Shown here: in pieces, positions 1 to 64,000 of the stretch
Layout of the letters: each line of letters begins with the position of its first letter
Position numbering within the stretch: position 1 is the stretch's first letter
DNA from: Christensenella sp. UBA7862
GTDB lineage: Bacteria > Bacillota > Clostridia > Christensenellales > UBA1242
Assembly: GCA_002500135.1 (NCBI GenBank)
Contig: DLSM01000010.1
Coordinates: 69,063-133,062, forward strand
DNA length: 64,000 bases
Direction: 5' to 3'
Notes under the pieces: model-generated
Database searches by the model: none
What the model was told of the DNA's origin: nothing
Seen by the model: the letters and a program-made list of their open reading frames with translations, nothing else
Made by a program: the position numbers and the translations under genes

Positions 1-393
1 GTTTTTAAGAATTTCATAAACTCTTTGTTCAAAGCGGCTGTTTGTATTGTAGTCCTTAATTTCAATGAGAAGAGGAGCTTTGCCGTCAACAAATTTAAGT
101 GTTTCTTCAAGTGTTGGAATTTTCTCGTCTGTGTCCATAAGGTTAAGAGTTTTTAGTTCTTCAACATTTTTAATTTTCTTTATGTAGCCGTCATGACCTG
201 TAAGACGTTTTAGCGTGTCATCATGAAAAACAACGGGCGTGCCGTCTTCTATTGGGTGAACATCCAGTTCTATTGCATAATCGTGGTCTATTGCGTTTTG
301 AAAAGCGGAAAGACTGTTCTCTGGGTGGGTGTCGTCATGAAGCCCACGATGAGCGATATATTTGTGAACAATCCAACTATTAAAAATCTCCAT
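1..393 (-). CDS. glycerophosphodiester phosphodiesterase (GDPD family), C-terminal part cut by window edge
   Basis: Own reverse-strand translation from ATG (complement of 391-393): MEIFNSWIVHKYIAHRGLHDDTHPENSLSAFQNAIDHDYAIELDVHPIEDGTPVVFHDDTLKRLTG... The HRG, ENS..AF and E-x-D motifs are typical of GDPD/UgpQ. Absent from the ORF track because it runs off the edge. Confidence 0.8.
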   Translation of the reverse strand, partial: MEIFNSWIVHKYIAHRGLHDDTHPENSLSAFQNAIDHDYAIELDVHPIEDGTPVVFHDDTLKRLTGHDGYIKKIKNVEELKTLNLMDTDEKIPTLEETLKFVDGKAPLLIEIKDYNTNSRFEQRVYEILKN

Positions 394-748
394 TTCTATC
401 TCCCCATAAAACGGATAAAATTTTATTTGATGATATGATTATAACATCTTTTGCCTAGAAAACAAACATTTTTTTGTAATTAGTATAAAAAATATTCAAA
501 AATTTGTTATAACCATGTATATAATTGTATGCTTATAGGAATTTTTCCATGAAAAGTGTGCGGGGAAATTTTTTTGAGATTTTTTTGAATTTTGTAACCA
601 AAAAGAAATTTACATAATAATATGAAGTAGAAGCAAAAGAAAAAAGTTGGAAGCACAAAAGACCTACATATTTTTCTTCTTGAGCCAAAAGAAAGACAAG
701 GTGCAAAGAGGGAAATCATACAAAATGAAAAAAATAAAGGAGATACAC

Positions 749-940
749 ATGAACTTTTTTGGAAACGGCTGTGGTGGCGGTGCATTTGGCGGAAATAATT
801 GTTGCTGGATTTTCATCTTGTTACTTCTTTGCGGGAATTGCGGAAATGGAATGAACGGATGCATTGACGTTTGCACACTTATTCTCTTGATACTTTTACT
901 TAGTGCATGCGGTGGAAGTTGTGGAAACACAAACTGCTAA
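749..940 (+). CDS. small Cys/Gly/Asn-rich protein with two hydrophobic segments (63 aa), resembling tiny-TM sporulation-type peptides
   Basis: ATG at 749 is preceded by AAGGAG (about 8 nt upstream). Product is MNFFGNGCGGGAFGGNNCCWIFILLLLCGNCGNGMNGCIDVCTLILLILLLSACGGSCGNTNC. A hairpin terminator follows directly. The longer ORF-track start (647) lacks an RBS. Confidence 0.6.
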   Translation: MNFFGNGCGGGAFGGNNCCWIFILLLLCGNCGNGMNGCIDVCTLILLILLLSACGGSCGNTNC

Positions 941-955
941 TAGCCACACAAAACA

Positions 956-986
956 AAAAGCGGGGACTTCAAATCTCCGCTTTTTC
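956..986. terminator. bidirectional intrinsic terminator between convergent genes
   Basis: GCGGGGA / TCTCCGC stem (one G-U pair), flanked by an A-run upstream and a T-run downstream. Lies between the stop at 940 (+) and the stop at 993 (-). Confidence 0.6.
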
Positions 987-992
987 ATGCGT

Positions 993-1736
993 TTAATTAT
1001 CCTTTTTAAAAATATCCTTTACGATTTCTACAACCCTCTCAAGGTCGCCAGCGTTTTTGAAACGGTGGTCGGCGTTTTTTATATAATAAAGATTATAACT
1101 CCTAAAATGTTCTTTATAATATTTCTCATTATCCACAACCGACACAACATCGTCCATGTCACCTTGAATGATGTCAATGTGTTTGTCAAAGGAACAATCT
1201 TTTAGCGAATTTTCTTTTAATTCTTCCAAGAAACTTTTATTTATTAAAAGAGGTCTTTCAAAGCCAAGGTCAATGTTTCCCTTTAAGTCGCATGGGGAAT
1301 AGCCATGTTCATTCAAAATATTTTCTTGCAAAACATCTTCCGTAAATATTGCTGGAGATTTTAAAATAATATGCTTGCAATCTATTTTATTTGCTCTTAA
1401 ATAATTTAACAACAGATATCCACCAAAACTTGTGGCAAAGAAAGAGATAGGCTTGCCGTTATATTTGTCCTTTATATATTGGATAACGCTTGACACATAT
1501 TCAAAGCATTTTGAAAGTTTAAGAAGGAAAGTGTCCTTGTCCGCTCCATGACTTGGTAAGTCAAAAGCAAAAACCAAAATTCCACTCTTTGTTAGTTCTT
1601 CTGCAAGAGCATAAATTGTGGAACTGTCCTTGTCGCCAGCAAAACCATGCAAAGTTATAAGCACTTGCTCAGTTTCTTTTTCTGGCAAAAAACTTCTGCA
1701 ACAAATTTCATTTAACCCGCTATCTGCAATTTCCAT
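993..1736 (-). CDS. alpha/beta-fold hydrolase
   Basis: LHGFAGDKDSS and a nucleophile elbow ATSFGGY (G-x-S-x-G) are present. ATG at 1736 has a GAGGTG RBS 7 nt upstream. The ORF-track start at 1766 is a GTG without an RBS. Confidence 0.75.
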   Translation of the reverse strand: MEIADSGLNEICCRSFLPEKETEQVLITLHGFAGDKDSSTIYALAEELTKSGILVFAFDLPSHGADKDTFLLKLSKCFEYVSSVIQYIKDKYNGKPISFFATSFGGYLLLNYLRANKIDCKHIILKSPAIFTEDVLQENILNEHGYSPCDLKGNIDLGFERPLLINKSFLEELKENSLKDCSFDKHIDIIQGDMDDVVSVVDNEKYYKEHFRSYNLYYIKNADHRFKNAGDLERVVEIVKDIFKKDN

Positions 1737-1925
1737 TTTGTTCACCTCTATACCACACTTTATCACAGAATGGGATTTTTATCAAAATAAAATATCATTG
1801 ACTTTTTGAAAAACTAATTCCCATAAATTGGAAAATTTTTGGAAAATTTACATATTTTGGAATTTTGTGCAAATGATAGAAATGTTGACAAATAAAATTT
1901 TTTGCAAACAACTTAATAAATACGG

Positions 1926-1954
1926 TTGACATATCTTTAAGTTTGTTATAAAAT
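1926..1954 (+). promoter_or_regulatory. sigma-A-type promoter candidate for the large surface-protein gene
   Basis: TTGACA (1926-1931), 17-nt spacer, TAAAAT (1949-1954). Confidence 0.4.
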
Positions 1955-2084
1955 TACCGTGCTTTAATCTTTTGGCTTGATTGCAATTTTTACATTTTTT
2001 TGCAAAATTAGCCACTTTTTGGGGCAAGTCAACAAATGTTTCCATACTTTTTGTTTGACAAATATATTTTTAGGAGAGAATTTT

Positions 2085-5000
2085 ATGAAGAGACTTAAAA
2101 AATTGTTCGCTGCTGGGCTTATGACTGTGGTTACAGGATTTGCTTGCGTTGGGAGTGCTGTTGCAAACTTTGCAAAGGCGTTTTTCTCATTCGGGTCAGT
2201 TAATGCTGCCGTTGGGGAAAATAAAAACACAAACACAGATTCCTCAGTTGTCAGAGGAAAAATTGTTACTGTTAGCAACTTCCCATCAACAGAAAATTTG
2301 GAGAGAGGCACAAAAATAGATTTGCCTTACCTTGGAGCAGAGGGCAGTGTTGCAGACGTAGCAGTTGCTAAAGACCTATCTACTACAGGTTTTGAAACAG
2401 ATGACCAACTTTATGCTGAAATCACAAACCCATATGGCGTAAAACTTACAAAATATGACAAGGCAGTTTCAACACAAGGCGATTATGGCAAAACAATAGT
2501 CACAACTGCCGGCGAAGGGCAAGTTTCCTACAACGAAACATCAAAGAAACTTGAATTTACTCCAGCAATCGCAGGACCTTACAAAGTTCAATATTATGTT
2601 AAGAACGCTGCAGGCACTTGGACAAGTTCACCAGTCTATGAACTTTCTGTTCAAAAGACAACTTACGGAATGGAAATGGTGGAAAACTCTGCAACAGTTA
2701 TGCCATCAACTGTTAAAGTTGTTGAAACAAGTGCAAAAGTTACAGTTGGGCTTCCTCTTGTTTATGATAAAGAGGGCAATCTTGTAACAGACGACATCGT
2801 TTTGGGCGACAAATTTGCTGAAAATGGCGAAGACTATTATTATGTTGCAAAATATGAAAGCAGAGCAACAGAAGCAAGCCCACTTAAACTTGGCGATGTG
2901 ACAAGTGTTTCTCTTTCTGACACAGTTCAAAATACTTATGCTGAATACAAAACTTACTATGTTAGAAAAGTGAAAGCATCAGAAGTCAATGCAAACTACA
3001 GATTGTATGTTGAAGCGGGAAATCAAACAAATGCAACAATTTCTGGCACAAAGACTGCCCTTAACTTTGTTGACGCTTCAAAAGTTACAACTGAAGGTGT
3101 TGCTTATGACCTTAACGCTTATGAATTTAATGCAAGCAAGGGAATTAACAGTATTCAATATAAACTTTGCATGAACAACGATTCTGCAAACCCAGCAAAA
3201 CCAGAAACTTATCTTACAAGAACAATTGAAGGAAAGTCAACCTATGACAACTCCGAAGTGGAACTTGGTGCAACCCCAGCCAAAAAGTTCCTTTCAACAG
3301 ACCTTGAATATGGCGAAAAGACATATCTTCCAAAAGTAAGTGCTGTTGACCTCAAAAATAACAAATCTTCTGTCAACGCTTTCTACTACTATACAGTTAA
3401 AGTTAAGACAAAAGACGGATACTCAGTTGACAAAGTTACAATGGGCAAGGACGAAAAAGGCTTCTACTTTATCCCACTTGCAGCAACTGGCTCAACTTAT
3501 GAAATCTACTACAATGTTCGTGACTTCTATGGCAACACTGTGGAAGATGACGACAATGCAGATTATCCAAACCACTATCAAGTGTCAATTACAGATAGAA
3601 AGTCCCCAACAGTTTCTTTCGCAAGAAGCTTTAACGGACTTGCAAGCGATATGGACACTGAAGACCTTACAGATTATTCTTATTCAATTCCAACAAAGGT
3701 CAAAATTGGCGACACAATCGCAGTTCCAGCAATCTATGCAAGCGACAACAGCGGCATAAGTTCAATCACTCGTTCTATCCAATCAAAGGACAAAACCTTT
3801 AAGTCCACAAAGGAAGGCGAAACGACTTCAACCAACGTTTCTGGAACAATTTATCTTACAAGACAAGATGGTTCAACTGCAACGAGTTCGGGCTTTACTC
3901 TTGGACAAACTGGCTCTACAATCAATGACATCGTCACATTTAGTGATGTAAGTTATGAAAACGGCTTTAAAGTTGTTAACAATGAATTTACAAAACAAGA
4001 CGGCACAGCATTTGAAAATGACGAATATATGCGTGCAAAGAACTCTCAAGTTGCTTTTGTTAAGATTGACGAAAAAGTGTTTGGAAAGGGAACATACACC
4101 TTGACACTTAACGCAACTGACAAGGCTTTGAACTCCAACTCATCTTCAAGAACCTATACATTTGAAGTTGTGGAAGACGATGTTGACTTTGGCACACCAA
4201 CTGTAACTTATGGAAAATCTACTGTAAACAATGTTACAAAAGACCAAGAATTCAAAATTGCAGTTCCAAAAATCTCTGACAACCAAACAACAAACCCACT
4301 TGTCAGATACTATGCAGTTGTTACAAACGGCGCAAATGTAACTTATCACCAACTTTCACTTGACGACAGCAAATCTAACATTGTTGTTAAAATGAATGAA
4401 ACAGTTGGCGAAACAAATAAGACTTTGTATGACCTTGCAGCAGAAACAACTTCAAGAAATTTTGAAATCAGAGCATATGTCATGAACTATGGTTCAAAAT
4501 TCTATGAAACAAACAGAGTTGCTCTTGCTGGCGCAACAAAAGCTCAAGCAGAAGAACTTATTTTGAACTGGTTTAAAGACAATTATGACGCCAAAGCAGA
4601 TGAAGAAAAAGACAAATCAGTTGCAATGGCAAGTTACAAGATTTCTCTTAAAAACCTTGACGACAAGGAAGCACCTGTTTTTGTTAATGAAACGGGAACT
4701 ATCTTCGACCAAAACACAGTTGAAGTTGAACAATTTAAAGAAATTGAAGTTAACGGCGTGAAATTCACAGACAACACTTCAAGTGCTTATGTTTATGCAG
4801 AAGTTAGAGATTCAAAGGGCAACATCTATGACTATTCAGAAAGAGGCTCTTTGGTCATTAAAGAAGTTGGCGGAAAATATGAATACACATTCCCAGGAAT
4901 TAAATTCACCCCAACAAATGCAGACAAAGAAAACTATTATACTGTAACTTATATGCTTCAAGACAGAGGCGGAAACACAGTTTCTTACTCAGTTGTCCTT

Positions 5001-6290
5001 GTTCAAGCAAAAGACAAACAAGCTCCAGTTATTTCTGGCGTTGACAATAGTGACGCTACAATCGAACTTGGCGAAACATTGAACCTTTATCAAATTGTGG
5101 CTACTGACAATCAATCTTCAGAAGACGAAATTACTTTGAACTTTGAAGTTAAAGATCAAAACGGAAAATATGTTAACTCATGGTGCAATGACTTCAACAG
5201 AACATTCACTCCAGAAGCAGTTGGCACTTACACAGTTTCTGTTTCTGCAACAGATAAAGATGGCAACACTTCGACAAAGAGTTCATTTACGGTTAAAGTT
5301 CAAGACACATTGAAACCAGTTATCAATCTTATTGGTGACACAACTGACGAAATCTCATATTCTGAAGAAGATATTGCAACTTCTTTCCCACAAGTTTCTA
5401 TTCCAACATTCACAGTTGCTGACCAAAAACCAGAAAATTCAACAGTCACAAAAGGCGGAATTTTCGGTGCAACAGGGTCAATCAAACTCTCTGCTCCAAC
5501 AAAGGGAAGCGACAACAAGAGTGAATATGAATATGACATGCAAGGCAATTTGAAAGACGGAAAAGACAGATTTAACTTCACACGTGTCGGCGATGTGTTC
5601 AAATTTACACCTGATGCAAGAGGAACTTATACAATCACTTACACAGCAACTGACCTCAATGGCAACAAGGCTGAAAACGAAAGAACAATCACAATTCGTG
5701 TTGGCGACACTGAAGCTCCACAAATCATCTTGACTTCAACTCTCAAAAACATTCTTGATTCTGGCTTCGTGCTTGGCGAAAATACAACTTTGAAAATCAA
5801 CACAAATGCAAGAATTTACTCAGAAAGCAACTATGATTCCGAACACGTTTATTTGAAAGATAACGTTGCTGGAATTGAAGGCTTTAACTGCAAAGAATAC
5901 AAAAACCCAGATGACGAAAGCGAAGTGCTTTATCACTATTATACAGTTGGCGTAACAATCACTGACGGCAATAGTTCACGAGTTTCTTCAACATCTGACG
6001 ACAATGGATACTTGACATTTGACTTTAAGTCTGCTGGAACTTACACAATCACATTTACAGCAACAGACAAAGCAGGCAACAAGGAAACATGGTCAAGACA
6101 ATTTAAAGTTGTTGCTCCAGATTCAACAACATCTGAAAAGACAACAATAATTGGAACAATTCTTATTGTTATCTCTGCAATCGTTCTTGCTGGCGTTGTG
6201 CTTTACTTCATCAAAGGCACAAAGATTGCCAAAAACAGAAAGAAAGGCAAAAAAGTTGACAACAAGAAGAATGACAAAATTGAAGCTTAA
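2085..6290 (+). CDS. giant cell-surface protein (about 1400 aa) with signal peptide, many Ig-like (DUF5011/HYR-like) repeats, C-terminal TM anchor and polybasic tail
   Basis: ATG at 2085 after AGGAGAG. N-terminus MKRLKKLFAAGLMTVVTGFACVGSAVANFA looks like a signal peptide. Repeated modules have the form D..APV(I/F)...TD..GN....F.V.V. The C-terminus is TIIGTILIVISAIVLAGVVLYFIKG followed by KIAKNRKKGKKVDNKKNDK. No LPXTG motif. Confidence 0.8.
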   Translation: MKRLKKLFAAGLMTVVTGFACVGSAVANFAKAFFSFGSVNAAVGENKNTNTDSSVVRGKIVTVSNFPSTENLERGTKIDLPYLGAEGSVADVAVAKDLSTTGFETDDQLYAEITNPYGVKLTKYDKAVSTQGDYGKTIVTTAGEGQVSYNETSKKLEFTPAIAGPYKVQYYVKNAAGTWTSSPVYELSVQKTTYGMEMVENSATVMPSTVKVVETSAKVTVGLPLVYDKEGNLVTDDIVLGDKFAENGEDYYYVAKYESRATEASPLKLGDVTSVSLSDTVQNTYAEYKTYYVRKVKASEVNANYRLYVEAGNQTNATISGTKTALNFVDASKVTTEGVAYDLNAYEFNASKGINSIQYKLCMNNDSANPAKPETYLTRTIEGKSTYDNSEVELGATPAKKFLSTDLEYGEKTYLPKVSAVDLKNNKSSVNAFYYYTVKVKTKDGYSVDKVTMGKDEKGFYFIPLAATGSTYEIYYNVRDFYGNTVEDDDNADYPNHYQVSITDRKSPTVSFARSFNGLASDMDTEDLTDYSYSIPTKVKIGDTIAVPAIYASDNSGISSITRSIQSKDKTFKSTKEGETTSTNVSGTIYLTRQDGSTATSSGFTLGQTGSTINDIVTFSDVSYENGFKVVNNEFTKQDGTAFENDEYMRAKNSQVAFVKIDEKVFGKGTYTLTLNATDKALNSNSSSRTYTFEVVEDDVDFGTPTVTYGKSTVNNVTKDQEFKIAVPKISDNQTTNPLVRYYAVVTNGANVTYHQLSLDDSKSNIVVKMNETVGETNKTLYDLAAETTSRNFEIRAYVMNYGSKFYETNRVALAGATKAQAEELILNWFKDNYDAKADEEKDKSVAMASYKISLKNLDDKEAPVFVNETGTIFDQNTVEVEQFKEIEVNGVKFTDNTSSAYVYAEVRDSKGNIYDYSERGSLVIKEVGGKYEYTFPGIKFTPTNADKENYYTVTYMLQDRGGNTVSYSVVLVQAKDKQAPVISGVDNSDATIELGETLNLYQIVATDNQSSEDEITLNFEVKDQNGKYVNSWCNDFNRTFTPEAVGTYTVSVSATDKDGNTSTKSSFTVKVQDTLKPVINLIGDTTDEISYSEEDIATSFPQVSIPTFTVADQKPENSTVTKGGIFGATGSIKLSAPTKGSDNKSEYEYDMQGNLKDGKDRFNFTRVGDVFKFTPDARGTYTITYTATDLNGNKAENERTITIRVGDTEAPQIILTSTLKNILDSGFVLGENTTLKINTNARIYSESNYDSEHVYLKDNVAGIEGFNCKEYKNPDDESEVLYHYYTVGVTITDGNSSRVSSTSDDNGYLTFDFKSAGTYTITFTATDKAGNKETWSRQFKVVAPDSTTSEKTTIIGTILIVISAIVLAGVVLYFIKGTKIAKNRKKGKKVDNKKNDKIEA

Positions 6291-6306
6291 TTAAGTCTAA
6301 AATAAA

Positions 6307-6338
6307 AAATCTCTCGGGCAAAACTGGGAGATTTTTTT
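6307..6338 (+). terminator. intrinsic terminator after surface-protein gene
   Basis: ATCTCTC-GGGCAAAACT-GGGAGAT hairpin followed by T7. Confidence 0.65.
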
Positions 6339-6378
6339 ATTTATTGAGTTCCATAAAGAAATTTTTCATAGACAAAAA

Positions 6379-6390
6379 AAACATATGTTC
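6379..6390. promoter_or_regulatory. candidate LexA (Cheo/SOS) box upstream of uvrB
   Basis: AAACATATGTTC versus the Gram-positive consensus GAAC-N4-GTTC, with one mismatch in the left half-site. It lies about 55 nt upstream of the uvrB ATG and just upstream of a TGaTATAAT extended -10. Confidence 0.45.
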
Positions 6391-6443
6391 AAAAGGTTGT
6401 TTTTTTTGAGAATAGTGATATAATACATCATAAGGAGAGTTTT

Positions 6444-8402
6444 ATGGCATACGACCTTCATTCAAACTTCAAATTGTGTGGCGACCAACCACAAGCAGTG
6501 GAAAGTATTGTTCGTGGCATAAACGAGGGACTGAAAGAACAAGTCCTTCAAGGTGTAACGGGCAGTGGCAAAACATTCACAATGGCAAATATCATAAAGC
6601 AAGTTAACAAACCAACCCTTGTTTTGGCACACAATAAGACTCTCGCAGGGCAACTTTGCAACGAGTTTAGGGAGTTTTTCCCAAACAATCGTGTGGAATA
6701 TTTTGTGTCCTATTATGATTATTATCAGCCCGAGGCTTACATTGTAAAAAGTGACACATATATTGAGAAAGACGCTTCTGTAAATGACGAAATAGACAAA
6801 CTTCGCCACTCTGCCACTTGTTCACTTTTGGAATCAAACAATGTTATTGTTGTGGCATCTGTTTCATGCATTTATGCACTTGGGGCGCCACAAGAATATT
6901 ATGACATGAGCATATCTATTCGCCTTGGCGAAGATTATAATAGGCAAGACCTTATCAAAAAACTTATTGAAATTCGCTACGAACGCAATGATGTGGACTT
7001 CAAAAGGTCAACTTTCAGAATAAAGGGCGACATTTTGGACATAATTCCGTCAAATTACAATGAAAAGGCAATCAGAATTGAGTTTTTTGACACAACGGTG
7101 GATAGAATTAGCGAGTTTGATGTTGTATCAGGAAAGACAATTTGCGACCTAAAGCACGTGGCTATCTTTCCAGCAACTCACTATGCCGTCAAAAGTGAAG
7201 AATTGCAAAAAGCCATAAAAAACATTGAAAAAGACAGAGATGAAGAAGTTGAAAAGTTTTTGGAGCAGGGCAAATTGCTTGAAGCACAAAGGCTGAAAGA
7301 GCGAGTGAGTTATGATATTGAAATGATGCGTGAAATTGGCTATTGCAGCGGGATTGAAAATTATTCCAGATATTTCGACGGGCGAAAACCCGGACAAGCA
7401 CCATTTACACTTTTGGACTACTTTCCAAAAGATTTTCTGCTTTTTGTTGACGAAAGCCACATAACCTTGCCACAAGTTAGAGGAATGTTTAATGGCGACC
7501 ACCAACGCAAAGAATCGCTTGTGAACTATGGCTTTAGACTGCAATCGGCTTTTGACAACAGACCACTTAACTTTGATGAATTTAATGAACGACTAAATCA
7601 AGTTGTCTATGTTTCCGCAACACCTGCAAAATATGAAATGGAGCGAGCGGAAAATGTTGCAATTCAGCTTATAAGACCAACGGGACTTCTTGACCCAGTG
7701 GTTGAAGTCCGCCCAACGAAATATCAAGTTGACGACTTGATTGAAGAAATTAACATTGCGACAAATGCTGGTGGCAGAGTTCTTGTAACAACATTAACAA
7801 AGAAAATGGCGGAAAGTTTGACCGAATATTTGACAAGTTTCAAGATAAAAACACGCTATATGCACTCGGACATTGACGCACTTGAGCGGCTTGATATAAT
7901 AAATGGGCTAAGGCGGGGTGTTTTTGACGTGCTTGTGGGCATAAATCTTTTGCGTGAAGGGCTGGACATTCCAGAAGTTATGCGAGTTGCAATTCTTGAC
8001 GCAGATAAAGAAGGCTTTTTGCGAAGTGACACTGCTCTTATCCAAACAATAGGGCGTGCAGCGAGAAACAGCGAGTCAAAAGTTATTATGTATGCCGACA
8101 CAATGACCGATTCTATGAAACGTGCCATTGATATTACAAACGAAAGACGAAGAATTCAACAACAATATAACGAAGAACACAACATTACGCCAAAAACTAT
8201 CATAAAAGACATTTCATCAACGCTTGAAATCACTTCAAAAACCAAAAAGACAGACGACAGCAAACTTTCAAGAAAAGACGTTTCAAAGGAAATTGAACAT
8301 CTAAAAAGTCTTATGGAAAACTGTGTCAAAAGCCTTGATTTTGAGAGTGCAATCAAACTTAGAGATAGAATTGGCGAACTAAAAATGATGTTAAACAACT
8401 GA
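6444..8402 (+). CDS. uvrB: excinuclease ABC subunit B
   Basis: 652 aa. Contains [10 protein letters not shown] Walker A, helicase motifs and a C-terminal UVR domain ([15 protein letters not shown]). Confidence 0.97.
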
Positions 8403-8415
8403 TTAGAGGAGAAAA

Positions 8416-11229
8416 ATGGAAGATAAAATACAAATTTATGGGGCAAAGGAGAACAATCTTAAAAATATAAGCTTAACTCTGCCAAGAAACAAGTTAATTG
8501 TTTTCAGCGGAGTTAGCGGAAGTGGAAAATCGACCCTTGCTTTTGGCACAATCTTTGCCGAGGGACAAAGAAGATTTATTGAATCGCTTTCATCATATGC
8601 AAGACAGTTTTTGGGGCAAATGGGCAAGCCAGATGTGGAAAAAATTGAGGGGCTTTCTCCCGCAATTTCAATCGACCAAAAAACAACTTCGCACAACCCT
8701 CGTTCCACTGTTGGAACTGTGACGGAAATTTACGACTATTTGCGATTGCTTTTTTCAAGGCTGGGGACTCCATATTGCCCACATTGCAAAAAGCCAATAA
8801 CCACAACCACTGTTGACAACATTGTTGACAATGTTATGGAACACGAAGAAGGCAGCAAAGTGGTTGTTGTGGCACCTATTGTCAGAAGCGAAAAGGGAAC
8901 ATTTGCCAAACTTTTTGAGGAACTAAGAAAAGACGGCTTTGCTCGTGTGGAGGTTGACGGCGAAATTCGTGACTTGAATGAAGAAATTGAGCTTGAAAAG
9001 AATGTAAAACACGAAATTAGTGTTGTTGTGGATAGGCTTAAAGTTAGGGAAGAAAACAGAAGCCGACTTTCGCAAAGTGTGGAAGTGGCACTCAAAAAAT
9101 CTTCTGGACTTGTTGCCATTGAAATTAACGATGAAAAATTGCTCTTCAACAACTCCTACTCTTGTGCTGATTGCGGTTTCTCTTTTGAAGAAATTTCACC
9201 ACGACTATTCAGTTTTAACAGTCCATTTGGGGCGTGCGAAAAATGTGGCGGACTGGGCTTTGTTTCAGACATTGACGAAAAACTGCTTATTAAAGACCCA
9301 AACAAAACACTTCGAGAAGGCGGAATGAGAATTGCAAGTTGGGCAATGGAAATCTCTTCAATTAGCGAAATGTATTTGAATGCTTTGTCAAAGAAATATG
9401 ATTTTAGTCTTGATGTGCCAATAAAGTCGCTTCCAAAAAGAGTTATGGACATTTTGCTTTATGGTAATAACGGCGAGGAACTAGATCTTGCATATGCAAA
9501 TTCAAAGTTTTCGGGCAGTTATAAGGGCAGTTGGGAAGGCGTTGTGCCAATGATTAGACGTCGCTTTGCCGAGAGCAAAAGTGAATATGCAAAACAAGAA
9601 TATAGCAAACTTATGCGTGATTCACTTTGCAGCGAGTGTGGCGGCAAAAGGTTAAATGAAAAGGCGCTTTCGGTGTATATTGGGCGAAAAAATATAAGCG
9701 ATTTGACTGAAATGAGTGCAATGGAACTTAGAGATTTTTGCATGAATCTTAAAATAAAGCCACAAGACGAAGCAGTTGCAAAGCCAATTTTGAAAGAAAT
9801 TATTGCAAGATTGTCATTCCTATGTGATGTTGGACTTGACTATTTGACCCTTGCCAGAATGGCAAAAACATTAAGCGGTGGCGAAGCACAACGAATAAGA
9901 CTTGCAACTCAAATTGGCAGTGGACTTGTGGGCGTTTTGTATATTTTTGACGAACCAAGCATTGGACTTCACCAATATGACAACGAAAAATTACTCAATT
10001 CCTTGAAAAAACTTCGTGACCTCGGCAACACTCTCATTGTTGTTGAACATGATGAAGATACAATAAGAAGTGCGGACTATGTTGTTGACCTTGGCCCAAA
10101 AGCTGGGGAATTTGGGGGTAAAATTGTGGCTTGTGGCACGCCAAAGGACATTATGAAGTGCAAAGAGTCACTTACTGGAAAGTATCTTACGGGCGAACTC
10201 AAAATTGAAATTCCAAAGAAAAGACGTAAACCACAAGGATATTTGACCCTATCTGGCGTAAGGCAAAACAACCTCAAAAATATAAAAGTTGACATTCCAC
10301 TAGGTGTTCTAACAGTTGTCACGGGGCTTAGCGGAAGTGGCAAGTCCAGCCTTGTAAATGAAGTTTTGTTCCCAGCAGTTTCCAATCAAGTTATGCATTC
10401 CAGTTTGCAAGAAGGGAAATATAGAAGCATAAAAGGCATTGAACAGATTGACAAAGTTATCAACATTGACCAATCACCAATCGGCAGAACACCACGAAGC
10501 AACCCCGCAACATACATCGGACTGTTCACCCTTATTCGTGACCTTTTTGCCTCCACTCCAGACGCTCAAGAACGTGGATATACAAGCGGCAGATTTAGTT
10601 TTAATGTGAAAGGCGGCAGGTGCGAAAATTGTGAAGGTGACGGCGAGAAAAAAGTTGAAATGTACTTTTTGCCAGATGTTTATGTGCCTTGCCCATATTG
10701 TCGTGGCAAGAGATATAATAGGGAAACATTGCAGGTGAAATATAAGGGTAAGAGTATAAGTGACGTGCTTGAAATGAGTGTTGAAGAAGCCTTGAAATTC
10801 TTTGAAAATTTGCCTTCAATAAAAAACAAAGTTCAAAGCCTTTATGATGTTGGCTTGGGATACATTAAACTCGGGCAAAGTGCCACAACTCTTAGTGGCG
10901 GTGAAGCACAAAGAGTTAAACTTGCCAGCGAACTTTGTAAGCGGGATACTGGCAAAACGCTTTATATTCTTGACGAACCTACAACGGGACTTCACAGTTA
11001 TGACATCAACAATCTTGTAAACATTCTTCAAAAACTTGTTGACAAAAACAATTCAGTTGTTGTTATTGAACACAATCTTGATGTTATAAAAATTGCCGAC
11101 TACATCATTGACCTTGGCCCAAATGGGGGAGATAGGGGCGGAGAAGTGGTCGCACACGGAACGCCAGAGCATGTTGCGAAAGTTCCGGAGAGCAAAACGG
11201 GACTTTTCCTTAAAAAACTTTTGAAATGA
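8416..11229 (+). CDS. uvrA: excinuclease ABC subunit A
   Basis: 937 aa. Has two ABC ATPase modules (GVSGSGKST, GLSGSGKSS; LSGGEAQR twice) and zinc-finger Cys clusters. Confidence 0.97.
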   Translation: MEDKIQIYGAKENNLKNISLTLPRNKLIVFSGVSGSGKSTLAFGTIFAEGQRRFIESLSSYARQFLGQMGKPDVEKIEGLSPAISIDQKTTSHNPRSTVGTVTEIYDYLRLLFSRLGTPYCPHCKKPITTTTVDNIVDNVMEHEEGSKVVVVAPIVRSEKGTFAKLFEELRKDGFARVEVDGEIRDLNEEIELEKNVKHEISVVVDRLKVREENRSRLSQSVEVALKKSSGLVAIEINDEKLLFNNSYSCADCGFSFEEISPRLFSFNSPFGACEKCGGLGFVSDIDEKLLIKDPNKTLREGGMRIASWAMEISSISEMYLNALSKKYDFSLDVPIKSLPKRVMDILLYGNNGEELDLAYANSKFSGSYKGSWEGVVPMIRRRFAESKSEYAKQEYSKLMRDSLCSECGGKRLNEKALSVYIGRKNISDLTEMSAMELRDFCMNLKIKPQDEAVAKPILKEIIARLSFLCDVGLDYLTLARMAKTLSGGEAQRIRLATQIGSGLVGVLYIFDEPSIGLHQYDNEKLLNSLKKLRDLGNTLIVVEHDEDTIRSADYVVDLGPKAGEFGGKIVACGTPKDIMKCKESLTGKYLTGELKIEIPKKRRKPQGYLTLSGVRQNNLKNIKVDIPLGVLTVVTGLSGSGKSSLVNEVLFPAVSNQVMHSSLQEGKYRSIKGIEQIDKVINIDQSPIGRTPRSNPATYIGLFTLIRDLFASTPDAQERGYTSGRFSFNVKGGRCENCEGDGEKKVEMYFLPDVYVPCPYCRGKRYNRETLQVKYKGKSISDVLEMSVEEALKFFENLPSIKNKVQSLYDVGLGYIKLGQSATTLSGGEAQRVKLASELCKRDTGKTLYILDEPTTGLHSYDINNLVNILQKLVDKNNSVVVIEHNLDVIKIADYIIDLGPNGGDRGGEVVAHGTPEHVAKVPESKTGLFLKKLLK

Positions 11230-11405
11230 CTTTAGCCTATTGTTTTTGTTCATTTAACGTTCAAAGTGTTTTTTACTCAATAATTTCGGCGTATTTTAAT
11301 AACAATTTAATATAAAAAAATAAAATCTCAACATTTTTGCTGGGATTTTATTTATAAATATAGTTAAAGAATTGCAAAAAAAGTAAAAATGAGTTACAAT
11401 GAATT

Positions 11406-11876
11406 GTGGAAAATTTTTATGAGATACTACGGATAAAGCCAAATGCAACGCCAGAGGAAATTAAACGGGCGTTTATTTCGCTTGCGTCAATGTATCACCC
11501 GGACCGCTATGTTGGCGACAAAAAGTTTGCAGAAAGTTATATGGCAAGTATCTCTGAGGCCTATTGCACTTTGCGTGATCCCGTCAAAAGAATGGATTAT
11601 GACATTATCCACAACATAAACAAAACTCCAAGTAAATTTGAGCGTAAGCACTCAAAACCGCTGAAAGAGAAGCCAAAAACAGAAAGTTATGCTAAAAAGA
11701 CTAATGAGAAAATTTACGTCAGACCGATTTCCTCAAAATATTTCAGAAACTCAAAACGCAAGAAATCAAACTTCTTTGCAAAAGTCTTTAAGTCAAAACT
11801 TTTCTATTCAATTATGTTTGTGCTTCTTCTTGAAATTGTTATTTTGTTTTTAATTTTTGGCGGCGTATTTGACTAA
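11406..11876 (+). CDS. J-domain (DnaJ-like) protein with basic linker and C-terminal TM helix
   Basis: GTG start. YEILRIKPNATPEEIKRAFISLASMYHPDR carries the HPD motif. The C-terminus LFYSIMFVLLLEIVILFLIFGG is hydrophobic. Confidence 0.75.
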   Translation: MENFYEILRIKPNATPEEIKRAFISLASMYHPDRYVGDKKFAESYMASISEAYCTLRDPVKRMDYDIIHNINKTPSKFERKHSKPLKEKPKTESYAKKTNEKIYVRPISSKYFRNSKRKKSNFFAKVFKSKLFYSIMFVLLLEIVILFLIFGGVFD

Positions 11877-11880
11877 CTAT

Positions 11881-12273
11881 CTAGAATAAGTTGTTTATAT
11901 TAAAGCCCATAAAGTAGTGAAGCGAGTCGGCGGAAGCTTTTATAATTGACAAGTTTTCAAGAGCTAAAGACTTGTCGTTGTCGTCAAGGGCTTCTTCAAG
12001 TTTTATAAAACTTTCGTCAATAGTTCTTATTTTGTCATAGTTGGTGAAATAGGTGATATATTTTTTTTGATTGTCCCAATAGACTTTTGTTTCGTCAAAC
12101 TTGCTTACAACTTGTTTGGCATTTAATTCCTCTTTATTTTGGGTAAAAAGTACGGTTAATTCGTTTGAGTATCCTTGCAAAGTGGTGTAGGTGGACTTTA
12201 AAAGCAGTTCTTCCAATATGCACACGCCAACAAGAATTGCAATAAGAATTAGAACATAAATATTTCTTTTCAT
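11881..12273 (-). CDS. DUF4363-like small membrane-anchored protein
   Basis: MKRNIYVLILIAILVGVCILEE... ATG at 12273 has a GAGGTGAAGGA RBS and overlaps the upstream gene's stop (ATGA). The usual partner of DUF421 genes in Firmicutes. Confidence 0.6.
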   Translation of the reverse strand: MKRNIYVLILIAILVGVCILEELLLKSTYTTLQGYSNELTVLFTQNKEELNAKQVVSKFDETKVYWDNQKKYITYFTNYDKIRTIDESFIKLEEALDDNDKSLALENLSIIKASADSLHYFMGFNINNLF

Positions 12274-12977
12274 TCCTTCACCTCGCACATAAAAGTTTTG
12301 CAAGGTTTATTTTTTTCTTGATAATAAACATTTCCGTTGCTGTTTATTGTCAAAACTAAAATATCACTCACGCTCTTAGTTTTTTGAGATTTCATAAGTT
12401 TTTGGAGAAAATTCTGTGACAGTTTGAGTTCACTCAAATTTTCTTCCATAACTTTGCCGTCATTTACTAAAACATAGTTTAACGCACTTTGTTCTGGGGT
12501 GAGTTTCAGTTGCTCACTTGTTGCTGGACTGGCTGTAGATTTCAAAAGTACACTAATATTTCCGTTTGTTTCTACAATGGCAAATGCCACGTCGGCTAGG
12601 TCAAAACACTCACACCCTCTAAGTCCTTCGGTTAGGTCGTTTAGCGTCATATTCAGTTGTTTTAGGGCTGGGTAGTTTATGCCGTCACCGTCAATAACGA
12701 TAATCGGCTTGCCGTTTATGAGTTTTCTGAAAAAAATACTCTTTCTGTTTAGAAGTGTAAATCCATGATGCAACACAACAAGTGTTAAAAGTGGAACTAT
12801 GCCAAAAACAAGCGGAATGGAAACATCACTCATGGGAATGCACGCCAAGTCGGCAATTATAAGTGTCACTACAAGCTCAAATGGTTGCATATCGCCAATT
12901 TGCCTTTTGCCCATAATTCTGACAGCAAAAAGAACAATCAAATAAATTATTAAAGACCTTAAAATTAACGTTATCAT
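12270..12977 (-). CDS. DUF421 (YetF-like) membrane protein
   Basis: LIIYLIVLFAVRIMGKRQIGDMQPFELVVTLIIADLA matches the YetF/DUF421 N-terminal signature. The start is ambiguous (ATG 12977 or GTG 12983). Confidence 0.7.
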   Translation of the reverse strand: MITLILRSLIIYLIVLFAVRIMGKRQIGDMQPFELVVTLIIADLACIPMSDVSIPLVFGIVPLLTLVVLHHGFTLLNRKSIFFRKLINGKPIIVIDGDGINYPALKQLNMTLNDLTEGLRGCECFDLADVAFAIVETNGNISVLLKSTASPATSEQLKLTPEQSALNYVLVNDGKVMEENLSELKLSQNFLQKLMKSQKTKSVSDILVLTINSNGNVYYQEKNKPCKTFMCEVKE

Positions 12978-13006
12978 ATGCACAAATATTTACAATTTTG
13001 CGAATT

Positions 13007-14539
13007 TTATGCGTCTTTTTGGGCTTGTTTGACGGAATTCTTTTTGATTGTAATTTTTTTGAAGTCTGCAAAGGAAAATTTGAATAGATTGAAAAGTAGC
13101 CCAAAAATGAGATAGAAAATTGTTGCAATTATGCAGGACATAGCAAGAGACACGAACATTGGGAAGATGTTTTTGCTAAGGTTATAAACCCAGCGGGACA
13201 TCATGACGCTTGCAAGGGAAGATAGAATTGTTAGAAGCAAATATTTGAGATTGAAAAAGTTGTCGCCTAAAAATTTGTTAAGCATAACAATGTTAAGAAT
13301 ACTCGCACCGCCAAGGCACAAAGCCATACCCCAAACAAGTGACAAAACCCCAAGTTTTGTTGTAAGAAAGACTATACATAACACAAGTGCCACAGCCCCC
13401 ACAAGATAATTCACAAAACTTTTGACCTCAAGATTAAGGGCATTTAGGCACGAAACAGTCACACCGCTGAGGCAAATGGGAAGAACTAAAAAACTTGAAT
13501 AACTTAAGAAATATCCCGAGTCGGCGTTGTTGTAAAAAAACATTCCAATAGGCCCGCCAAGTGAGAAAAAGAGTGGGATAAATATAAAAGAAATGAAGAT
13601 TGCGAACTTTATTGAAAAGTGAATTTTTGACTTGATTTCATCATAATTTTGCGTAAAAACTGCGGAAGACAAGTCTGGAATGAGTGTTGTGGACAATGCT
13701 CCGATAACCGTTGAGGGAACGTATAAAAGAGGAAAAGTCATGCCCATTGCAACGCCAAAAATTGCAAGTGCTTGGTCGCTTGAGTAGCCAACGCTTACAA
13801 GCTTAAGCGGAATGATAACAGAAATAAGTGGCGTAAGTAGGCTGGACACAACTCGAACTATGGTTATTGGAAGTGACGATTTTATAATTGGTTTTACAAG
13901 CCCTTTGGGACTGGCAAACCCACCACCACGTTTAAGATATAACAGCAAAACAAGCACGCTTGAAGCAACGCAAGAAATGGTGTAAGAAATGCCTGCAAGG
14001 AAGACTTTTTCAAGAGAGAAACTGAGAACCGCAAGGAACAAAACCGTGAGGATAATTCTTACAATTTGCTCAATGAATTCAGTTAGTGATACCCAGAAAT
14101 ATTGTTTTTTGCCCCACAAACTGCCTCGCAAAATGGAATATACTGTGGAAAAAACAAGTGATGGCAAAAGAATTAAAAGAATTACTGTGCAGCGGGTGTC
14201 GGTGAATATTGTTGAAAGTAGATTCCTGAAAACGAACACAATTCCGCAAAGAGCAAGAGCCGTGCAAGCCCCAATTAAAAGTGCTGCAGTAACAGTTTTA
14301 AAACTGCCTTTTTTATCATTTTTTGTTTCATGTTCTGATGTTTTTTTGCTGACAACAAGTGGAAGTCCGCTTGAAATAAATGTTTCAAGAACCATAAAAA
14401 CGGAAAAGGCTATTTGATAAATTCCTAAGCCCTCCGCCCCCACCATGCGGGAAAGGAATATCCTAAAAAAGAACCCCAGTGCCCGAGTCAGCACTGAAAA
14501 TGATGTGATAACTGCTAATGCTTTAAAAAGTTTTTTCAA
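13007..14539 (-). CDS. MOP-superfamily oligosaccharide/lipid II flippase (SpoVB/MurJ-like polysaccharide biosynthesis protein)
   Basis: 510 aa, polytopic. The N-terminus LTRALGFFFRIFLSRMVGAEGLGIYQIAFSVF is typical of SpoVB/MurJ-type proteins. Confidence 0.75.
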   Translation of the reverse strand: MKKLFKALAVITSFSVLTRALGFFFRIFLSRMVGAEGLGIYQIAFSVFMVLETFISSGLPLVVSKKTSEHETKNDKKGSFKTVTAALLIGACTALALCGIVFVFRNLLSTIFTDTRCTVILLILLPSLVFSTVYSILRGSLWGKKQYFWVSLTEFIEQIVRIILTVLFLAVLSFSLEKVFLAGISYTISCVASSVLVLLLYLKRGGGFASPKGLVKPIIKSSLPITIVRVVSSLLTPLISVIIPLKLVSVGYSSDQALAIFGVAMGMTFPLLYVPSTVIGALSTTLIPDLSSAVFTQNYDEIKSKIHFSIKFAIFISFIFIPLFFSLGGPIGMFFYNNADSGYFLSYSSFLVLPICLSGVTVSCLNALNLEVKSFVNYLVGAVALVLCIVFLTTKLGVLSLVWGMALCLGGASILNIVMLNKFLGDNFFNLKYLLLTILSSLASVMMSRWVYNLSKNIFPMFVSLAMSCIIATIFYLIFGLLFNLFKFSFADFKKITIKKNSVKQAQKDA

Positions 14540-14618
14540 AATTTTCTCCTATTGAATATATATATGTAAATATATTTACGATTTAGATGTTGTTAGAATG
14601 AAAAAAAGGAGAAAAAAA

Positions 14619-14900
14619 ATGAGTGAAGTTAAAAAAGTTGACATTTTGCCGTTTGAAGTGGTGAAAATTGTGGGAAAAACGAAACTTGAGGTTGCCAAAG
14701 AGTTTTGCGTCCCGCAAGCGGCGATTTTGGGAGAAGATGACGGGTTTGTCATTGTTGATAGGAAAACAAACAGAGTTCATACAGTGCTTCCTGGCGAAAC
14801 AGTAAGTTCGATTGCCCAAAGATTTGGCACAACTGTGCAAGAAATTAAAGAAAAAAATAACATTTTATTCATATTTGTTGGACAACAGTTGCTCATATAG
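14619..14900 (+). CDS. small LysM-domain protein
   Basis: ATG at 14619, 8 nt after AGGAG. HTVLPGETVSSIAQRFGTTVQEIKEKN is a LysM motif. Confidence 0.65.
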   Translation: MSEVKKVDILPFEVVKIVGKTKLEVAKEFCVPQAAILGEDDGFVIVDRKTNRVHTVLPGETVSSIAQRFGTTVQEIKEKNNILFIFVGQQLLI

Positions 14901-14951
14901 TTGCAAAGCCCGCCCGAAAAATGTTATAATAACATCAAGGTTAGGTTTCAG

Positions 14952-16073
14952 ATGATAACAATAAAAGAAGTTAAATCAAAAAGTGATATAAAAAAGTTTG
15001 TAAATTATCCACACAAACTTTATAAGGGCAACAAAAATTTTGTGCCATTTTTAAACATAGATGAAGTAAATAAATTTGACCCAGACAAAAATGAGTCCTA
15101 TCATGATTGCGTGGTCAAATGTTTTTTGGCATACAAAGACGGCGAGATTGTTGGCAGAATTGCTGGCATTATCCAAAAATTATATAATGAAAAAGTGAAA
15201 GAAAAACGTGCAAGATTTTCGCGTTTTGACTGCATAAATGACGGGGAAGTTGCAAAGGCATTGTTTGACGCAGTGGAAAGTTGGGCAAAGTCAGAGGGCA
15301 TGACCACAGTTCATGGTCCAATGGGTTACAACGACCTTGACAGAGAGGGATTGCTTATTGAAGGTTTTGACCAAATGTCAACTTTTGAGGAGCAATACAA
15401 CTTTGACTACTATGGCAAGCTTATTGAAGATAATGGCTTTAAGAAAGAGGTTGACTGGGTGGAATATAGAATTTTTGCACCAAAAGAACCAAATGAAAGA
15501 GTGGATAGAATTGCAGAGGCAGTGGCAAAGAGATATAAACTCAATCTTGTTACTCCCCCAAGCATAAAGTGGTTTGTGGATAATTACAAAGACCAATTCT
15601 TTGATGTCTTGGACGCAGCGTATTCGCCACTTTATGGTGTCGTGCCATTTTCAGACAAAATGAAAGATTCGCTTATTTCTCAATTCGGACTTATCTTGAA
15701 CAAAGATTTCTTGGTCGGGATAACAAATGAGGAAGGGAAACTTGTTGCATTTGGGCTTGTGTTTCCATCACTTTCAGAATCAGTCAACAAGAGCAAAGGA
15801 AAGATTTTGCCATTTGGAATTTTCAGAATGTTGAAGCAAATTAAAAAGCCAAAGAGCATTGACCTGGGGCTTATTGCAATCAGACCGGAATATCAAAACA
15901 AAGGCGTCAACGCTATGATTGTGTCATATCTTATTCATGGAATGATTGAAAAGAACATTGAATATGCCGAAACAAATCTTATGCTTGAAGACAACACAAG
16001 AATTCAAGGACAATGGAGCGTGTTTGACTACATTCAACACAAAAGACGCAGAAGTTATGTCAAAAATATTTAA
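14952..16073 (+). CDS. GNAT-family N-acetyltransferase-like protein
   Basis: 373 aa from ATG 14952. Contains GEIVGRIAGI and a C-terminal IAIRPEYQNKGVNAMI (acetyl-CoA binding Q/R-x-x-G-x-G/A-like). Confidence 0.6.
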   Translation: MITIKEVKSKSDIKKFVNYPHKLYKGNKNFVPFLNIDEVNKFDPDKNESYHDCVVKCFLAYKDGEIVGRIAGIIQKLYNEKVKEKRARFSRFDCINDGEVAKALFDAVESWAKSEGMTTVHGPMGYNDLDREGLLIEGFDQMSTFEEQYNFDYYGKLIEDNGFKKEVDWVEYRIFAPKEPNERVDRIAEAVAKRYKLNLVTPPSIKWFVDNYKDQFFDVLDAAYSPLYGVVPFSDKMKDSLISQFGLILNKDFLVGITNEEGKLVAFGLVFPSLSESVNKSKGKILPFGIFRMLKQIKKPKSIDLGLIAIRPEYQNKGVNAMIVSYLIHGMIEKNIEYAETNLMLEDNTRIQGQWSVFDYIQHKRRRSYVKNI

Positions 16074-16107
16074 TAAAAAAATCTCACAGTTTTGTGAGAT
16101 TTTTTTG
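16074..16107. terminator. bidirectional intrinsic terminator
   Basis: A7-ATCTCACA-GTTT-TGTGAGAT-T7, located between convergent genes ending at 16073 (+) and 16117 (-). Confidence 0.8.
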
Positions 16108-16116
16108 TATCAGATT

Positions 16117-19100
16117 TTATCTTTTCTTTTTGCCTTGTGGCTTATCTTCAGTTTTTGTTTCTTTAGGATTTTTCAAAGCGTTAAATTCTTTTTCAACTTG
16201 CTTTTTCTTGCTTTTGATTTCTGACCTTTCGCTTGATTTAATGTTTTGATTGCTTTGAAGATAAGTTACTGCAGATTGCAAATATTCCATTCTATCTTTA
16301 ACTTTGTTAAGTTTCTTGGCATATTCGCTATAAAGTTTTCCGTCAACTGCTTCGTCACCCGTAGATTTTGAATCATACTCAGCTTTTATGCTGTCATATT
16401 CTTCTTGAAGGGAAGCAAGTTGAGCATTAAGACCTTCAAGGCTGTTTTCTCTTTTAGATTTAAGTTCTGCTTTAATTTGTTTTTCGTTGATTGCTTTTGG
16501 AGATTTCTTGTATTCTGCTTTCTTAGTCTTCTCATGTTTTTGTTTTTTAGGAACACGTCTGAGGAGATATCCTGCGATTGCAAAGCCAAGTGCTACAACA
16601 AGAAGAAGGGAAGAAGCAATAATCCAAATGTTAACATCTGAGGAATGTGAGTGTTCTGTTGTTGTGTCGTCTGTTGTTGTGTCGTCAGTTTTTTCAACCA
16701 CTTTGGAAACAATTGTGTAATCGTCAGAAGTTTTGCCGACATATTCGCTTGAGTCAACGTCTGTAACTGTGTAACTGTCAATGTACATCTTTCCAGTTGC
16801 TGGTTCGTCAGAAGTTCCAAGAGAGAATAGAAGTTTTACATTTTGATCGGCTTCTGCAAGGATATAAATTGTGTAGAGTTTGTAGCCATTTTCTTCGTCA
16901 TCTTCTTCCACTTCTGGGGTAACAATTTTCTTAAAGACATTTGTGTTTTCTTCGTCAACGACAATGTTCCCGTCAGAGTCAAGTGTAACAACTTCCATTC
17001 TGCCAGCACCTTCTGATGAAAGTTCATCAGTTCTTATCCATGCACAGAATTTGTAATAACTTCCTTTTTTGAGGGAATAGGTGTAACTTGTTGCAAGGGT
17101 TTGATAACTGTTTTCAAATGTGTTATGAAGTGTAAGGACTGATGTTGATGACTTTCTTGTTGGAAGGTCTGGGTCGTCAAGTTTGTTGTAAATTTTTGCT
17201 GAACATTCATTTTTGTTTGAGATTTCTGTTATGTCAAATCCAAGTGCGTCTTGTGACCTTTTATTTCCGTCCATTCTTGCTGTGTCAAACTTGTTTTCAT
17301 AAAGGTTGACTGAAAGGCTTGTTGAATTTGCAACAACTTTTTCAGAAGCAAGATAGCCTGCGCAATCGAAGAATGCACTTTGTGCTTCGCTTGAACTTCC
17401 ATGAACGCCAACGACCATTTTTACATCTGTTGATGAAATGCCGTTTGTAAGATAGAAGTAAAGTTGTTTCCAATCGCCATTTGTGTTGATATTGTCGAAG
17501 ATTGCAATAGTTTTGTTATTGCTATCCACAAATTTCACATATGCTTTTGCGTTTTTATAAGTGCTTACGCCCACAAAGAAGGTGACTTTGCTTTGACTAG
17601 AATTGCTGTTTGAAGAAACTGTAACTGCACTGCTTGTGTAGGAAACGTCTTCTGCAGTTGAACTTCTGACCATAAGCACATTTTCTGTGTCTTCTGCATA
17701 GTCGCCTTTGTTAAGATTGTAGAAATCTTTGTAGAAAGCATAGTTTGCGCCTGGGTTTGTTATTGTGCTGTATCTGTCTTGTGGATTTCTTGACCCATCA
17801 GCAAGGAAGTGTCCAATTCTAACAATTCCGCTTGAAAGTGTTTCGGAAGTTGATTTTGAAACTGTCCAACTTGTTGGAACGAGTGGATAATTCATAACTA
17901 TTGAGCCGTCTGTGCCGATTGTGTAACTGTTTGAAAGGGAATCTATAGTTGCAAAATTGAATTGACCGTTTTTGATGTTTGATGTGTCTGCCATGCTGGA
18001 CAAATCAAGTGTGTTCGATGAAGAAGTTTTTGAAGACAATTCGCTTGAAGTAACAGCCTCAAGAACAATGTTATCCACAACAGCCCAGCCTTTTTCTGTT
18101 CCAAGTGACAACTTAAGAGAAACTTTTTCGTCACTTTCGCTGCTGCCTTTGATGTAGAAACTTACAACAGAGAAGCCGTTTCTTGCGTCTGTGCTTGAAG
18201 AACCTTTAAGAGTAGATTGTGAGATTGCTTTTGAAGCAAGTTTTTCGTTTGTTGGGGTGAGGGTTGCTGTAAGTCCAGATGTTTCACCGCCTGTTTTCAA
18301 AACAAATGACAATCTGTAAAGCCCGTGTTGATAAATTGTAAGAGTGTTGTCTTTAGCATTGTCTTTGTCGTCTGTAACTGATGAAATTGTTTTTGCTTCT
18401 GCAACAGCAGCACTATTTACAAAAAACAGAGATTTGCTCGTTGATGCGTTTCCGTCAAAGACGTCTGCATTGTTGCCAGTTGTTTCAAAAATTGAATTTA
18501 TTTGTGAGTTGATATAATCTTTTGTGTTTACATAAATGTCGCTTAAACCATTGCCACCTTCCACTGTCCAAAAGTCAAGGTCTTGTTCAAAGTCGGAATT
18601 CTTAAAAGAGGTGAGGGCAGTTCTTTGGAAACTCTTTTTTGCACTTGTGCCAGCGTTTGCTGCGTCAAGATAATCTGCTTCCGCCACTTCCGAAACTACA
18701 ATGTGGTCATAGAACACAGCGCCAGCATCATTGCCTTTTTTAAATTTTAGCTGCAAAGTGAAACTCTTTGCTTCAAATGAGTCTGTTTGAACATAAAGAG
18801 TATATTTGCTCCATTCGCTTGTTGTGACGTTGAGTGACATATCAAGTTCTGGGGAATAGATTGTGCCAGAGCCGTTGCCTTGTGTCATTGCATACACGCT
18901 TATTTCATAAAACTTGTCCGCTTCAAGGGTTGCAGAGTCGCTTGTAACATATCCACTTGTTTGCCCAGTTGCATTGCTTGCACCACGGAACATAAGGATA
19001 TAGTTATCTGGGTCAGAAATGTTTGTTGATGGCTTTGGCTTGTTTGTCAGCCCATAACTGTTTGAACTGCTGGTGTCAATGACACCGCATGAAACATCTT

Positions 19101-19335
19101 CTGGTACAGAAACTGTCCAGTTGTTGCCGTCAACAGACGCAGGGAAGTTTTCGCCCCTATCTGTCTTAGTCTTAAAATCTCCATTTTTAATGATGTCGGT
19201 TTTTACAGATTGATAGTATGCTGCTTGCACGCTTGGATGAGAGTATCTGAGCATTGGCACGCCAGACAGCACACATGTTGCAGAAAGTGCAAGTGCTACA
19301 AGTGCTTTTTTAGTTTTTCCGAGATTGTGTTTCAT
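16117..19335 (-). CDS. giant surface protein (1072 aa) with signal peptide, CBM4_9/galactose-binding-like repeats, TM helix and about 150-aa cytoplasmic basic coiled-coil tail
   Basis: ATG at 19335 (GAAGG RBS). MKHNLGKTKKALVALALSATCVLSG looks like a signal peptide. Repeated N(G/S)DFE...W modules occur (IKNGDFK, KNSDFEQDLDFWTVEGG, IKNGQFNF). TM segment is VNIWIIASSLLLVVALGFAIAGYLL, followed by a Lys/Glu-rich heptad-like tail. Confidence 0.75.
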   Translation of the reverse strand: MKHNLGKTKKALVALALSATCVLSGVPMLRYSHPSVQAAYYQSVKTDIIKNGDFKTKTDRGENFPASVDGNNWTVSVPEDVSCGVIDTSSSNSYGLTNKPKPSTNISDPDNYILMFRGASNATGQTSGYVTSDSATLEADKFYEISVYAMTQGNGSGTIYSPELDMSLNVTTSEWSKYTLYVQTDSFEAKSFTLQLKFKKGNDAGAVFYDHIVVSEVAEADYLDAANAGTSAKKSFQRTALTSFKNSDFEQDLDFWTVEGGNGLSDIYVNTKDYINSQINSIFETTGNNADVFDGNASTSKSLFFVNSAAVAEAKTISSVTDDKDNAKDNTLTIYQHGLYRLSFVLKTGGETSGLTATLTPTNEKLASKAISQSTLKGSSSTDARNGFSVVSFYIKGSSESDEKVSLKLSLGTEKGWAVVDNIVLEAVTSSELSSKTSSSNTLDLSSMADTSNIKNGQFNFATIDSLSNSYTIGTDGSIVMNYPLVPTSWTVSKSTSETLSSGIVRIGHFLADGSRNPQDRYSTITNPGANYAFYKDFYNLNKGDYAEDTENVLMVRSSTAEDVSYTSSAVTVSSNSNSSQSKVTFFVGVSTYKNAKAYVKFVDSNNKTIAIFDNINTNGDWKQLYFYLTNGISSTDVKMVVGVHGSSSEAQSAFFDCAGYLASEKVVANSTSLSVNLYENKFDTARMDGNKRSQDALGFDITEISNKNECSAKIYNKLDDPDLPTRKSSTSVLTLHNTFENSYQTLATSYTYSLKKGSYYKFCAWIRTDELSSEGAGRMEVVTLDSDGNIVVDEENTNVFKKIVTPEVEEDDEENGYKLYTIYILAEADQNVKLLFSLGTSDEPATGKMYIDSYTVTDVDSSEYVGKTSDDYTIVSKVVEKTDDTTTDDTTTEHSHSSDVNIWIIASSLLLVVALGFAIAGYLLRRVPKKQKHEKTKKAEYKKSPKAINEKQIKAELKSKRENSLEGLNAQLASLQEEYDSIKAEYDSKSTGDEAVDGKLYSEYAKKLNKVKDRMEYLQSAVTYLQSNQNIKSSERSEIKSKKKQVEKEFNALKNPKETKTEDKPQGKKKR

Positions 19336-19510
19336 AAATGACCTTCTTATACAATATTGTTGAACCAAAATAGGCTCATTTTTTTGTTTTTTGAGTTAAT
19401 TTGAAACTCATAACTCTTGCATTATATAATAACTGGGCAAAAAATGCAATCAATTTTTGTTATTTATTACTATATAAAATATTTTTCTAGTAAATTAACA
19501 TAATAGAATT

Positions 19511-19873
19511 ATGGACAAAAAGAAAAAAACTATAATTTTTTTTGTGTTTGCAGGGCTGGTTGGCATAATAAATGGACTTTTTGGGGGTGGAGGAGGTATG
19601 TTATGTGTACCAATTTTCAAAAGCCTACTCAAACTAGAGGACAAATCTTCTCACGCAACGGCAGTTATGGTGATGTCTATTGTGAGTATTCCAACACTTA
19701 TCATCTATCTATTTTCCTTGCCGTTTAAGGCAGATGTTGGGATTTTTGTCACAATAGGCTCACTTGTTGGTGGGCTTGTAGGAAGTTTCATTCTCAAGAA
19801 AATTAACAACAGACTTCTGAACTTTCTCTTCGTCCTTGTGCTTATTGCTTCGGGGCTAAAGATGTTCTTTTAA
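19511..19873 (+). CDS. TauE/SafE (DUF81) anion exporter, half-size subunit A (4 TM)
   Basis: 120 aa. GLFGGGGGMLCVPIF matches the G-x-GGG-x4-P signature of TauE repeat units. Confidence 0.7.
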   Translation: MDKKKKTIIFFVFAGLVGIINGLFGGGGGMLCVPIFKSLLKLEDKSSHATAVMVMSIVSIPTLIIYLFSLPFKADVGIFVTIGSLVGGLVGSFILKKINNRLLNFLFVLVLIASGLKMFF

Positions 19874-19918
19874 GATGTTTTGCAAAAAGTAAAATTTTTA
19901 AACTAGAAAGGTGAAAAA

Positions 19919-20287
19919 ATGTGGATTGTGTTTGTAATTTTAGGGCTTGTGACGGGGCTTATGGGCGCGCTTGGACTTGGTGGCGGAACAGTGCTTATTC
20001 CGCTATTATCTCTTATTGGTGTTGGGCAAAAAGAGGCTCAACTTATAAATGTTTTTTCCTTTGTCGTCATGGCGTTTATTGTCCTCATTTTCAACATAAG
20101 AAACGGGCTTGTGGACGTCTTCCCAGCGGTTATATTTTCGTGCGTTGCAGTGCCGTTTGCAGTCATTATCGCCTTGTGCGTTAGGGGAATTGATGAACAC
20201 GTTTTAAAGATAACTTTCGGGGCTTTTTTGCTTATTATGGGAGCGGTGGAACTGGTGTGTTATCTTAAAAAATATCACTCAAAATAG
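19919..20287 (+). CDS. TauE/SafE (DUF81) anion exporter, half-size subunit B (4 TM)
   Basis: 122 aa. GALGLGGGTVLIPLL signature. Has its own RBS (AAAGGTG) 45 nt after the subunit A stop. Confidence 0.7.
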   Translation: MWIVFVILGLVTGLMGALGLGGGTVLIPLLSLIGVGQKEAQLINVFSFVVMAFIVLIFNIRNGLVDVFPAVIFSCVAVPFAVIIALCVRGIDEHVLKITFGAFLLIMGAVELVCYLKKYHSK

Positions 20288-20310
20288 GCCTAGATATTTT
20301 AAAATAAATG

Positions 20311-20343
20311 TTGTCAAGGAAAATTTTTCTTGACAATTTTTAT
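20311..20343 (+). terminator. intrinsic terminator
   Basis: TTGTCAAG...CTTGACAA hairpin followed by a T-run. Confidence 0.6.
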
Positions 20344-20521
20344 TTGTGTGATATTTTGTAGTGGAAGGCAAAACTTGGTTGATTTTGCTTAAAATAGTTG
20401 CCTTCGACCAAAATTTAAAGATTTTTCAATATTTATTGCTAGAAATTGCTTGCTTTGACGCAAAATTTCTTTACAACTTTCAAAACTTCGTGTAAAATAC
20501 AATGTGATAAGGAGTAGAAAA

Positions 20522-20689
20522 ATGGTTGACAAAGAAAAATGTATCGGCTGCGGCGCTTGCGAAGGTGTTTGCCCAGTTGGAGCAATAAAAATGATTGACG
20601 GCAAGTCGCATATTGATGACGAAATTTGCATCGGCTGTCACACTTGCGAAGGCATATGCCCAGTGGAAGCAATCAAGATTGAAAAATAA
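20522..20689 (+). CDS. 2x[4Fe-4S] ferredoxin
   Basis: 55 aa. Two CxxCxxCxxxCP motifs (CIGCGACEGVCP, CIGCHTCEGICP). ATG at 20522 after AAGGAG. Confidence 0.9.
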   Translation: MVDKEKCIGCGACEGVCPVGAIKMIDGKSHIDDEICIGCHTCEGICPVEAIKIEK

Positions 20690-20716
20690 GCAGTTTTCTG
20701 CAAAGGAGTTTTTGTT

Positions 20717-22228
20717 TTGGAAAAATTAGCAGTTATTCATTTGGGAAGCACAAAAATAAATCTTACATTGTCATATCTCAATCAAGAAGGCAATTATGTT
20801 GTGTTTCAAGATATGAGCGAACCTGTCAAAATTGTTGACGACTTTGACGGGGAAGGACTTTTGAGAATGGCACGAAGCAGCGAGGCTTTGGTCGTTCTTA
20901 AAATGTTTAGAATGATGTGTGAAGTGAACAAGGTTACAAATATTTATGCCGTTGGCTCTCACTCTCTAAAAACACTTAAAAACTATCGCAGTTTTTTGGA
21001 TGAAATATACAATATAACAGGCTTCAAGTTTAGAATTCTTGAAGAAGAAGAGGAACTTTCAAACCTTTATTGTGGGGTTATAAACACCCTTGACATTCCA
21101 AAAGGCGTTATTGTAAATGTAAGTGGCGGCTCAACCCGAATTGTGCAATATAACAGAAGAAATATCGTAAATCAAGTGGTCATTCCATTTGGCTCTTATG
21201 AGGTGGCAAAAAGTTTGGAAGGGGCTACAAGTGTTGCTGAAGGTTGTGACCTTATGGTCAAGAAATTTGCCGACAGCGTAAGAGAAATTGATTGGCTTAG
21301 AGATATTGACCCAGAATTTAGTTTTGTTGGCGTGGGCAATGCCTTTTTAAACGCTGGCAAACTCTCTCGCAAACTCAGAAAATATCCAGTTGACATCGCG
21401 CACAACTATTCAATGACAAACGCTCAATTTGACGATATTTTCAAACTAATAAAAACACTTGACATTGACAAAACAAAGAAAGTTAAGGGTATATCTTCCG
21501 AACGTGCAGACGTTTTTGCTGCGGGAATTTGCATGACAAAAGCAATTTTTGACGTGTGCAAATTTGAGCAGGTTACAGTGTCCGAACGTGGCATGAACAT
21601 GGGTTTTTTGCTTGGAAACGTTATGCCAGGGATAATTGAAAAGCCTCTAAGTGACCTTTTGGGATACAGCCTTGAAAATATCCGCACATTCCATGACGGA
21701 GAATTCAGCAATTCAAAGCAAGTCAACGACTTGTCACTCATTTTGTTCAGACAACTCAAAGTCCTCCACAAATTGCCAAGGGGATATATCAAAATTCTAA
21801 GAATTGCCTCGGCTATGCACGATTGCGGGCAAAGAATAAAATTCTATGAACACGAGAAAAATAGTTTTCATATCATTCTCAACTCAGAATTGTTTGGCGT
21901 GACACATAGAGAAATTGTAATGGCATCATTTGTGAGTGCGTGTCAAAATTTGAGTGATTTTGACCTTGCAGAATGGATTAAATATAAAGATATCCTAACA
22001 GACGAAGATTTGGACGCTATGCGAAAACTTGCACTTATTGTTCGCCTTGCAGAAGCACTTGACAAGAGCCACAGAAATGTTGTTCAAGACGTCAGTTGCG
22101 ACATTTTGGGCGACAGTGTTATTATGAAAACAATCGTCACTATGGACGCATCAATAGAAATAAGGGAAACTGCAAAAGTTGGGCAGGATTTCAGAAAAGT
22201 TTATAAAAAGACCCTTGAAGTTTTGTAA
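20717..22228 (+). CDS. Ppx/GppA-family exopolyphosphatase / pppGpp phosphohydrolase with C-terminal HD domain
   Basis: TTG start 8 nt after AGGAG. The N-terminus has an ASKHA fold (AVIHLGSTKINL, VSGGSTRI). HD-like region: IASAMHDCGQRI. Confidence 0.75.
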   Translation: MEKLAVIHLGSTKINLTLSYLNQEGNYVVFQDMSEPVKIVDDFDGEGLLRMARSSEALVVLKMFRMMCEVNKVTNIYAVGSHSLKTLKNYRSFLDEIYNITGFKFRILEEEEELSNLYCGVINTLDIPKGVIVNVSGGSTRIVQYNRRNIVNQVVIPFGSYEVAKSLEGATSVAEGCDLMVKKFADSVREIDWLRDIDPEFSFVGVGNAFLNAGKLSRKLRKYPVDIAHNYSMTNAQFDDIFKLIKTLDIDKTKKVKGISSERADVFAAGICMTKAIFDVCKFEQVTVSERGMNMGFLLGNVMPGIIEKPLSDLLGYSLENIRTFHDGEFSNSKQVNDLSLILFRQLKVLHKLPRGYIKILRIASAMHDCGQRIKFYEHEKNSFHIILNSELFGVTHREIVMASFVSACQNLSDFDLAEWIKYKDILTDEDLDAMRKLALIVRLAEALDKSHRNVVQDVSCDILGDSVIMKTIVTMDASIEIRETAKVGQDFRKVYKKTLEVL

Positions 22229-22243
22229 AATAGAGAGGTTTTT

Positions 22244-23254
22244 ATGTTAAGTTATGAATTGTGTATTGACATGGGAAGTTCATACACAACAATTTATAAG
22301 AAAAACAGCGGAATTGTTTTGCGTGAGCCAACTTTGGCAATTCTTCAAACTTCTGGCAAAAATATGAAAGTTGTTAAAATGGGACTTGAAGCACAAAGGC
22401 TTTATGGCAAGACTTCTGACGATGAAGTTTTTGTTAGACCTATTGTTGACGGCATTGTCAAAAATGTGTCACTTTCGCAAAAGATTTTGGAATATTTCCT
22501 AGGAAAAATTGTTAAATATCGCTTTGTTAAGCCTGCGATAAAAGTTATTGCTTGCCTTCCAGTTGGACTTAAAAAAGAAGAATATGACGACATAAAGAAA
22601 ATGTATTTTGCCGTTGGCTTTGCCAAAATTGACTTTGTTTATGGCAGTGTGTGTGCCAGTTTTGCCGGCAGCCCATATCTTGCTCAAAACAGAGCAAATC
22701 TCATTGTTGACATCGGCGGCGGAAGGACAGAAATTGCGTGCATTACAAATGGGAAGATAATCTCCGCTTGCAGTGTAAATGTTGGTGGAAATTATGTGGA
22801 TAGGCTTATTGTTTCTGAACTTCAACACAACAAAAATTTTATAATAAATCAAAATTTGGCGGGCAAAATTAAGTGCGAAATTGGCTCGCTTTATGAAACA
22901 GACACAAGCAGCATTGAGGTTGTTGTGCAAGAAGCGTCTGCCAATTCTCAAATAACAACAATTGTGCATGCTAGGGATATAACAAAGCCAATTTGCGAAG
23001 CATATTTCAAAATAGCACAACTCATTCAAGCATTCCTTGGAGATTGTTCGCCAGAAGTGGTGGAAGATATTAGAAAGTCTGGCATTGTTGTGTGTGGTGG
23101 TGGAGCAAAAATAACGGGGCTAGAAACATTCTTTAAAAAGATTTTGGGCTTAAGCGTGTTTGTGCTTGACAACCCAGAAGTTGCAACTGTTTTGGGCAGT
23201 GAAAAGTTGCTAAGCGACTATAACATGCTTCAAAAGGTTAAGGAAGAAAACTAA
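22244..23254 (+). CDS. divergent MreB/Mbl-like actin-fold protein
   Basis: Collinear with MreB: CIDMGSSYTTIY (phosphate 1), IRPIVDGIV-like VRPIVDGIVKN, LIVDIGGGRTEIA (phosphate 2), GIVVCGGGAKITGLE (adenosine motif). Confidence 0.7.
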   Translation: MLSYELCIDMGSSYTTIYKKNSGIVLREPTLAILQTSGKNMKVVKMGLEAQRLYGKTSDDEVFVRPIVDGIVKNVSLSQKILEYFLGKIVKYRFVKPAIKVIACLPVGLKKEEYDDIKKMYFAVGFAKIDFVYGSVCASFAGSPYLAQNRANLIVDIGGGRTEIACITNGKIISACSVNVGGNYVDRLIVSELQHNKNFIINQNLAGKIKCEIGSLYETDTSSIEVVVQEASANSQITTIVHARDITKPICEAYFKIAQLIQAFLGDCSPEVVEDIRKSGIVVCGGGAKITGLETFFKKILGLSVFVLDNPEVATVLGSEKLLSDYNMLQKVKEEN

Positions 23255-23344
23255 AATTTTGTTTTTTTGTCGAAAATAAAAAGTAAGACCAAATGCGGTT
23301 TTACTTTTTTTCTTTTGTTGCTAAAATTTCATTAGGAGAAGAAA

Positions 23345-24142
23345 ATGGCAAGAAAAATTGTTCTTACAAGTGGAAAGGGCGGCGTTGGCAAAACAACCAT
23401 TTGTGCCAACCTTGGCGTAGCACTTGCAAAACTTGGAAAGCGTGTGTGCCTTGTGGATGTGGATATTGGGCTTAACAATCTTGACGTTGTAACTGGGGTG
23501 GAAAATAAAATTGTGTTTGACATTGTTGACGTCATTCAAAACAGATGTCGCATAAAACAAGCTTTGGTGCAAGACCTAAATCAGCCAAATTTATTTATCA
23601 TGCCGTCTGCCCATTCCTACAACAAATCACAAGTCACTGCCGAGAATGTAAGGAAAGTTATCGAAGGACTTAATGACTATTTTGACTTTGTGCTTATTGA
23701 TTGCCCAGCGGGCATTGATGAACCCTTTAAACGTGCAGTGTGTGGGGCAGATGAGGCGATAGTTGTTGTGACGCCACACCTGTCAAGTCTGAGAGATGCC
23801 GACAAAGTCCTTCTTATGCTAGGGAATTTTAACATTAAAGACTATTCCATTGTTATAAATCGTGTAAGAGGCGATATGATTTTGGATAAAGAAATGCTTG
23901 ATTGCAAAAAAATTTCTGAAATCTTAGACGCCAGACTATCTGGAATAATTCCCGAGGACGATGCAATAACAACTTTTCTTTCTGTGGGCAGAACAGTCAA
24001 CAGGGCATGCAATTCTTACGAAGCATTTTCGCTTCTTGCCAAAAACATATTGGGCGAAACAACGAAGGTCTTTGATTGCACGGAAAAATATAAAGGCTTT
24101 ACTGGCTTTTTCAAACGAATGATACTCAAAAAAGTTAAATAA
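23345..24142 (+). CDS. minD: septum site-determining ATPase MinD
   Basis: Deviant Walker A SGKGGVGKTT. Collinear with MinD throughout, with a C-terminal amphipathic helix (GFFKRMILKK). Confidence 0.93.
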   Translation: MARKIVLTSGKGGVGKTTICANLGVALAKLGKRVCLVDVDIGLNNLDVVTGVENKIVFDIVDVIQNRCRIKQALVQDLNQPNLFIMPSAHSYNKSQVTAENVRKVIEGLNDYFDFVLIDCPAGIDEPFKRAVCGADEAIVVVTPHLSSLRDADKVLLMLGNFNIKDYSIVINRVRGDMILDKEMLDCKKISEILDARLSGIIPEDDAITTFLSVGRTVNRACNSYEAFSLLAKNILGETTKVFDCTEKYKGFTGFFKRMILKKVK

Positions 24143-24152
24143 AAGGTGAAAT

Positions 24153-24389
24153 ATGAAAATTGCACAAAAATCACTTTTGAGAATAGAAAAAATGTTGAAA
24201 TATGATAAAGAGCGAGTGTCGCAGCCGCTCTTAAATCTTTTAAAAAGTGACATCTTTTCTGTTTTTGATAGCTACTTTGAAATGAGCCTAGAAGATATTT
24301 CTATAAGTTATTTTGTGGGCGAGGACGGCAAATATCACTTCAACCTTGACGTTGGAGCAAGACGAATGAAACGTCCCACATATTTTTAA
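24153..24389 (+). CDS. minE: cell division topological specificity factor MinE
   Basis: 78 aa, immediately after minD. KERVSQPLLNLLKSDIFSVFDSYFEM resembles the MinE core. Confidence 0.75.
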   Translation: MKIAQKSLLRIEKMLKYDKERVSQPLLNLLKSDIFSVFDSYFEMSLEDISISYFVGEDGKYHFNLDVGARRMKRPTYF

Positions 24390-24471
24390 ACTATCATTTT
24401 TTTATGCAAAAATGGGCATTTTTTAAGCATTTTTTTACATATTTTTGGGACTTTTGGCATAAAAATTTTGT

Positions 24472-25080
24472 ATGAAAAAGATTGTAATAAAAACAGTTTC
24501 AACAAAAAAAATACTTAAAAATACATGGGGGTTTTTCAAAAAATATCTTACATTGTTTATCATTGCTCTCATTTTTCTTGCACTTGTTGTGTGCGACAGA
24601 GCGGGGAGCAGTGCGGGTGGAATGATTATGGATAATTTAAAGTCCATAGCCACCAGTTTTACGCCAACAACCGACCTTTTTGATGACGGAAGTGAAGTGT
24701 CTTTTGTGTCTTATTTTTTTGGCATGACTAGACCTCAAAAAGATGAAGTTATTAAGTTTACACTGCCTACAATGCAACAAAACACTTCTTCGTCAGACGA
24801 TTTTTTGTGTTATGATTTTGACGGAGTTTTGTCAAGCGTTGCAAATGGCACAGTGAGTGCAGTGGGCTGGACTTTGGACAATCAAAAATACATTGAAATT
24901 GACCACGCAAAAGGATACAAGTCAAGATATGTAGGTGTGTTTTCGCTTGGTGTTTCAACGGGGGATAAAGTGGCGGGCGGAAGCCTAATTGCTTCAACAA
25001 CATCGGGGCAGAAGTGCAAAGTTTATGTCTTTCAAAACAACAATATGCTAAAAATAAGTGAAGTGGAATGGGCAAAATAA
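24472..25080 (+). CDS. SpoIVFA-like membrane protein with degenerate LytM/M23 domain
   Basis: N-terminal TM (LTLFIIALIFLALVV). The C-terminal M23-like region ANGTVSAVGW...IEIDHAKGYKSRYVGV lacks the HxxxD and HxH catalytic histidines. Overlaps the downstream M50 protease gene, as in the B. subtilis spoIVFA-spoIVFB pair. Confidence 0.6.
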   Translation: MKKIVIKTVSTKKILKNTWGFFKKYLTLFIIALIFLALVVCDRAGSSAGGMIMDNLKSIATSFTPTTDLFDDGSEVSFVSYFFGMTRPQKDEVIKFTLPTMQQNTSSSDDFLCYDFDGVLSSVANGTVSAVGWTLDNQKYIEIDHAKGYKSRYVGVFSLGVSTGDKVAGGSLIASTTSGQKCKVYVFQNNNMLKISEVEWAK

Positions 25081-25913
25081 AGTTTAAAATCCACCCGTTA
25101 TTTCTTGTGTTTGCAGCGACACTTGTCTATTTTGGGCAAGGAGTTCTGTTTGTGAATTATCTTGTTGTTATGATTTTTCACGAATATGCCCATGCATATG
25201 CTGCAAGAAAATTGGGATACAATCTTCAGAATATAAAACTTATTCCATTTGGCATTTGCCTAAATCTAAATTCCACAACTCTTGACCCAGTTGACGAGAT
25301 AAAAATTGCAATCGCAGGTCCTTTGTGCAACTTCATTTTGGGGGCGGGAATGATTGCAATTTGGTGGCTTTTTCCAGCGACATACAATGTTACAAACTTG
25401 TTTTGTTATGCAAATTTTGTGACGGCAATATTTAATCTTTTACCTGCATTTCCACTTGACGGGGGAAGGGTGCTTCATGCGTGTTCAAGCAAAATATTTG
25501 GACGGGACAAGGCTTCAAAGATTTGCAAAATTTCAAGTGCCATTTTGTGTGTTATGTTATTTTTGCTGTTCATTTTCAGTTTTTACATTTCTCATGGCAA
25601 TTTCACCTATTTGTTTGTAATATTTTGCCTTCTCACTGGCTTTTCACAAAAAGACGAAAAGTTATCTTACAGTTTTTTCAACCTTTCAAAAGTCAAAAAG
25701 GATAAAAACGTCTTGAAGGTCAAAACCCTTTATGTGCGAGATGATGTGAAACTATTTAAACTTTGCAAGTACATTGATTCGGCAAGTTTTCTCAACCTTT
25801 ATGTCTGTGACAAAAATGGAGATTTTGTGGACAATATCAACGAAAAGGACCTAGGAACACTTTTGGAAAATAACAATTCTACAACAACTCTTCATGACGC
25901 AATTTGGGGATAA
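25068..25913 (+). CDS. spoIVFB: M50 site-2 metalloprotease, SpoIVFB-like
   Basis: HEYAHAYAARKLG (HExxH in a TM helix) and NLLPAFPLDGGRVL (NxxPxxxLDG). Polytopic, with a C-terminal soluble domain. Synteny after minD matches Bacillus. Confidence 0.8.
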   Translation: MGKIKFKIHPLFLVFAATLVYFGQGVLFVNYLVVMIFHEYAHAYAARKLGYNLQNIKLIPFGICLNLNSTTLDPVDEIKIAIAGPLCNFILGAGMIAIWWLFPATYNVTNLFCYANFVTAIFNLLPAFPLDGGRVLHACSSKIFGRDKASKICKISSAILCVMLFLLFIFSFYISHGNFTYLFVIFCLLTGFSQKDEKLSYSFFNLSKVKKDKNVLKVKTLYVRDDVKLFKLCKYIDSASFLNLYVCDKNGDFVDNINEKDLGTLLENNNSTTTLHDAIWG

Positions 25914-26031
25914 AATTTAACTAAAGCCACTTTTTAGTGCAAAAAATGCCAAATTTTATGAACAAAGCGTGCAAATTCGCTTAACATATTTCTCAAAATA
26001 TTTTAAAATATCTCTGTAAGGGGATAAAAAA

Positions 26032-28398
26032 ATGAAATATGTTAGAAATGTTGACGATTTGAAAAAATACACTTTTGAATTCTTTGACGCCTTTTTGCCT
26101 CAAATGCTTTCCGACCAAATGGTCAATTATTTTTTGCTTAATATGGGTGATGGGGAAACGCTTGAAAGAAGTGCCATAGCATATATGTCACAAGGGAAGA
26201 TTACCCCCGAAGCAGTGGCGGACTATGGCGAGGCTATTTTGCAACTGAATGACTATAGAGGGCTTCTTAAAAAGTTTGTGGAACTTTTACTTAAGGCCAA
26301 AAATTATGAAGGGCTTTGTGCGTTTTTAAATAGAATTTTCTTGCAACAAGTTGGCGACTGCAAATATAGAAGTGTCAAAAAGGAATATTCAATAAATGAA
26401 AGATATTTCGATAGATTTGTAGAGATTGTTACATATTGTGCCATTGACAGAAGACTATACACACCTTTCTTTCTCGCAATCTTTGCAAGTGAGGCGGGGT
26501 CACGAATGTCTTATTACAAAGAACCACTGAAAGAATATCTTGATGTTTTTTTGAAAGACGGCGAAGATGATGAGTTTATATCCCAACTTTTGGGACTTGA
26601 CAACAAAGAGGGCATAAAGGAATATGCGTCATCAAATATGCAAAAGACCTTGAAAGCTGTTATTATGGAATACATCTCGGGCGAGAATGGCAGCGCCGTG
26701 CTTGCAAAGCGTGCAGTTGCCATGCATAAACTTGAGGCGTTAGCCATTTTGGAAGAAATCTTGTCGGGAAATGAAGAAAACCTAAAACCAAAAGCTGTTC
26801 AACTTTTGTGTTCATTAAAAGAAGATAGACGAGTTAAAGAAAAGTTAAAGACGCTTTATGAAACAACTGAAAACGCAAGAATTGCAACAATTCTTGAAAA
26901 AGAATGTGGCTTTGAAACGCTTAGAATGTTTGAAACAGAAGGTGAGTTTTTAAGCGAAGTGGAAAGAACCACTCCTCAAATTCAAGAAAGACTTTATGGC
27001 GTTAGGCTTAAAAGATTTTATGACAAGCATGGACTTGACAACACTGGCACAAATGGCAGAATTTTGACATACGTTATGGAAACGTTTAAGTCAAAAGAAA
27101 TTGACTCCAACTTAAGTGCCTACAAAGAGTATTTTCAATATGTGGACAAAGATGTGCTTCAAAGGCTTTGTGATGTCATATGGGAAGTTGCTTTTTTAAA
27201 GGGCAAATTCTTGTGCAGCAAATGGGCAATGAGGCTTGTCGCGGTTTTTGCATCCATGCCACTTATAAAAGAAATTACAGAAAGTTTGAAACTTTGGCTT
27301 TTTGACAAAAACATGGCGACAAATGCAAAATATTTTGTGGATATGCTTGCAAGCAGCGGTCATGAGGGAACAATTTATGTTGTGAGGGAAATGCAAAAGG
27401 AAAACCTTTCACCAAAGCAAAAAAAATATTTTGAACAAAAACTTGAGAACTTTTCGGATAGAAGCAGCCAAAGCATTGAAGAAGTTAAGGACAAACTTGC
27501 AGACACATTCGGCTTTGACAAAGACGGATATTTGGAACTGGACATTGGAACAAGAATTTTGCTTGCGAAAATCAACCTCGATTGCACAATTTCAATATAT
27601 AATAGTGCAACGGGCAAACCAGCAAGGCTTAAAGGTGAAGAAAAATGTCAAGGCGAAAATGTTAAAAAATATCTCAAACAACTTGAAAAGGAAGTTAAGG
27701 AACAACGCAAAAGATTGTGGACAAGTTTTATGGAGTTTAGAGGATATGACCTCGCAACTTTCCGCAAGTGCATTGTAAACAACTGCCTTCTAAATTTCCT
27801 TTCGCAACACCTTTATTGGGGAAAATACAAAAAAGATAAACTATGCGAAGTTTGCGTTTTCCATGACGATAGACTTGTGCATGAAGCAGGCAATGTGCTT
27901 GACGACCTTGACGACTACACAATTGCTATTTTGCAACCACTTGATGCAGAACTTTATGCCAGCAGACTAAACGGCAGAATTGAGCCTCTGTTCGACCAAA
28001 TGAACTTCCCACATTACAGAGCAGACGAAAGTGTTGCAAATTGCAACTATGTTGATGTTCTGTCGGGGGTGTTCTGCAATGCACAACTGTTTGTTACAAG
28101 ACTGGAAAAATTAAAATTTAAGGTGGCGGACTTAGATAGCCGTGGCACATTTGGAACATTGTTTAAAGCAAACAAAAACTTAAACCTAATTACAACTGTG
28201 GAATTTGAGCGAGTGCCAATGACAAATCAAAATTGTGGCACAACACTGGGGAAAATAAGATTTTATGACCTTTCCCGTCAAACCAAAAATGGCAAAATTT
28301 ATGCTCTAAACAAGTCCGAAGCCCTAACCATAAAGGAAATAAACGAATATATCCTAAGCAACGAAATCGGACAAATTATCAAAGCCACAAAAGGATAA
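26032..28398 (+). CDS. large cytoplasmic helical-repeat protein, probable DUF4132 (MolR-like) family
   Basis: 788 aa. The C-terminal third (...HLYWGKY...DDYTIAILQPLDAEL...EPLFDQMNFPHY...) resembles my recollection of the DUF4132 signature. Assignment made by eye only. Confidence 0.45.
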   Translation: MKYVRNVDDLKKYTFEFFDAFLPQMLSDQMVNYFLLNMGDGETLERSAIAYMSQGKITPEAVADYGEAILQLNDYRGLLKKFVELLLKAKNYEGLCAFLNRIFLQQVGDCKYRSVKKEYSINERYFDRFVEIVTYCAIDRRLYTPFFLAIFASEAGSRMSYYKEPLKEYLDVFLKDGEDDEFISQLLGLDNKEGIKEYASSNMQKTLKAVIMEYISGENGSAVLAKRAVAMHKLEALAILEEILSGNEENLKPKAVQLLCSLKEDRRVKEKLKTLYETTENARIATILEKECGFETLRMFETEGEFLSEVERTTPQIQERLYGVRLKRFYDKHGLDNTGTNGRILTYVMETFKSKEIDSNLSAYKEYFQYVDKDVLQRLCDVIWEVAFLKGKFLCSKWAMRLVAVFASMPLIKEITESLKLWLFDKNMATNAKYFVDMLASSGHEGTIYVVREMQKENLSPKQKKYFEQKLENFSDRSSQSIEEVKDKLADTFGFDKDGYLELDIGTRILLAKINLDCTISIYNSATGKPARLKGEEKCQGENVKKYLKQLEKEVKEQRKRLWTSFMEFRGYDLATFRKCIVNNCLLNFLSQHLYWGKYKKDKLCEVCVFHDDRLVHEAGNVLDDLDDYTIAILQPLDAELYASRLNGRIEPLFDQMNFPHYRADESVANCNYVDVLSGVFCNAQLFVTRLEKLKFKVADLDSRGTFGTLFKANKNLNLITTVEFERVPMTNQNCGTTLGKIRFYDLSRQTKNGKIYALNKSEALTIKEINEYILSNEIGQIIKATKG

Positions 28399-28424
28399 AA
28401 AAACTCCCGTTTGGGAGTTTTTTG
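28399..28424 (+). terminator. intrinsic terminator
   Basis: AAACTCCC-GTTT-GGGAGTTT followed by a T-run. Confidence 0.75.
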
Positions 28425-28496
28425 CTATATTTTTTGTTTTTATAATTTTATCAGATTTTGCAAACATGATAGAATGTTACAAATTTCACACATTTA

Positions 28497-29108
28497 TTAT
28501 TTATTTTTCACTGGCTTCTTTTCGTTGTAAGATTTGTTGTGAGGGGCGGTTTTTGTGAGTTTGTGGGTTGGGGAAGATTGCTCGTCTTTGTCGTGGTCAT
28601 TTTCAAGTGCGCCAGAGTTTTTGCCGTGTTCTGCTATTTCGCTGCCCGGTTTGTTGTTTTCCACTAAGATATATGGCTTAAGGCGTTCAATGTTACTTTC
28701 CTCAAGTTCCAAAAGTCGTTTGCCAAAGAAGACAAGTTCGGGCTTGCATTTTTGGCAGTCGGAAAGAACGCTCATTAGGTCAATTACGCCCATTGTTGTG
28801 CCGTAAATGTTTACGCTGGCAATTTTTCTGTTTGATTTGTCAAGCATTGTTGCCATGTTCACAGAAAACCACATTTTTGCTTTTTTAAAGAACCCGTTGT
28901 TCACCAGTTCAATGTCCATGACTTGCGCCAAGTCCTCACAACTTTCGCTGAACTCGTCATAGTTCTTAAACTGTTTTTTTAGTTCTCTTTTAAGTTTGCT
29001 GTCTTGCACCTTTTCCATAACATTATTTATAGATTGCATTGCAGTTTGAATGTTTTGATGCAATGCAATAAGCAAATTTGTGTTCATTTCCTTTTGACTT
29101 TTTGGCAT
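28497..29108 (-). CDS. hypothetical helical protein with low-complexity basic C-terminal tail
   Basis: ATG at 29108 has an AAGGGGG RBS 7 nt upstream. 203 aa, no family recognised. Confidence 0.5.
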   Translation of the reverse strand: MPKSQKEMNTNLLIALHQNIQTAMQSINNVMEKVQDSKLKRELKKQFKNYDEFSESCEDLAQVMDIELVNNGFFKKAKMWFSVNMATMLDKSNRKIASVNIYGTTMGVIDLMSVLSDCQKCKPELVFFGKRLLELEESNIERLKPYILVENNKPGSEIAEHGKNSGALENDHDKDEQSSPTHKLTKTAPHNKSYNEKKPVKNK

Positions 29109-29181
29109 AATAGCCCCCTTTTTCATAGTTAGTTTGGCAGGTTTCAAAAATTTTATACATCTTTACACAAAAAATTGGGTC

Positions 29182-29209
29182 TTGACAAATCTTCAAACAA
29201 AAGTATAAT
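29182..29209 (+). promoter_or_regulatory. near-consensus sigma-A promoter
   Basis: TTGACA (29182-29187), 16-nt spacer, TATAAT (29204-29209), 21 nt upstream of the ATG at 29231. Confidence 0.5.
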
Positions 29210-29230
29210 TTTTATGTAATGAGGTGAATT

Positions 29231-29809
29231 ATGACAAATTGGTCTTTTAACAGTGAAGATGTATCAGAATTTATGCTTGAAAACTCGTTTATCAAATCCG
29301 CTAAAAATTTTCCAACGTTCGAGGGCAAAAAGGGACTTTCTCTTATGGTCGGACGAAATGGCGATTTGACAACTTTGTGGAAGATTGAGCCATGCAGATT
29401 TTGGCAAGTGGAAAGGAACCTTACAACTGGCGAAGAAAAATTTATTAACGATTGGACGTTTCAGTGGATGGACTTTTTGGCAAAAAAACATGGGCAAGAA
29501 TATATCGACTATCTAACTAGTTATATCCCACAACTTCAAAAAGAATACAGACAATTTCAATCAAGAATTATGTCAACAAGAACAGAAAGGGAACTTAGAA
29601 CTCTTCCAGAGTGTGTTCTTATCAAAAAAATTGAAAGTTGCCCAAACATCGGCTCCACTGACGATTTTGACGAGAAATATGAAGACTTTGAAGGGCATAA
29701 ACAACGTTTCGACAACAAAGTCTATCGCTATATGGAGATGAAGTGGAACAAAATCAAATATCTTGAAAAACACTTCTCTCAAAAACAAGCCCCTGAGCAT
29801 GAAATGTAA
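29231..29809 (+). CDS. hypothetical cytoplasmic protein (192 aa)
   Basis: ORF with a GAGGTG RBS. No recognisable motifs. Confidence 0.5.
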   Translation: MTNWSFNSEDVSEFMLENSFIKSAKNFPTFEGKKGLSLMVGRNGDLTTLWKIEPCRFWQVERNLTTGEEKFINDWTFQWMDFLAKKHGQEYIDYLTSYIPQLQKEYRQFQSRIMSTRTERELRTLPECVLIKKIESCPNIGSTDDFDEKYEDFEGHKQRFDNKVYRYMEMKWNKIKYLEKHFSQKQAPEHEM

Positions 29810-29834
29810 AAAACTCCCAGACGGGAGTTTTTTA
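29810..29834. terminator. bidirectional intrinsic terminator
   Basis: AAACTCCC-AGAC-GGGAGTTT with A-run and T-run flanks. It overlaps the stop of the convergent minus-strand gene. Confidence 0.75.
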
Positions 29835-30272
29835 TACATAAATAACTCTTTTCCCAGAGCGGATAGCATAATCTACTGTTTTGCTAGCACCGCTGCGGCA
29901 CGTGTTTTCGATGTGACATACAACAACGTCACTGTTATCAACAATCCACCTATTTCTTTTCAAAATAAGCTGTTTTGGATAAACCTTTTCAAGCCCAGCC
30001 GAAACAAACCCATCAAAACAAGGCATTAAGTTGTCTTGTTCTTTTTTTGACGGAACAGAACACACAACACGATATATTTTCACACTTTGATACTTAAATT
30101 TAAGCCCAGCAACCACATTTGCACACAAATTGTCAAACGCACCCCTGTTGCCATCAAAAAAAGTCGTGTAGCCTTCTTTTATCAGCCCCTCAACCACCTC
30201 TTTCACCTTATCTTGAACCCCAACACACCTAAATTCCAACGAATGTCCCGCAAAACAAACTGTATTATTCAT
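29832..30272 (-). CDS. SLOG-superfamily DUF1273 (YpsA/YoqJ-like) protein
   Basis: 146 aa. VCFAGHSLEF...LIKEGYTTFFDGNRGAFDNLCANVV matches the (C/F)FTGHR...G...F..G...G.D pattern of DUF1273. Confidence 0.55.
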   Translation of the reverse strand: MNNTVCFAGHSLEFRCVGVQDKVKEVVEGLIKEGYTTFFDGNRGAFDNLCANVVAGLKFKYQSVKIYRVVCSVPSKKEQDNLMPCFDGFVSAGLEKVYPKQLILKRNRWIVDNSDVVVCHIENTCRSGASKTVDYAIRSGKRVIYV

Positions 30273-30390
30273 AACACCCCACTAATTTACAATAGTGAAG
30301 TAATTATACAACCACAAGGAATTATTTGCAACCGAATTTAACATTATAATAGTGAACGAAAGGTAACTATTTTAAATAAAGGAATTGATT

Positions 30391-30714
30391 ATGGACATTT
30401 GTAGAAAAATTGACATGATGAGAGTTGCAAAAGGGTGGACTTTTTATAGGTTAAGTCAAGAAACTGGTCTTTCTCAACAGACTTTTATTCGTTGGATGAG
30501 CGGGAATACTATCCCTACTATTCCAGCACTTCAAAGCGTGTGTGATGCATTCGGAATAACACTAGCAGAATTTTTTGCCGATTTATCTGGTGAACAAATT
30601 GTAGCAGTCAATTCGGACACAAAAGAATTATTTGAAAATTGGAAATATCTATCTGCAAGCGAAAAACAATCAATTCTTACAATTATGCAAAATTACATAA
30701 AGGGCAATAAGTAA
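30391..30714 (+). CDS. XRE-family helix-turn-helix transcriptional regulator
   Basis: KGWTFYRLSQETGLSQQTFIRWMSGNTIPTIPALQSVCDAFGITLAEFF is a Cro/C1-type HTH. Confidence 0.8.
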   Translation: MDICRKIDMMRVAKGWTFYRLSQETGLSQQTFIRWMSGNTIPTIPALQSVCDAFGITLAEFFADLSGEQIVAVNSDTKELFENWKYLSASEKQSILTIMQNYIKGNK

Positions 30715-30827
30715 ATATAGTATAAAATATCGGAAAAAAGTATGTAAAATGGCATTGTTGCATTTTTCTCTTGACTTTTTGCTGTGTTAAAAATAAACTT
30801 TATGCAGATAATATTTTAGGGGGAAAA

Positions 30828-32129
30828 ATGAGAAGATTTTGGGAGAAGGCTAGAGTTTGGATGTTATGCATAAACTACACGCTTGTTATGGCGTTGCTGT
30901 GCATAGTTATTTACGGTGCGACCGCTCAAAGGACTTCTTCAAATGTGACTGTAACTTACAATCGCCCAACTTACACTGCAACTTTTGACCCAAATGGTGG
31001 GACTTGTGACACTGCAAGCAAAAACATAAAACTTGGTGACAATTATGGCACTCTTCCAACTCCAACTAGAACGGGCTATGACTTCTCGGGTTGGTTTGCG
31101 GGAAGTTCAGCTGTGTCAAGCGGGACACAATACAAAACAGTCGGCAACACAACTTTGACTGCAAGTTGGAGTGCTAAATCTTACACAATAACAAGCGGAA
31201 CAAACCTCCCTGGCTCAAGCATTTCCGTCCCCTCAAGTGGAAAATTCGGGAGTGGCATTTCAATCTCTTCAAGCGGCAGTGCCACGGGATATAACTACTC
31301 ATTAACAAATATAAAAATTTATTCGGGTAACTCCACAAACGGAACTCTGCTTGCAACAATAACTTCAACTTCTTCCTCTTGGACAATGAGCGGAACATAT
31401 TATTCGTCAATTTATGTTTATGCCACTTGGACAAGAAGTGCAAAAACATATACACTAACACTTGACCGTCAAAGCGGAAGTGGTGGTTCTTCAACTGCAA
31501 CAGCAACATACAATGCCACTGTTCCAAACATTTCTATTCCAACCAGAAACGGCTATACTTTTGGCGGATACTACACTGGCACAAATGGCTCGGGAACACA
31601 ATACTACAATGCATCTGGCACAGGTCTTAAAACCTGGACAACAGACGGCGGTGCAACACTTTATGCCAAGTGGACTGCCATTCCAACGACTTTAACTGCA
31701 ACTTCATATACTATTTCCGTCCCTCGAGGTACAAGCACTTACACTGCAGGATGGATACAACTTAATCTTGGTGGCGGTGGAGGCAAGTGGACATTGCAAT
31801 GCACCAATTTAAGTATAAAGGCAGGTGTAAGTGATTTTGAAGTTATACGTTATGATAGTGATTATTCAAATCAGAGATATGTAAAGAGTAGCACATCTGA
31901 TGCCCAATTCCACACAAAACAAACAGAAAATGCGAACAAAGTAACTGGCGAAACAACAAATTCTACTATTTGGTTGCATCATGATTTGTCTGGTGTTTCG
32001 TATATTGACAGTGACGGAACAAAAGAACGACAAAGAATGTATTACACATTCACAATTCGTGCCACGAGTGCTTATAACGGAACATACAAAGATATTCAAG
32101 TTCAAATGATTTATTTGTATGACGAATAG
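30828..32129 (+). CDS. surface-protein family paralog 1 (intact frame): N-terminal signal anchor, Listeria-Bacteroides (Flg_new) repeats, unknown C-terminal domain
   Basis: [34 protein letters not shown]... then [11 protein letters not shown]...[15 protein letters not shown] and YTLTLD...[14 protein letters not shown]...LYAKWT repeats. The N-terminal 90 aa are collinear with the genes at 35990 and 38761. Confidence 0.8.
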
Positions 32130-32130
32130 C

Positions 32131-32158
32131 AAAAAAGACTGGAAATTCCAGTCTTTTT
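32131..32158. terminator. bidirectional intrinsic terminator
   Basis: A6-GACTGG-AAATT-CCAGTC-T5, between convergent genes. Confidence 0.75.
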
Positions 32159-32186
32159 GCTTGTATATTTTGTTCGCAAGGGTGGG

Positions 32187-33209
<1,023 letters not shown>

Positions 33210-33306
33210 CTAACAGTAGAATACAACAAGGATATTTTCCCCTGATGACTGTATTATACAACAAAGACTGTCCATCTTCCAACTTTTAAAACAAACTTTT
33301 ACACAT

Positions 33307-34329
33307 TTATTTCACTTTTTTTGTGGAAGTGGTCGCTTTTGGCGCCTTTTTTGTGTTGCTTTTAACCGTTTTTGCTTTTGTAGAAGTCGTTTTTGTCACT
33401 TTTTCTTTCTTAGTGACGGTCTTTTTGCTAGTTTTAGTTGCTTTTTCAGATAAAGTGTTTTTGTTTTCAAGTTTTTGAGTTTTACTTGCAGATTTTTCTT
33501 CAAATGTTGAGCATTCAATCACTTCGCCAGTGTTTCTTAAGTCAAAAAAGTGCTTGCAAACCATCATAAGACAAACGGAAAGTGAAACTATCATAAAAAA
33601 CACAGACACAAGAGTTATTGCAAGTTGATGAGCGGGGAACAGGATGTCGAATGTTATCATAAGAGCAAGTGCAACTTCAAATATTATGTTGGATACAACA
33701 GCACTCCTCAAGGCAGAGGACTTCTGATGAAAATCTGGCGAGTATGTTTCGCTTGCGCCGTCAATGAAGATTGTTTTTGACTGAAAACCTACAAGTGAGT
33801 TTGAATTTTTAAGAAGGCAAGATTTTTCGGGGAGTGATTGCATAATTTCCACCACATCACGAGAGTAAAGTCCCAAAGACAGGACATTCCCGCTGTCTTT
33901 CTGATTTGCCACAAGGGAAGAAAAGAGTTTGGAACAATTTGACCATAGATTTGCAAAAAAGCCTTTTGCTTTGCCAAAACTCTTTGCCAAATGCACAATA
34001 TCCGCTCCGTTTTTGTGTTCGTCAAGACACATTTCAAACACAGTGTCAATGCCACACAAAGCACAGTCACCAAGAAGCAAAACATCGCCGTCAAAGTCTT
34101 TTAGGCAAGTTTTGAATGCGTCATTATAACTAAATCTTTTTTCAAAAACATTGAGCGTTACATTTGGAATGGTCTTAATATAAGCCAAGTTTTTGTCATC
34201 GGAGTTCTCGCAAGCAAAGACAATTTTTCTATCTATGTGGGTTTTGTAAAATTCGCTTTTTGAAAATTCCTCAAAAAACTTTTTTGCGTCAACATCTTTG
34301 AATATTGGAAAAAAATAACATATTTTCAT
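33307..34329 (-). CDS. hypothetical membrane protein: N-terminal cytoplasmic domain, two TM helices, Lys/Thr-rich tail
   Basis: ATG at 34329 (MKICYFFPIF...). TM region IIFEVALALMITFDILF...LVSVFFMIVSLSVCLMMV. Tail KTSKKTVTKKEKVTKTTSTKAKTVKSNTKKAPKATTSTKKVK. A glycosyltransferase-like N-domain is only a guess. Confidence 0.5.
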   Translation of the reverse strand: MKICYFFPIFKDVDAKKFFEEFSKSEFYKTHIDRKIVFACENSDDKNLAYIKTIPNVTLNVFEKRFSYNDAFKTCLKDFDGDVLLLGDCALCGIDTVFEMCLDEHKNGADIVHLAKSFGKAKGFFANLWSNCSKLFSSLVANQKDSGNVLSLGLYSRDVVEIMQSLPEKSCLLKNSNSLVGFQSKTIFIDGASETYSPDFHQKSSALRSAVVSNIIFEVALALMITFDILFPAHQLAITLVSVFFMIVSLSVCLMMVCKHFFDLRNTGEVIECSTFEEKSASKTQKLENKNTLSEKATKTSKKTVTKKEKVTKTTSTKAKTVKSNTKKAPKATTSTKKVK

Positions 34330-34452
34330 ACTAAAAGTATAACTTATTCTAAAAAAAAAGAAAACAAAATTTAAGAAAATTTGCAAAAATGGGAATATTT
34401 ATTTAACAATTTCTAAAAAACAATGTAAAATATTGGCATAAAGGAGTAAATT

Positions 34453-35379
34453 ATGGAAAAATTTTTGTTGACTGACGCACTTAAAAATGGATACGCCGTT
34501 GGTGCTTTTAACTTTGGAACAATGGAAGTTTTAAAGGCAATTATTCTTGGGGCAGAGAGCAAAAACTCTCCCGTTATTTGCCAAATTTCTGAAAGTGCAA
34601 TGAACTTTGTGGGTGATGAATATCTCAAAAACCTCATTAAGGCTGCGAGAAAAACTTGCCACGTGCCAGTTAGTTTTCACCTTGACCATGGCAGGTCTTT
34701 TGAAATGGCAAAAAGAGCAATTAAGGCAGGTTGCGACTCGGTGATGATTGACGCTTCAATGCTTCCTTATGAAGACAATGTTGCAATCACCAAAAAAGTT
34801 GTAGATTATGCACACGCAAAGGGAGTGTTTGTTGAAGGGGAACTTGGCTCCATTGCTGGCATAGAAGACGAACTGAAAGTTGAAGATAAAAACAGTTTTT
34901 ACACTTCTCCAAAGCAAGCAAAAGACTTTGTAAAACGCACTGGTGTCGATAGCCTTGCAATAGCAATCGGCACAAAACATGGGGCATATAAATATTCTGG
35001 TGACGCAAAACTTCGCTTTGATATTTTGGAACAAATTCAAAAGGAAATTCCAAATGTTCCACTTGTTTTGCATGGAGCAAGCGGAGTGGAGAAAAGTGAT
35101 GTTGACGCACTTTATGACCTTGGGGTTGATATTCGTGGAGCGAAGGGAATTCCAGAACCATTCCTTCAAAAAGCATGCGGTATGCACATTTGCAAAGTAA
35201 ATGGTGATACCGACCTTAGAATTTCTTATTTGAAGGGAATTTTGGGAGATATTAAAAACAATAACAAAAACATTGACTACAGAAAATATCTCGCCAGCGG
35301 AATGAACGAAATTTCAAAAATTGTCGCACACAAGATTGATGTTTATGGCAGTGCAAACAAAGCACCTAAACAATCATAA
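34453..35379 (+). CDS. fba: class II fructose-1,6-bisphosphate aldolase
   Basis: YAVGAFN, HLDHG, and the GELG and LVLHGASG motifs of class II FBA/tagatose-bisphosphate aldolases. Confidence 0.93.
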   Translation: MEKFLLTDALKNGYAVGAFNFGTMEVLKAIILGAESKNSPVICQISESAMNFVGDEYLKNLIKAARKTCHVPVSFHLDHGRSFEMAKRAIKAGCDSVMIDASMLPYEDNVAITKKVVDYAHAKGVFVEGELGSIAGIEDELKVEDKNSFYTSPKQAKDFVKRTGVDSLAIAIGTKHGAYKYSGDAKLRFDILEQIQKEIPNVPLVLHGASGVEKSDVDALYDLGVDIRGAKGIPEPFLQKACGMHICKVNGDTDLRISYLKGILGDIKNNNKNIDYRKYLASGMNEISKIVAHKIDVYGSANKAPKQS

Positions 35380-35794
35380 CAACAATCAAAAACAGCGAGC
35401 ATACAACCGCCAAAACGGACAAAACTATGCCAATAATTCCAATGGACTTGCGATTGAGCCTGCATTGCATAACGCCAAACACAAAGCCATAAATTGCAAG
35501 GATAATTGAAATTACAATTCCACTGAAAATATATATAACAAGCATCAAAACATATGACATTCCAATTACATCAAGTTCCATAAGATTTGCAATCAAGCAA
35601 CACCCCGACACAAGCAGAGCAATTATGGACAGTGTAAGCGACAACTTGCCATATTTTTTGATGTTTTTTCTTTCTTCCTCTGGCTTTTCCTTGTCGGCAT
35701 TGTATCCGTTTACAATATTCCTAAACAAGAAAAACCCCGTAATCTTTCCCACCGAGTCCTTTTCATCAAGTCCATTTTTGCTTCTTAACTCCAT
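35366..35794 (-). CDS. small polytopic membrane protein (142 aa)
   Basis: ATG at 35794 lies 6 nt downstream of a G9 run that acts as the SD sequence. Three to four hydrophobic helices. The 3' end overlaps the fba stop region. Confidence 0.55.
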   Translation of the reverse strand: MELRSKNGLDEKDSVGKITGFFLFRNIVNGYNADKEKPEEERKNIKKYGKLSLTLSIIALLVSGCCLIANLMELDVIGMSYVLMLVIYIFSGIVISIILAIYGFVFGVMQCRLNRKSIGIIGIVLSVLAVVCSLFLIVVMIV

Positions 35795-35800
35795 TTTCTA

Positions 35801-35809
35801 CCCCCCCCC
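35801..35809. repeat. homopolymer C9 (+) / G9 (-) forming the RBS of the minus-strand gene 35366-35794
   Basis: Read directly: ...tcta ccccccccc atttt... On the minus strand this is TGGATAAAAT-GGGGGGGGG-TAGAAA-ATG. Confidence 0.95.
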
Positions 35810-35901
35810 ATTTTATCCATATTTTGTGCAGAAATTGAATAATTAAAACAGAGCCAGTGCCTTTTATTAAAATTTGTTGCTAAAAAATATCTATCAAAAA
35901 C

Positions 35902-35930
35902 TTGACAACTTGAGCAATATATTTTAAAAT
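35902..35930 (+). promoter_or_regulatory. consensus sigma-A promoter of paralog 2
   Basis: TTGACA (35902-35907), 17 nt, TAAAAT (35925-35930). Confidence 0.55.
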
Positions 35931-35989
35931 TTTTACAGAAAATATTTTAGAATATGAGGCAAAACTTGACGATAAAGGGAGAAGTGGAA

Positions 35990-37574
35990 ATGAGATTTTG
36001 GGATAAAGTGCGAGTTGGAATGTTGTGCGTAAATTATACACTCGTCATGGTTCTTTTGTCCATTATCATTTTCGGAGCAACTCAACAAAGAGCCACAGGA
36101 AATGTGTCTGTAAGGTATTCTAGACCCTCTTACACCGTCACTTTTGACCCAGCGGGGGGGGGGGGTATCTCCCAGCCAAAAGACCGTTAAATTAGGCGAT
36201 TTATACGGTGATTTGCCTGTTCCGACAAAAACGGGTTATTCTTTTGTCGGTTGGAAATACAGCAATGAACTTGTCACATCAACAACCAAAAACTTGACCC
36301 AAGGAGACCACACCTTAACCGCTTCATGGGGACATTCAGTTAAATTTGACTATAACAACGGGACATTATCAAACTCACTTTCTCCAACTTATGCTGGGGA
36401 AGTCGGCACAACAACATCACTTCCAAGCACACTTAACCCAACCTACTCGGGGCACACCTTTGCGGGCTGGCATTATGGAAAAAATTTAATTGAGCCAACA
36501 ACATTCACTGGCTCAAATTTTATCGCACTCGGCCGTGACTATATGTTCACAGACAAGTTCACTGTCGTAGTCAGGGCATATATGGATGATTGGACGAAAT
36601 TTGGTACAAAAAAAACCACCCTTATCAGTTGCACTGAAAGGGGTGGGTGGTCGTTGAGTAATGAGATTGACTATAATGCTGTCAACTATATTTCATTTGC
36701 TTTTATGAGTGAAAAGACAAATTCATATATACACACATATAGTTCTATAACTTTTTCCCAAATGTCCAGTGGTTATCACACATTTATTGGGACTTTTGAT
36801 GGCTCATATGCACGCTTGTATATTGATGGAATTTTGGTCGGGACAAGTGCAAATGCTTCAACTACAATAAAATATGATTCATCAAATGGAATATTTGTTG
36901 GAGCTGAAGCAGAAGCGAATACAGTTTCTCCTTATGGTTATTTTTTTACGGGAAAGGTTGATTATGTATCAATAGAAAATAGCACAATAGACGAAGCAAA
37001 AAATATAGGAGCTAACTTAATAACAGGAACCAATTTTGATGGGTCAAATTATATTTCACTTGGGAAAGCATATAAGTATAAAAGTAAGATAGCTATAACA
37101 ATAAGGGCTTCAATGAATGACTGGTCAAAATTCTCTTTAATGTCAATGATTTCTTGCACCAATGGCGGTGGCTGGGCTATTGAAGCAAAGCAAGATGTAA
37201 TTTTATTTGCTGCATATGATAGTAGTAGCAATGATTACAATCGTGCATTTTCTTCCATAAAGACATCTGAACTAAAAAGTGGATATCATACTTTCGTTGG
37301 CATATTTAATGGCGAAGATTTAAAATTATATATAGACGATGAACTTGTGGCAAATGGGACAAAGTTTGGCTCAAAAAACATTAAATATTATCCCGACAAT
37401 GGGATATTTGTTGGGGCTGAGGCGGGCAATAATACTTCATCTCCAGAAGTAGATTATTATCAGTATTTTAAGGGAACAATAAGCTACGTTTCTATTGATA
37501 ACACATTTGTGGCAAATAAAAATAGTTATATTTATCAAGACTTTGATGTTGTTGCAACAGCAATTTGGAACTGA
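35990..37574 (+). CDS. surface-protein family paralog 2, frameshifted at a G12 tract (phase-OFF as sequenced): signal anchor + Flg_new repeats + two tandem LamG/concanavalin-A-like domains
   Basis: ORF-track pieces 35954-36190 and 36144-37574 overlap at the G12 run. Removing one G joins them: ...YTVTFDPAGGG-VSPSQKTVKLGDLYGDLPVPTKTGYSFVGWKY... The span is 1585 nt, so minus 1 gives 528 codons. The C-terminus has two copies of a ...ISC(T)(E/N)(R/G)GGW...SGYHTF(I/V)G.F(D/N)G...LYID...GIFVGAEA... module. Confidence 0.8.
36154..36165 (+). repeat. poly-G tract G12 inside coding sequence (candidate slipped-strand phase-variation switch)
   Basis: Counted directly: agc + 12 G + tatctccc. G11 or G14 would be in frame; G12 terminates after 11 more codons (stop codon 36188-36190). 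Confidence 0.95.
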
Positions 37575-37608
37575 AAATGTATTTTAAAACAAATCTCTCA
37601 CAAATCCC

Positions 37609-37637
37609 TTGACAAGTGATAAAAAGTGTGGTAAAGT
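37609..37637 (+). promoter_or_regulatory. consensus extended -10 promoter of the rplU operon
   Basis: TTGACA (37609-37614), 17 nt, TGgTAAAGT (37629-37637). Confidence 0.6.
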
Positions 37638-37644
37638 GGCGGTA

Positions 37645-37721
37645 TCCGCATGGAAAAGGTTAAAAAGTGGGCTTCTGGCTTCACCTTAACAGCGAGTTTG
37701 GAGGATAAGGAGGAAAACAAA
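37645..37721 (+). ncRNA. probable ribosomal protein L21 leader (5' UTR regulatory element of rplU-prp-rpmA)
   Basis: About 80-nt leader between the promoter and the rplU ATG. The position matches the L21-leader element described in Firmicutes. The fold was not verified. Confidence 0.4.
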
Positions 37722-38033
37722 ATGTATGCTATCGTTCTTTCTGGCGGAAAGCAATATAAGGCAGAAGAAGGCAAGTTTATTGATGTTGAAAAACTTGACG
37801 GAAATGTTGGAGATAAAGTAAATCTCGATGTGCTTTGCGTGTCAGACGAAAAAGGTCTTGAAACAGGCAAACCTGTTTTGAGCAAGGTTAAGTGTGAAGC
37901 AGAAATCATTCTTCAAGGAAAACAAGACAAAATCATCGTTTTCAAATACAAAGCAAAGAAGAATGAAAGAAAGAAACAAGGTCACAGACAACCTTTCACC
38001 AGAGTTAAAATATTGTCGATAAAGAGAGTTTAA
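37722..38033 (+). CDS. rplU: 50S ribosomal protein L21
   Basis: MYAIVLSGGKQYKAEEG... ATG follows AAGGAGG. The ORF-track start at 37650 is an upstream extension. Confidence 0.95.
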   Translation: MYAIVLSGGKQYKAEEGKFIDVEKLDGNVGDKVNLDVLCVSDEKGLETGKPVLSKVKCEAEIILQGKQDKIIVFKYKAKKNERKKQGHRQPFTRVKILSIKRV

Positions 38034-38038
38034 TTTTT

Positions 38039-38368
38039 ATGACAAAAATTACGGTCACTAAAAATAATGATGAAATCGTGGAACTGGAATGTGACGGACA
38101 CACCGATTATGGCGTGAACGGCGAAGACATTGTGTGCAGTGCATTATCCAGCATTGTCCAAACAGCAGTTTTGGGGCTTATGATGGTCGCTGGCATAAAT
38201 GTTTCACTAAAAAGGGACGAAAATAGGGGATATCTTAAACTCGTTCTCCCACAAAACATTTCGCAAGAAGCAAGACACGATGCAAATATAATCTTAAACA
38301 CAATGATGTGTGGAATAAGTGACCTGAGGGAAGGTTTTTCAGATTTTATAGAACTGGAGGTTAAGTAA
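38039..38368 (+). CDS. prp: ribosomal-processing cysteine protease Prp (YsxB family)
   Basis: 109 aa between rplU and rpmA. GHTDYG...DIVCSALS (His/Cys dyad). Confidence 0.88.
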
Positions 38369-38369
38369 G

Positions 38370-38663
38370 ATGTTTATTCAGTTGCAATTGTTCGCTCACA
38401 AAAAGGGCGGTGGTAGCACAAAGAACGGACGTGACAGTCAAGCCAAAAGACTTGGTGTCAAATGTGGTGACGGTCAACACGTTCTTGCTGGCAATATTAT
38501 TGTTCGCCAACGTGGCACAAAATTTTACCCAGGCGACAATGTAGGTCTTGGAAAGGACTACACATTGTTTGCACTTCGTGACGGAAAGGTGAAATTTATC
38601 ACAAAACACGGCGACAAAAAATATGTCACAGTGGTTGAAGAAACTGCAAAGAAAGCAAAATAA
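38370..38663 (+). CDS. rpmA: 50S ribosomal protein L27 (with cleavable N-terminal extension)
   Basis: [31 protein letters not shown]. The N-terminal propeptide before AHKK is the Prp substrate. Confidence 0.95.
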
Positions 38664-38666
38664 ATG

Positions 38667-38696
38667 GAAAATTCCTCGAAATGGGGAATTTTTTTC
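38667..38696 (+). terminator. intrinsic terminator after rpmA
   Basis: AAAATTCC...GGAATTTT hairpin followed by a T-run. Confidence 0.55.
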
Positions 38697-38725
38697 TTGA
38701 CAAAATTTAACATATATCCTACACT
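38697..38725 (+). promoter_or_regulatory. promoter candidate of paralog 3
   Basis: TTGACA (38697-38702), 17 nt, TACACT (38720-38725). It abuts the rpmA terminator. Confidence 0.45.
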
Positions 38726-38760
38726 TTTTGAGAATAATAGAACTATGGAGGAATTTTAAA

Positions 38761-39643
38761 ATGACTAAAAGGGAAAGATTTGTGTTGTGGCTTAATAGGT
38801 TTTATCACAAGCAAAATAAAATAACAATCTGTGTCCTATACACCCTTATTATGGCTATCCTTGGCGTCATTATTTATGGGGCAACTCATCAAAGTTCCTC
38901 AAGCAATGTTTCTGTCAAATATACAGTCCCATACTACACAATTACTTTTGACCCAAACGGCGGAACCTTCGAAAATGCAGGGGGGGGGGGTATCCTCTAA
39001 GCAAGTAAAACTTGGTGATACTTACGGCGATTTGCCACTGCCCAGCAGACCGGGTTATAGCTTCAACGGTTGGTATGAAGAAGCCCTTGTAACATCAGAA
39101 TCAGTCCTTTCCACCCCATGCGACAAAACCCTAGTCGCCGAATGGAATGATGGGATTCCCGTTGATATGAGAAATTGGAGTTACTCTTCTATAACCTTTG
39201 GGTGTTTATCAAATTATACAATGTCCCAAAATAAGAATGTTTTTGACTTTACTGGCACAAACTATTGGGAGATTTTCTACATCGGAATAAGTTTGGAAGC
39301 CAACAAAACCTATTCAATTACATTCGACTATGTTACTCCAGCCTTTGGCACCCCAACCGATATAGAACATGGTGGGAATGGAGCAATGTTTGCAGGTGTC
39401 GCATCAGAAATAGATGCTGGTTGGTTTTGGAATGAGGGGCGTGAGAATCTGCAATTGGATAAACACATAGCGATTTATCCAATACAACCCAGCACGAGTA
39501 AAAAAGCGATTATGTCCTTTACTGCACCAGAAACAAAAACATATTATTTTTTCTTAAATTTTGGATATGTAGTGGATTATACAATTTATCACTTTGAATT
39601 CAGTAACTTCACCCTATACACTCACCAATGCTCTTTTGGTTGA
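38761..39643 (+). CDS. surface-protein family paralog 3, frameshifted at a G11 tract (phase-OFF as sequenced): signal anchor + Flg_new repeat + unknown about 190-aa C-terminal domain
   Basis: ATG at 38761 after GGAGG. ORF-track pieces 38728-39000 and 38831-39643 meet at the G11 run. Removing one G gives ...[49 protein letters not shown]... The span is 883 nt, so minus 1 gives 294 codons. Confidence 0.8.
38980..38990 (+). repeat. poly-G tract G11 inside coding sequence (candidate slipped-strand phase-variation switch)
   Basis: Counted directly: aatgca + 11 G + tatcctctaa. G10 or G13 would be in frame; G11 stops 3 codons later (38998-39000). Confidence 0.95.
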
Positions 39644-39672
39644 TAGTATAAACGATGGGGAAGAAAAATATA

Positions 39673-39713
39673 AATAATATAATAGGTTTTGGCTTGTTAT
39701 ATTATTTTTTTTT
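39673..39713 (+). terminator. weak A/T-only hairpin terminator after paralog 3
   Basis: AATAATATAA (39673-39682) pairs with TTATATTATT (39697-39706), followed by a T-run. Confidence 0.4.
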
Positions 39714-39725
39714 GCTGGGGGGATA

Positions 39726-39989
39726 ATGGTTTCGTTTTTAGAGGAGATTGCAAAGGTTTCGGGGGTTGACCCAAGTGTTGTGGTGGGGAGCAGCAGGGTA
39801 TTGTATCTTGGTGGCAAGGTTGTTATGATTGAAGGCAAGACCAAGTTAATTGAGATGTCAAATGAACTTGTAAAAGTAAAACTTAAGCGGGGCATGGCGG
39901 TTGTTAGTGGCAAAAACTTGAAACTTAAAAACCTTAATCTTGAAAGCGTTATGGTAGTTGGGGATATTGCAGAATTTCAGATTTGTTAA
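39726..39989 (+). CDS. yqfC: sporulation protein YqfC (YabP family)
   Basis: 87 aa. The pattern ...VVMIEGKTKLIEMSNELVKVKL...VSGKNLKLKNLNLESVMVVGDI resembles YabP/YqfC. It lies upstream of yqfD as in Bacillus. Confidence 0.7.
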   Translation: MVSFLEEIAKVSGVDPSVVVGSSRVLYLGGKVVMIEGKTKLIEMSNELVKVKLKRGMAVVSGKNLKLKNLNLESVMVVGDIAEFQIC

Positions 39990-40135
39990 AATAAATGTGT
40001 AGTCAAGTAGAAATTACAATAGAGTAGTAATTCAGACTGGACTACCCCCTCGTCTTGCTAACGCAATCCACTCCCCCTTACAATGGGGAGCCTTCAAAAA
40101 AAAATAACATATTAGTTTATAAAAGTGGGGGATAT

Positions 40136-41053
40136 ATGACGACTTATGAAGTTGTGGGATTAAACTTCCCAAAGTTTTTAAGCGAGATTGAAAGGAGAAA
40201 TATATCCTTAAACAGCCTTGTCAAACTTTCGCATGACAAATTTTGTGTGGAAGTTGCTTTGGCACAGAAAAAGAAGTTTTTGAACCTTTGCTCGCTTCTT
40301 AACATGGAAGTGGTGGAAAAGAAAATTCCCGTTTATGAGCGTGTTTTCCGTGGGATAAAATGCCATGTGCCACTAACTATTTTTGTTGCTGTTTGCGTGG
40401 CTGTTCTTTTGTTTTCGCAAATGTTTGTGTTCAGAATTGAAGTCTTTGGCGAAACAACTGTAGGCGAAGATGAGATTGTTTCCGTCTTAAAACAAAACGG
40501 CTTTGACACATGGAAAATGCGGGGAAGTTATGACACGCAAGAAGTGGAGCGGGTGCTTGTATCAAACATTCCAAAGATAAGTTTTGCTTCATGCGTTGTG
40601 CGTGGCGGGACATTGGTTGTAAATGTCTATGAAAAAATTGAGGCGGAAAAATCTTTAAGTGCGGGCAAGCCCGTTGTTGCACCTTGCGACTTGATAATTG
40701 AAGAAATTTCTTGCACCAGCGGAACAGTGGTCAAACATCAAGGTCAAACAGCAAAGGCGGGTGAAAGCATTGTTGAAAATTTTGTTATGCTAGGGCAAAC
40801 GAAAATTGACATTCCCGCACATGCAACATTTACTGCAAAAGTGGAGCAGAGTATAAGTCAATTTTTGACACAAAAGCCACAAGATGATATGGATATAAAA
40901 AAAGTGGTTGAAGAAAACAAAAGAATGTTGTATAATATGTTATCAGAAGCAAAACTTCTGGATAATATTGAAGAAGAAACTGAACTTTTGGAAACGGAAA
41001 ACGGGTGCTTGGTGATAAGCCGTTTTAGAACTAAAATTGAAATTTCTTCATAA
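40136..41053 (+). CDS. yqfD: sporulation protein YqfD
   Basis: ATG at 40136 after GTGGGGGA. One central TM (LTIFVAVCVAVLLF). Position yqfC-yqfD-ybeY-era-recO matches the Bacillus yqf cluster. Confidence 0.65.
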   Translation: MTTYEVVGLNFPKFLSEIERRNISLNSLVKLSHDKFCVEVALAQKKKFLNLCSLLNMEVVEKKIPVYERVFRGIKCHVPLTIFVAVCVAVLLFSQMFVFRIEVFGETTVGEDEIVSVLKQNGFDTWKMRGSYDTQEVERVLVSNIPKISFASCVVRGGTLVVNVYEKIEAEKSLSAGKPVVAPCDLIIEEISCTSGTVVKHQGQTAKAGESIVENFVMLGQTKIDIPAHATFTAKVEQSISQFLTQKPQDDMDIKKVVEENKRMLYNMLSEAKLLDNIEEETELLETENGCLVISRFRTKIEISS

Positions 41054-41066
41054 CAAAGGAAACATT

Positions 41067-41567
41067 ATGAAAGTTGAAATAAACGATTATGCATTGTCAA
41101 AGAATTTTACAAAACTTATTGGAAAATTGCTTAAAACTGCAAACAAATATTCAAAATTCAATCAACGAAAAGTGCAAGTGGCCATTAGTTTTGTGGACAA
41201 GGACGAAATCCAAAAATTAAACAAGGAAACTCGTGGCATAGACAAGCCAACGGACGTTTTGTCATTTCCAACCTTAAACCTTGTTCCACTTCAAAAAATC
41301 AATATGAAAGACCCAGAGATTAGGTGCGACATTGACCCAGAAACCAAACACCTTATGCTTGGTGACATTGTTATTTGCGAAGACGTTGCAAGGAAAAATG
41401 CTGAGGAATATGGACACAGTTTTGAAAGGGAAATTTGCTATCTTGTTGTGCATGGCTTCTTGCACCTTTTGGGTTATGACCATATGGAAGAAGACGACAA
41501 AATTGTTATGAGAGCTTTAGAGGAAGCAGTGCTTAAAAAATATAACATAACGAGAGATGAAAAGTGA
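41067..41567 (+). CDS. ybeY: rRNA maturation endoribonuclease YbeY
   Basis: HGFLHLLGYDH zinc-binding motif. Confidence 0.92.
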   Translation: MKVEINDYALSKNFTKLIGKLLKTANKYSKFNQRKVQVAISFVDKDEIQKLNKETRGIDKPTDVLSFPTLNLVPLQKINMKDPEIRCDIDPETKHLMLGDIVICEDVARKNAEEYGHSFEREICYLVVHGFLHLLGYDHMEEDDKIVMRALEEAVLKKYNITRDEK

Positions 41568-42466
41568 AAATTAAGTGTGGATTTGTAGCCGTTGTTGGCA
41601 AGCCCAATGCGGGCAAAAGCAGCCTTGTAAACGCAATTATCAAGGAAAAGGTTTCAATCGTTTCGCCAAAGCCACAAACAACAAGAAATAACATTTTGGG
41701 GATATACAACAGTGATCACAGTCAAATTGTTTTTGTGGACACCCCTGGCATAAACAAAACTTCAACTGGTCTTGACAAATTTATGCAAAAGAGCATAAAA
41801 GGGGCAGTGAGTGACGTTAATGCGGTTATTATTGTTTGCGACATAACAAAAGGCGTAGATAGAGTGGAAACTGACCTTGTAGAAAAATATAACAAGGAAA
41901 ATATCCCTGTCGTGCTTGTTTTGTCCAAAATTGACCTTGTGAGCGATGAAGTGGTGTTTAAAACATTGCAACAATTATCTCCATTCGCAACAAAGTGCGA
42001 GATTGTTCCACTTTCAAGCATAAAGGACAGAAATGTTGAAACAGTGGTTGACGTGGTGGAGAAATTTCTTCCAGAAGTTGACGAAAGAAACAAATATTTT
42101 GACGATGACGAATATACAGACAAGCCACTAAACTTTTTGGTGGCGGAAATTGTTAGGGAAAAAGCACTTTACTATCTCGATAGGGAAATTCCACATGGCA
42201 TAGCCGTTGTAACTCAAAGATTTGAAGAAGACGAAAACTTGATAGATATTGACGTTGATATTGTTTGCGACAAAAATTCGCATAAAGCAATTATCCTTGG
42301 CAAACAAGGAACTATGCTCAAAAAAATTGGGCATGACGCTCGTGTTACTATTCAAAAAATTGTCCAAAAAAAGGTTATGCTAAATATTTTTGTTAAAGTT
42401 AAACCAAATTGGAAAAATAATTTGGAGTTTTTGGATAGTTTGGGTTATAATATAAACGAGTTGTAG
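41564..42466 (+). CDS. era: GTPase Era
   Basis: GKPNAGKSSL (G1), DTPG (G3), SKID (G4), C-terminal KH domain. GTG start overlaps the ybeY stop. Confidence 0.93.
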   Translation: MKIKCGFVAVVGKPNAGKSSLVNAIIKEKVSIVSPKPQTTRNNILGIYNSDHSQIVFVDTPGINKTSTGLDKFMQKSIKGAVSDVNAVIIVCDITKGVDRVETDLVEKYNKENIPVVLVLSKIDLVSDEVVFKTLQQLSPFATKCEIVPLSSIKDRNVETVVDVVEKFLPEVDERNKYFDDDEYTDKPLNFLVAEIVREKALYYLDREIPHGIAVVTQRFEEDENLIDIDVDIVCDKNSHKAIILGKQGTMLKKIGHDARVTIQKIVQKKVMLNIFVKVKPNWKNNLEFLDSLGYNINEL

Positions 42467-42531
42467 GAATAAATTTTGTTTTTTGAAACATTCTAGTGCT
42501 GATGATGCAACTTGCACGCAAGGGGGACACA

Positions 42532-42789
42532 ATGAACATTGAAGAAGCGTTTGCAAAAGTAAAACTGAATAATAGTAAAAGCAAAGCCTGTGTTGAAACA
42601 TTAAATTTCTTAATGGGCAAATATGGCTGGGGTGTAACTGTGCTTGCATATCTTACGGGCGAAGACCCAACAACTCATGAGCATTATTGCACAGACGAAG
42701 TTTTTGACGCCTATGTTGAAGCACTGGAAAATCAAAAATTTGAAACAAATAACAACTTGGAGCAAGAAGAACCTACACTTGAAAGATAA
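42532..42789 (+). CDS. small acidic hypothetical protein (85 aa)
   Basis: ATG at 42532, 6 nt after AAGGGGGA. No family recognised. Confidence 0.45.
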   Translation: MNIEEAFAKVKLNNSKSKACVETLNFLMGKYGWGVTVLAYLTGEDPTTHEHYCTDEVFDAYVEALENQKFETNNNLEQEEPTLER

Positions 42790-42808
42790 TTAAAAAAAGA
42801 GATTAACA

Positions 42809-43528
42809 ATGGATAAAGCAGTTTCGGGGCTTGTTTTAAAAGCCATTGATTACAAAGAGAACGATAAACTACTCACAATTTTAACTTTGGATATGGGCAA
42901 AATTTTAGTAACCGCTCGTGGCGTCAAAAAACCTACAAGCAAACTAAAATCCTATAGCCAAAGTTTTTGTTTTGGTGAATTTGAATTGCAACAGGGCAAG
43001 GCGGGTTGGGTGCTTGTTGGAGTGAACCCAGTTGACACATTTTTTGAACTTTTGTCAGACTTTGAAAAATATAAGGAAGCATGCACCGTTATTGAAATTT
43101 GTGACAAGATATGTGTTGAAAATCAGTCCTATCCAAAACTTCTTTTGGAAGCCTTGAAAACTATAAAACAAATAAATTACTCGCAAACTTCCCCAAAATT
43201 GCTCCTTAGCAAGTTTATTATGAATGTTTTAAATTACGAAGGCTTTGGAATGAGTGCAACCCATTGCGCAAACTGCAGAAGCCCATTTATGAAAGAAGTG
43301 TATTTTGACACCACAACAGGCGAACTTCTTTGCCATGCGTGCAAAAATGAAAATTGTGAACAACTTGACGGTGGGGTGTTTTCCGCACTTAAAATTTTGT
43401 CCACCACCGAAGAAAGCAAACTTTCCACCGTCCGCCTGCCAAATGCAGTTGTCGAACGCACCTTCACCTTCCTAAGCCGCAACCTTTGTAACAAGTTTGA
43501 AATCCACTTAAGTTCAGCGAAGTTGTAA
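42809..43528 (+). CDS. recO: DNA repair protein RecO
   Basis: N-terminal OB fold (GLVLKAIDYKENDKLLTILT) and a C-terminal Cys4 zinc motif (CANC...CHAC). Follows era as in most Firmicutes. Confidence 0.88.
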   Translation: MDKAVSGLVLKAIDYKENDKLLTILTLDMGKILVTARGVKKPTSKLKSYSQSFCFGEFELQQGKAGWVLVGVNPVDTFFELLSDFEKYKEACTVIEICDKICVENQSYPKLLLEALKTIKQINYSQTSPKLLLSKFIMNVLNYEGFGMSATHCANCRSPFMKEVYFDTTTGELLCHACKNENCEQLDGGVFSALKILSTTEESKLSTVRLPNAVVERTFTFLSRNLCNKFEIHLSSAKL

Positions 43529-43602
43529 AGTTGTTTAACTCACAAATCATAATTAAAGCATTTAACATAAGATTAAAAAAATTACAACATTGTGAAATCT
43601 AT

Positions 43603-43631
43603 TTGACGGCAAAACTGATAACCTGTATAAT
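43603..43631 (+). promoter_or_regulatory. near-consensus sigma-A promoter of the PRTase-like/NADAR operon
   Basis: TTGACG (43603-43608), 17 nt, TATAAT (43626-43631). Confidence 0.55.
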
Positions 43632-43663
43632 ATAACTGATATGATTATAGGAGATATGTATAA

Positions 43664-45109
43664 TTGGAAAAGAATGATATCCCAAAGGTTACACTTCATA
43701 ATATAGATAAGTCGTCTTATATTAGACAATTGGCTGAAACCGAAAGACAAATTAATGCATATAAAAACATTGTTAGGTATGGTATAAGCAATTCAATTAA
43801 ACATGTTTTTAAAATAAATGGCGATTGTTTCAGTGTTTTTGACAAAAGAGCAGGTGGTGTGCTTTTTAAAGATTGGGAATGGGAACTTATACCTAATTCA
43901 AATCCCCTAAAGAATCTTTTTGAAACTAGGGATCAGGATTGTTTGACCTATTGTTTGGATACTGATGAAGGTAAGATGCTTCGTGGTGCTGATACATATT
44001 ATTATTTTCTCACAAATAAGGGTAAATCACAAAAAGTCGATATAAATATGGTTTACGAATGGACAAAAAACAATGTTTTGTTCATGGATAATTTTCTAAA
44101 AGTTCTTCCTGAGGTAAAAAATGTTGATGTGAATAGTAGGCGATTGCTCTTGGGGGTATTGGATAATGTTAGAAATATATCACTTATTATGTTGAATTCA
44201 AGTATAATAAATTATTCAGATAAGCAGAGTTCAATTTTAGGTTTGTCAGACAACAAGGAAAACGAGGATATCAGCAAGTGGTCATTGTCTTGTCAAAATA
44301 TTGAAAAGTACATGAAAATGTTATGTTTTTCTGACAAGTTAGATGATTCATTTGTAGGTGATATTCACGAAACGGTTGGAAATGCTGCCAAAAATTTATT
44401 GTCTGATGTGAAATCTATTTTTGATAGACAGAACAGTGTAAATCTAGATAAGTCTTTTAGAAGTTATAGAGAAATTGATAACTTTATAGAAAATTACATA
44501 GCAGTCAACTATGCTTTACAAGAAATAAAGAGAAGAAAACCCGAGGTATTAAATAAGCAAATCAACTTTATAGGAGCTACTTATGGGGGACTTGAGTTGC
44601 CATTTATTGCAAATGAAATTTTGAATAATGAGATTTCAATGTCAGCAATTATTTTACAGAGCAAGTATAAAGATAGAAAACCAGAAGATTATTTGAATAA
44701 AGAGTTAAAAACTCAAAATTTGGACAAAGCAAGTAGGATATACAATATACTTGGAGATGACAATGTTTTGTCTGGGAAAACACTGCAATCAATAATCAAT
44801 TTATTATTCACAAATGATATTCCAATAAACAATATAACTATTGTAAGATATCCATCAATTAACAGAGTAAACCAGATGATTGCTGAAGATTCAGCGATTG
44901 ATACAACAAAATTTTTTGACTATATACAAGGATTGGTTTTTACAAGCCCTTACACAAAAATAAAAACGGAAAGCAATGCATTATATTTAGATGAACTTGG
45001 GATATTTAATAAAGATAGACGAAGATTATTAGAATATCTTTTTAAAAATGGAAGATATGCTGAAAATAGTGAAGTGGCAAGTATTGAAGAAATGTATCAA
45101 AGGAGATAA
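43664..45109 (+). CDS. hypothetical 481-aa protein with C-terminal type-I phosphoribosyltransferase (PRTase)-like domain
   Basis: TTG start 9 nt after AGGAG. The C-terminal 170 aa follow the PRTase layout: INFIGATYGGLELPFIANEIL (hood/alpha), ISMSAIILQSKYKDR, then YNILGDDNVLSGKTLQSIINLL (acidic pair plus PRPP loop, D-D-x-x-x-S-G-x-T). The N-terminal 300 aa have no recognisable family. Very AT-rich. Confidence 0.6.
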   Translation: MEKNDIPKVTLHNIDKSSYIRQLAETERQINAYKNIVRYGISNSIKHVFKINGDCFSVFDKRAGGVLFKDWEWELIPNSNPLKNLFETRDQDCLTYCLDTDEGKMLRGADTYYYFLTNKGKSQKVDINMVYEWTKNNVLFMDNFLKVLPEVKNVDVNSRRLLLGVLDNVRNISLIMLNSSIINYSDKQSSILGLSDNKENEDISKWSLSCQNIEKYMKMLCFSDKLDDSFVGDIHETVGNAAKNLLSDVKSIFDRQNSVNLDKSFRSYREIDNFIENYIAVNYALQEIKRRKPEVLNKQINFIGATYGGLELPFIANEILNNEISMSAIILQSKYKDRKPEDYLNKELKTQNLDKASRIYNILGDDNVLSGKTLQSIINLLFTNDIPINNITIVRYPSINRVNQMIAEDSAIDTTKFFDYIQGLVFTSPYTKIKTESNALYLDELGIFNKDRRRLLEYLFKNGRYAENSEVASIEEMYQRR

Positions 45110-45112
45110 ATT

Positions 45113-45595
45113 ATGATAAAATTAGAACAGTATCGTGACCCATGGCTTGCGGAGAAGATGGATGAATTTATTGGATTTTATCCAAGGGAATTCTTTGTTT
45201 TTGACAACTTTTCGTCTTTCAGAGTTCTGGTTGACGGAACTTTATATTGCACAGTGGAACACGCTTATCAAGCAATCAAGTTTTTGGAAACAGCACCAGA
45301 AATTGCTGAACAAATAACAAATTGTTATTCCGCTCATGACGCACAAAAAATTGCCTATGCAAACAAGGATAAGCAATGCAAAAATTGGGATGATATCAAA
45401 CTTCAAGTTATGGAGAAGTTGTTGCGACTTAAGTTAGCACAAAACCCATATGTAAAGAAGAAATTGCTTGAAACTGGTGATTTGCTTATTTGCGAAGATT
45501 CACCAAAAGATAGTTTTTGGGGGATAGGACCAAATAGAGATGGACGAAACGAACTTGGCAAACTTTGGATGAAGTTGCGTGAAGAATTAAGATAG
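45113..45595 (+). CDS. NADAR-family protein (YbiA/DUF1768-type N-glycosidase)
   Basis: 160 aa. FFVFDNFSSFRVLVDGTLYCTVEHAYQAIKF...LLETGDLLICEDSPKDSFWGIG matches the NADAR signature (F.FLSNF......G..Y.S.EH.YQ..K...L..T....L.E.....D..WG.G). The RBS AGGAGA lies inside the upstream gene's last codons. Confidence 0.8.
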   Translation: MIKLEQYRDPWLAEKMDEFIGFYPREFFVFDNFSSFRVLVDGTLYCTVEHAYQAIKFLETAPEIAEQITNCYSAHDAQKIAYANKDKQCKNWDDIKLQVMEKLLRLKLAQNPYVKKKLLETGDLLICEDSPKDSFWGIGPNRDGRNELGKLWMKLREELR

Positions 45596-45630
45596 ATTCG
45601 GCTAAATTGTAAGAAATTGGGAATAATTTG

Positions 45631-45659
45631 AAAAAATAGGGCTTTAAACCCTATTTTTT
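45631..45659 (+). terminator. intrinsic terminator after NADAR gene
   Basis: AAAAAATAGGG-CTTTAAA-CCCTATTTTTT. Confidence 0.65.
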
Positions 45660-45731
45660 ATGTCATTTTTGTTGACAAATTGGGGACAAATATATAAAAT
45701 TTTCTTTGTGATTTTTAAAGGAGAAAAATAA

Positions 45732-48365
45732 ATGGCAAAAAAATACGTTTATCTATTCAGCGAAGGAAACTCCAAAATGAGAGAAATTTTGGGCGGAAAA
45801 GGTGCTAACTTGGCTGAAATGACCAATCTTGGACTTCCAGTTCCACAAGGCTTTACAATTTCAACAGAAGCCTGCACGCAATATTATGAAGACGGTCGTC
45901 AAATCAATGACCAAATTCAAAAGGAAATTATGGAATACATTGCCAAAATGGAAAAGATTACTGGAAAGAAGTTTGGCGACAAAGAAAACCCACTTTTGGT
46001 GTCTGTTAGAAGCGGTGCAAGGGCAAGTATGCCTGGCATGATGGACACAATATTGAACCTTGGACTTAATGAAGAAGTTGTTGAAGTCTTGTCCAAAAAA
46101 TCTGGCAATCCACGTTGGGCATGGGACTGCTACAGAAGATTTATCCAAATGTATAGCGATGTCGTTATGGAAGTTGGCAAGAAATATTTTGAACAACTTA
46201 TCGACAAAATGAAAAAGGAAAAAGGTGTTAAACTTGACACAGAACTCACAGCAAGTGACCTTGCAGAACTTGCACATGAGTTTAAAGCAGAATACAAAGC
46301 AAAAATTGGGCAAGATTTCCCAAGTGATCCAAAGGAACAACTTATGGGAGCAATTAAAGCTGTGTTTAGGTCATGGGACAATCCAAGAGCAAACTACTAC
46401 AGAATGCAAAACGACATTCCATACAGCTGGGGAACTGCTGTTAATGTTCAAATGATGGTGTTTGGAAACATGGGCGAAACAAGTGGCACAGGTGTTGCTT
46501 TCACTCGTAACCCAGCCACTGGCGAAAAGAAACTTATGGGCGAATTTTTGATGAATGCACAAGGTGAAGACGTTGTTGCTGGTGTCAGAACTCCAATGCC
46601 TATTGCAAAAATGGCAGAAATTATGCCAGAAGTTTATACACAATTCCAAGAAATTTGCAAAACTCTTGAAGGACACTACAAAGATATGCAAGATATGGAA
46701 TTCACTATAGAAGACAAGAAGTTGTATATGCTTCAAACAAGAAACGGCAAGAGAACTGCACGTGCAGCACTCAAAATTGCTTGCGATTTTGTTGACGAAG
46801 GAATGATTACAGAACAAGAAGCTCTTATGCAAATTGACCCAAAGAGCCTTGACAGCCTTCTTCACCCACAATTTGACCCACAAGCATTGAAAGATGCAAA
46901 ACCAGTGGCACAAGCGCTTGCTGCTTCTCCTGGGGCAGGGTGCGGGGCTATTGTGTTTACAGCTGAAGACGCAGTGGCTCGTGGCAAAAACAAAGAAAGA
47001 GTTGTGCTTGTCCGTCTTGAAACTTCTCCAGAAGACATTGAAGGCATGCACTATGCTCAAGGCGTTCTAACTGTTCGTGGCGGAATGACTTCTCACGCAG
47101 CAGTTGTTGCTCGTGGCATGGGAACTTGCTGTGTTTCTGGCTGCGGCGAAATTGAAATGGACGAAAAGAACAAATGCTTCACCCTTGCTGGAAGAACTTA
47201 TCATGAAGGGGATATTATCTCCATTGACGGCTCAACAGGCAAGATTTATGGCGAAGAAATTAAAACTGTGCCAGCGAACACAAATGACGGCGACTTTGGC
47301 AGAATTATGGCATGGGCTGACAAATATAAAGCACTTGAAATCAGAACAAATGCCGACACTCCAAAAGACGCAAAACAAGCCAAACTCTTTGGCGCACAAG
47401 GCATCGGTCTTTGCAGAACAGAACACATGTTCTTTGACCCAGACAGAATTTCTGCAATAAGAGAAATGATTTGCTCTGACACTCTTGAACAACGTGAAAA
47501 AGCATTGAGCAAACTTGAACCAATGCAACAAGGTGACTTTGAACAACTTTACGAAGCAATGGAAGGACTTCCAGTTAACATTCGTTATCTTGACCCACCT
47601 CTACACGAATTTGTGCCAACTGAAGAAGCAGACATTGCTCTTCTTGCCAAATCTCAAGGCAAAACTGTTGCTCAAGTAAAACAAATTATTGCTTCTCTTC
47701 ATGAATTTAACCCAATGATGGGACACCGTGGCTGCAGACTTGCAGTTACATTCCCAGAAATTGCCGTTATGCAAACAACTGCAGTTATAAAGGCTGCTCT
47801 CAATGTCAGCAAAAAACACAACTGGAATATCGTTCCAGAAACTATGATTCCACTTGTTGGGGAAGTGAAAGAACTTGCTTATGTCAAGAAAATTGTTTGC
47901 GAAACTGCAGACAAACTTATAAAAGAAGCAAAATCTAACATGAAATATAAAGTCGGCACAATGATTGAAATTCCACGTGCTGCACTTATGGCTGACAAGA
48001 TTGCTGAAGAAGCAGAATTCTTCTCATTCGGAACAAATGACCTAACACAAATGACCTTTGGCTTCAGCCGTGATGACGCTGGCAAATTCTTGGGTTCATA
48101 TTATGAAAAGAAAATTTATGAATCTGACCCATTTGCACGTCTTGACCAAGAAGGCGTTGGCAAACTTGTTGAAATGGCAGCAAAACTTGGAAGAAGTACC
48201 CGCCCAGACCTTCACCTTGGAATTTGTGGTGAACATGGCGGCGACCCAAGTTCAATCGACTTCTGCCACAGAGTTGGACTTAACTATGTTTCTTGCTCTC
48301 CATTCCGTGTTCCTATTGCACGTCTTGCAGCAGCACAAGCAAACATCAGAAATCCAAGAAAATAA
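45732..48365 (+). CDS. ppdK: pyruvate, phosphate dikinase
   Basis: 877 aa. GGKGANLAEM ATP-grasp start, GGMTSHAAVVARG phospho-His motif, C-terminal PEP-utilising TIM barrel (GICGE). Confidence 0.97.
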   Translation: MAKKYVYLFSEGNSKMREILGGKGANLAEMTNLGLPVPQGFTISTEACTQYYEDGRQINDQIQKEIMEYIAKMEKITGKKFGDKENPLLVSVRSGARASMPGMMDTILNLGLNEEVVEVLSKKSGNPRWAWDCYRRFIQMYSDVVMEVGKKYFEQLIDKMKKEKGVKLDTELTASDLAELAHEFKAEYKAKIGQDFPSDPKEQLMGAIKAVFRSWDNPRANYYRMQNDIPYSWGTAVNVQMMVFGNMGETSGTGVAFTRNPATGEKKLMGEFLMNAQGEDVVAGVRTPMPIAKMAEIMPEVYTQFQEICKTLEGHYKDMQDMEFTIEDKKLYMLQTRNGKRTARAALKIACDFVDEGMITEQEALMQIDPKSLDSLLHPQFDPQALKDAKPVAQALAASPGAGCGAIVFTAEDAVARGKNKERVVLVRLETSPEDIEGMHYAQGVLTVRGGMTSHAAVVARGMGTCCVSGCGEIEMDEKNKCFTLAGRTYHEGDIISIDGSTGKIYGEEIKTVPANTNDGDFGRIMAWADKYKALEIRTNADTPKDAKQAKLFGAQGIGLCRTEHMFFDPDRISAIREMICSDTLEQREKALSKLEPMQQGDFEQLYEAMEGLPVNIRYLDPPLHEFVPTEEADIALLAKSQGKTVAQVKQIIASLHEFNPMMGHRGCRLAVTFPEIAVMQTTAVIKAALNVSKKHNWNIVPETMIPLVGEVKELAYVKKIVCETADKLIKEAKSNMKYKVGTMIEIPRAALMADKIAEEAEFFSFGTNDLTQMTFGFSRDDAGKFLGSYYEKKIYESDPFARLDQEGVGKLVEMAAKLGRSTRPDLHLGICGEHGGDPSSIDFCHRVGLNYVSCSPFRVPIARLAAAQANIRNPRK

Positions 48366-48407
48366 TCTCACAACTTGTCTTGGCACAAAAAGTATATATT
48401 CTACAAC

Positions 48408-48438
48408 CAAAAACAGCACTTATCTGGTGCTGTTTTTG
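48408..48438. terminator. bidirectional intrinsic terminator
   Basis: AAACAGCAC-TTATCTG-GTGCTGTTT with A/T flanks, between convergent genes. Confidence 0.75.
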
Positions 48439-48444
48439 CTATTA

Positions 48445-49599
48445 TCACTTAAGTTGCGACATTTTGGCAAGTTCTGATATGGCTTTTGCAAGCACATTTA
48501 TGTCGTGATAAGAATTTTTGAAATCTACTCCCACACGAGTAAGTCCACTTTCCATCGTTCCCAAAAACTTGTGTGCAAGCGGGGCACAATGAAGCCCACC
48601 ACGGGAGGCAATGTGATATTTGTCACTCAAAAAATCTGTCACTTCAATGGAGTCAAAGCCCGCAACGGAAAATGCAACAACTCCATATGTGTTGTCAAGA
48701 TTTGAATAAATCCTAACTCCTTTAATATCTCGCAATTTGCTTATCATATATTGTGTCAACTTTGCAACTTTTTTTGTGTGATTATCAAAATGATGTTCAA
48801 TATATTTTGCTCCCGCAGACAAACTTGCAATAAGCGGACTTGCAACTGTTCCACTTTCATAACACTCAGGTGGAACAGTTGGCTGTAACAGATTTTCACT
48901 TTCTGTCCCCGTTCCGCCAAAAGTTATTGGGGCGGGATAGATCTTGGAATTTATGCACAATGCTCCAATGCCTTGCGGAGTGAGCAATCCTTTGTGCCCA
49001 GAGAAGGCAAGAAAGTTTATGTGCGACTTTTTCATATCTATTTTTATGTGTCCAACACCTTGTGCGTCATCAAGCAAAAATAATATTCCATTCTTGTAGC
49101 ACAATGCTCCCACATCTTCAAAATTGTTTCTGTTGCCCGTTACATTTGAAATAGCGGTCAAACACACAAGAAAAGTATTTTTCTTTATGACCGAGGCGAT
49201 GTCGCTTGCGGTGATAAATTTTTTATTTTTTGGGCTAACAACTGTCAGCGTAATTTCACCCAAACTTTCAAGGTGATGAAGAGGTCTTAAAACGGAATTA
49301 TGCTCAAAACAACTGCAAATGACGTGTTTTCCTTTGTTTTTTCTGCAAAGACCTAGAATTGCAATGTTCAACGCTTCAGTCGCATTTTTTGTAAAAATTA
49401 CATCTTCTGGCTCAATATTTCCAAATTGTCTTGCCAAATTTTCACGAGTTTGCCAAATCATGGCGGCATTTTTGACGGCAAGCGTGTGACCGCCACGACC
49501 GGGGTTGGCACTTAAGGAAAGATATTTCAAAAAAGCCCTTTTTACACATTTTGGCTTGTAATGGCTGGTGGCTGGGGTGTCAAGATAAATAGTTTTCAT
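48445..49599 (-). CDS. class V aminotransferase-fold PLP enzyme (cysteine desulfurase-like)
   Basis: ATG at 49599 (GAGG RBS). LDTPATS..., FLAFSGHKGLLTPQGIGAL (PLP-Lys region SGHK), C-terminal RGGLHCAP motif. Confidence 0.8.
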   Translation of the reverse strand: MKTIYLDTPATSHYKPKCVKRAFLKYLSLSANPGRGGHTLAVKNAAMIWQTRENLARQFGNIEPEDVIFTKNATEALNIAILGLCRKNKGKHVICSCFEHNSVLRPLHHLESLGEITLTVVSPKNKKFITASDIASVIKKNTFLVCLTAISNVTGNRNNFEDVGALCYKNGILFLLDDAQGVGHIKIDMKKSHINFLAFSGHKGLLTPQGIGALCINSKIYPAPITFGGTGTESENLLQPTVPPECYESGTVASPLIASLSAGAKYIEHHFDNHTKKVAKLTQYMISKLRDIKGVRIYSNLDNTYGVVAFSVAGFDSIEVTDFLSDKYHIASRGGLHCAPLAHKFLGTMESGLTRVGVDFKNSYHDINVLAKAISELAKMSQLK

Positions 49600-49735
49600 A
49601 TTCAACCTCAAAACATTTTATGTGTTTTTGAGTTTTGTTGTGTTTATAAACATTATTTTGAAAAAGATAATATAGTGGTTTGAGAGAAAGATGTTTCATG
49701 GGTCTTTCTCAAAAAGTCTGAAAAGAGGGAATAAA

Positions 49736-49978
49736 ATGTATTATCTTGTGGTCTTTAGGGCAAGGAGCGAAACAATGAAGTTTGCCAGCATATTGTCGTC
49801 TTATGGAGTTAAAAGCACTATTGTAAACACCCCAAGGCAAATTGCTGTGTCGTGCGGAATTTCCGTTAAAGTTGATGCAAACGCACTTAATATTTGCAAA
49901 CAAATTTTGTCACGAAGGCAATTTTGGACTTTCGGCGGCATTTATCTCATGCAAAATGACTCTTATGTGCAACAATAA
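49736..49978 (+). CDS. DUF3343-like small protein (putative S/Se carrier-like)
   Basis: ATG at 49736 after GAGGGA. MYYLVVFRARSETMKFASILSSYGVKSTIVNTPRQIAVSCGISVKV resembles the DUF3343 pattern (...P.....C). Confidence 0.5.
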   Translation: MYYLVVFRARSETMKFASILSSYGVKSTIVNTPRQIAVSCGISVKVDANALNICKQILSRRQFWTFGGIYLMQNDSYVQQ

Positions 49979-50028
49979 GGTTGATTAAACACACATTTTG
50001 TGCTAAACTTTGTCAAAGGATAGGAAAA

Positions 50029-50685
50029 ATGCAAGCAAAAGAAGTTTATGAAACACTGCTACAAAGATTTGGTGATAGAAGTTGTGAACTTGATTTTCGC
50101 AACAATTTTGAACTAATTGTGGCAGTGATTTTATCAGCCAGATGTACGGACAAGCGTGTAAATATTGTAACGAAAGACTTGTTTAAGCACTACAAAACTC
50201 CTCAAGATTTGGCAAACACAAATGTTGACGAATTATCAAAAGAAATTTACTCCTGTGGCTTTTATAGAAATAAAGCGAAAAATCTTATCCTTATGGCAAA
50301 AGATTTGTGCGAAAGATTTTCTGGCGAAGTGCCAAATAATTATCAAGACCTAGTAAGTCTTGCTGGAGTGGGCAGAAAAACGGCAAATGTTGTGCTATAT
50401 GTGGGCTTTGGCGTGCCAGCCATTGCCGTTGATACTCATGTTTTCAGAGTTTCAAACAGACTGGCTTTAGTTAATGCCAAAACACCTCTTGAATGTGAAC
50501 TTTCGCTTCAAAAACAAATAGACAAGTCCTCGTGGGGCAGATTTCATCATCTTTTGGTGCTTTTTGGAAGATACATTTGTTCCTCACGCTCGCCAGCGTG
50601 CAGCGATTGCGAATTTAAGACAAAATGTCCTTATTTTGCTCAAAAAAAGCGTAAAAAAGTGGCAAAAAGTGAATTTTCTAATTAA
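50029..50685 (+). CDS. nth: endonuclease III
   Basis: HhH-GPD (LAGVGRKTANVVL), catalytic Lys/Asp context, C-terminal 4Fe-4S cluster Cx6Cx2Cx5C (CSSRSPACSDCEFKTKC). Confidence 0.93.
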   Translation: MQAKEVYETLLQRFGDRSCELDFRNNFELIVAVILSARCTDKRVNIVTKDLFKHYKTPQDLANTNVDELSKEIYSCGFYRNKAKNLILMAKDLCERFSGEVPNNYQDLVSLAGVGRKTANVVLYVGFGVPAIAVDTHVFRVSNRLALVNAKTPLECELSLQKQIDKSSWGRFHHLLVLFGRYICSSRSPACSDCEFKTKCPYFAQKKRKKVAKSEFSN

Positions 50686-50799
50686 AATCTAAAAAAATAA
50701 TAAATTTGAACCAAATAAAAAGTAAATGTGTAAAAATGTTTAGAAAATTGTCAAATTTGTTGTATAATATATGTAGAAAGTTAAATTTTGGAGGCAGAT

Positions 50800-52068
50800 A
50801 TGTTTGTTGACAGAGTTAATATAAAGATTAAAGCAGGCGATGGCGGGAAAGGTGCCATTTCTTTTAGACGTGCAAAGGGAATTCCGAATGGCGGGCCAGA
50901 CGGTGGCAATGGTGGACGTGGCGGGAACATTGTTTTTCGTGCGACAAAAGATTTGAACAATCTTGTTGCTTTCCGTTTTCAATCGCATTTTAAGGCTCAA
51001 AATGGTGAACCGGGTGGCAAAAAAAGTTGCAACGGCAAAAGTGGACAAGACCTTGTTATAAAAGTGCCACAAGGGACAATTATAAAAGACGCCGAAACGG
51101 GCAAGGTTATTGCGGACTTGTTCTATCTTGACAAGGACTATGTAATTTTGCGTGGCGGTGACGGCGGAAAAGGCAATGAGTTCTTCAAATCACCAACACG
51201 TCAAGCACCTCACTTTTCTCAAATGGGTGAAGCAACAAAAGAACACACCGTCACCCTTGAACTAAAAGTCCTTGCAGACGTTGGCTTGATTGGTTTTCCA
51301 AATGTTGGCAAAAGCACACTTTTGTCTGTTATTTCAAACGCAAAGCCAAAAATTGCAAACTATCACTTCACAACTCTCAGCCCAAATCTTGGCGTTGTGA
51401 AATATTATGACCACAGTTTTGTTGTGGCAGACATTCCTGGGCTTATTGAAGGAGCAAGCGAAGGACAGGGCTTAGGTCATGAATTTTTAAGACACATTGA
51501 AAGAACTCGTATGCTTGTTCATGTGGTGGATATTTCCGAAGCAGACGGCAGACAAGCATACAATGATTATCTTACAATCAACGAAGAACTTACAAAATTT
51601 AACAAGGTTCTTGGCGAATTGCCACAAATTGTTGTGCTTAACAAAATTGACCAAATAAGAGATTATTTTGTTGTTGAAGAATTTAAGCATAGATTAAACA
51701 ATAGCAAAATTAAGGTTATTTGCGTTTCGGCACTGTGCAGAGAAAACATTGAAGAACTTGTGCGTGAAATGTGGAAAACTCTTGAAACTTTGCCGCCTCA
51801 AGTGCCAGTTGATGTGGAAGAGTTTGGCTTTGACGAACAAGACAAAACGGCAATTAACATCGAAAAATTGTCGGGCGATACCTATGAACTTTCGGGCGGG
51901 TTTATTGAAAATATTTCTCGTGGAATTGTCGTCAACGATTATGAGTCTTTGTCATATTTCTGGAAACGTCTTAAAAATGACGGCATAATTGATATGCTAA
52001 AAGAAAAAGGTGTCAAAGACGGTGACACTGTAAAAATTGGCAGTGTAGAATTTGAATTTGTGGAATAA
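50800..52068 (+). CDS. obg: GTPase Obg/CgtA
   Basis: MFVDRVNIKIKAGDGGKGAISFRR Obg fold, GFPNVGKSTL G1, C-terminal TGS-like OCT domain. Confidence 0.96.
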   Translation: MFVDRVNIKIKAGDGGKGAISFRRAKGIPNGGPDGGNGGRGGNIVFRATKDLNNLVAFRFQSHFKAQNGEPGGKKSCNGKSGQDLVIKVPQGTIIKDAETGKVIADLFYLDKDYVILRGGDGGKGNEFFKSPTRQAPHFSQMGEATKEHTVTLELKVLADVGLIGFPNVGKSTLLSVISNAKPKIANYHFTTLSPNLGVVKYYDHSFVVADIPGLIEGASEGQGLGHEFLRHIERTRMLVHVVDISEADGRQAYNDYLTINEELTKFNKVLGELPQIVVLNKIDQIRDYFVVEEFKHRLNNSKIKVICVSALCRENIEELVREMWKTLETLPPQVPVDVEEFGFDEQDKTAINIEKLSGDTYELSGGFIENISRGIVVNDYESLSYFWKRLKNDGIIDMLKEKGVKDGDTVKIGSVEFEFVE

Positions 52069-52077
52069 GGAGAGAAT

Positions 52078-52377
52078 ATGTTAGCATCAAAAGATAGAGC
52101 AACTTTAAGGGGCATTGCCTCAACTCAAGAAGCAGTTTGCTTTGTGGGGAAGGAAAGTCTTAGCGAAAGTTGCCTTGAAAGCATTGAAGACGCACTTGCT
52201 GCTCGTGAACTTGTAAAAGTTTCCGTGCTTCAAAATTGCGACAGCGACACAAAGTCCATTGCGAACGAAATTAGCGAAAGACTTGAATGTGACTGCGTTG
52301 GCATTGTTGGGAGAAAAATTGTTATTTACAAATATAACCCTAACAACAAAAATCATGTTTTATCAATAAAATTTTAA
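52078..52377 (+). CDS. yhbY: ribosome assembly RNA-binding protein YhbY (CRM domain)
   Basis: 99 aa. LRGIAS...VGKESLSE...AL.ARELVKV pattern of YhbY. Confidence 0.8.
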   Translation: MLASKDRATLRGIASTQEAVCFVGKESLSESCLESIEDALAARELVKVSVLQNCDSDTKSIANEISERLECDCVGIVGRKIVIYKYNPNNKNHVLSIKF

Positions 52378-53207
52378 GAGGACTTTTGTAAAGTCCTTTT
52401 TTTTGCCAAACATAAAATTGATAAGAAAAACATCACAGAACTCATCAAAACATAATAAAAATTATATCTAACTACAAGCGAGCAGAAAAATATCAAAAGT
52501 CCGCTTAAAAAATACTTTTTTGCTTTTGGCGGGTCAATGGCTTCCTTGGCTAGTTCTTTAAATTTAATTTTGTTTTGTGAAACGCTTACAAGTTCAATTT
52601 CTGGTGGGGTGGAATATTTGCAAAAATATTCATATGCCTTTGAAAAAACATAAACTTCAACCTTAACATTCTTTATTGATTGCAGCAGAGTTAAGTCTTC
52701 TTTTTGACAAGTTTGGCACAAAATAATAAGCGAATTAACCTCACTTTTTAGGGCAAATTTTGCGTGAGATAGTGCCAAAGATATGTCAAGCGGTTTTTGT
52801 TCAAGTGCAACAAATGTAAGAGTATTTTCCTTCAAATACAAATTGTTTTTCACTCGCTTGCCAAGTGTTTCGCCCACAAGCATTGTCCGTTCTTTTTGAG
52901 AAAGTGACATATAATTTATAAAAAAATCTTTTGTGTTATCCAGCAGTTGTTTTTGAGAAGTTGCGGGACGCCTTTTATCACGAAGAGCGTACCTTAAAAC
53001 ATTTAGCCCCGCCAAAATTACAAGAGAAATAGCAACCGATGTGGCAAAAGATTTTGTCACAAATCTTATCCACGCAAGAAGAAATAGAAAAATACATAAA
53101 TTGAAAAATATCCAATCAAGAAGTCTTGCAAGAGAGAATTTTTTGAACAATTTTGCGAGCGTTTCTTTAAAGTTATATGACTTTTTTGTTACATTTACAT
53201 TTTCCAT
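52374..53207 (-). CDS. hypothetical membrane protein (2 N-terminal and 2 C-terminal TM helices)
   Basis: 277-aa ORF with no recognised family. Overlaps the yhbY stop by 4 nt (convergent). Confidence 0.45.
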   Translation of the reverse strand: MENVNVTKKSYNFKETLAKLFKKFSLARLLDWIFFNLCIFLFLLAWIRFVTKSFATSVAISLVILAGLNVLRYALRDKRRPATSQKQLLDNTKDFFINYMSLSQKERTMLVGETLGKRVKNNLYLKENTLTFVALEQKPLDISLALSHAKFALKSEVNSLIILCQTCQKEDLTLLQSIKNVKVEVYVFSKAYEYFCKYSTPPEIELVSVSQNKIKFKELAKEAIDPPKAKKYFLSGLLIFFCSLVVRYNFYYVLMSSVMFFLSILCLAKKRTLQKSS

Positions 53208-53308
53208 ATCTCAATTTTTGACCAAATTATCTACAATATTCTTGTTTTGCTTGTGTTTTTTTTGCTTTTGAGTTATGCTAATAGCATAAATGTAATTTCG
53301 GAGGACTT

Positions 53309-53725
53309 ATGAGCAAATACCCAGAAAAAGTTGTTGAACTTTGCAAACTTCTTGACGAAAAAAAAGCAAGCGATATTGTCGTGTGTGACGTTTCAAAAGC
53401 AAAGGACTTTGTAAAATATTTTATTGTAGCAACACTTGATTCTACAGCACACATAAGGGAAGTTGTAGATTTTCTTATGGAAAACACTTCTGGCGGTGAC
53501 TTTTCTTTTTGGCAAAGAGAAGGCTTTAATATGAGCGAATGGGTCGTGCTTGATTATTATGACGTCTTTATTCACTTGTTTACAAAAGACGAGCGAAATC
53601 ACTATAGTTTTGACAAACTCATGTCGGGCGAAGCCTCTGTGCAATCTTACAAACGAATTTTATCCGACATCCAAAAACAACAAAAACTTCAAAATGAACA
53701 AACAAAGGAAAAGAATAAAAAATGA
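53309..53725 (+). CDS. rsfS: ribosome silencing factor RsfS
   Basis: KKASDIVVCDVSKAKDFVKYFIVATLDSTAHI...WVVLDYYDVFIHLF signature. Confidence 0.9.
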   Translation: MSKYPEKVVELCKLLDEKKASDIVVCDVSKAKDFVKYFIVATLDSTAHIREVVDFLMENTSGGDFSFWQREGFNMSEWVVLDYYDVFIHLFTKDERNHYSFDKLMSGEASVQSYKRILSDIQKQQKLQNEQTKEKNKK

Positions 53726-54288
53726 ATGCAAGTGAAATATTTTTTTGGGTTCTTATCAGCGTGTTTTGTTTGGCGTTTTTGTTCCTAATTGTGGAAGTGG
53801 TGGCATTTCAAATTGTAAAAATAAAAGGCAAAAAACTTCTTCCAGATGTAAAGGAAGATAGACTTTTGATGTTTGAAATTTCACTTTCACTTCGCCAAAC
53901 AAAAATCATTGCAAAAGAAATTTTGCCTTACATAGAAAATGGCGATATAATAGTTTTGCAAGGTGACTTGGGGGCTGGCAAAAGTGTCCTCACAAGGGAA
54001 ATTTTGGGACAACTTGGTGTAAAGAACAAAATTACAAGCCCAACTTTCACTTTGGTCAACGAATACAAAACGGGAAATGGGCATTATTATCATTTTGATA
54101 TGTATAGGCTTGAGGACGAAACAGAAGCGGAAAACATTGGCTTTGAAGAAATGATTGCAGACGGTGAGGCTATAAAATTTGTTGAATGGGCAGAAAATGT
54201 GAAAAATTATCTGCCAAAACACTATAAAAAAATCTCAATCGCAAAACTCGGCAAACACAGCAGAGCCATTGCTTTTGAGCAAATTTAA
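53722..54288 (+). CDS. tsaE: tRNA t6A biosynthesis ATPase TsaE (start ambiguous)
   Basis: LQGDLGAGKSVLTREI Walker A, SPTFTLVNEY and HFDMYRL motifs. ATG at 53722 overlaps the rsfS stop (ATGA) and adds a hydrophobic 49-aa N-terminus. The alternative ATG at 53869 gives a canonical-length TsaE. Confidence 0.8.
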   Translation: MNASEIFFWVLISVFCLAFLFLIVEVVAFQIVKIKGKKLLPDVKEDRLLMFEISLSLRQTKIIAKEILPYIENGDIIVLQGDLGAGKSVLTREILGQLGVKNKITSPTFTLVNEYKTGNGHYYHFDMYRLEDETEAENIGFEEMIADGEAIKFVEWAENVKNYLPKHYKKISIAKLGKHSRAIAFEQI

Positions 54289-54297
54289 AGAGGAATT

Positions 54298-55347
54298 ATG
54301 GAACTTATTATTGACACAAGTTCAGATGAACTTATTGCTATTTTAAAAGATAAGGGAAAAGTGTATCAAGCAGAAAAACTTCGCGGAAAACACCAAGAAA
54401 CACTTTTGCCACAAATTGACTTGTTGCTGAAAAACACTAGCAAAACTTCAAAAGATATAGACGTTTTTGGCGTTGTTGTGGGGCCAGGGTCTTTTACGGG
54501 TGTAAGGCTTGCAGTGTCCACAGTCAAAGCCTTTTGTTCAGTTTTCGACAAAAAGGTTATCGGCATAAATATGCTTGAACTTTTGGGTGAAAAACTAAAA
54601 GACGGGCAAGCAGCCGCAATAAAATGCACCAGTCAAAAAGTTTATCTTGTAAAGAAAGAAAGAGGTGAACTCCATAAGTCCGTTTGCCCAAATGAAGAAG
54701 TTTTGCCACTTGCAAAAACTCACAATCTTTTTGGCTTCAACATGGGCAAAATTGGGGAAGAAACTCTGCCACAAATTGCTTTAAGCACAGACGATTACAT
54801 TAACTTTGTTGAAAGGGAGATTAAACAAAACAACTTTGTTCCCGCTCAAAGACTTGAACCAGTGTATATGGCTCTTTCTCAAGCGGAAGAAGAACTTTTG
54901 AAAAAAGAACATACACAAATTGTTCCTTTTGAAGAAAAATATGCAGAAGATATGTTTGAACTGCAAGACGCCGTCATGCCAGAACTTGACAAAATGTCAA
55001 AAAAGAGTTTTATGGCGGAATTTAAGGAAAAAACAAGAACATATTTTGTTGCAAAAAGAGGAGATTTTGTTGTAGGCTATATTGGACTTTTGTCTTGCGA
55101 CACCGACCAAAATATAGTTAGCGTTGCCGTCAGAAAAGAACTTTGGGGACAAGGAATTGGAAGCAAACTTGTCTTGCGAGCAAAAAAGTTTGCCGTGGAT
55201 AATGACTACAAAACTTTGTCACTTGAAGTTGATGAAAAAAATGATAGAGCGGTTACTTTTTACAAAAAAATTGGCTTTGAAGTAACAAATATTAGAAAAA
55301 AATATTATAAGGATAATGACGCCCTTGTGATGTTTTTGAAAATATGA
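54298..55347 (+). CDS. tsaB: TsaB (t6A threonylcarbamoyl-transfer complex dimerisation subunit) fused to RimI-type GNAT acetyltransferase
   Basis: N-terminus IDTSSDELIAIL...VVGPGSFTGVRLAVSTVKAF is TsaB. The C-terminal 150 aa (VAVRKELWGQGIGSKLV...FYKKIGFE) are a GNAT/RimI domain. Confidence 0.8.
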   Translation: MELIIDTSSDELIAILKDKGKVYQAEKLRGKHQETLLPQIDLLLKNTSKTSKDIDVFGVVVGPGSFTGVRLAVSTVKAFCSVFDKKVIGINMLELLGEKLKDGQAAAIKCTSQKVYLVKKERGELHKSVCPNEEVLPLAKTHNLFGFNMGKIGEETLPQIALSTDDYINFVEREIKQNNFVPAQRLEPVYMALSQAEEELLKKEHTQIVPFEEKYAEDMFELQDAVMPELDKMSKKSFMAEFKEKTRTYFVAKRGDFVVGYIGLLSCDTDQNIVSVAVRKELWGQGIGSKLVLRAKKFAVDNDYKTLSLEVDEKNDRAVTFYKKIGFEVTNIRKKYYKDNDALVMFLKI

Positions 55348-56087
55348 AATGTTATTTTGAGAATGTAGAAATAAACTATGAAATATTAAAAACGGGGGAG
55401 ATAGGCACTCCCCTTGTTTTTTTGCATGGCTGGGGTGGCAGCACAAAAAGTTTTGAATATTTTGCAAAGAAAATGAGTAAATATCGCACATGCGTCCTCA
55501 TTGACTTCCCGCCATTTGGAAAATCTGGAAGTTTTGACACTCCTTGGGATGTTGACAAATATACAAATTGTGTTTTGCAAGTTTTAAAAGACATTGGGGC
55601 AAAAAAATGTGACATTGTAGCACATTCCTTTGGCGGCAGGGTCGCCCTTCAAATGGCTGGAAAAACTGATATTGTTAGGCGAATGCTTCTCACTGGCTGT
55701 GCGGGGATAAATCAAAAAAGTTTTAAAACAAAATGCAAAATTAGGATATATAAGTTTAAAAAGTTTTTATGCAAATGCGGACTTTTATCAAAGTCAAAAC
55801 TTTTGGGCAAGGGAAGTGAGGAATACAAAAATCTTTCCCCTATTATGAAACAAACTTTTAGGAATGTTGTAAATTATGATGAAAGATATTTGTTCAAAAA
55901 TATTTCTTGCCCAACACTTCTTGTTTGGGGAAAAGATGACACAGCAACCCCTTTTCGCTGGACAAAAATCTTTAAAAAACATATAAAAGATTGTGAAGTT
56001 ATAAGTCTAGACGGCGACCACTTTGCTTATCTTCAAAATGCGAGCAAATTTCTTAAAATAATGCAATCTTTTTTGGCAAAAATATAA
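55344..56087 (+). CDS. alpha/beta-fold hydrolase
   Basis: LVFLHGWGGS and AHSFGGRVAL (G-x-S-x-G). Confidence 0.75.
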   Translation: MKCYFENVEINYEILKTGEIGTPLVFLHGWGGSTKSFEYFAKKMSKYRTCVLIDFPPFGKSGSFDTPWDVDKYTNCVLQVLKDIGAKKCDIVAHSFGGRVALQMAGKTDIVRRMLLTGCAGINQKSFKTKCKIRIYKFKKFLCKCGLLSKSKLLGKGSEEYKNLSPIMKQTFRNVVNYDERYLFKNISCPTLLVWGKDDTATPFRWTKIFKKHIKDCEVISLDGDHFAYLQNASKFLKIMQSFLAKI

Positions 56088-56146
56088 AATCATTAACTTT
56101 TGGTTTGAATATACAAAAAATAGTGCTAAAATAAAGCGAGGTGAAA

Positions 56147-57772
56147 ATGAATTTTCTTGCAGTTGATAACATTCATTTGTATATAACGATTGTCCTATCG
56201 CTCCTAAACGGAGTGCTTATGTGCTTTGCTTCATACAAATATTTTCAAATTATCCAACTTTCTGGCTACAAACTCAAAGGCTACTTCAGTTGGCTTAGGG
56301 AAACAAAGTGGAGTTATGCTTTAAGAATGGTGCTTTTAAGTTTGCTCAGTGGCTTTTGCGTACTTGTAACGAATGCACTTTTCAACGTCTATCACAAGCA
56401 AGCGTTATATTCATATATCGGGTTGATATTTTATTTCTATTTTGCAATCGTCTTCATAAAAGCCCTTTACAACGCTCCAAAGAAAATTCCACTTAAAAAC
56501 ACCACCCGCATGACAAGACTTAATGTTGCAATGTTCATTTTCGTAAGTTTGTTTTCGTTTGCAGTCGTTTGGGCGTCATTTCAACACCTAAATTTTGTAA
56601 AGTTCGGGGCCTTGTGCTTTGTGCCTGCATTTGTTGTGTTTATTGTTCCTATCGTGCATATAATAATGCTTCCACTTGAAAAACTTATCGTTGCAAGATA
56701 TCTTCACAGTGCAAAAAGAAAACTTGTCAAACGCCAAGACTTAATTAAAATTGGCATTACGGGAAGTTATGCGAAAACAAGTGTAAAATACATCTTGAAC
56801 ACAATTCTATCTCAAAAATACAAAGTTTGTATGAGCCCTCAAAGTTTTAACACCCAAACGGGACTTAGCAAAGTGGTGAACAACTATCTTACAGACCTAG
56901 ACCAAGTTCTTATTGCCGAAATGGGGGCAAGGAGCAAGGGAGATATCAAAAAACTTTGCAAACTTATCTCGCCAAAATATGGAATAATAACGGGAATTTC
57001 ACCACAACACCTTTTGACATTTAAATCTTTGGATAACATAAAGAAAACAAAATTTGAACTGGTGGAAAGTTTGCCAAGTGACGGAACTTGTGTGTTTAAT
57101 GGTTTTGACAGCGAAGTTTGCGACATGTATTCATGGACAAAATTAGAGAAAAAATATCTTGTTGGAAAAGACAAAGACCTTGCCGCAAAAGACATTACAT
57201 TTGACCAAGATGGCACAAAATTTACCCTTGTTATGGGTAAAAAAGAGTATAAAGTTTCAACAAAACTTTTGGGCGAACACAATGTCCAAAACATATTACT
57301 CTGCGTCAAAATGGCAAAATGCCTTGACCTTGACGACAAACAAATTATTGCTGGAATTGAGTCCTTGCAACCAGTGCCACATCGACTTGAAATTATAAAA
57401 ACTCCAACAAACATTATCCTTGACGACTCCTTCAACGCAAATGTCCGTGGCAGCAAAATCGCTCTTGATGTGTTGAGCAAACTTCCGGGTAGAAAAGTTG
57501 TTATAACTCCAGGGCTTGTGGAACTGGGAGAAAAAGAATATGAAGAAAACTTCGCCTTTGGTGCGGAAATCGCAAAAATATCTGACTTTGTAATTATCGT
57601 AAACAAAGTGAATTTTGAAGCAATTAAAGCAGGTCTTGACAGCGAGAACTTTAAGGAAGAAAATATCTTCCAAGCCGAAACCCTAGACCAAGCCAAAATA
57701 CTCATGAAAGACTTTCTCGCCCCCGGTGACACAATCCTCTTTGAAAACGACCTCCCAGACAACTATATCTAA
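56147..57772 (+). CDS. murF: Mur ligase family protein, MurF-like, with about 190-aa polytopic N-terminal membrane domain
   Basis: ATG at 56147 after GAGGTG. Five or so hydrophobic helices are followed by GITGSYAKTS (Mur P-loop), EMGARSKGDI, PHRLE...LDDSFNANVRGS...ITPGLVELGE (MurF C-terminal motifs). Confidence 0.7.
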   Translation: MNFLAVDNIHLYITIVLSLLNGVLMCFASYKYFQIIQLSGYKLKGYFSWLRETKWSYALRMVLLSLLSGFCVLVTNALFNVYHKQALYSYIGLIFYFYFAIVFIKALYNAPKKIPLKNTTRMTRLNVAMFIFVSLFSFAVVWASFQHLNFVKFGALCFVPAFVVFIVPIVHIIMLPLEKLIVARYLHSAKRKLVKRQDLIKIGITGSYAKTSVKYILNTILSQKYKVCMSPQSFNTQTGLSKVVNNYLTDLDQVLIAEMGARSKGDIKKLCKLISPKYGIITGISPQHLLTFKSLDNIKKTKFELVESLPSDGTCVFNGFDSEVCDMYSWTKLEKKYLVGKDKDLAAKDITFDQDGTKFTLVMGKKEYKVSTKLLGEHNVQNILLCVKMAKCLDLDDKQIIAGIESLQPVPHRLEIIKTPTNIILDDSFNANVRGSKIALDVLSKLPGRKVVITPGLVELGEKEYEENFAFGAEIAKISDFVIIVNKVNFEAIKAGLDSENFKEENIFQAETLDQAKILMKDFLAPGDTILFENDLPDNYI

Positions 57773-57776
57773 CCTC

Positions 57777-57806
57777 AAAAGACTAGACCTTCTAGTCTTT
57801 TTTCTA
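57777..57806. repeat. left copy of perfect 30-bp direct repeat (also the murF intrinsic terminator)
   Basis: AAAAGACTAGACCTTCTAGTCTTTTTTCTA is identical to 60419-60448. It contains the hairpin AGACTAGA-CCT-TCTAGTCT plus T6. Confidence 0.95.
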
Positions 57807-57810
57807 GGGG

Positions 57811-57839
57811 TTGACAAATAGATGAAAATATGGTAAAAT
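57811..57839 (+). promoter_or_regulatory. consensus extended -10 promoter at the left edge of the inserted cassette
   Basis: TTGACA (57811-57816), 17 nt, TGgTAAAAT (57831-57839). Confidence 0.6.
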
Positions 57840-57863
57840 TCCTATAATATCAAGGAGGGGGAT

Positions 57864-58964
57864 ATGAAATTATTTAAAAAGAAAGCAATAATTGTATCTA
57901 TCTTTATGGCAATTATTGTGAGTTTATCATTTCTTATGTCAGGATACATAAACTCAAAAACAGAAATCGCAGTCCGAAATGTGGATGTTAGCGAAATTGG
58001 CACCTTATCGTATGAAGAAAAAGCCGCAGAACTAAAAGAAAAGTTTGATAGTATTGAAACTTTTGAAAATGATGATTATATTGGCTTTTGTGGTGAGATT
58101 AATGTTGATAAATATAATTTGTTAAATACAAGTTATGAGAATGATGAGGTAAAGGAAAAATATGCCTCACAAATTAACAAAAATACAGATGAAATTACTA
58201 TAGAGAAAAATATAATTGTTGATGGGACAAGTGTTGGAACTGTTTCAGAATCTTTTAGTACAAGGTATGATGAAGTAAATGATAGATACCTTCTTATTGA
58301 TCAAGATGGGAATGAGATTGATGTTTTTACACAACTAAATGAAGACAATATGAATGAATGTTTTGCACTTTTTGCTGTTATTGCAACGCTCACTATAAAA
58401 CAGATTATAGCAGTTTGTGTTGTTACAGCAATCACTATTGTTGTCGCTGTGAATGCAAAAACTATTGCAAATGATATTAAAACCTTGGTTGATGGAGTTC
58501 GTGACGGAGTTATTTCTTTCTGGGAAAGAATTAAACTTATGCTTGGACAGATAACTGCAATAGCCTTGGCTGGAACAATTTCTTTAACAGAGGCTTTGGC
58601 TAAGGAAATATATGAAGTGGCAAAAAATCGAAAAGATTGTTATTTGTTGTGTGGAACTATAACTGGGGCAGGCTTTATTCCAATTATGTATAAATTTACA
58701 AATTATGAAAACGCACGTAATTGGATAAAACGAGGCGGTTCTGTTTGGTCACCATTCTCATCAACAGCCGAAAGATGTGTTGAAGGGGCGGGATTTGTCC
58801 CAGGGGGAAAAGATGAAATGAGCAAGCAATATGTTCCTTACGTGGCAGAGTGCCACAAGATTTCACCATTTTCATTTTATCATTATCATACGCTTAGAAA
58901 TCATAGTTATATTAGAGTAAACAATTCTGCTCATTCGTTCTTTGGTTTGCCAGTTAGAAAATAG
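57864..58964 (+). CDS. cassette gene 1: hypothetical membrane protein (366 aa) with N-terminal anchor, central hydrophobic/amphipathic region and Cys/His-containing C-terminal domain
   Basis: ATG after GGAGGGGG. MKLFKKKAIIVSIFMAIIVSLSFLMSG. Central region CFALFAVIATLTIKQIIAVCVVTAITIVVAV. C-terminus ...KDCYLLCG...FYHYHTLRNHSYIRVNNSAHSFFGLPVRK. AT-rich. Confidence 0.6.
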   Translation: MKLFKKKAIIVSIFMAIIVSLSFLMSGYINSKTEIAVRNVDVSEIGTLSYEEKAAELKEKFDSIETFENDDYIGFCGEINVDKYNLLNTSYENDEVKEKYASQINKNTDEITIEKNIIVDGTSVGTVSESFSTRYDEVNDRYLLIDQDGNEIDVFTQLNEDNMNECFALFAVIATLTIKQIIAVCVVTAITIVVAVNAKTIANDIKTLVDGVRDGVISFWERIKLMLGQITAIALAGTISLTEALAKEIYEVAKNRKDCYLLCGTITGAGFIPIMYKFTNYENARNWIKRGGSVWSPFSSTAERCVEGAGFVPGGKDEMSKQYVPYVAECHKISPFSFYHYHTLRNHSYIRVNNSAHSFFGLPVRK

Positions 58965-58974
58965 TGAGGGTGTT

Positions 58975-59706
58975 ATGGAAGAATTTAAAAAGATAAATGA
59001 CTTATCGGATTACATGAGTGAAAATTACAAGGCAAGCAAGTTTCTAAATTTGAAAAATGCTTCTGAAAGATTTCCTAACTTGTTTTACTCTAAAAATATT
59101 TCTGAAATATCAAACTGCTTAATAAACGAGGGTGATAGATATGTTTGTTATGTGTTTGATAGGAAAGAGAATGTTTTTATCATAGCCAGTTATTATGAAG
59201 ATAACACAATAAGAGAAATCTTTATTCCTGACGAATTCCAGTGCGATTTTGATAAAAGTGAAATTGATAAATTATATTCATTTGTCCCTTTCTTTACACA
59301 ATATATGAGTAATAACGGAGCAAGTGAATTTAACAATATAATAAAAAAATACAATGGCGTTTATAATGAAGAAAACATAAAAGATTTGTTTGTGAACTGC
59401 TTTAATGCGAAGGAAGTTAGTGAACAAGAAGTTTATGATAATTGTTTTTTGATTAGAAATATTGAAATCAATAATATAAATCAAAAAGAGAAAGTTAAAA
59501 ATCAATTTCATAATTTTACAAAGAAATGTTTTTATCTCGAGGGAGAAATGTTCTATATCCCTAGACTTGAAAAAGAGTGCTATATTGTTGTTGAATTTAG
59601 TAACAACAAACTTATAAGTATTATGTTTGGCTTTAACCGTTTTAAATATAAAAGGCAACTTGAACAACTTGTTGATGTTAAAGAAGTTTTGAATTTATTA
59701 TCTTGA
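58975..59706 (+). CDS. cassette gene 2: hypothetical cytoplasmic Asn/Glu/Lys-rich protein (243 aa)
   Basis: ATG at 58975, 11 nt after the gene 1 stop, with a GAGGGTG RBS. No TM segment and no recognised family. Confidence 0.55.
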   Translation: MEEFKKINDLSDYMSENYKASKFLNLKNASERFPNLFYSKNISEISNCLINEGDRYVCYVFDRKENVFIIASYYEDNTIREIFIPDEFQCDFDKSEIDKLYSFVPFFTQYMSNNGASEFNNIIKKYNGVYNEENIKDLFVNCFNAKEVSEQEVYDNCFLIRNIEINNINQKEKVKNQFHNFTKKCFYLEGEMFYIPRLEKECYIVVEFSNNKLISIMFGFNRFKYKRQLEQLVDVKEVLNLLS

Positions 59707-59738
59707 GGATTGTGCTTTTATGATAAAGGAGTATTTAA

Positions 59739-60428
59739 TTGAAAAAAAGAACTTTAATTATAAATTACATCGTTTTGGGGCTGCTGTTTATTGTGAATAT
59801 TATGGCTATAATTTTCTATGTAACACCAGTGGACACGGATAGAGTTTTTGAAGAAAATATACTGAAAGTTGTTGAAATTAAGTCTTCAAGCGACGAAGAG
59901 GCTTGGGGATATGCCACTGGGTTTTTTATTGATGGTAATGGCACAATCTTAACGAATAGGCATGTCGTTAGAGATTTAACATCTAATGTAAACTATGGTG
60001 TGATAAAAGTGCGAACTGCAACTGAAGAAGAATGGATTGACGCAACAATTTTAAAAGTTAGTGAAAAAGATGATTTGGCGTTGATAAAAATAGAAAGGGA
60101 AAATACAAAATATTTTGTCTTTGATGAAAATGTCCTTAATGGAGAAACAATTTTTACAATAGGCAACCCTAGTGGGTTTGGGTTGTCATTTGCTACTGGT
60201 GTTGTTTCCAGTAATAGAAGGGGTATTGTTTATAATGGTCAAGAGATTGAAACTATGCAAACAAGCCTTGTGATAAATGAAGGAAACAGTGGTGGACCTG
60301 TTTTTAATTTAAGTGGAAAGGCGCTAGGAATTATCAGTTTTAGATTAAAAGATAGGAATAATGATGTTATTCAGGGTGTATCATTTGCATTAAGAGCAAG
60401 CACAATAAATAACTTTTTAAAAGACTAG
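59739..60428 (+). CDS. cassette gene 3: membrane-anchored trypsin-like (S1C/HtrA-type, no PDZ) serine protease
   Basis: TTG start after AGGAG. N-terminal TM (LIINYIVLGLLFIVNIMAIIFYV). Catalytic triad contexts TNRHVV, DDLALIKI, GNSGGPVFN. The stop codon lies inside the right 30-bp repeat. Confidence 0.8.
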   Translation: MKKRTLIINYIVLGLLFIVNIMAIIFYVTPVDTDRVFEENILKVVEIKSSSDEEAWGYATGFFIDGNGTILTNRHVVRDLTSNVNYGVIKVRTATEEEWIDATILKVSEKDDLALIKIERENTKYFVFDENVLNGETIFTIGNPSGFGLSFATGVVSSNRRGIVYNGQEIETMQTSLVINEGNSGGPVFNLSGKALGIISFRLKDRNNDVIQGVSFALRASTINNFLKD

Positions 60429-60448
60429 ACCTTCTAGTCTTTTTTCTA
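60419..60448. repeat. right copy of perfect 30-bp direct repeat (terminator of cassette)
   Basis: AAAAGACTAGACCTTCTAGTCTTTTTTCTA is identical to 57777-57806. Confidence 0.95.
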
Positions 60449-60497
60449 AACATTTTGGCGGGCTGTTTCATATATAAAGCCAAAGGACGGGAAAGAT

Positions 60498-61646
60498 ATG
60501 AAACAGAATGTTGTGGTGTTATTTGGCGGGGTGAGTGTTGAACATGATATTTCAGTTATAACGGGTTCGCAAGTGCTTGCAAATTTGGATAGGGAAAGGG
60601 ACAATATTATTCCAATATACATTTCAAAAGACGGGAGATTCTTGACGGACGAAAACTTTTGGGATGTTACATATTTTGCAAAAGAACAAAACTTCTCTAA
60701 GGCGAAGCAAGTGTTTTTTGCTGCGGGTGGCAATTTGTTTTGCATAAAGGGCAAAAAGGCAAAACTTTTATGTAAGGTAGATTTTGCATATCTTGCACTT
60801 CATGGCGGAATGGGCGAAAGCGGCTCTGTTCAAGGGCTTCTTGATTGTGTTGGGGTGAAATATTCCAGTTGTGACAGTTTTGCAAGCGGTGTTTGCATGA
60901 ACAAATTTTGCACCAAAGTTCTAGCAAAAGAGCAAAAAATACCTGTTGCAAAGGGCATTTTGCTATCTTCAGACGACAAAAATATTTCTGCAAGCAACCT
61001 TGCCGAGCGGGTTAAGGGGCTTAATTATCCAATAGTTGTAAAGCCAAACAATCTTGGCAGCAGCATTGGCATAACCTTTTGCAAAGACGAGGAGATGTTG
61101 CATGGGGCGGTGACTTTTGCTTTCCTATTTGACACAGAAGTTCTGTGCGAGGAAGCAGTTTGCAACTTAAGAGAACTCAACATCGCTTGCCTTGGGACAA
61201 GGGAAATGTGCGAATGTTCTCTTGTTGAAGAAGTGACACCAAACAAAGATTTCTTAACTTTTGAAAACAAATATCTTGGTGGCGGCAAGGGCATGGAATC
61301 GCAAAAGCGAATTGTGCCAGCAAGCGTTTCAAAAAAGATACTGAATAGGATAGAAATTTATGCAAAGAGAATGTTTAAGGCGGTTAAAATGAAGGGCTGT
61401 GTGCGAATGGATTTTTTGATGGACGAAAAGACAGAAACAGTCTATCTTAATGAAGTTAATCCAATCCCTGGCTCGCTGGCGAATTATCTTTGGGGGAATA
61501 AGGGCTATTCTTTCCAAAACCTGCTTGAAAAAATGAAGGACTATGCCGACATGGACTATGAGGAAAAGGCAAAAAAGATAACTCAATTTTCCTCTTCAGT
61601 TTTGAAAAACTTTTCTGGGTGCGATGGGGATAAATTCGGGAAATAA
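60498..61646 (+). CDS. ddl: D-alanine--D-alanine ligase
   Basis: VLFGGVSVEHDISVITG, LHGGMGESGSVQGLL, VKPNNLGSSIGI, and the C-terminal NEVNPIPGS ATP-grasp motifs. Confidence 0.93.
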   Translation: MKQNVVVLFGGVSVEHDISVITGSQVLANLDRERDNIIPIYISKDGRFLTDENFWDVTYFAKEQNFSKAKQVFFAAGGNLFCIKGKKAKLLCKVDFAYLALHGGMGESGSVQGLLDCVGVKYSSCDSFASGVCMNKFCTKVLAKEQKIPVAKGILLSSDDKNISASNLAERVKGLNYPIVVKPNNLGSSIGITFCKDEEMLHGAVTFAFLFDTEVLCEEAVCNLRELNIACLGTREMCECSLVEEVTPNKDFLTFENKYLGGGKGMESQKRIVPASVSKKILNRIEIYAKRMFKAVKMKGCVRMDFLMDEKTETVYLNEVNPIPGSLANYLWGNKGYSFQNLLEKMKDYADMDYEEKAKKITQFSSSVLKNFSGCDGDKFGK

Positions 61647-61738
61647 CAATTAATACAAAAATTGGGAAACATGATTTTCGTTGATTTTTGTTGTAAATTT
61701 GTGTAATTTATTGTATCATTTTACAAAAGGGAAAAGAA

Positions 61739-62584
61739 ATGAGAGTTTTGCAAGAGAAAAACAGAATTATTGTTGAAAGCGAAGACGATTTTGACATAAA
61801 GCAAATTTTGGAATGTGGGCAAGTTTTTAGTTTTTACAAAAGGCACAACAGATACATAGTCACAAGCATGGATAAGGTGGCACACATAACTTTTTGTGGA
61901 AATAAGACAATTATTGATACAAGTGACGTTGACTACTTTTACAACTATTTTGACTTAGGCACAGATTATGGCAAAATTAGGGCTAAAATTAAGGAATATT
62001 ATCCCAATTTTGACAGGTATTTTGCTGGCGGAAAAGACATCCGCATTTTGCATCAAGACCCATTTCAAACCATAATTAGTTTTATTGTTTCGGCAAATAA
62101 CAACATTGCAAGAATTAAGAAAATATTAAACAACATATCTTTTAAGTTTGGAGAAAAACTTGAAGATAAGATTTATTCTTTTCCAACATTACAAGCACTA
62201 AAAAGTGCTAGTAAAGAAGACTTCGCTGCTGCTGGGGCGGGCTATAGAAGTGAATATCTTGTTAAAACTATAGAAATGTTGCAAGAAGATAGATATAGCA
62301 TAAAAAATATGGAAAATTTGTCAACAAGTGACCTTAGAGAACGGCTTATGGAACTTAAAGGGGTTGGCGGAAAGGTGGCAGATTGCATACTATTTTTTGG
62401 CTTTGGGCGAAGTGACAGTTTTCCAGTGGATACTTGGATAAGAAAGGCTTATCTTCTTTTTTGCAGTAAACCTAGGACTGATAAGGAGATTTCAAAATAT
62501 TTTTTGCAGATATTTAGGGAAGTTTCGGGCTATGCGCAACAATATATCTTCAACTACATGATAAATTACAAACAAGCGGCATAA
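61739..62584 (+). CDS. ogg: 8-oxoguanine DNA glycosylase (OGG1-type, HhH-GPD)
   Basis: N-terminal OGG domain (FDIKQILECGQVF), LMELKGVGGKVADCILFFGFGRSDSFPVDTWIRK (HhH, catalytic Lys, Asp). Confidence 0.8.
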   Translation: MRVLQEKNRIIVESEDDFDIKQILECGQVFSFYKRHNRYIVTSMDKVAHITFCGNKTIIDTSDVDYFYNYFDLGTDYGKIRAKIKEYYPNFDRYFAGGKDIRILHQDPFQTIISFIVSANNNIARIKKILNNISFKFGEKLEDKIYSFPTLQALKSASKEDFAAAGAGYRSEYLVKTIEMLQEDRYSIKNMENLSTSDLRERLMELKGVGGKVADCILFFGFGRSDSFPVDTWIRKAYLLFCSKPRTDKEISKYFLQIFREVSGYAQQYIFNYMINYKQAA

Positions 62585-62760
62585 TAAAGTGCGAAGAATG
62601 TCGAAAAAAAGTGGAGAAAAATCAATCAATTTATTTTTTTATTGACCTTTTGTGTGATAAACTAAAGTGTCGAAAGTCAAAATAGGGAAATTTATCTTAA
62701 AGGACTATTGGCAAAAACTTATGAAAAAAATTTCTTGAAACACACAAAGGAGGTTTCAAC

Positions 62761-63264
62761 TTGAAAACAAATATTGTCCTTGTTGGACTTTATGACAAGA
62801 TGACGAAATCTGTTGCAAAACGGCTGGCTGACGATTTTGATATGTATCTTGCCGATTTGGTGGAAATTGTAAAATATAACTTAATGAATGAAGAAGAAAT
62901 TGAGAAAATTTGTGGCGTGCAATATCTAAACAAGCAAAAAGCAAAAATTGTGGGCGATGTTGCAAGTTATGAAAATTCTGTTATCCATTTGCCATATTCC
63001 ATTTTTTCTGAAGGGGAAAATTCGGACAAGTTCAAAAAAAATGGCACAACAATTTTTTTAAAACTATCTCTTTCCGCTTTCAAAAAACTTCTTGACAAGG
63101 ACAAAACAATGTCAAGTGACGAAAAGAAACTCGCATTGATTGTTTTTGAAGATAGGACAGTTTTGGGGAAGAAAATGTGCGACTTGACGGTAGAGGTGGA
63201 CTCGGCAGACTATTTGACGGCTTACAAAAGGACGAGAAAAGCTTTGGACAACTTTCTTTTGTAA
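62761..63264 (+). CDS. shikimate-kinase-like protein with degenerate P-loop
   Basis: TTG start after AAGGAGG. NIVLVGLYDKMTKSVAKRLADDF aligns to AroK NIVLIGFMGSGKSTVGKLLA but lacks the GxxGxGK consensus. Confidence 0.4.
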   Translation: MKTNIVLVGLYDKMTKSVAKRLADDFDMYLADLVEIVKYNLMNEEEIEKICGVQYLNKQKAKIVGDVASYENSVIHLPYSIFSEGENSDKFKKNGTTIFLKLSLSAFKKLLDKDKTMSSDEKKLALIVFEDRTVLGKKMCDLTVEVDSADYLTAYKRTRKALDNFLL

Positions 63265-63347
63265 AAATTTGATTTTTGCAAAAACTAATAGTAAAATTGT
63301 GTGTAGATATGCGAAAAATGTAGAAAAATGTAAAATGTGAGGGAAAA

Positions 63348-64000
63348 ATGAACGAAACATTGGTTAATTATTTAAGAGTTACATCTTGCCTTGAAATTGA
63401 AAAAGCGGGTTCTGGGCATCCAGGGGTTTGCCTTGACGGGGCACCCATTGCCTTTTCCATTTTTAAAGATGCCAAAAGAGATTGCAAAAATCCACAGTGG
63501 GGAAATAGGGATAGAATTGTCTTTTCCGCAGGACATGCAAGCGCACTTGTGTATGCGTGTCTAAATCTTTTTGGCTATGACATGACTGTTTTAGATATGC
63601 AAAGTTTTAGGCAACTTGGCTCAAAGTGCAAGGGTCATCCAGAGGTGGACATCCCAGGTGTTGATGCCACAACGGGGCCACTTGGACAAGGTGTCGGCAT
63701 GGCAGTTGGCATGGCTGTTGCAGAAGAATATTTGAGGGGCAAATTCGCCCATGGGAATTTAAGTCCTATTGACCACTACACCTATTGCTTTGTTGGTGAC
63801 GGCGACCTTATGGAAGGTGTGGCACAAGAGGCAATAAGTTTCGCTGGCACACAAAAATTGTCCAGACTTATCTTGTTGTATGACAAAAACGACATTACAA
63901 TCGAGGGTTCAACCAACTTTTCAAATAGGGAAAATGTAAAACAAAAGTTTATTTCTATGGGTTGGAATGTTTTTGAAGTGGAAAACGGCAACAGTGTGGA
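63348..64000 (+). CDS. tkt: transketolase, N-terminal part (runs off window)
   Basis: ATG at 63348. SGHPG, DRIVFSAGHAS, GHPE and TTGPLGQG motifs, plus GDGDLMEG (ThDP-binding motif). Confidence 0.9.
   Translation, partial: MNETLVNYLRVTSCLEIEKAGSGHPGVCLDGAPIAFSIFKDAKRDCKNPQWGNRDRIVFSAGHASALVYACLNLFGYDMTVLDMQSFRQLGSKCKGHPEVDIPGVDATTGPLGQGVGMAVGMAVAEEYLRGKFAHGNLSPIDHYTYCFVGDGDLMEGVAQEAISFAGTQKLSRLILLYDKNDITIEGSTNFSNRENVKQKFISMGWNVFEVENGNSV

Follow-up and report, generated by a model that had tools for sequence, protein, structure and literature searches.

A polymorphic poly-G run as a putative slipped-strand switch in a family of surface-type proteins from an uncultured gut Clostridia genus

We analysed a 64-kb stretch of DNA (the window) from an uncultured human-gut Clostridia genus (Christensenellales-like), in which a reading frame that we call gene A is split by a run of 12 G. 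We consider it probable (about 0.8) that gene A is a phase-variable contingency gene, one of a lineage-specific family that has at least six or seven members, all of them surface or secreted proteins. Because strains nearly identical to the window carry length variants of the run, and because at least six sister genes have the same run at the same spot, the run looks like a real slipped-strand on/off switch. The attributes of a contingency locus are found here together, namely an over-long repeat within an open reading frame (ORF), toggling of the frame, ON/OFF polymorphism among near-identical strains and a downstream sequence that has not decayed, and the comparative sequence data thus support the view that gene A is a putative contingency locus. 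Our verdict is that the locus represents a known mechanism, classical poly-G slipped-strand phase variation, in a new taxon and a new protein family.

The G12 run and the reading frames of gene A

As sequenced, gene A comprises 66 codons from its ATG (MRFWDK...FDPAGGGGISQPKDR) to a stop at 36188–36190, whereas the frame that follows the run is open through 37574 and forms part of a mechanically called ORF of 476 aa (36144–37574). Subtracting one G from the G12 run fuses FDPAGGG to VSPSQKTVKLGDLYGDLPVPTKTGYSFVGW and gives an intact protein of 527 aa; the tract alone is the lesion, and deletion of one G repairs the frame. The preliminary description of this DNA had located the run, had translated the N-terminal part to the same stop and had proposed the repair by one G to 527 codons ending at 37574, and all of this was confirmed, as was its statement that the repaired junction completes an Flg_new repeat. 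It had further assigned G11 and G14 to the ON state and G12 to the OFF state. Frame computation bears this out: G8, G11 and G14 are ON (526–528 aa) and G9, G10, G12, G13 and G15 are OFF (products of 65–68 aa), and alleles of 11 and 14 nt are both present in nature. When in frame, the tract encodes Gly3 and the first base of a Val codon. It begins 164 nt into the 1.58-kb gene, and switch tracts typically have such a 5′-proximal position (Orsi et al. 2010, PMC2831843). A putative promoter is found 60 nt upstream of the ATG, which is preceded by a GGGAG Shine–Dalgarno-like motif (Table 1). We infer that the internal TTG at 36144 is not the true start of the 476-aa ORF, since no GGAGG-type motif is visible just upstream and the product would be without the signal/anchor helix that is kept in every paralog.

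Table 1 Features of the two tract-bearing loci and of a tract-free paralog in the window.
Feature	Position	Strand	Description
Paralog 1	30828–32129	+	Same N-terminal module (signal/anchor helix and Flg_new); no homopolymer; intact
Promoter-like site, gene A	35902–35930	+	TTGACA, 17 nt, TAAAAT; 11/12 consensus matches; consensus scan only
Gene A, N-terminal frame	35990–36190	+	66 codons: basic n-region, hydrophobic signal/anchor helix, start of Flg_new repeat 1
G12 homopolymer, gene A	36154–36165	+	Exactly G12, within the coding sequence; proposed slipped-strand switch; length polymorphic (11, 12, 13, 14 nt) in strains at least 99% identical
Gene A, downstream frame	36166–37574	+	468 codons: rest of Flg_new repeat 1, second Flg_new repeat, two LamG/ConA-like domains
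Promoter-like site, gene B	38697–38725	+	TTGACA, 17 nt, TACACT; just past the rpmA stop codon; consensus scan
Gene B, N-terminal frame as sequenced	38761–39000	+	79 codons, stop at 38998–39000; GGAGG 9 nt before ATG 38761
G11 homopolymer, gene B	38980–38990	+	Homologous position in first Flg_new repeat; OFF by +1
Gene B, downstream frame	38991–39643	+	216 codons: rest of Flg_new repeat and C-terminal domain

In the repaired gene A protein, a match to the Pfam family Flg_new (PF09479) spans the junction, residues 48–111 corresponding to profile positions 1–64 of 65. The Flg_new score is 64.2 bits (two stretches; Pfam gathering threshold 27), and that of Laminin_G_3 (PF13385, LamG-like/ConA-like lectin superfamily) is 45.9 bits (two stretches; threshold 27.6). 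Among its relatives, paralog 1 scores 64.8 bits with Flg_new and gene B, the paralog that follows rpmA, scores 45.0 bits; the C-terminal domain of gene B has no Pfam match. The N-terminal hydrophobic helix detected in gene A, together with the Flg_new and LamG-like domains, suggests that the product may be located at the surface (a location read from domain content only) and may function as an adhesin or lectin. Neither a sortase or SLH motif nor any other wall anchor was seen.

Runs of this kind are otherwise scarce in the window, which has a GC content of 36.9% over its 64 kb (the preliminary description gave about 40–47% for sampled coding regions). A census of its G/C runs found a single run of 6, and the lengths 7, 8 and 10 are not represented; the longer runs are just C9 (35801–35809) and the two tracts of genes A and B, all within 3.2 kb. 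First-order Markov simulation of the window, repeated 200 times, gave 7 runs of at least 9 altogether, and one of at least 11. Moreover, GGG makes up only 15.7% of glycine codons, and GGGGGGGGG encodes none of the seven other Gly-Gly-Gly tripeptides found in long ORFs. The run census, the simulations and the glycine codon usage rule out an origin of the G12 run by chance or codon usage. Nor is the tract forced by the protein, because paralog 1 is intact without the corresponding 5-codon insert (GGGVS, 15 nt, 'G10+TATCC') and because GGG is a minority glycine codon. (For prokaryotic genes in general, poly-G/C runs are reported to be under-represented; Orsi et al. 2010, PMC2831843.) An ORF on the opposite strand was also rejected as a reason for the tract, the upstream mechanical ORFs being short (51–53 aa) and none of them spanning it. 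An Rfam search of 35000–40500 returned no match, and so no known RNA element or leader.

Tract length among near-identical strains and across the family

We compared contigs that are 99.0–100% identical to the window, measuring the gene A tract between GC and TATC. Its length is 11 nt in L006 (A+G10; ON, 539 aa called), 12 nt in the window (G12; OFF) and in L107 (A+G11; OFF), 13 nt in L002 and L003 (A+G12; OFF) and 14 nt in L109 (A+G13; ON, 540 aa called), such that the in-frame, +1 and +2 states are all present among near-identical strains. The in-frame alleles include ones in strains 99.9% identical to the window; L109, with a coverage of 15x and an identity of 99.97% over 9.6 kb, carries both genes on one contig, A in the ON and B in the OFF state. 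Across strain comparisons of 8–12 kb, indels are confined to the two G tracts and one A9 run. L004 differs from the window by one substitution plus both G tracts, and L005 is identical to it over 8500 bp but for one G in gene B (G10, ON, in place of G11, OFF). Not every long G/C run here is variable, since the C9 run is invariant in nine assemblies.

For gene B, computation places G7, G10 and G13 in the ON state. G10 (ON, 293 aa called) is found in L004 and L005 and G12 in L003. The OFF length of this gene is reproducible: G11 is shared by the window and eight further assemblies, which stem from different projects and assembly programs.

The frames downstream of the tracts are open in every allele, over 466–484 or 216–218 codons. 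We obtained dN/dS values of 0.15–0.27 for the downstream frame of gene A (dS about 0.3–1.3), of 0.26–0.39 for that of gene B, and of 0.14–0.39 overall (dS up to about 2), which indicates that the downstream frames are, judging by these sequence comparisons, under purifying selection. The comparison of tract lengths in related genomes that the preliminary description had proposed therefore gives four lengths, 11, 12, 13 and 14 nt, at an identity of at least 99%, and its suggestion of a contingency locus withstands both of the outcomes it had named as fatal: there is no single in-frame length everywhere, as the lengths vary, and no fixed OFF length with downstream decay, as the frames are open and dN/dS is low.

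The tract extends well beyond these two genes. Across three or four species-level lineages, each genome has at least six or seven tract-bearing paralogs with G8–G13 at the same position; in addition to genes A and B, at least four more paralogs elsewhere in the genome have the tract at the homologous codon, which broadens the surface-protein switch originally proposed for gene A alone. At a third locus, between an S1-domain gene and rpmB, G10 is ON (558 aa) and G11 and G8 are OFF, and in-frame alleles occur at no fewer than four loci in all. At least seven tract-bearing paralogs (G10–G12) are present in the metagenome-assembled genome (MAG) GCA_050872785.1. In sample ERZ808245, whose strain is essentially identical to that of the window, there are three further tract-bearing paralogs, two of them G10 and ON and one cut at the tract by the contig end. 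A scan of JGI metagenomes for G8+TATCCTCTAAG..AGT yielded four contigs, all from this same sample, and served to count paralogs rather than as a population census. The more distant species CAKVNA01 keeps the tract, the compared flanks having 80–85% nucleotide identity. Of 80 loci returned by a GTDB scan with the N-terminal alignment, 8, from two MAGs, have the module, and also the tract in those cases whose contig extends that far; the remaining 72, from other taxa, are generic Flg_new proteins in which no G or C run at this site reaches a length of 8. In the sister lineage represented by L110 and L111 genes A and B are absent, and paralog 1 is conserved in L110. We read this as suggesting that genes with the cassette come and go between sister lineages.

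Weighing of alternative explanations

Tract lengths in this study are those of assembled contigs, several of which have a coverage of only 3–8x; runs of 10 or more G are known to be miscounted by Illumina sequencing and by assemblers. The true gene A tract could thus always be in frame (11 or 14 nt), with the gene constitutive and all other lengths being errors. Six of about nine assemblies break exactly at the gene A tract, and their contig ends bear unreliable G13–G15 tails; breaks at this point fit mixed tract lengths, yet are ambiguous. In addition, among the other contigs none that spans the tract shows the allele of the window (GC followed by G12, without the A); L104 shares the GC+G context, but its contig stops within the run. 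Several observations are nevertheless hard to reconcile with miscounting. The out-of-frame G11 of gene B was assembled in the window and eight times over, as against G10 in two assemblies and G12 in one, and the C9, T9 and A9 runs have the same length in the window as in L004, L005 and L109, Illumina assemblies nearly identical to it. The opposite states of genes A and B on the single 15x contig of L109 also speak against it. No housekeeping gene in the window is frameshifted, with uvrA, uvrB, gap, fba, ppdK, era and others being full length; the full-length ORFs among those examined and the concordant A9/T9/C9 runs exclude a general homopolymer error across the window. Finally, error alone leaves unexplained a pure run of G10–13 at one codon position in at least seven paralogs and several species. 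We regard miscounting as an unlikely account of the data.

Most sampled alleles are OFF, with +1 over-represented, an excess that is compatible with contingency loci and also with a systematic miscount or with recoding. In the latter case the +1 length would be the normal genotype, programmed transcriptional slippage or ribosomal frameshifting on GGG_GGG_G would make the full-length protein, and the tract would set the expression level without any heritable switch. This would accommodate purifying selection on downstream frames that are mostly OFF, and slippage on long A/T homopolymers is established in other bacteria (cited for Buchnera in PMC2831843). What makes recoding quite improbable is that the tract is not fixed at one OFF length: frames of 0, +1 and +2 are found in near-identical strains, in-frame alleles recur at several loci, and no stimulatory RNA element or Rfam family lies nearby (35000–40500). 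Programmed recoding sites are normally conserved in length, and a single out-of-frame configuration conserved in all strains and orthologs is not what we find. Leaky slippage could coexist with switching at the DNA level. It is harder still to believe that gene A is a plain pseudogene, killed here by a frameshift at a mutation-prone run and now decaying. Gene A is indeed split as sequenced into 66 aa and the 476-aa ORF, and its absence, with that of gene B, from the sister lineage means that it is dispensable. However, the downstream frame runs for 468 codons without a stop in DNA of 37% GC, the dN/dS between its alleles is far from the value near 1 expected of decay, in-frame alleles persist in strains 99.9% identical to the window, and in place of accumulated disabling mutations there is one lesion, which removal of one G repairs. 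The open downstream frames and their low dN/dS argue that the downstream sequences are therefore not pseudogenes.

Proposed mechanism and relation to known systems

Each member of the family has at its N terminus a conserved module in which a basic n-region precedes a hydrophobic signal/anchor helix and then a first Flg_new (InlB B-repeat) domain; a pure poly-G run of about 10–13 bases, followed by TATC, sits in a predicted loop of that repeat. The C-terminal domains vary by member and in gene A are two LamG/ConA-like lectin domains. In the mechanism that we favour, the G run would gain or lose single bases at replication by slipped-strand mispairing, which is probably what caused the length changes seen in the alignments. 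In gene A, a length of 11 or 14 nt would be read through as Gly3–4 to give the full protein of 527–540 aa, whereas at other lengths translation would stop after about 66 codons, leaving only a short leader peptide. Both genes would accordingly be silent in the window, gene A by +1 and gene B by its G11. Switching would presumably be reversible and occur at a high rate, and paralogs that switch independently would produce a population with mixed surface phenotypes, a possible hedge against immunity, phage or changing glycan niches, any of which may be the selective agent. With more reserve, we lean towards the further idea of a 'switchable leader' cassette (signal/anchor helix, Flg_new and the conserved 15-nt insert) that has been copied onto at least seven genes with different C-terminal binding domains; each gene would toggle independently, allowing about 2^7 surface phasotypes, and the set would be a simple-repeat 'phasome' of a kind not described before in gut commensal Clostridia, in which invertons dominate the phase variation known so far. 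A full-text literature search of incomplete coverage turned up no account of this family, nor of phase variation by homopolymers in Christensenellales or gut Clostridia, an absence of evidence only; this silence fits, without proving, the earlier remark that such loci are less described in Clostridia.

The closest parallels are the poly-G/C contingency genes ('phasomes') of Campylobacter jejuni, Helicobacter pylori, Neisseria and Haemophilus, which likewise have a pure G run of about 8–13 early in the ORF of surface-related genes, toggle the frame by one base, occur as several independent loci per genome with combinatorial phasotypes, and account for most of the differences between related strains, as here. 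Unlike those Gram-negative pathogens, the host here is a Clostridia gut commensal, uncultured and spore-former-like, of 37% GC; the tracts lie at one homologous codon of a shared N-terminal module in a single paralog family, rather than in unrelated genes, and the variation is known between assemblies, from sequence alone. Neisseria Opa proteins are encoded by about 11 paralogs with CTCTT repeats in the region coding for the leader peptide. Opa and the Mycoplasma Vlp/Vsa proteins resemble the family proposed here in being surface multigene families with the same repeat switch in or near the leader of every paralog, and as a rule only a few of the copies are ON at once, so that surface variation is combinatorial. 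The putative switch here is a run of a single nucleotide, G, where those systems have a pentamer or a promoter poly-A, and it lies within the first Flg_new domain, on the downstream side of the hydrophobic helix; whole C-terminal domains (LamG or unknown folds) vary, and not the loops of one barrel.

Among Firmicutes, inlA of Listeria monocytogenes has a 5′ poly-A (A7) tract at which frameshifts truncate the protein, and this has been read as reversible inactivation (Orsi et al. 2010, PMC2831843). The likeness lies in a Firmicute surface protein of the internalin/B-repeat world with a homopolymer near its 5′ end. However, inlA has a single short A7 tract of low mutability and no paralog family that shares it, whereas here G10–13 is common to at least seven paralogs, with many length states in near-clonal strains. 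Most mapping of phase variation in the gut microbiota has relied on DNA inversions, mainly those of Bacteroides. Such invertons (Bacteroides capsules and S-layer; cwpV and flagella of Clostridioides difficile) have the same presumed purpose, the stochastic ON/OFF expression of surface structures of gut bacteria, but work through site-specific inversion by recombinases, the proposed switch here being a homopolymer.

The mechanism itself is textbook, and what gives the present case its value is that host and protein family are new and that the members of the family share a conserved switch cassette. If our interpretation is correct, these commensals share a hedging strategy with Campylobacter and Neisseria, presumably against IgA, phage or shifting glycan niches; gene-content and strain-tracking analyses of MAGs such as these would systematically miscount functional genes, and contig breaks at the tracts would become informative. 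Simple-repeat switches are easily dismissed as homopolymer errors or annotated as split pseudogenes. The source annotation did the latter with gene A, calling its N-terminal fragment as a 78-aa product (P0125) beside the 476-aa fragment.

The G12 tract and the reading frame of gene A

Gene A contains exactly 12 consecutive G residues on the plus strand and, as sequenced, reads from an ATG at 35990 through 66 codons to a stop at 36188-36190. A basic n-region begins the 66-codon leader and is followed by a hydrophobic helix (MLCVNYTLVMVLLSIIIFGA) and by SRPSYTVTFDPAGGGG; a second open frame runs from the tract to 37574. Removal of one G joins both frames into a 527-aa protein in which a Flg_new domain (Pfam PF09479) spans the junction (residues 48-111 against positions 1-64 of the 65-position profile; 64.2 bits, cutoff 27), and which also carries a further Flg_new repeat and a pair of Laminin_G_3 (PF13385; ConA-like lectin) domains. 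The product is presumably a surface protein with a putative lectin or adhesin role. When the frames were worked out for each tract length, G8, G11 and G14 were ON (that is, both frames are joined into the full protein) and all other lengths were OFF. The coordinates, the truncation, the one-G repair and the assignment of G11 and G14 to the ON state and G12 to the OFF state all agree with the preliminary description, to which G8 is added as a further ON length.

The tract did not arise by chance. The window has a GC content of 36.9%, and its G/C runs reach a maximum of 6 apart from the C9, G12 and G11 runs, all three of which lie inside one 3.2-kb stretch; 200 Markov-1 simulations produced a total of 7 runs of at least 9. 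Moreover, GGG makes up 15.7% of Gly codons, and none of the seven other Gly3 tripeptides is spelled G9.

The window is bacterial chromosome, with uvrB, uvrA, gap, fba, rplU-prp-rpmA, yabP, yqfD, ybeY, era and ppdK identified, and gene A is flanked by a divergent gene for a 142-aa membrane protein and by the rplU operon. An Rfam scan of 35000-40500 found no family; upstream of rplU (37575-37650), neither an L21-leader nor any other RNA family reached the gathering threshold.

Features of the window, with predicted sites marked as such
Feature	Position	Remarks
Very large ORF	1977-6290	1437 aa; Ig-like, PKD and Y_Y_Y domains; no long homopolymer
Very large ORF	16117-19368	minus strand; 1083 aa; no Pfam match; no long homopolymer
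Paralog 1	30828-32129	same N-terminal module; lacks the five-codon GGGVS (G10+TATCC) insert; intact
142-aa membrane-protein gene	35366-35794	minus strand
C9 run	35801-35809	G9 on the minus strand
Gene A promoter-like site	35902-35930	strong consensus match, predicted
Gene A	35990-37574
G12 tract of gene A	36154-36165	plus strand
Promoter-like site near rplU	37609-37637	TTGACA-17-TAAAGT, extended-10 TG
Gene B promoter-like site	38697-38725	consensus match, predicted
Gene B	38761-39643	directly 3' of rpmA; paralog of gene A
G11 tract of gene B	38980-38990
T9-GCT-G6	39705-39722	at the yabP start or just upstream
A9 run	40096-40104	intergenic, upstream of yqfD

Tract length among near-identical strains

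Contigs of the same organism (L numbers denote related metagenome or MAG contigs) were retrieved by exact-protein look-ups with L27 and FBA, and several were 99.0-100% identical to the window. Counted between the flanking GC and TATC, the gene A tract was 11 nt in L006 (A+G10; ON, 539 aa called), 12 nt in the window (G12) and in L107 (A+G11), both OFF, 13 nt in L002 and L003 (A+G12; OFF) and 14 nt in L109 (A+G13; ON, 540 aa called; 15x coverage, 99.97% identity over 9.6 kb). Near-identical assemblies thus hold ON and OFF lengths of gene A, not a single in-frame one, and both predicted ON lengths are present.

Gene B carries its G11 at the homologous place in the first Flg_new repeat (...FENA-GGG-VSSKQVKLGD) and as sequenced is OFF by +1, with G10 giving 293 aa. 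The window and eight further assemblies share the G11 tract, L004 and L005 have G10 (ON) and L003 has G12. Indeed, over 8500 bp the sole difference between L005 and the window is one G in this tract. The only inter-strain indel besides the two G tracts is in the A9 run, which is A8 in L002 and L003.

Differences between L006 and the window are confined to the gene A tract or its immediate vicinity: over 5.5 kb, all three substitutions (36151, 36155 and 36184) lie within 30 nt of the tract, and one is an A/G change that breaks or lengthens the run (GCA+Gn versus GC+G12). This suggests that mutation or recombination may be locally elevated there.

Six assemblies end exactly at the gene A tract, and the G13-G15 at such contig ends were treated as unreliable lengths. 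Ends at or just past the tract occur in L103-L108 (3'), in L004, L005 and L007 (5', at the tract) and in L098; the 5' ends of L008-L010 lie 23-139 nt past it. Such breaks could reflect either heterogeneity or technical difficulty; they could offer a low-cost way of spotting hypervariable tracts, albeit one whose end lengths are untrustworthy.

A multi-copy family and constraint behind the tract

A protein search and contig look-ups revealed the same module and tract at a third place on the chromosome. This locus lies between rpmB and a gene with an S1 domain, and its tract is G10 (ON, 558 aa), G11 (OFF) or G8 (OFF). When GTDB species representatives were scanned with the N-terminal alignment, only two MAGs proved to contain the module. 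One is GCA_050872785.1 ('Clostridia bacterium'), with at least seven tract-bearing paralogs of G10-G12, and the other is CAKVNA01, a Hadza gut MAG with both module and tract. None of the 72 other Flg_new loci kept from other taxa had a long G/C run at the site, and the source label of more distant homologs is Christensenellales. A DNA-pattern scan of JGI metagenomes matched one sample, ERZ808245, whose strain is essentially identical to the window and has three further tract-bearing paralogs: two are G10 ON, and the third is truncated because its contig ends at the tract. The paralogs have the N-terminal module in common and differ in their C-terminal domains. On these comparisons the switch belongs to a multi-copy family and is conserved in it.

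The sister lineage (L110 and L111; nucleotide identity of 88-96% in the aligned segments) has neither gene A nor gene B, retains paralog 1 and, in this region, contains only G and C runs shorter than 7. There, relative to window positions 35830-37580 and 38663-39626, the 142-aa gene lies right beside rplU, and rpmA right beside yabP, so the tract-bearing genes are accessory insertions flanking the ribosomal-protein operon.

The downstream frame, 466-484 or 216-218 codons long, is uninterrupted in all alleles, and deletion of a single G repairs all eight OFF alleles examined. By the Nei-Gojobori method, dN/dS of the downstream parts was 0.15-0.27 for gene A (dS 0.29-1.27), 0.26-0.39 for gene B and 0.14-0.19 for gene C; by these estimates the coding sequence behind the tract is under purifying selection. 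The tract has thus remained pure as synonymous sites saturated, which argues that mutability itself is maintained.

Between the window and GCA_050872785.1, amino-acid identity in the C-terminal half of gene B (39180-39515), a domain with no Pfam match, is only ~58%, whereas identity in the flanking DNA is 94-95%. The difference points to replacement of alleles, or to diversifying evolution, in a putatively exposed domain.

Mechanism, alternatives and precedents

We consider it probable (roughly 0.8) that the gene A family is a slipped-strand poly-G phase switch. Mispairing at the G run during replication would add or remove single G·C pairs; in-frame lengths would be translated as Gly3-4, which falls in a loop of the first Flg_new repeat, and so yield the full protein, and other lengths would terminate translation after ~66 codons. 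With at least 6-7 paralogs switching independently, many combinations could be displayed within a population. We infer slippage as the cause, together with its reversibility and rate and the selective agent. In everything that sequence can test, gene A has the features of a contingency locus, as originally proposed; the frame logic, strain length polymorphism, tract conservation and constraint support that claim, which now extends to a multi-copy family.

That the off-frame lengths are sequencing or assembly errors is unlikely. Contigs do break at the tract, coverage is low and the gene A allele of the window is unreplicated, but the G11 of gene B is reproducible across assemblers and studies, control homopolymers are stable, L109, a single contig at 15x, combines gene A ON with gene B OFF, and the tract is conserved across paralogs and species. 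It is somewhat less likely again that the full protein is made mainly by programmed slippage or frameshifting: +1 OFF alleles are in excess, which hints at this, yet length is not fixed, and the 0, +1 and +2 states coexist among near-clones. OFF alleles may nonetheless be expressed leakily. Decay of gene A as a pseudogene, with one fixed OFF length, has hardly any room left, given a pure tract of varying length, open frames under purifying selection and OFF alleles repaired by one G.

Functionally, the phase switch matches classical poly-G contingency switching in Campylobacter, Helicobacter, Neisseria and Haemophilus. The closest architecture is that of families such as Neisseria Opa, in which every paralog has the same repeat in its leader region. 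Within Firmicutes, the best documented parallel in the literature is Listeria inlA with its 5' A7 tract; the paper on it (PMC2831843) also reports that poly-G/C tracts are generally under-represented in prokaryotic genes. Our literature search found no account of the family, nor any of phase variation by homopolymer in gut Clostridia/Christensenellales. The mechanism is textbook; new are the host and the protein family, the switch cassette that its members share, and what this means for MAG annotation.

Two other homopolymers lie nearby. The C9 run ends 6 nt before the ATG (35794) of the 142-aa gene, in the usual Shine-Dalgarno place, is unchanged in nine same-species assemblies and is missing in GCA_050872785.1 and L110; its role may be that of a ribosome-binding or 5'-UTR element rather than that of a switch. 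At yabP, L014 has a T run of 6 followed by G8, so this composite T/G homopolymer appears to be drifting in length as well.

Follow-up and report, generated by a model that had tools for sequence, protein, structure and literature searches.

A mobile, strain-polymorphic cassette of gut Clostridia with a candidate membrane effector, a putative immunity partner and a separate membrane-anchored protease

The 64,000-nt stretch of DNA analysed here (the window) comes from an uncultured gut Clostridia bacterium and carries a three-gene cassette between a murF-like gene and ddl, two cell-wall genes. The open reading frames, here called g1, g2 and g3, lie exactly where an earlier note made from the sequence had placed them, and the features of the locus are collected in Table 1. 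Measured against the closest relative, dN/dS is 0.07 for g1, 0.17 for g2 and 0.04 for g3, and all three are therefore coding genes maintained under purifying selection.

Table 1. Features of the cassette and its edges; positions count from the first letter of the window, residues refer to the g1 protein
Feature	Positions	Strand	Remarks
Left copy of 30-bp exact direct repeat, AAAAGACTAGACCTTCTAGTCTTTTTTCTA	57777..57806	+	Hairpin and T-run; left edge of the cassette
Promoter-like site TTGACA-17-TAAAAT with TG extension (extended -10)	57811..57839	+	11/12 consensus matches
Ribosome-binding site AGGAGGGGG	57853-57861	+	Downstream of the promoter-like site
g1, 366-aa membrane protein	57864..58964	+	Polymorphic effector candidate; founding member of an undescribed family
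g1 residues 1-31, KKK and hydrophobic stretch of 18-20 residues	57864..57956	+	Hydropathy and sequence inspection
g1 residues 38-54, RNVDVSEIGTLSYEEKA	57975..58025	+	Most conserved extracytoplasmic motif; alleles diverge after it
g1 residues 55-164, very acidic beta-rich ectodomain	58026..58355	+	Allele-variable; model pLDDT 33-69 (low to moderate confidence)
g1 residues 165-203, central hydrophobic block	58356..58472	+	N-side acidic, C-side neutral to basic
g1 residues 205-366, conserved alpha/beta C-domain, about 160 aa	58476..58961	+	Model pLDDT 75-96 per 10-residue block, mostly 86-96
g1 His codons	H331 58854-58856; H340 58881-58883; H342 58887-58889; H357 58932-58934	+	Conservation alignment
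g2, 243-aa cytoplasmic protein without signal peptide	58975..59706	+	Cognate-partner or immunity candidate
g3, 229-aa PDZ-less trypsin-fold (Trypsin_2/S1) serine protease, TTG start	59739..60428	+	N-terminal membrane anchor; constant component of the cassette
Right copy of the 30-bp repeat/terminator	60419..60448	+	Right edge of the cassette

The exact 30-bp repeat that brackets the cassette occurs only twice in the 64 kb, where chance predicts no such pair, and its duplication is also found in sister genomes. It forms a hairpin of -16.6 kcal/mol (z -3.5); the left copy is the terminator of the upstream murF-like gene, and the right copy takes in the stop codon of g3 (TAG, 60426-60428). The promoter-like site just inside the left copy is the top-ranked one in the region by consensus match, and in that form it bears out the earlier suggestion that the genes have their own promoter. 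The foreign composition noticed earlier was also confirmed, with a GC content of 0.25-0.34 within the cassette versus 0.36-0.42 in the flanks. In three relatives (L019, L023 and L024) the gene order abhydrolase-murF-ddl is unbroken, and in L019 ogg adjoins ddl. Because of the promoter-like site, the exact terminator on both sides, the dip in GC content and the uninterrupted murF-ddl order in relatives, we conclude that the trio is a self-contained mobile insertion. The idea of a self-contained accessory system thus held up, both in the relatives in which murF lies directly beside ddl and in the joint exchange of g1 and g2 around a constant protease described below.

Residues 1-31 of g1 are predicted, from hydropathy and inspection of the sequence only, to form a Sec signal peptide or signal anchor, the kind of N-terminal trafficking signal that polymorphic toxins carry. 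They belong to the constant part common to different alleles, and the signal peptides of short-form homologues look cleavable. The motif at residues 38-54, in which R38 and Y50 are nearly invariant among homologues, is disordered in the structure model and may be where g3 recognises or cuts the protein. Between its two hydrophobic segments g1 has 12 K/R versus 32 D/E, and both the ectodomain and the 20 residues N-terminal of the membrane segment are strongly acidic. We interpret the central hydrophobic block as one membrane-spanning segment; short-form homologues have a single hydrophobic segment of 23-25 residues followed by a K-rich stretch. Because of this charge distribution and the single-TM short forms, the C-domain is predicted to face the cytoplasm. 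Both hydrophobic regions had been recognised in the earlier note, whose option of a secreted effector is made doubtful by the same two lines of evidence.

The conserved C-terminal region of g1 extends over about 160 residues (about 205-366) and not the 110 or so first proposed. Within it H340, H342 and H357 form an HxH...H triad that is invariant in 29 diverse members of the family; H331 is nearly invariant, and the protein ends in H-S-F-F-G-x-P. We regard the triad as a putative three-histidine metal site and the domain as a candidate catalytic or toxic module. The cysteine (in KDCYLLCG) and the histidine cluster singled out at first are both present, but neither cysteine of that motif is invariant across homologues. 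The proposal that went with them, of a secreted papain-like or NlpC/P60-type Cys-His hydrolase, could appeal to the 70-100 residues or so that separate C259 or C264 from the histidines in the window protein. It fails at the level of residue conservation, because C259 is replaced by Q, I, Y, K or R and C264 by L, A or I in homologues, while the conserved catalytic-looking feature is the HxH...H triad; Pfam and NCBIfam searches brought up none of the NlpC/P60, CHAP or peptidase C families, Foldseek gave the confidently modelled domain no papain-like neighbour, and we see hardly any chance that the proposal is right.

No match to g1 was found in Pfam, NCBIfam, PADLOC or PHROG, and Pfam scans of 17 members of its family returned nothing above threshold. 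A structure search, as had been proposed, was run on the modelled C-domain and gave no Foldseek neighbour in PDB or BFVD; a profile search against PDB sequences likewise gave no match. The AF2 model of g2 (pLDDT 48) was too poor for a meaningful search. The g2 protein had been described as belonging to no recognisable family, which agrees with the lack of any Pfam, NCBIfam, PADLOC or PHROG match. Its ATG, with GAGGGTG ahead of it, lies 10 nt downstream of the g1 stop codon. An N-terminal module of some 110-120 aa places g2 in a family that evolves very fast and has turned up nowhere but next to g1 genes, and the latter half of the protein is perhaps a duplicate that has degenerated.

The third gene encodes the PDZ-less protease with an N-terminal helix and an intact triad that had been read from the sequence: it matches Trypsin_2 (E 4e-24), and its H (TNRHVV), D (DDLALIKI) and S (GNSGGP) are kept in 9/9 aligned cassette proteases. 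Its catalytic part is predicted to be extracellular. With the HtrA/DegP/DegQ proteases (S1C) it shares the trypsin fold and the His-Asp-Ser triad, and its N-terminal anchor is as in DegS. Unlike them, it has about half the usual length, ends about 30 residues past the protease domain and gives no PDZ hit, and its best NCBIfam matches, all Do/HtrA models, fall far below cut-off (103 bits versus 416 for TIGR02037). In PADLOC g3 matched only the generic protease portions of the RT-Protease, LmuA and PDC models, and none of the anti-phage signature proteins of PADLOC-DB 2.0 was matched by g1 or g2.

Among 1.84 billion representatives the g1 family amounts to about 32 clusters at E<=1e-3, a tiny and patchy set that lies entirely within Christensenellales-like gut Clostridia. 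Fifteen distinct loci, the window included, were informative in that a g1 homologue had enough flanking DNA, and a membrane-anchored serine protease adjoins g1 in 15/15. The long form of g1 is paired with a Trypsin_2 protease, either downstream or upstream, and the short form with an unrelated Peptidase_S8 enzyme of about 210 aa (a mini-subtilisin) that scores above the Pfam cut-off. This displacement of one protease fold by another across cassettes points to proteolysis as such as what is required. Every informative g1 has beside it a small cytoplasmic gene, either called as such or readable in the DNA (in L002 as an ORF only), so that linkage of the three gene types in other organisms, on which the earlier note had staked its reading, was found throughout. 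The loci are spread over at least 6 unrelated genomic neighbourhoods, and the contexts of homologous cassettes include comEC, hemN-hrcA, groEL and accessory islands; the cassette was absent from phage, plasmid and viral-contig collections. No part of it matched known toxin, immunity, secretion or defence families.

Comparison with a sister genome (L008) revealed a replacement confined to part of the cassette. Between the two, identity is 88-97% for g3 and seven of the flanking genes (95% for g3 itself), versus 33% for g1 and 32% for g2. Within g1, identity is 97% up to the conserved motif and 25% beyond it; the alleles switch directly past EIGTLSYEEK, and DNA homology ends at 58020 and resumes at 59723. 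A second pair, P0015 and P0045, known from protein sequence only, has the same switch point, with 93% identity over the first 55 residues and 25% after. The g1 protein is thus divided, at a conserved demarcation motif, into a constant N-terminal and a variable C-terminal part, and the variable region takes in nearly the whole protein, ectodomain included, and not just the C-terminal tip. Alleles A and B and the short forms all keep the same C-domain with its invariant HxH...H, and the unrelated alternative C-terminal toxin families of polymorphic toxins were not found among them. Joint exchange of g1 and g2 with a constant protease fits the prediction for a cognate effector/partner pair.

The partner gene is the fastest-evolving component of the cassette. 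L008 has two diverged tandem copies of g2 that are 73% identical, and L001 has three extra tandem paralogues of 112 aa. Similarity between g2 proteins correlates with that between C-domains (rho 0.48) more than with that between ectodomains (0.22) or proteases (0.03), a weak trend drawn from few, non-independent pairs. In L016, g1 and g2 are followed by a 42-codon remnant that bears the C-terminal signature of the g1 family (C-domain HMM E 0.0047), the sole off-gene hit of that HMM below 0.01, and then by a second g2-like ORF with a weak match (10.7 bits), a candidate orphan module seen in this one locus. Because g2 evolves fastest, occurs in tandem copies and tracks the C-domain in similarity, if weakly, it is best read as behaving like an immunity gene; it also lies directly downstream of g1 and is replaced together with it, as immunity genes are with their toxins, and an immunity function is putative.

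Our tentative reading, in which our confidence stops a little short of even, is that the three genes make up a mobile cassette of effector/immunity type, polymorphic between strains, which belongs to an undescribed family, is confined to Christensenellales-like gut Clostridia and is equipped with a separate processing protease. Sec would insert g1 as a type I-like membrane protein with its acidic ectodomain outside, one transmembrane segment and the C-domain inside, where HxH...H may bind a metal and form the active, possibly toxic, module. The g2 protein would be the cognate cytoplasmic partner that binds and neutralises this domain, co-varying with g1, duplicating in tandem and able to persist as an orphan. 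Cleavage of the ectodomain by g3, most likely at or near the juxtamembrane motif of residues 38-54 common to all alleles served by the same protease, could then mature, activate or release the effector, whose presumed target would be a competitor bacterium.

Sec-dependent polymorphic toxins with processing peptidases, subtilisin among them, have been described, as has one toxin family with a neighbouring mycosin-like protease (PMC3482391). The cassette resembles polymorphic toxin-immunity systems such as CdiA-CT/CdiI, Rhs and the Sec-dependent toxins of Firmicutes, WapA/WapI among them (PMC3482391), in that a constant N-terminal part ends at a short motif after which alleles diverge abruptly, and in that a small partner gene directly downstream changes along with it. 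Tandem partner paralogues, a Sec-type N-terminus and a serine peptidase as putative processing enzyme (such processing is described in PMC3482391) are further points in common, and the candidate orphan module of L016, with its weak partner match, would be another. Unlike those systems, the cassette varies over almost the whole of g1 with a single C-domain family, its candidate toxic domain is predicted to sit behind a membrane segment facing the producer's cytoplasm, and its peptidase is a separate membrane-anchored gene product in place of an internal releasing domain. Cassette domains gave no match to catalogued Tox, Ntox or Imm families.

Several observations sit uneasily with the effector/immunity-type reading. 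With the predicted topology the putative toxic domain would stay within the producing cell, with no evident route to a target cell, and alleles A and B keep one C-domain family, whereas classical polymorphic toxins swap unrelated toxin folds. The spread of variation over nearly all of g1, the lack of any toxin or immunity family match and the single, weakly matched orphan module also count against it. An unlikely but distinct account is that g1 is a new type of type I membrane device and not an exported toxin: a cytoplasmic three-histidine enzyme domain, of a fold without PDB neighbour, would be gated from outside by a dedicated trypsin-like or subtilisin-like sheddase, while the allele-specific ectodomain and partner would define strain identity. 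Such a device might serve self/non-self recognition or as a suicide switch, and it has no described counterpart.

A cis-acting suicide or addiction module of the abortive-infection or toxin-antitoxin type would also keep the activity at home. In that case g1 would be a membrane-tethered toxin checked by g2, and the outward protease, or its failure, would link activation of the toxin to envelope events in the same cell, phage adsorption or damage for example. By the predicted topology the C-domain shares a compartment with g2, the cassette is small and mobile with its own promoter-like site, and a KwaA-type defence gene lies close to one homologous cassette, within an accessory island; several candidate defence systems also have trypsin-fold proteases, although the PADLOC matches of g3 reflect the protease domain only. 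We consider such a module improbable, given that g1 and g2 match no PADLOC model and that phage, plasmid and viral-contig collections lack the cassette. The orphan antitoxin-like gene beside a dead effector fragment and the arrays of paralogues better fit protection against the effectors of other cells, and a sharp exchange of A for B alleles at a fixed motif is what marks loci of conflict between strains.

It strikes us as rather improbable that the cassette is a device for transmembrane signalling or self-recognition gated by proteolysis, with no toxin involved. By a logic like that of DegS-RseA or BlaR1-BlaI, g3 would shed the g1 ectodomain and thereby switch on or off the three-histidine domain, which would act on g2; the alleles would be specificity groups, as in agr or comQXP pherotypes. 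In BlaR1 an event outside the cell is relayed to a metal-dependent cytoplasmic domain, which acts on a partner of about 125 aa. The cassette, like the DegS and BlaR1 systems, encodes a membrane-anchored trypsin-fold protease, predicted to face outward, beside a putative single-pass membrane protein with a small cytoplasmic partner, an arrangement that suits a type I-like receptor with a variable ectodomain. Alleles that differ greatly, with just the N-terminal motif in common, go with one and the same protease, and the C-domain is kept across alleles, as expected of an output domain. Unlike those systems, g3 has no PDZ domain, and g1 is predicted to have its C-terminus inside, where anti-sigma factors have the N-terminus; the N-in anti-sigma substrate and sigma factor of DegS-type site-1 proteolysis have no equivalent, as no sigma or anti-sigma domain occurs in or beside the cassette. 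Nor does the cassette hold a repressor or an HExxH motif, and unlike the DegS-RseA and BlaR1-BlaI loci it is mobile and polymorphic.

The pherotype loci agrBDC and comQXP have a sharply bounded hypervariable segment with matching components. The cassette likewise sets a bounded hypervariable segment beside a constant component in a conserved locus, but without a peptide pheromone gene, histidine kinase or response regulator, and its processing enzyme is constant where theirs is variable. Against signalling in general, g1, g2 and the adjacent cassette genes contain no DNA-binding, sigma, kinase or other signalling domain, the cassette moves among unrelated neighbourhoods with no regulated target genes travelling along, and tandem partner paralogues and an orphan remnant are unexpected of a signalling pair.

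The cassette might also be thought to serve the envelope in a housekeeping role connected with murF and ddl, perhaps as a cell-wall hydrolase, its regulator and an HtrA-type quality-control protease. This is suggested by the position between those genes, by the resemblance of g3 to HtrA/DegP catalytic domains (below every NCBIfam cut-off) and by the HxH motifs known in some peptidoglycan hydrolases, but it is highly improbable and largely refuted by relatives with murF directly beside ddl and no cassette and by the wholesale replacement of g1 and g2 between near-identical strains, besides the unrelated contexts of homologous cassettes, the tiny and patchy family, the lack of any hydrolase family match and the missing PDZ of g3.

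The Christensenellales, most of them uncultured, are heritable gut bacteria associated with health, and to our knowledge almost nothing is known of their competition or defence. Returning to the effector/immunity-type reading, a fixed motif at which alleles are replaced, duplicated partner genes and the orphan remnant mark the cassette as behaving like a conflict system, of a kind not yet described. Its three undescribed components are a three-histidine membrane protein without sequence or Foldseek neighbour, a family of hypervariable partners, and serine proteases that are minimal and anchored in the membrane. If the effector truly faces the cytoplasm, the system would lie outside the current export-based picture of polymorphic toxins and would suggest a new way of coupling proteolysis outside the cell to an activity within it. 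With genomes that are otherwise near-identical, the paired alleles A and B form a natural experiment.

The three genes of the cassette, encoding a membrane protein (g1), a small cytoplasmic partner (g2) and a serine protease (g3), were called as open reading frames at exactly the coordinates proposed in the earlier note. The cassette is an insertion between a murF-type ligase gene and ddl; in three more distant relatives (L019, L023 and L024) murF directly adjoins ddl with the order abhydrolase-murF-ddl kept, and in L019 ogg also lies downstream of ddl. An exact 30-bp repeat of a terminator hairpin (folding energy of the left copy -16.6 kcal/mol, z = -3.5) brackets the cassette and has only two copies in 64 kb, where none is expected by chance. 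This duplication may be an insertion footprint, left by target duplication or by recombination at the terminator. We found no integrase or transposase near the repeats, and phage genomes, plasmids and IMG/VR viral contigs, searched for a mobile-element origin, gave no match to the cassette. The foreign composition noted earlier was confirmed, with GC of 0.25-0.34 inside versus 0.36-0.42 outside, and the suggestion that the genes have their own promoter agrees with a promoter-like consensus site upstream of g1, followed by a putative strong ribosome-binding site. An Rfam search of positions 55500-62000 returned zero matches. Comparison with the closest relative gave dN/dS values resembling those of neighbouring housekeeping genes, and g1, g2 and g3 are real, maintained genes.

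Coordinates of features in the window and in the loci compared with it (dN/dS: window against L005, the closest relative, ~88% DNA identity)
Feature	Locus	Position	Length	dN/dS	Remark
TsaB/TsaD-like domain fused to GNAT acetyltransferase (RimI-like)	window	54298-55347	349 aa		directly after tsaE
murF-type ligase gene	window	56141-57772			upstream flank
Left hairpin with T-run	window	57777-57806	30 bases		between murF and g1
Promoter-like site TTGACA-17-TG-n-TAAAAT	window	57811-57839			11/12 matches, best of region
g1	window	57864-58964	366 aa	0.07	
g2	window	58975-59706	243 aa	0.17	
g3	window	59739-60428	229 aa	0.04	
Right repeat copy	window	60419-60448	30 bases		contains g3 stop codon
ddl	window	60498-61646			downstream flank
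Three tandem paralogous genes	L001	7848-8879	112-114 aa each		between g2-like gene and protease
KwaA (Kiwa defence) homologue	L009	9851-10414			few kb from cassette
5'-truncated g1	L014	5998-6540			homology from residue ~192
Small subtilase	L015	4191-4826			
g1-type remnant	L016	1917-2045	42 codons		downstream of intact g1-g2
Second small ORF	L016	2042-2488			weakly g2-like
Small subtilase	L017	1595-2224			
Small subtilase	L018	5254-5910			

Between the window (allele A) and its sister genome L008 (allele B), identity is 88-97% for g3 and seven flanking genes but 33% for g1; in place of g2, L008 has two genes at 32% identity that are themselves 73% identical to each other. DNA similarity ends at 58020 (codon ~53), where a highly conserved motif within a disordered stretch of g1 ends (residues 38-54, R-x-I-[DN]-V-x-E-I-G-T-L-S-Y-E-E-K), and resumes at 59723, just ahead of g3. 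P0015 (A type) and P0045 (B type), two g1-family proteins for which only the protein sequence is available, switch at the same motif, being 93% identical up to residue 55 and 25% identical thereafter. The replacement unit is thus g1 beyond the motif together with g2; the signal region, motif and protease are constant. As one protease serves alleles that have only the N-terminal ~53 residues of g1 in common, its recognition site would most simply lie in the shared extracytoplasmic motif.

Neither g1 nor g2 matched any family in Pfam, NCBIfam, PADLOC or PHROG. Among 5.8 billion proteins searched, 21 are relatives of g1, all from uncultured Clostridia, and those genomes of the family that bear names are Christensenellales. 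The protein has a predicted N-terminal signal or anchor, followed by the conserved motif, a beta-rich ectodomain that is very acidic, a hydrophobic block at residues 165-203 and, at residues ~205-366, an alpha/beta C-domain that is conserved. With a profile of this C-domain, only 32 proteins were recovered at E<=1e-3 from 1.84 billion representatives, all of one architecture except gene fragments and a repetitive spurious hit (P0049). Across 29 diverse members A284, H340, H342 and H357 are invariant and H331 and Y260 nearly so. The papain-like or NlpC/P60-type Cys-His hydrolase considered in the earlier note is effectively excluded because homologues freely substitute both cysteines of KDCYLLCG; what is conserved is a three-histidine site, which probably binds metal.

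The modelling and fold search proposed there gave a confident AlphaFold2 model of the C-domain (pLDDT 75-96 per 10-residue block, mostly 86-96) and no fold neighbour, with nothing at E<0.01 from Foldseek against PDB and BFVD and nothing from a profile search of PDB sequences. Member-by-member Pfam scans of 17 C-domains returned sub-threshold noise only. Two of the 17 had sub-threshold similarity to DUF6613 (best E 8e-4, domain residues ~49-124), which may be a remote relative of the C-domain (58470-58961 in the window) and on which we found no literature. Readings of the histidine motifs as JAB/MPN, M23/LytM, HIT, 2H-phosphoesterase, cupin, VOC or HNH-type (AHH/SHH/EHHH) were set aside because their spacing does not fit and no profile or fold match supports them.

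Strongly acidic sequence makes up the ectodomain of g1 and the 20 residues preceding its membrane block, against a neutral to basic C-side. A class of short-form homologues (288-297 aa) has a cleavable-looking signal peptide and one 23-25-residue segment with a K-rich stretch behind it. Given this charge distribution and layout, the C-domain is most likely cytoplasmic.

Direct searches with g2 returned two hits only, making it an orphan, and a profile search recovered no more than 7 members. Other cassettes carry a gene of this family directly behind g1. The family is extremely divergent, is built on a module of ~110-120 aa and lacks a signal peptide in all members; the window protein and its L001 counterpart share 29% identity (E 2e-12), and the remaining members are chained through weaker links. 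In the window g2 the module is N-terminal, and a degenerate second copy may follow it. Member-by-member Pfam scans gave only sub-threshold noise, and an AlphaFold2 model from 8 sequences (pLDDT 48) was too poor for a fold search; a SUKH/SMI1 identity, prompted by the helix-strand pattern, had no profile support and is not claimed. Of the cassette components g2 is by far the fastest-diverging, and over few, non-independent pairs its similarity tracks that of the C-domain (rho 0.48) more closely than that of the ectodomain (0.22) or the protease (0.03). The three extra tandem genes of L001 are 53-63% identical to one another, match no family and may form an additional immunity-like array.

Incomplete g1-type genes occur at two loci. 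In L016 a g1-type fragment (…PAHQNGYFAHYHAYGRPKPSSHAFYGIPTTK) matches the end of the C-domain, with its signature HYH…H-x-F-Y-G-x-P, and is the sole off-gene HMM match below 0.01 across all loci (E 0.0047). In L014, an uncultured Christensenella contig, the truncated g1 abuts an unrelated reverse-strand gene, and the g2-like gene and protease are intact.

Consistent with the earlier description of g3 as a PDZ-less protease with an H/D/S triad, it matches Trypsin_2 (E 4e-24), has no PDZ domain, and its triad is conserved in 9/9 aligned cassette proteases; HtrA/Deg models match far below their cut-offs. From its N-terminus (KKR, a hydrophobic helix, then an acidic stretch), g3 is predicted to be membrane-anchored and to have its catalytic domain outside. 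Among the g1 homologues with enough flanking sequence, window included, g1 adjoins a membrane-anchored serine protease in 15/15 loci from at least six unrelated neighbourhoods, so the linkage on which the earlier note depended holds elsewhere. With long forms of g1 this is a Trypsin_2 protease, located downstream (window, L001, L002, L003, L005, L007, L008, L009, L011 and L014) or upstream (L016 and L027). Short forms (L015, L017 and L018), which are devoid of the residue 38-54 motif, are instead paired with an unusually small, TM-anchored Peptidase_S8 subtilase of ~210 aa, above the Pfam cut-off and with D/H/S motifs intact, followed by a gene of another small cytoplasmic family, whose L015 and L018 members are 39% identical. 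One protease fold is replaced by another while the partnership persists, which speaks for proteolysis of, or with, g1 as the function under selection.

We propose, tentatively and at slightly under an even chance, that g1 would act as an effector, g2 would neutralise its cognate g1, and g3 would be a dedicated protease processing the g1 ectodomain. As in polymorphic effector/immunity loci, a leader is constant up to a demarcation motif, effector body and partner are replaced jointly, and partner genes occur in arrays; L016 holds a candidate orphan module. A survey of polymorphic toxins (PMC3482391) describes Sec-dependent toxins with processing peptidases, subtilisin included, and, next to one toxin family, a mycosin-like protease. 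Unlike in classical polymorphic toxins, however, the alleles retain a single C-domain family, the variable part takes in the ectodomain, the peptidase is encoded as a membrane protein of its own, and the topology predicted for the candidate active domain places it on the cytoplasmic side of the producer, leaving delivery unexplained. These departures keep alive a cis-acting suicide or addiction module, which we consider unlikely, and a device for signalling or recognition that is gated by proteolysis, which we consider quite unlikely. A housekeeping role in the cell wall is effectively excluded, since murF and ddl adjoin without the cassette in relatives and g1 and g2 are replaced in L008.

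No family, structure or paper describing g1, g2 or g3 was found in the resources searched, and the cassette would represent a polymorphic effector/immunity-type system with three undescribed components and an unusual predicted membrane topology. The comparative evidence for it is strong and internally consistent; its biochemical activity, its target and what the protease does are inferred, and the A and B alleles open the way to direct experiments.

In L009 the KwaA homologue is accompanied by many small unannotated ORFs, which suggests an accessory or defence-island setting for that cassette. In the murF-type ligase of the window, matches to Mur_ligase_M/C and TIGR01143 start only at residue ~198, and the usual N-terminal domain is replaced by a hydrophobic, multi-helix domain that takes up the first ~190 residues; this part is kept in relatives at 48-83% identity (tblastn). 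The TsaB/TsaD-GNAT fusion is likewise kept in sister genomes.
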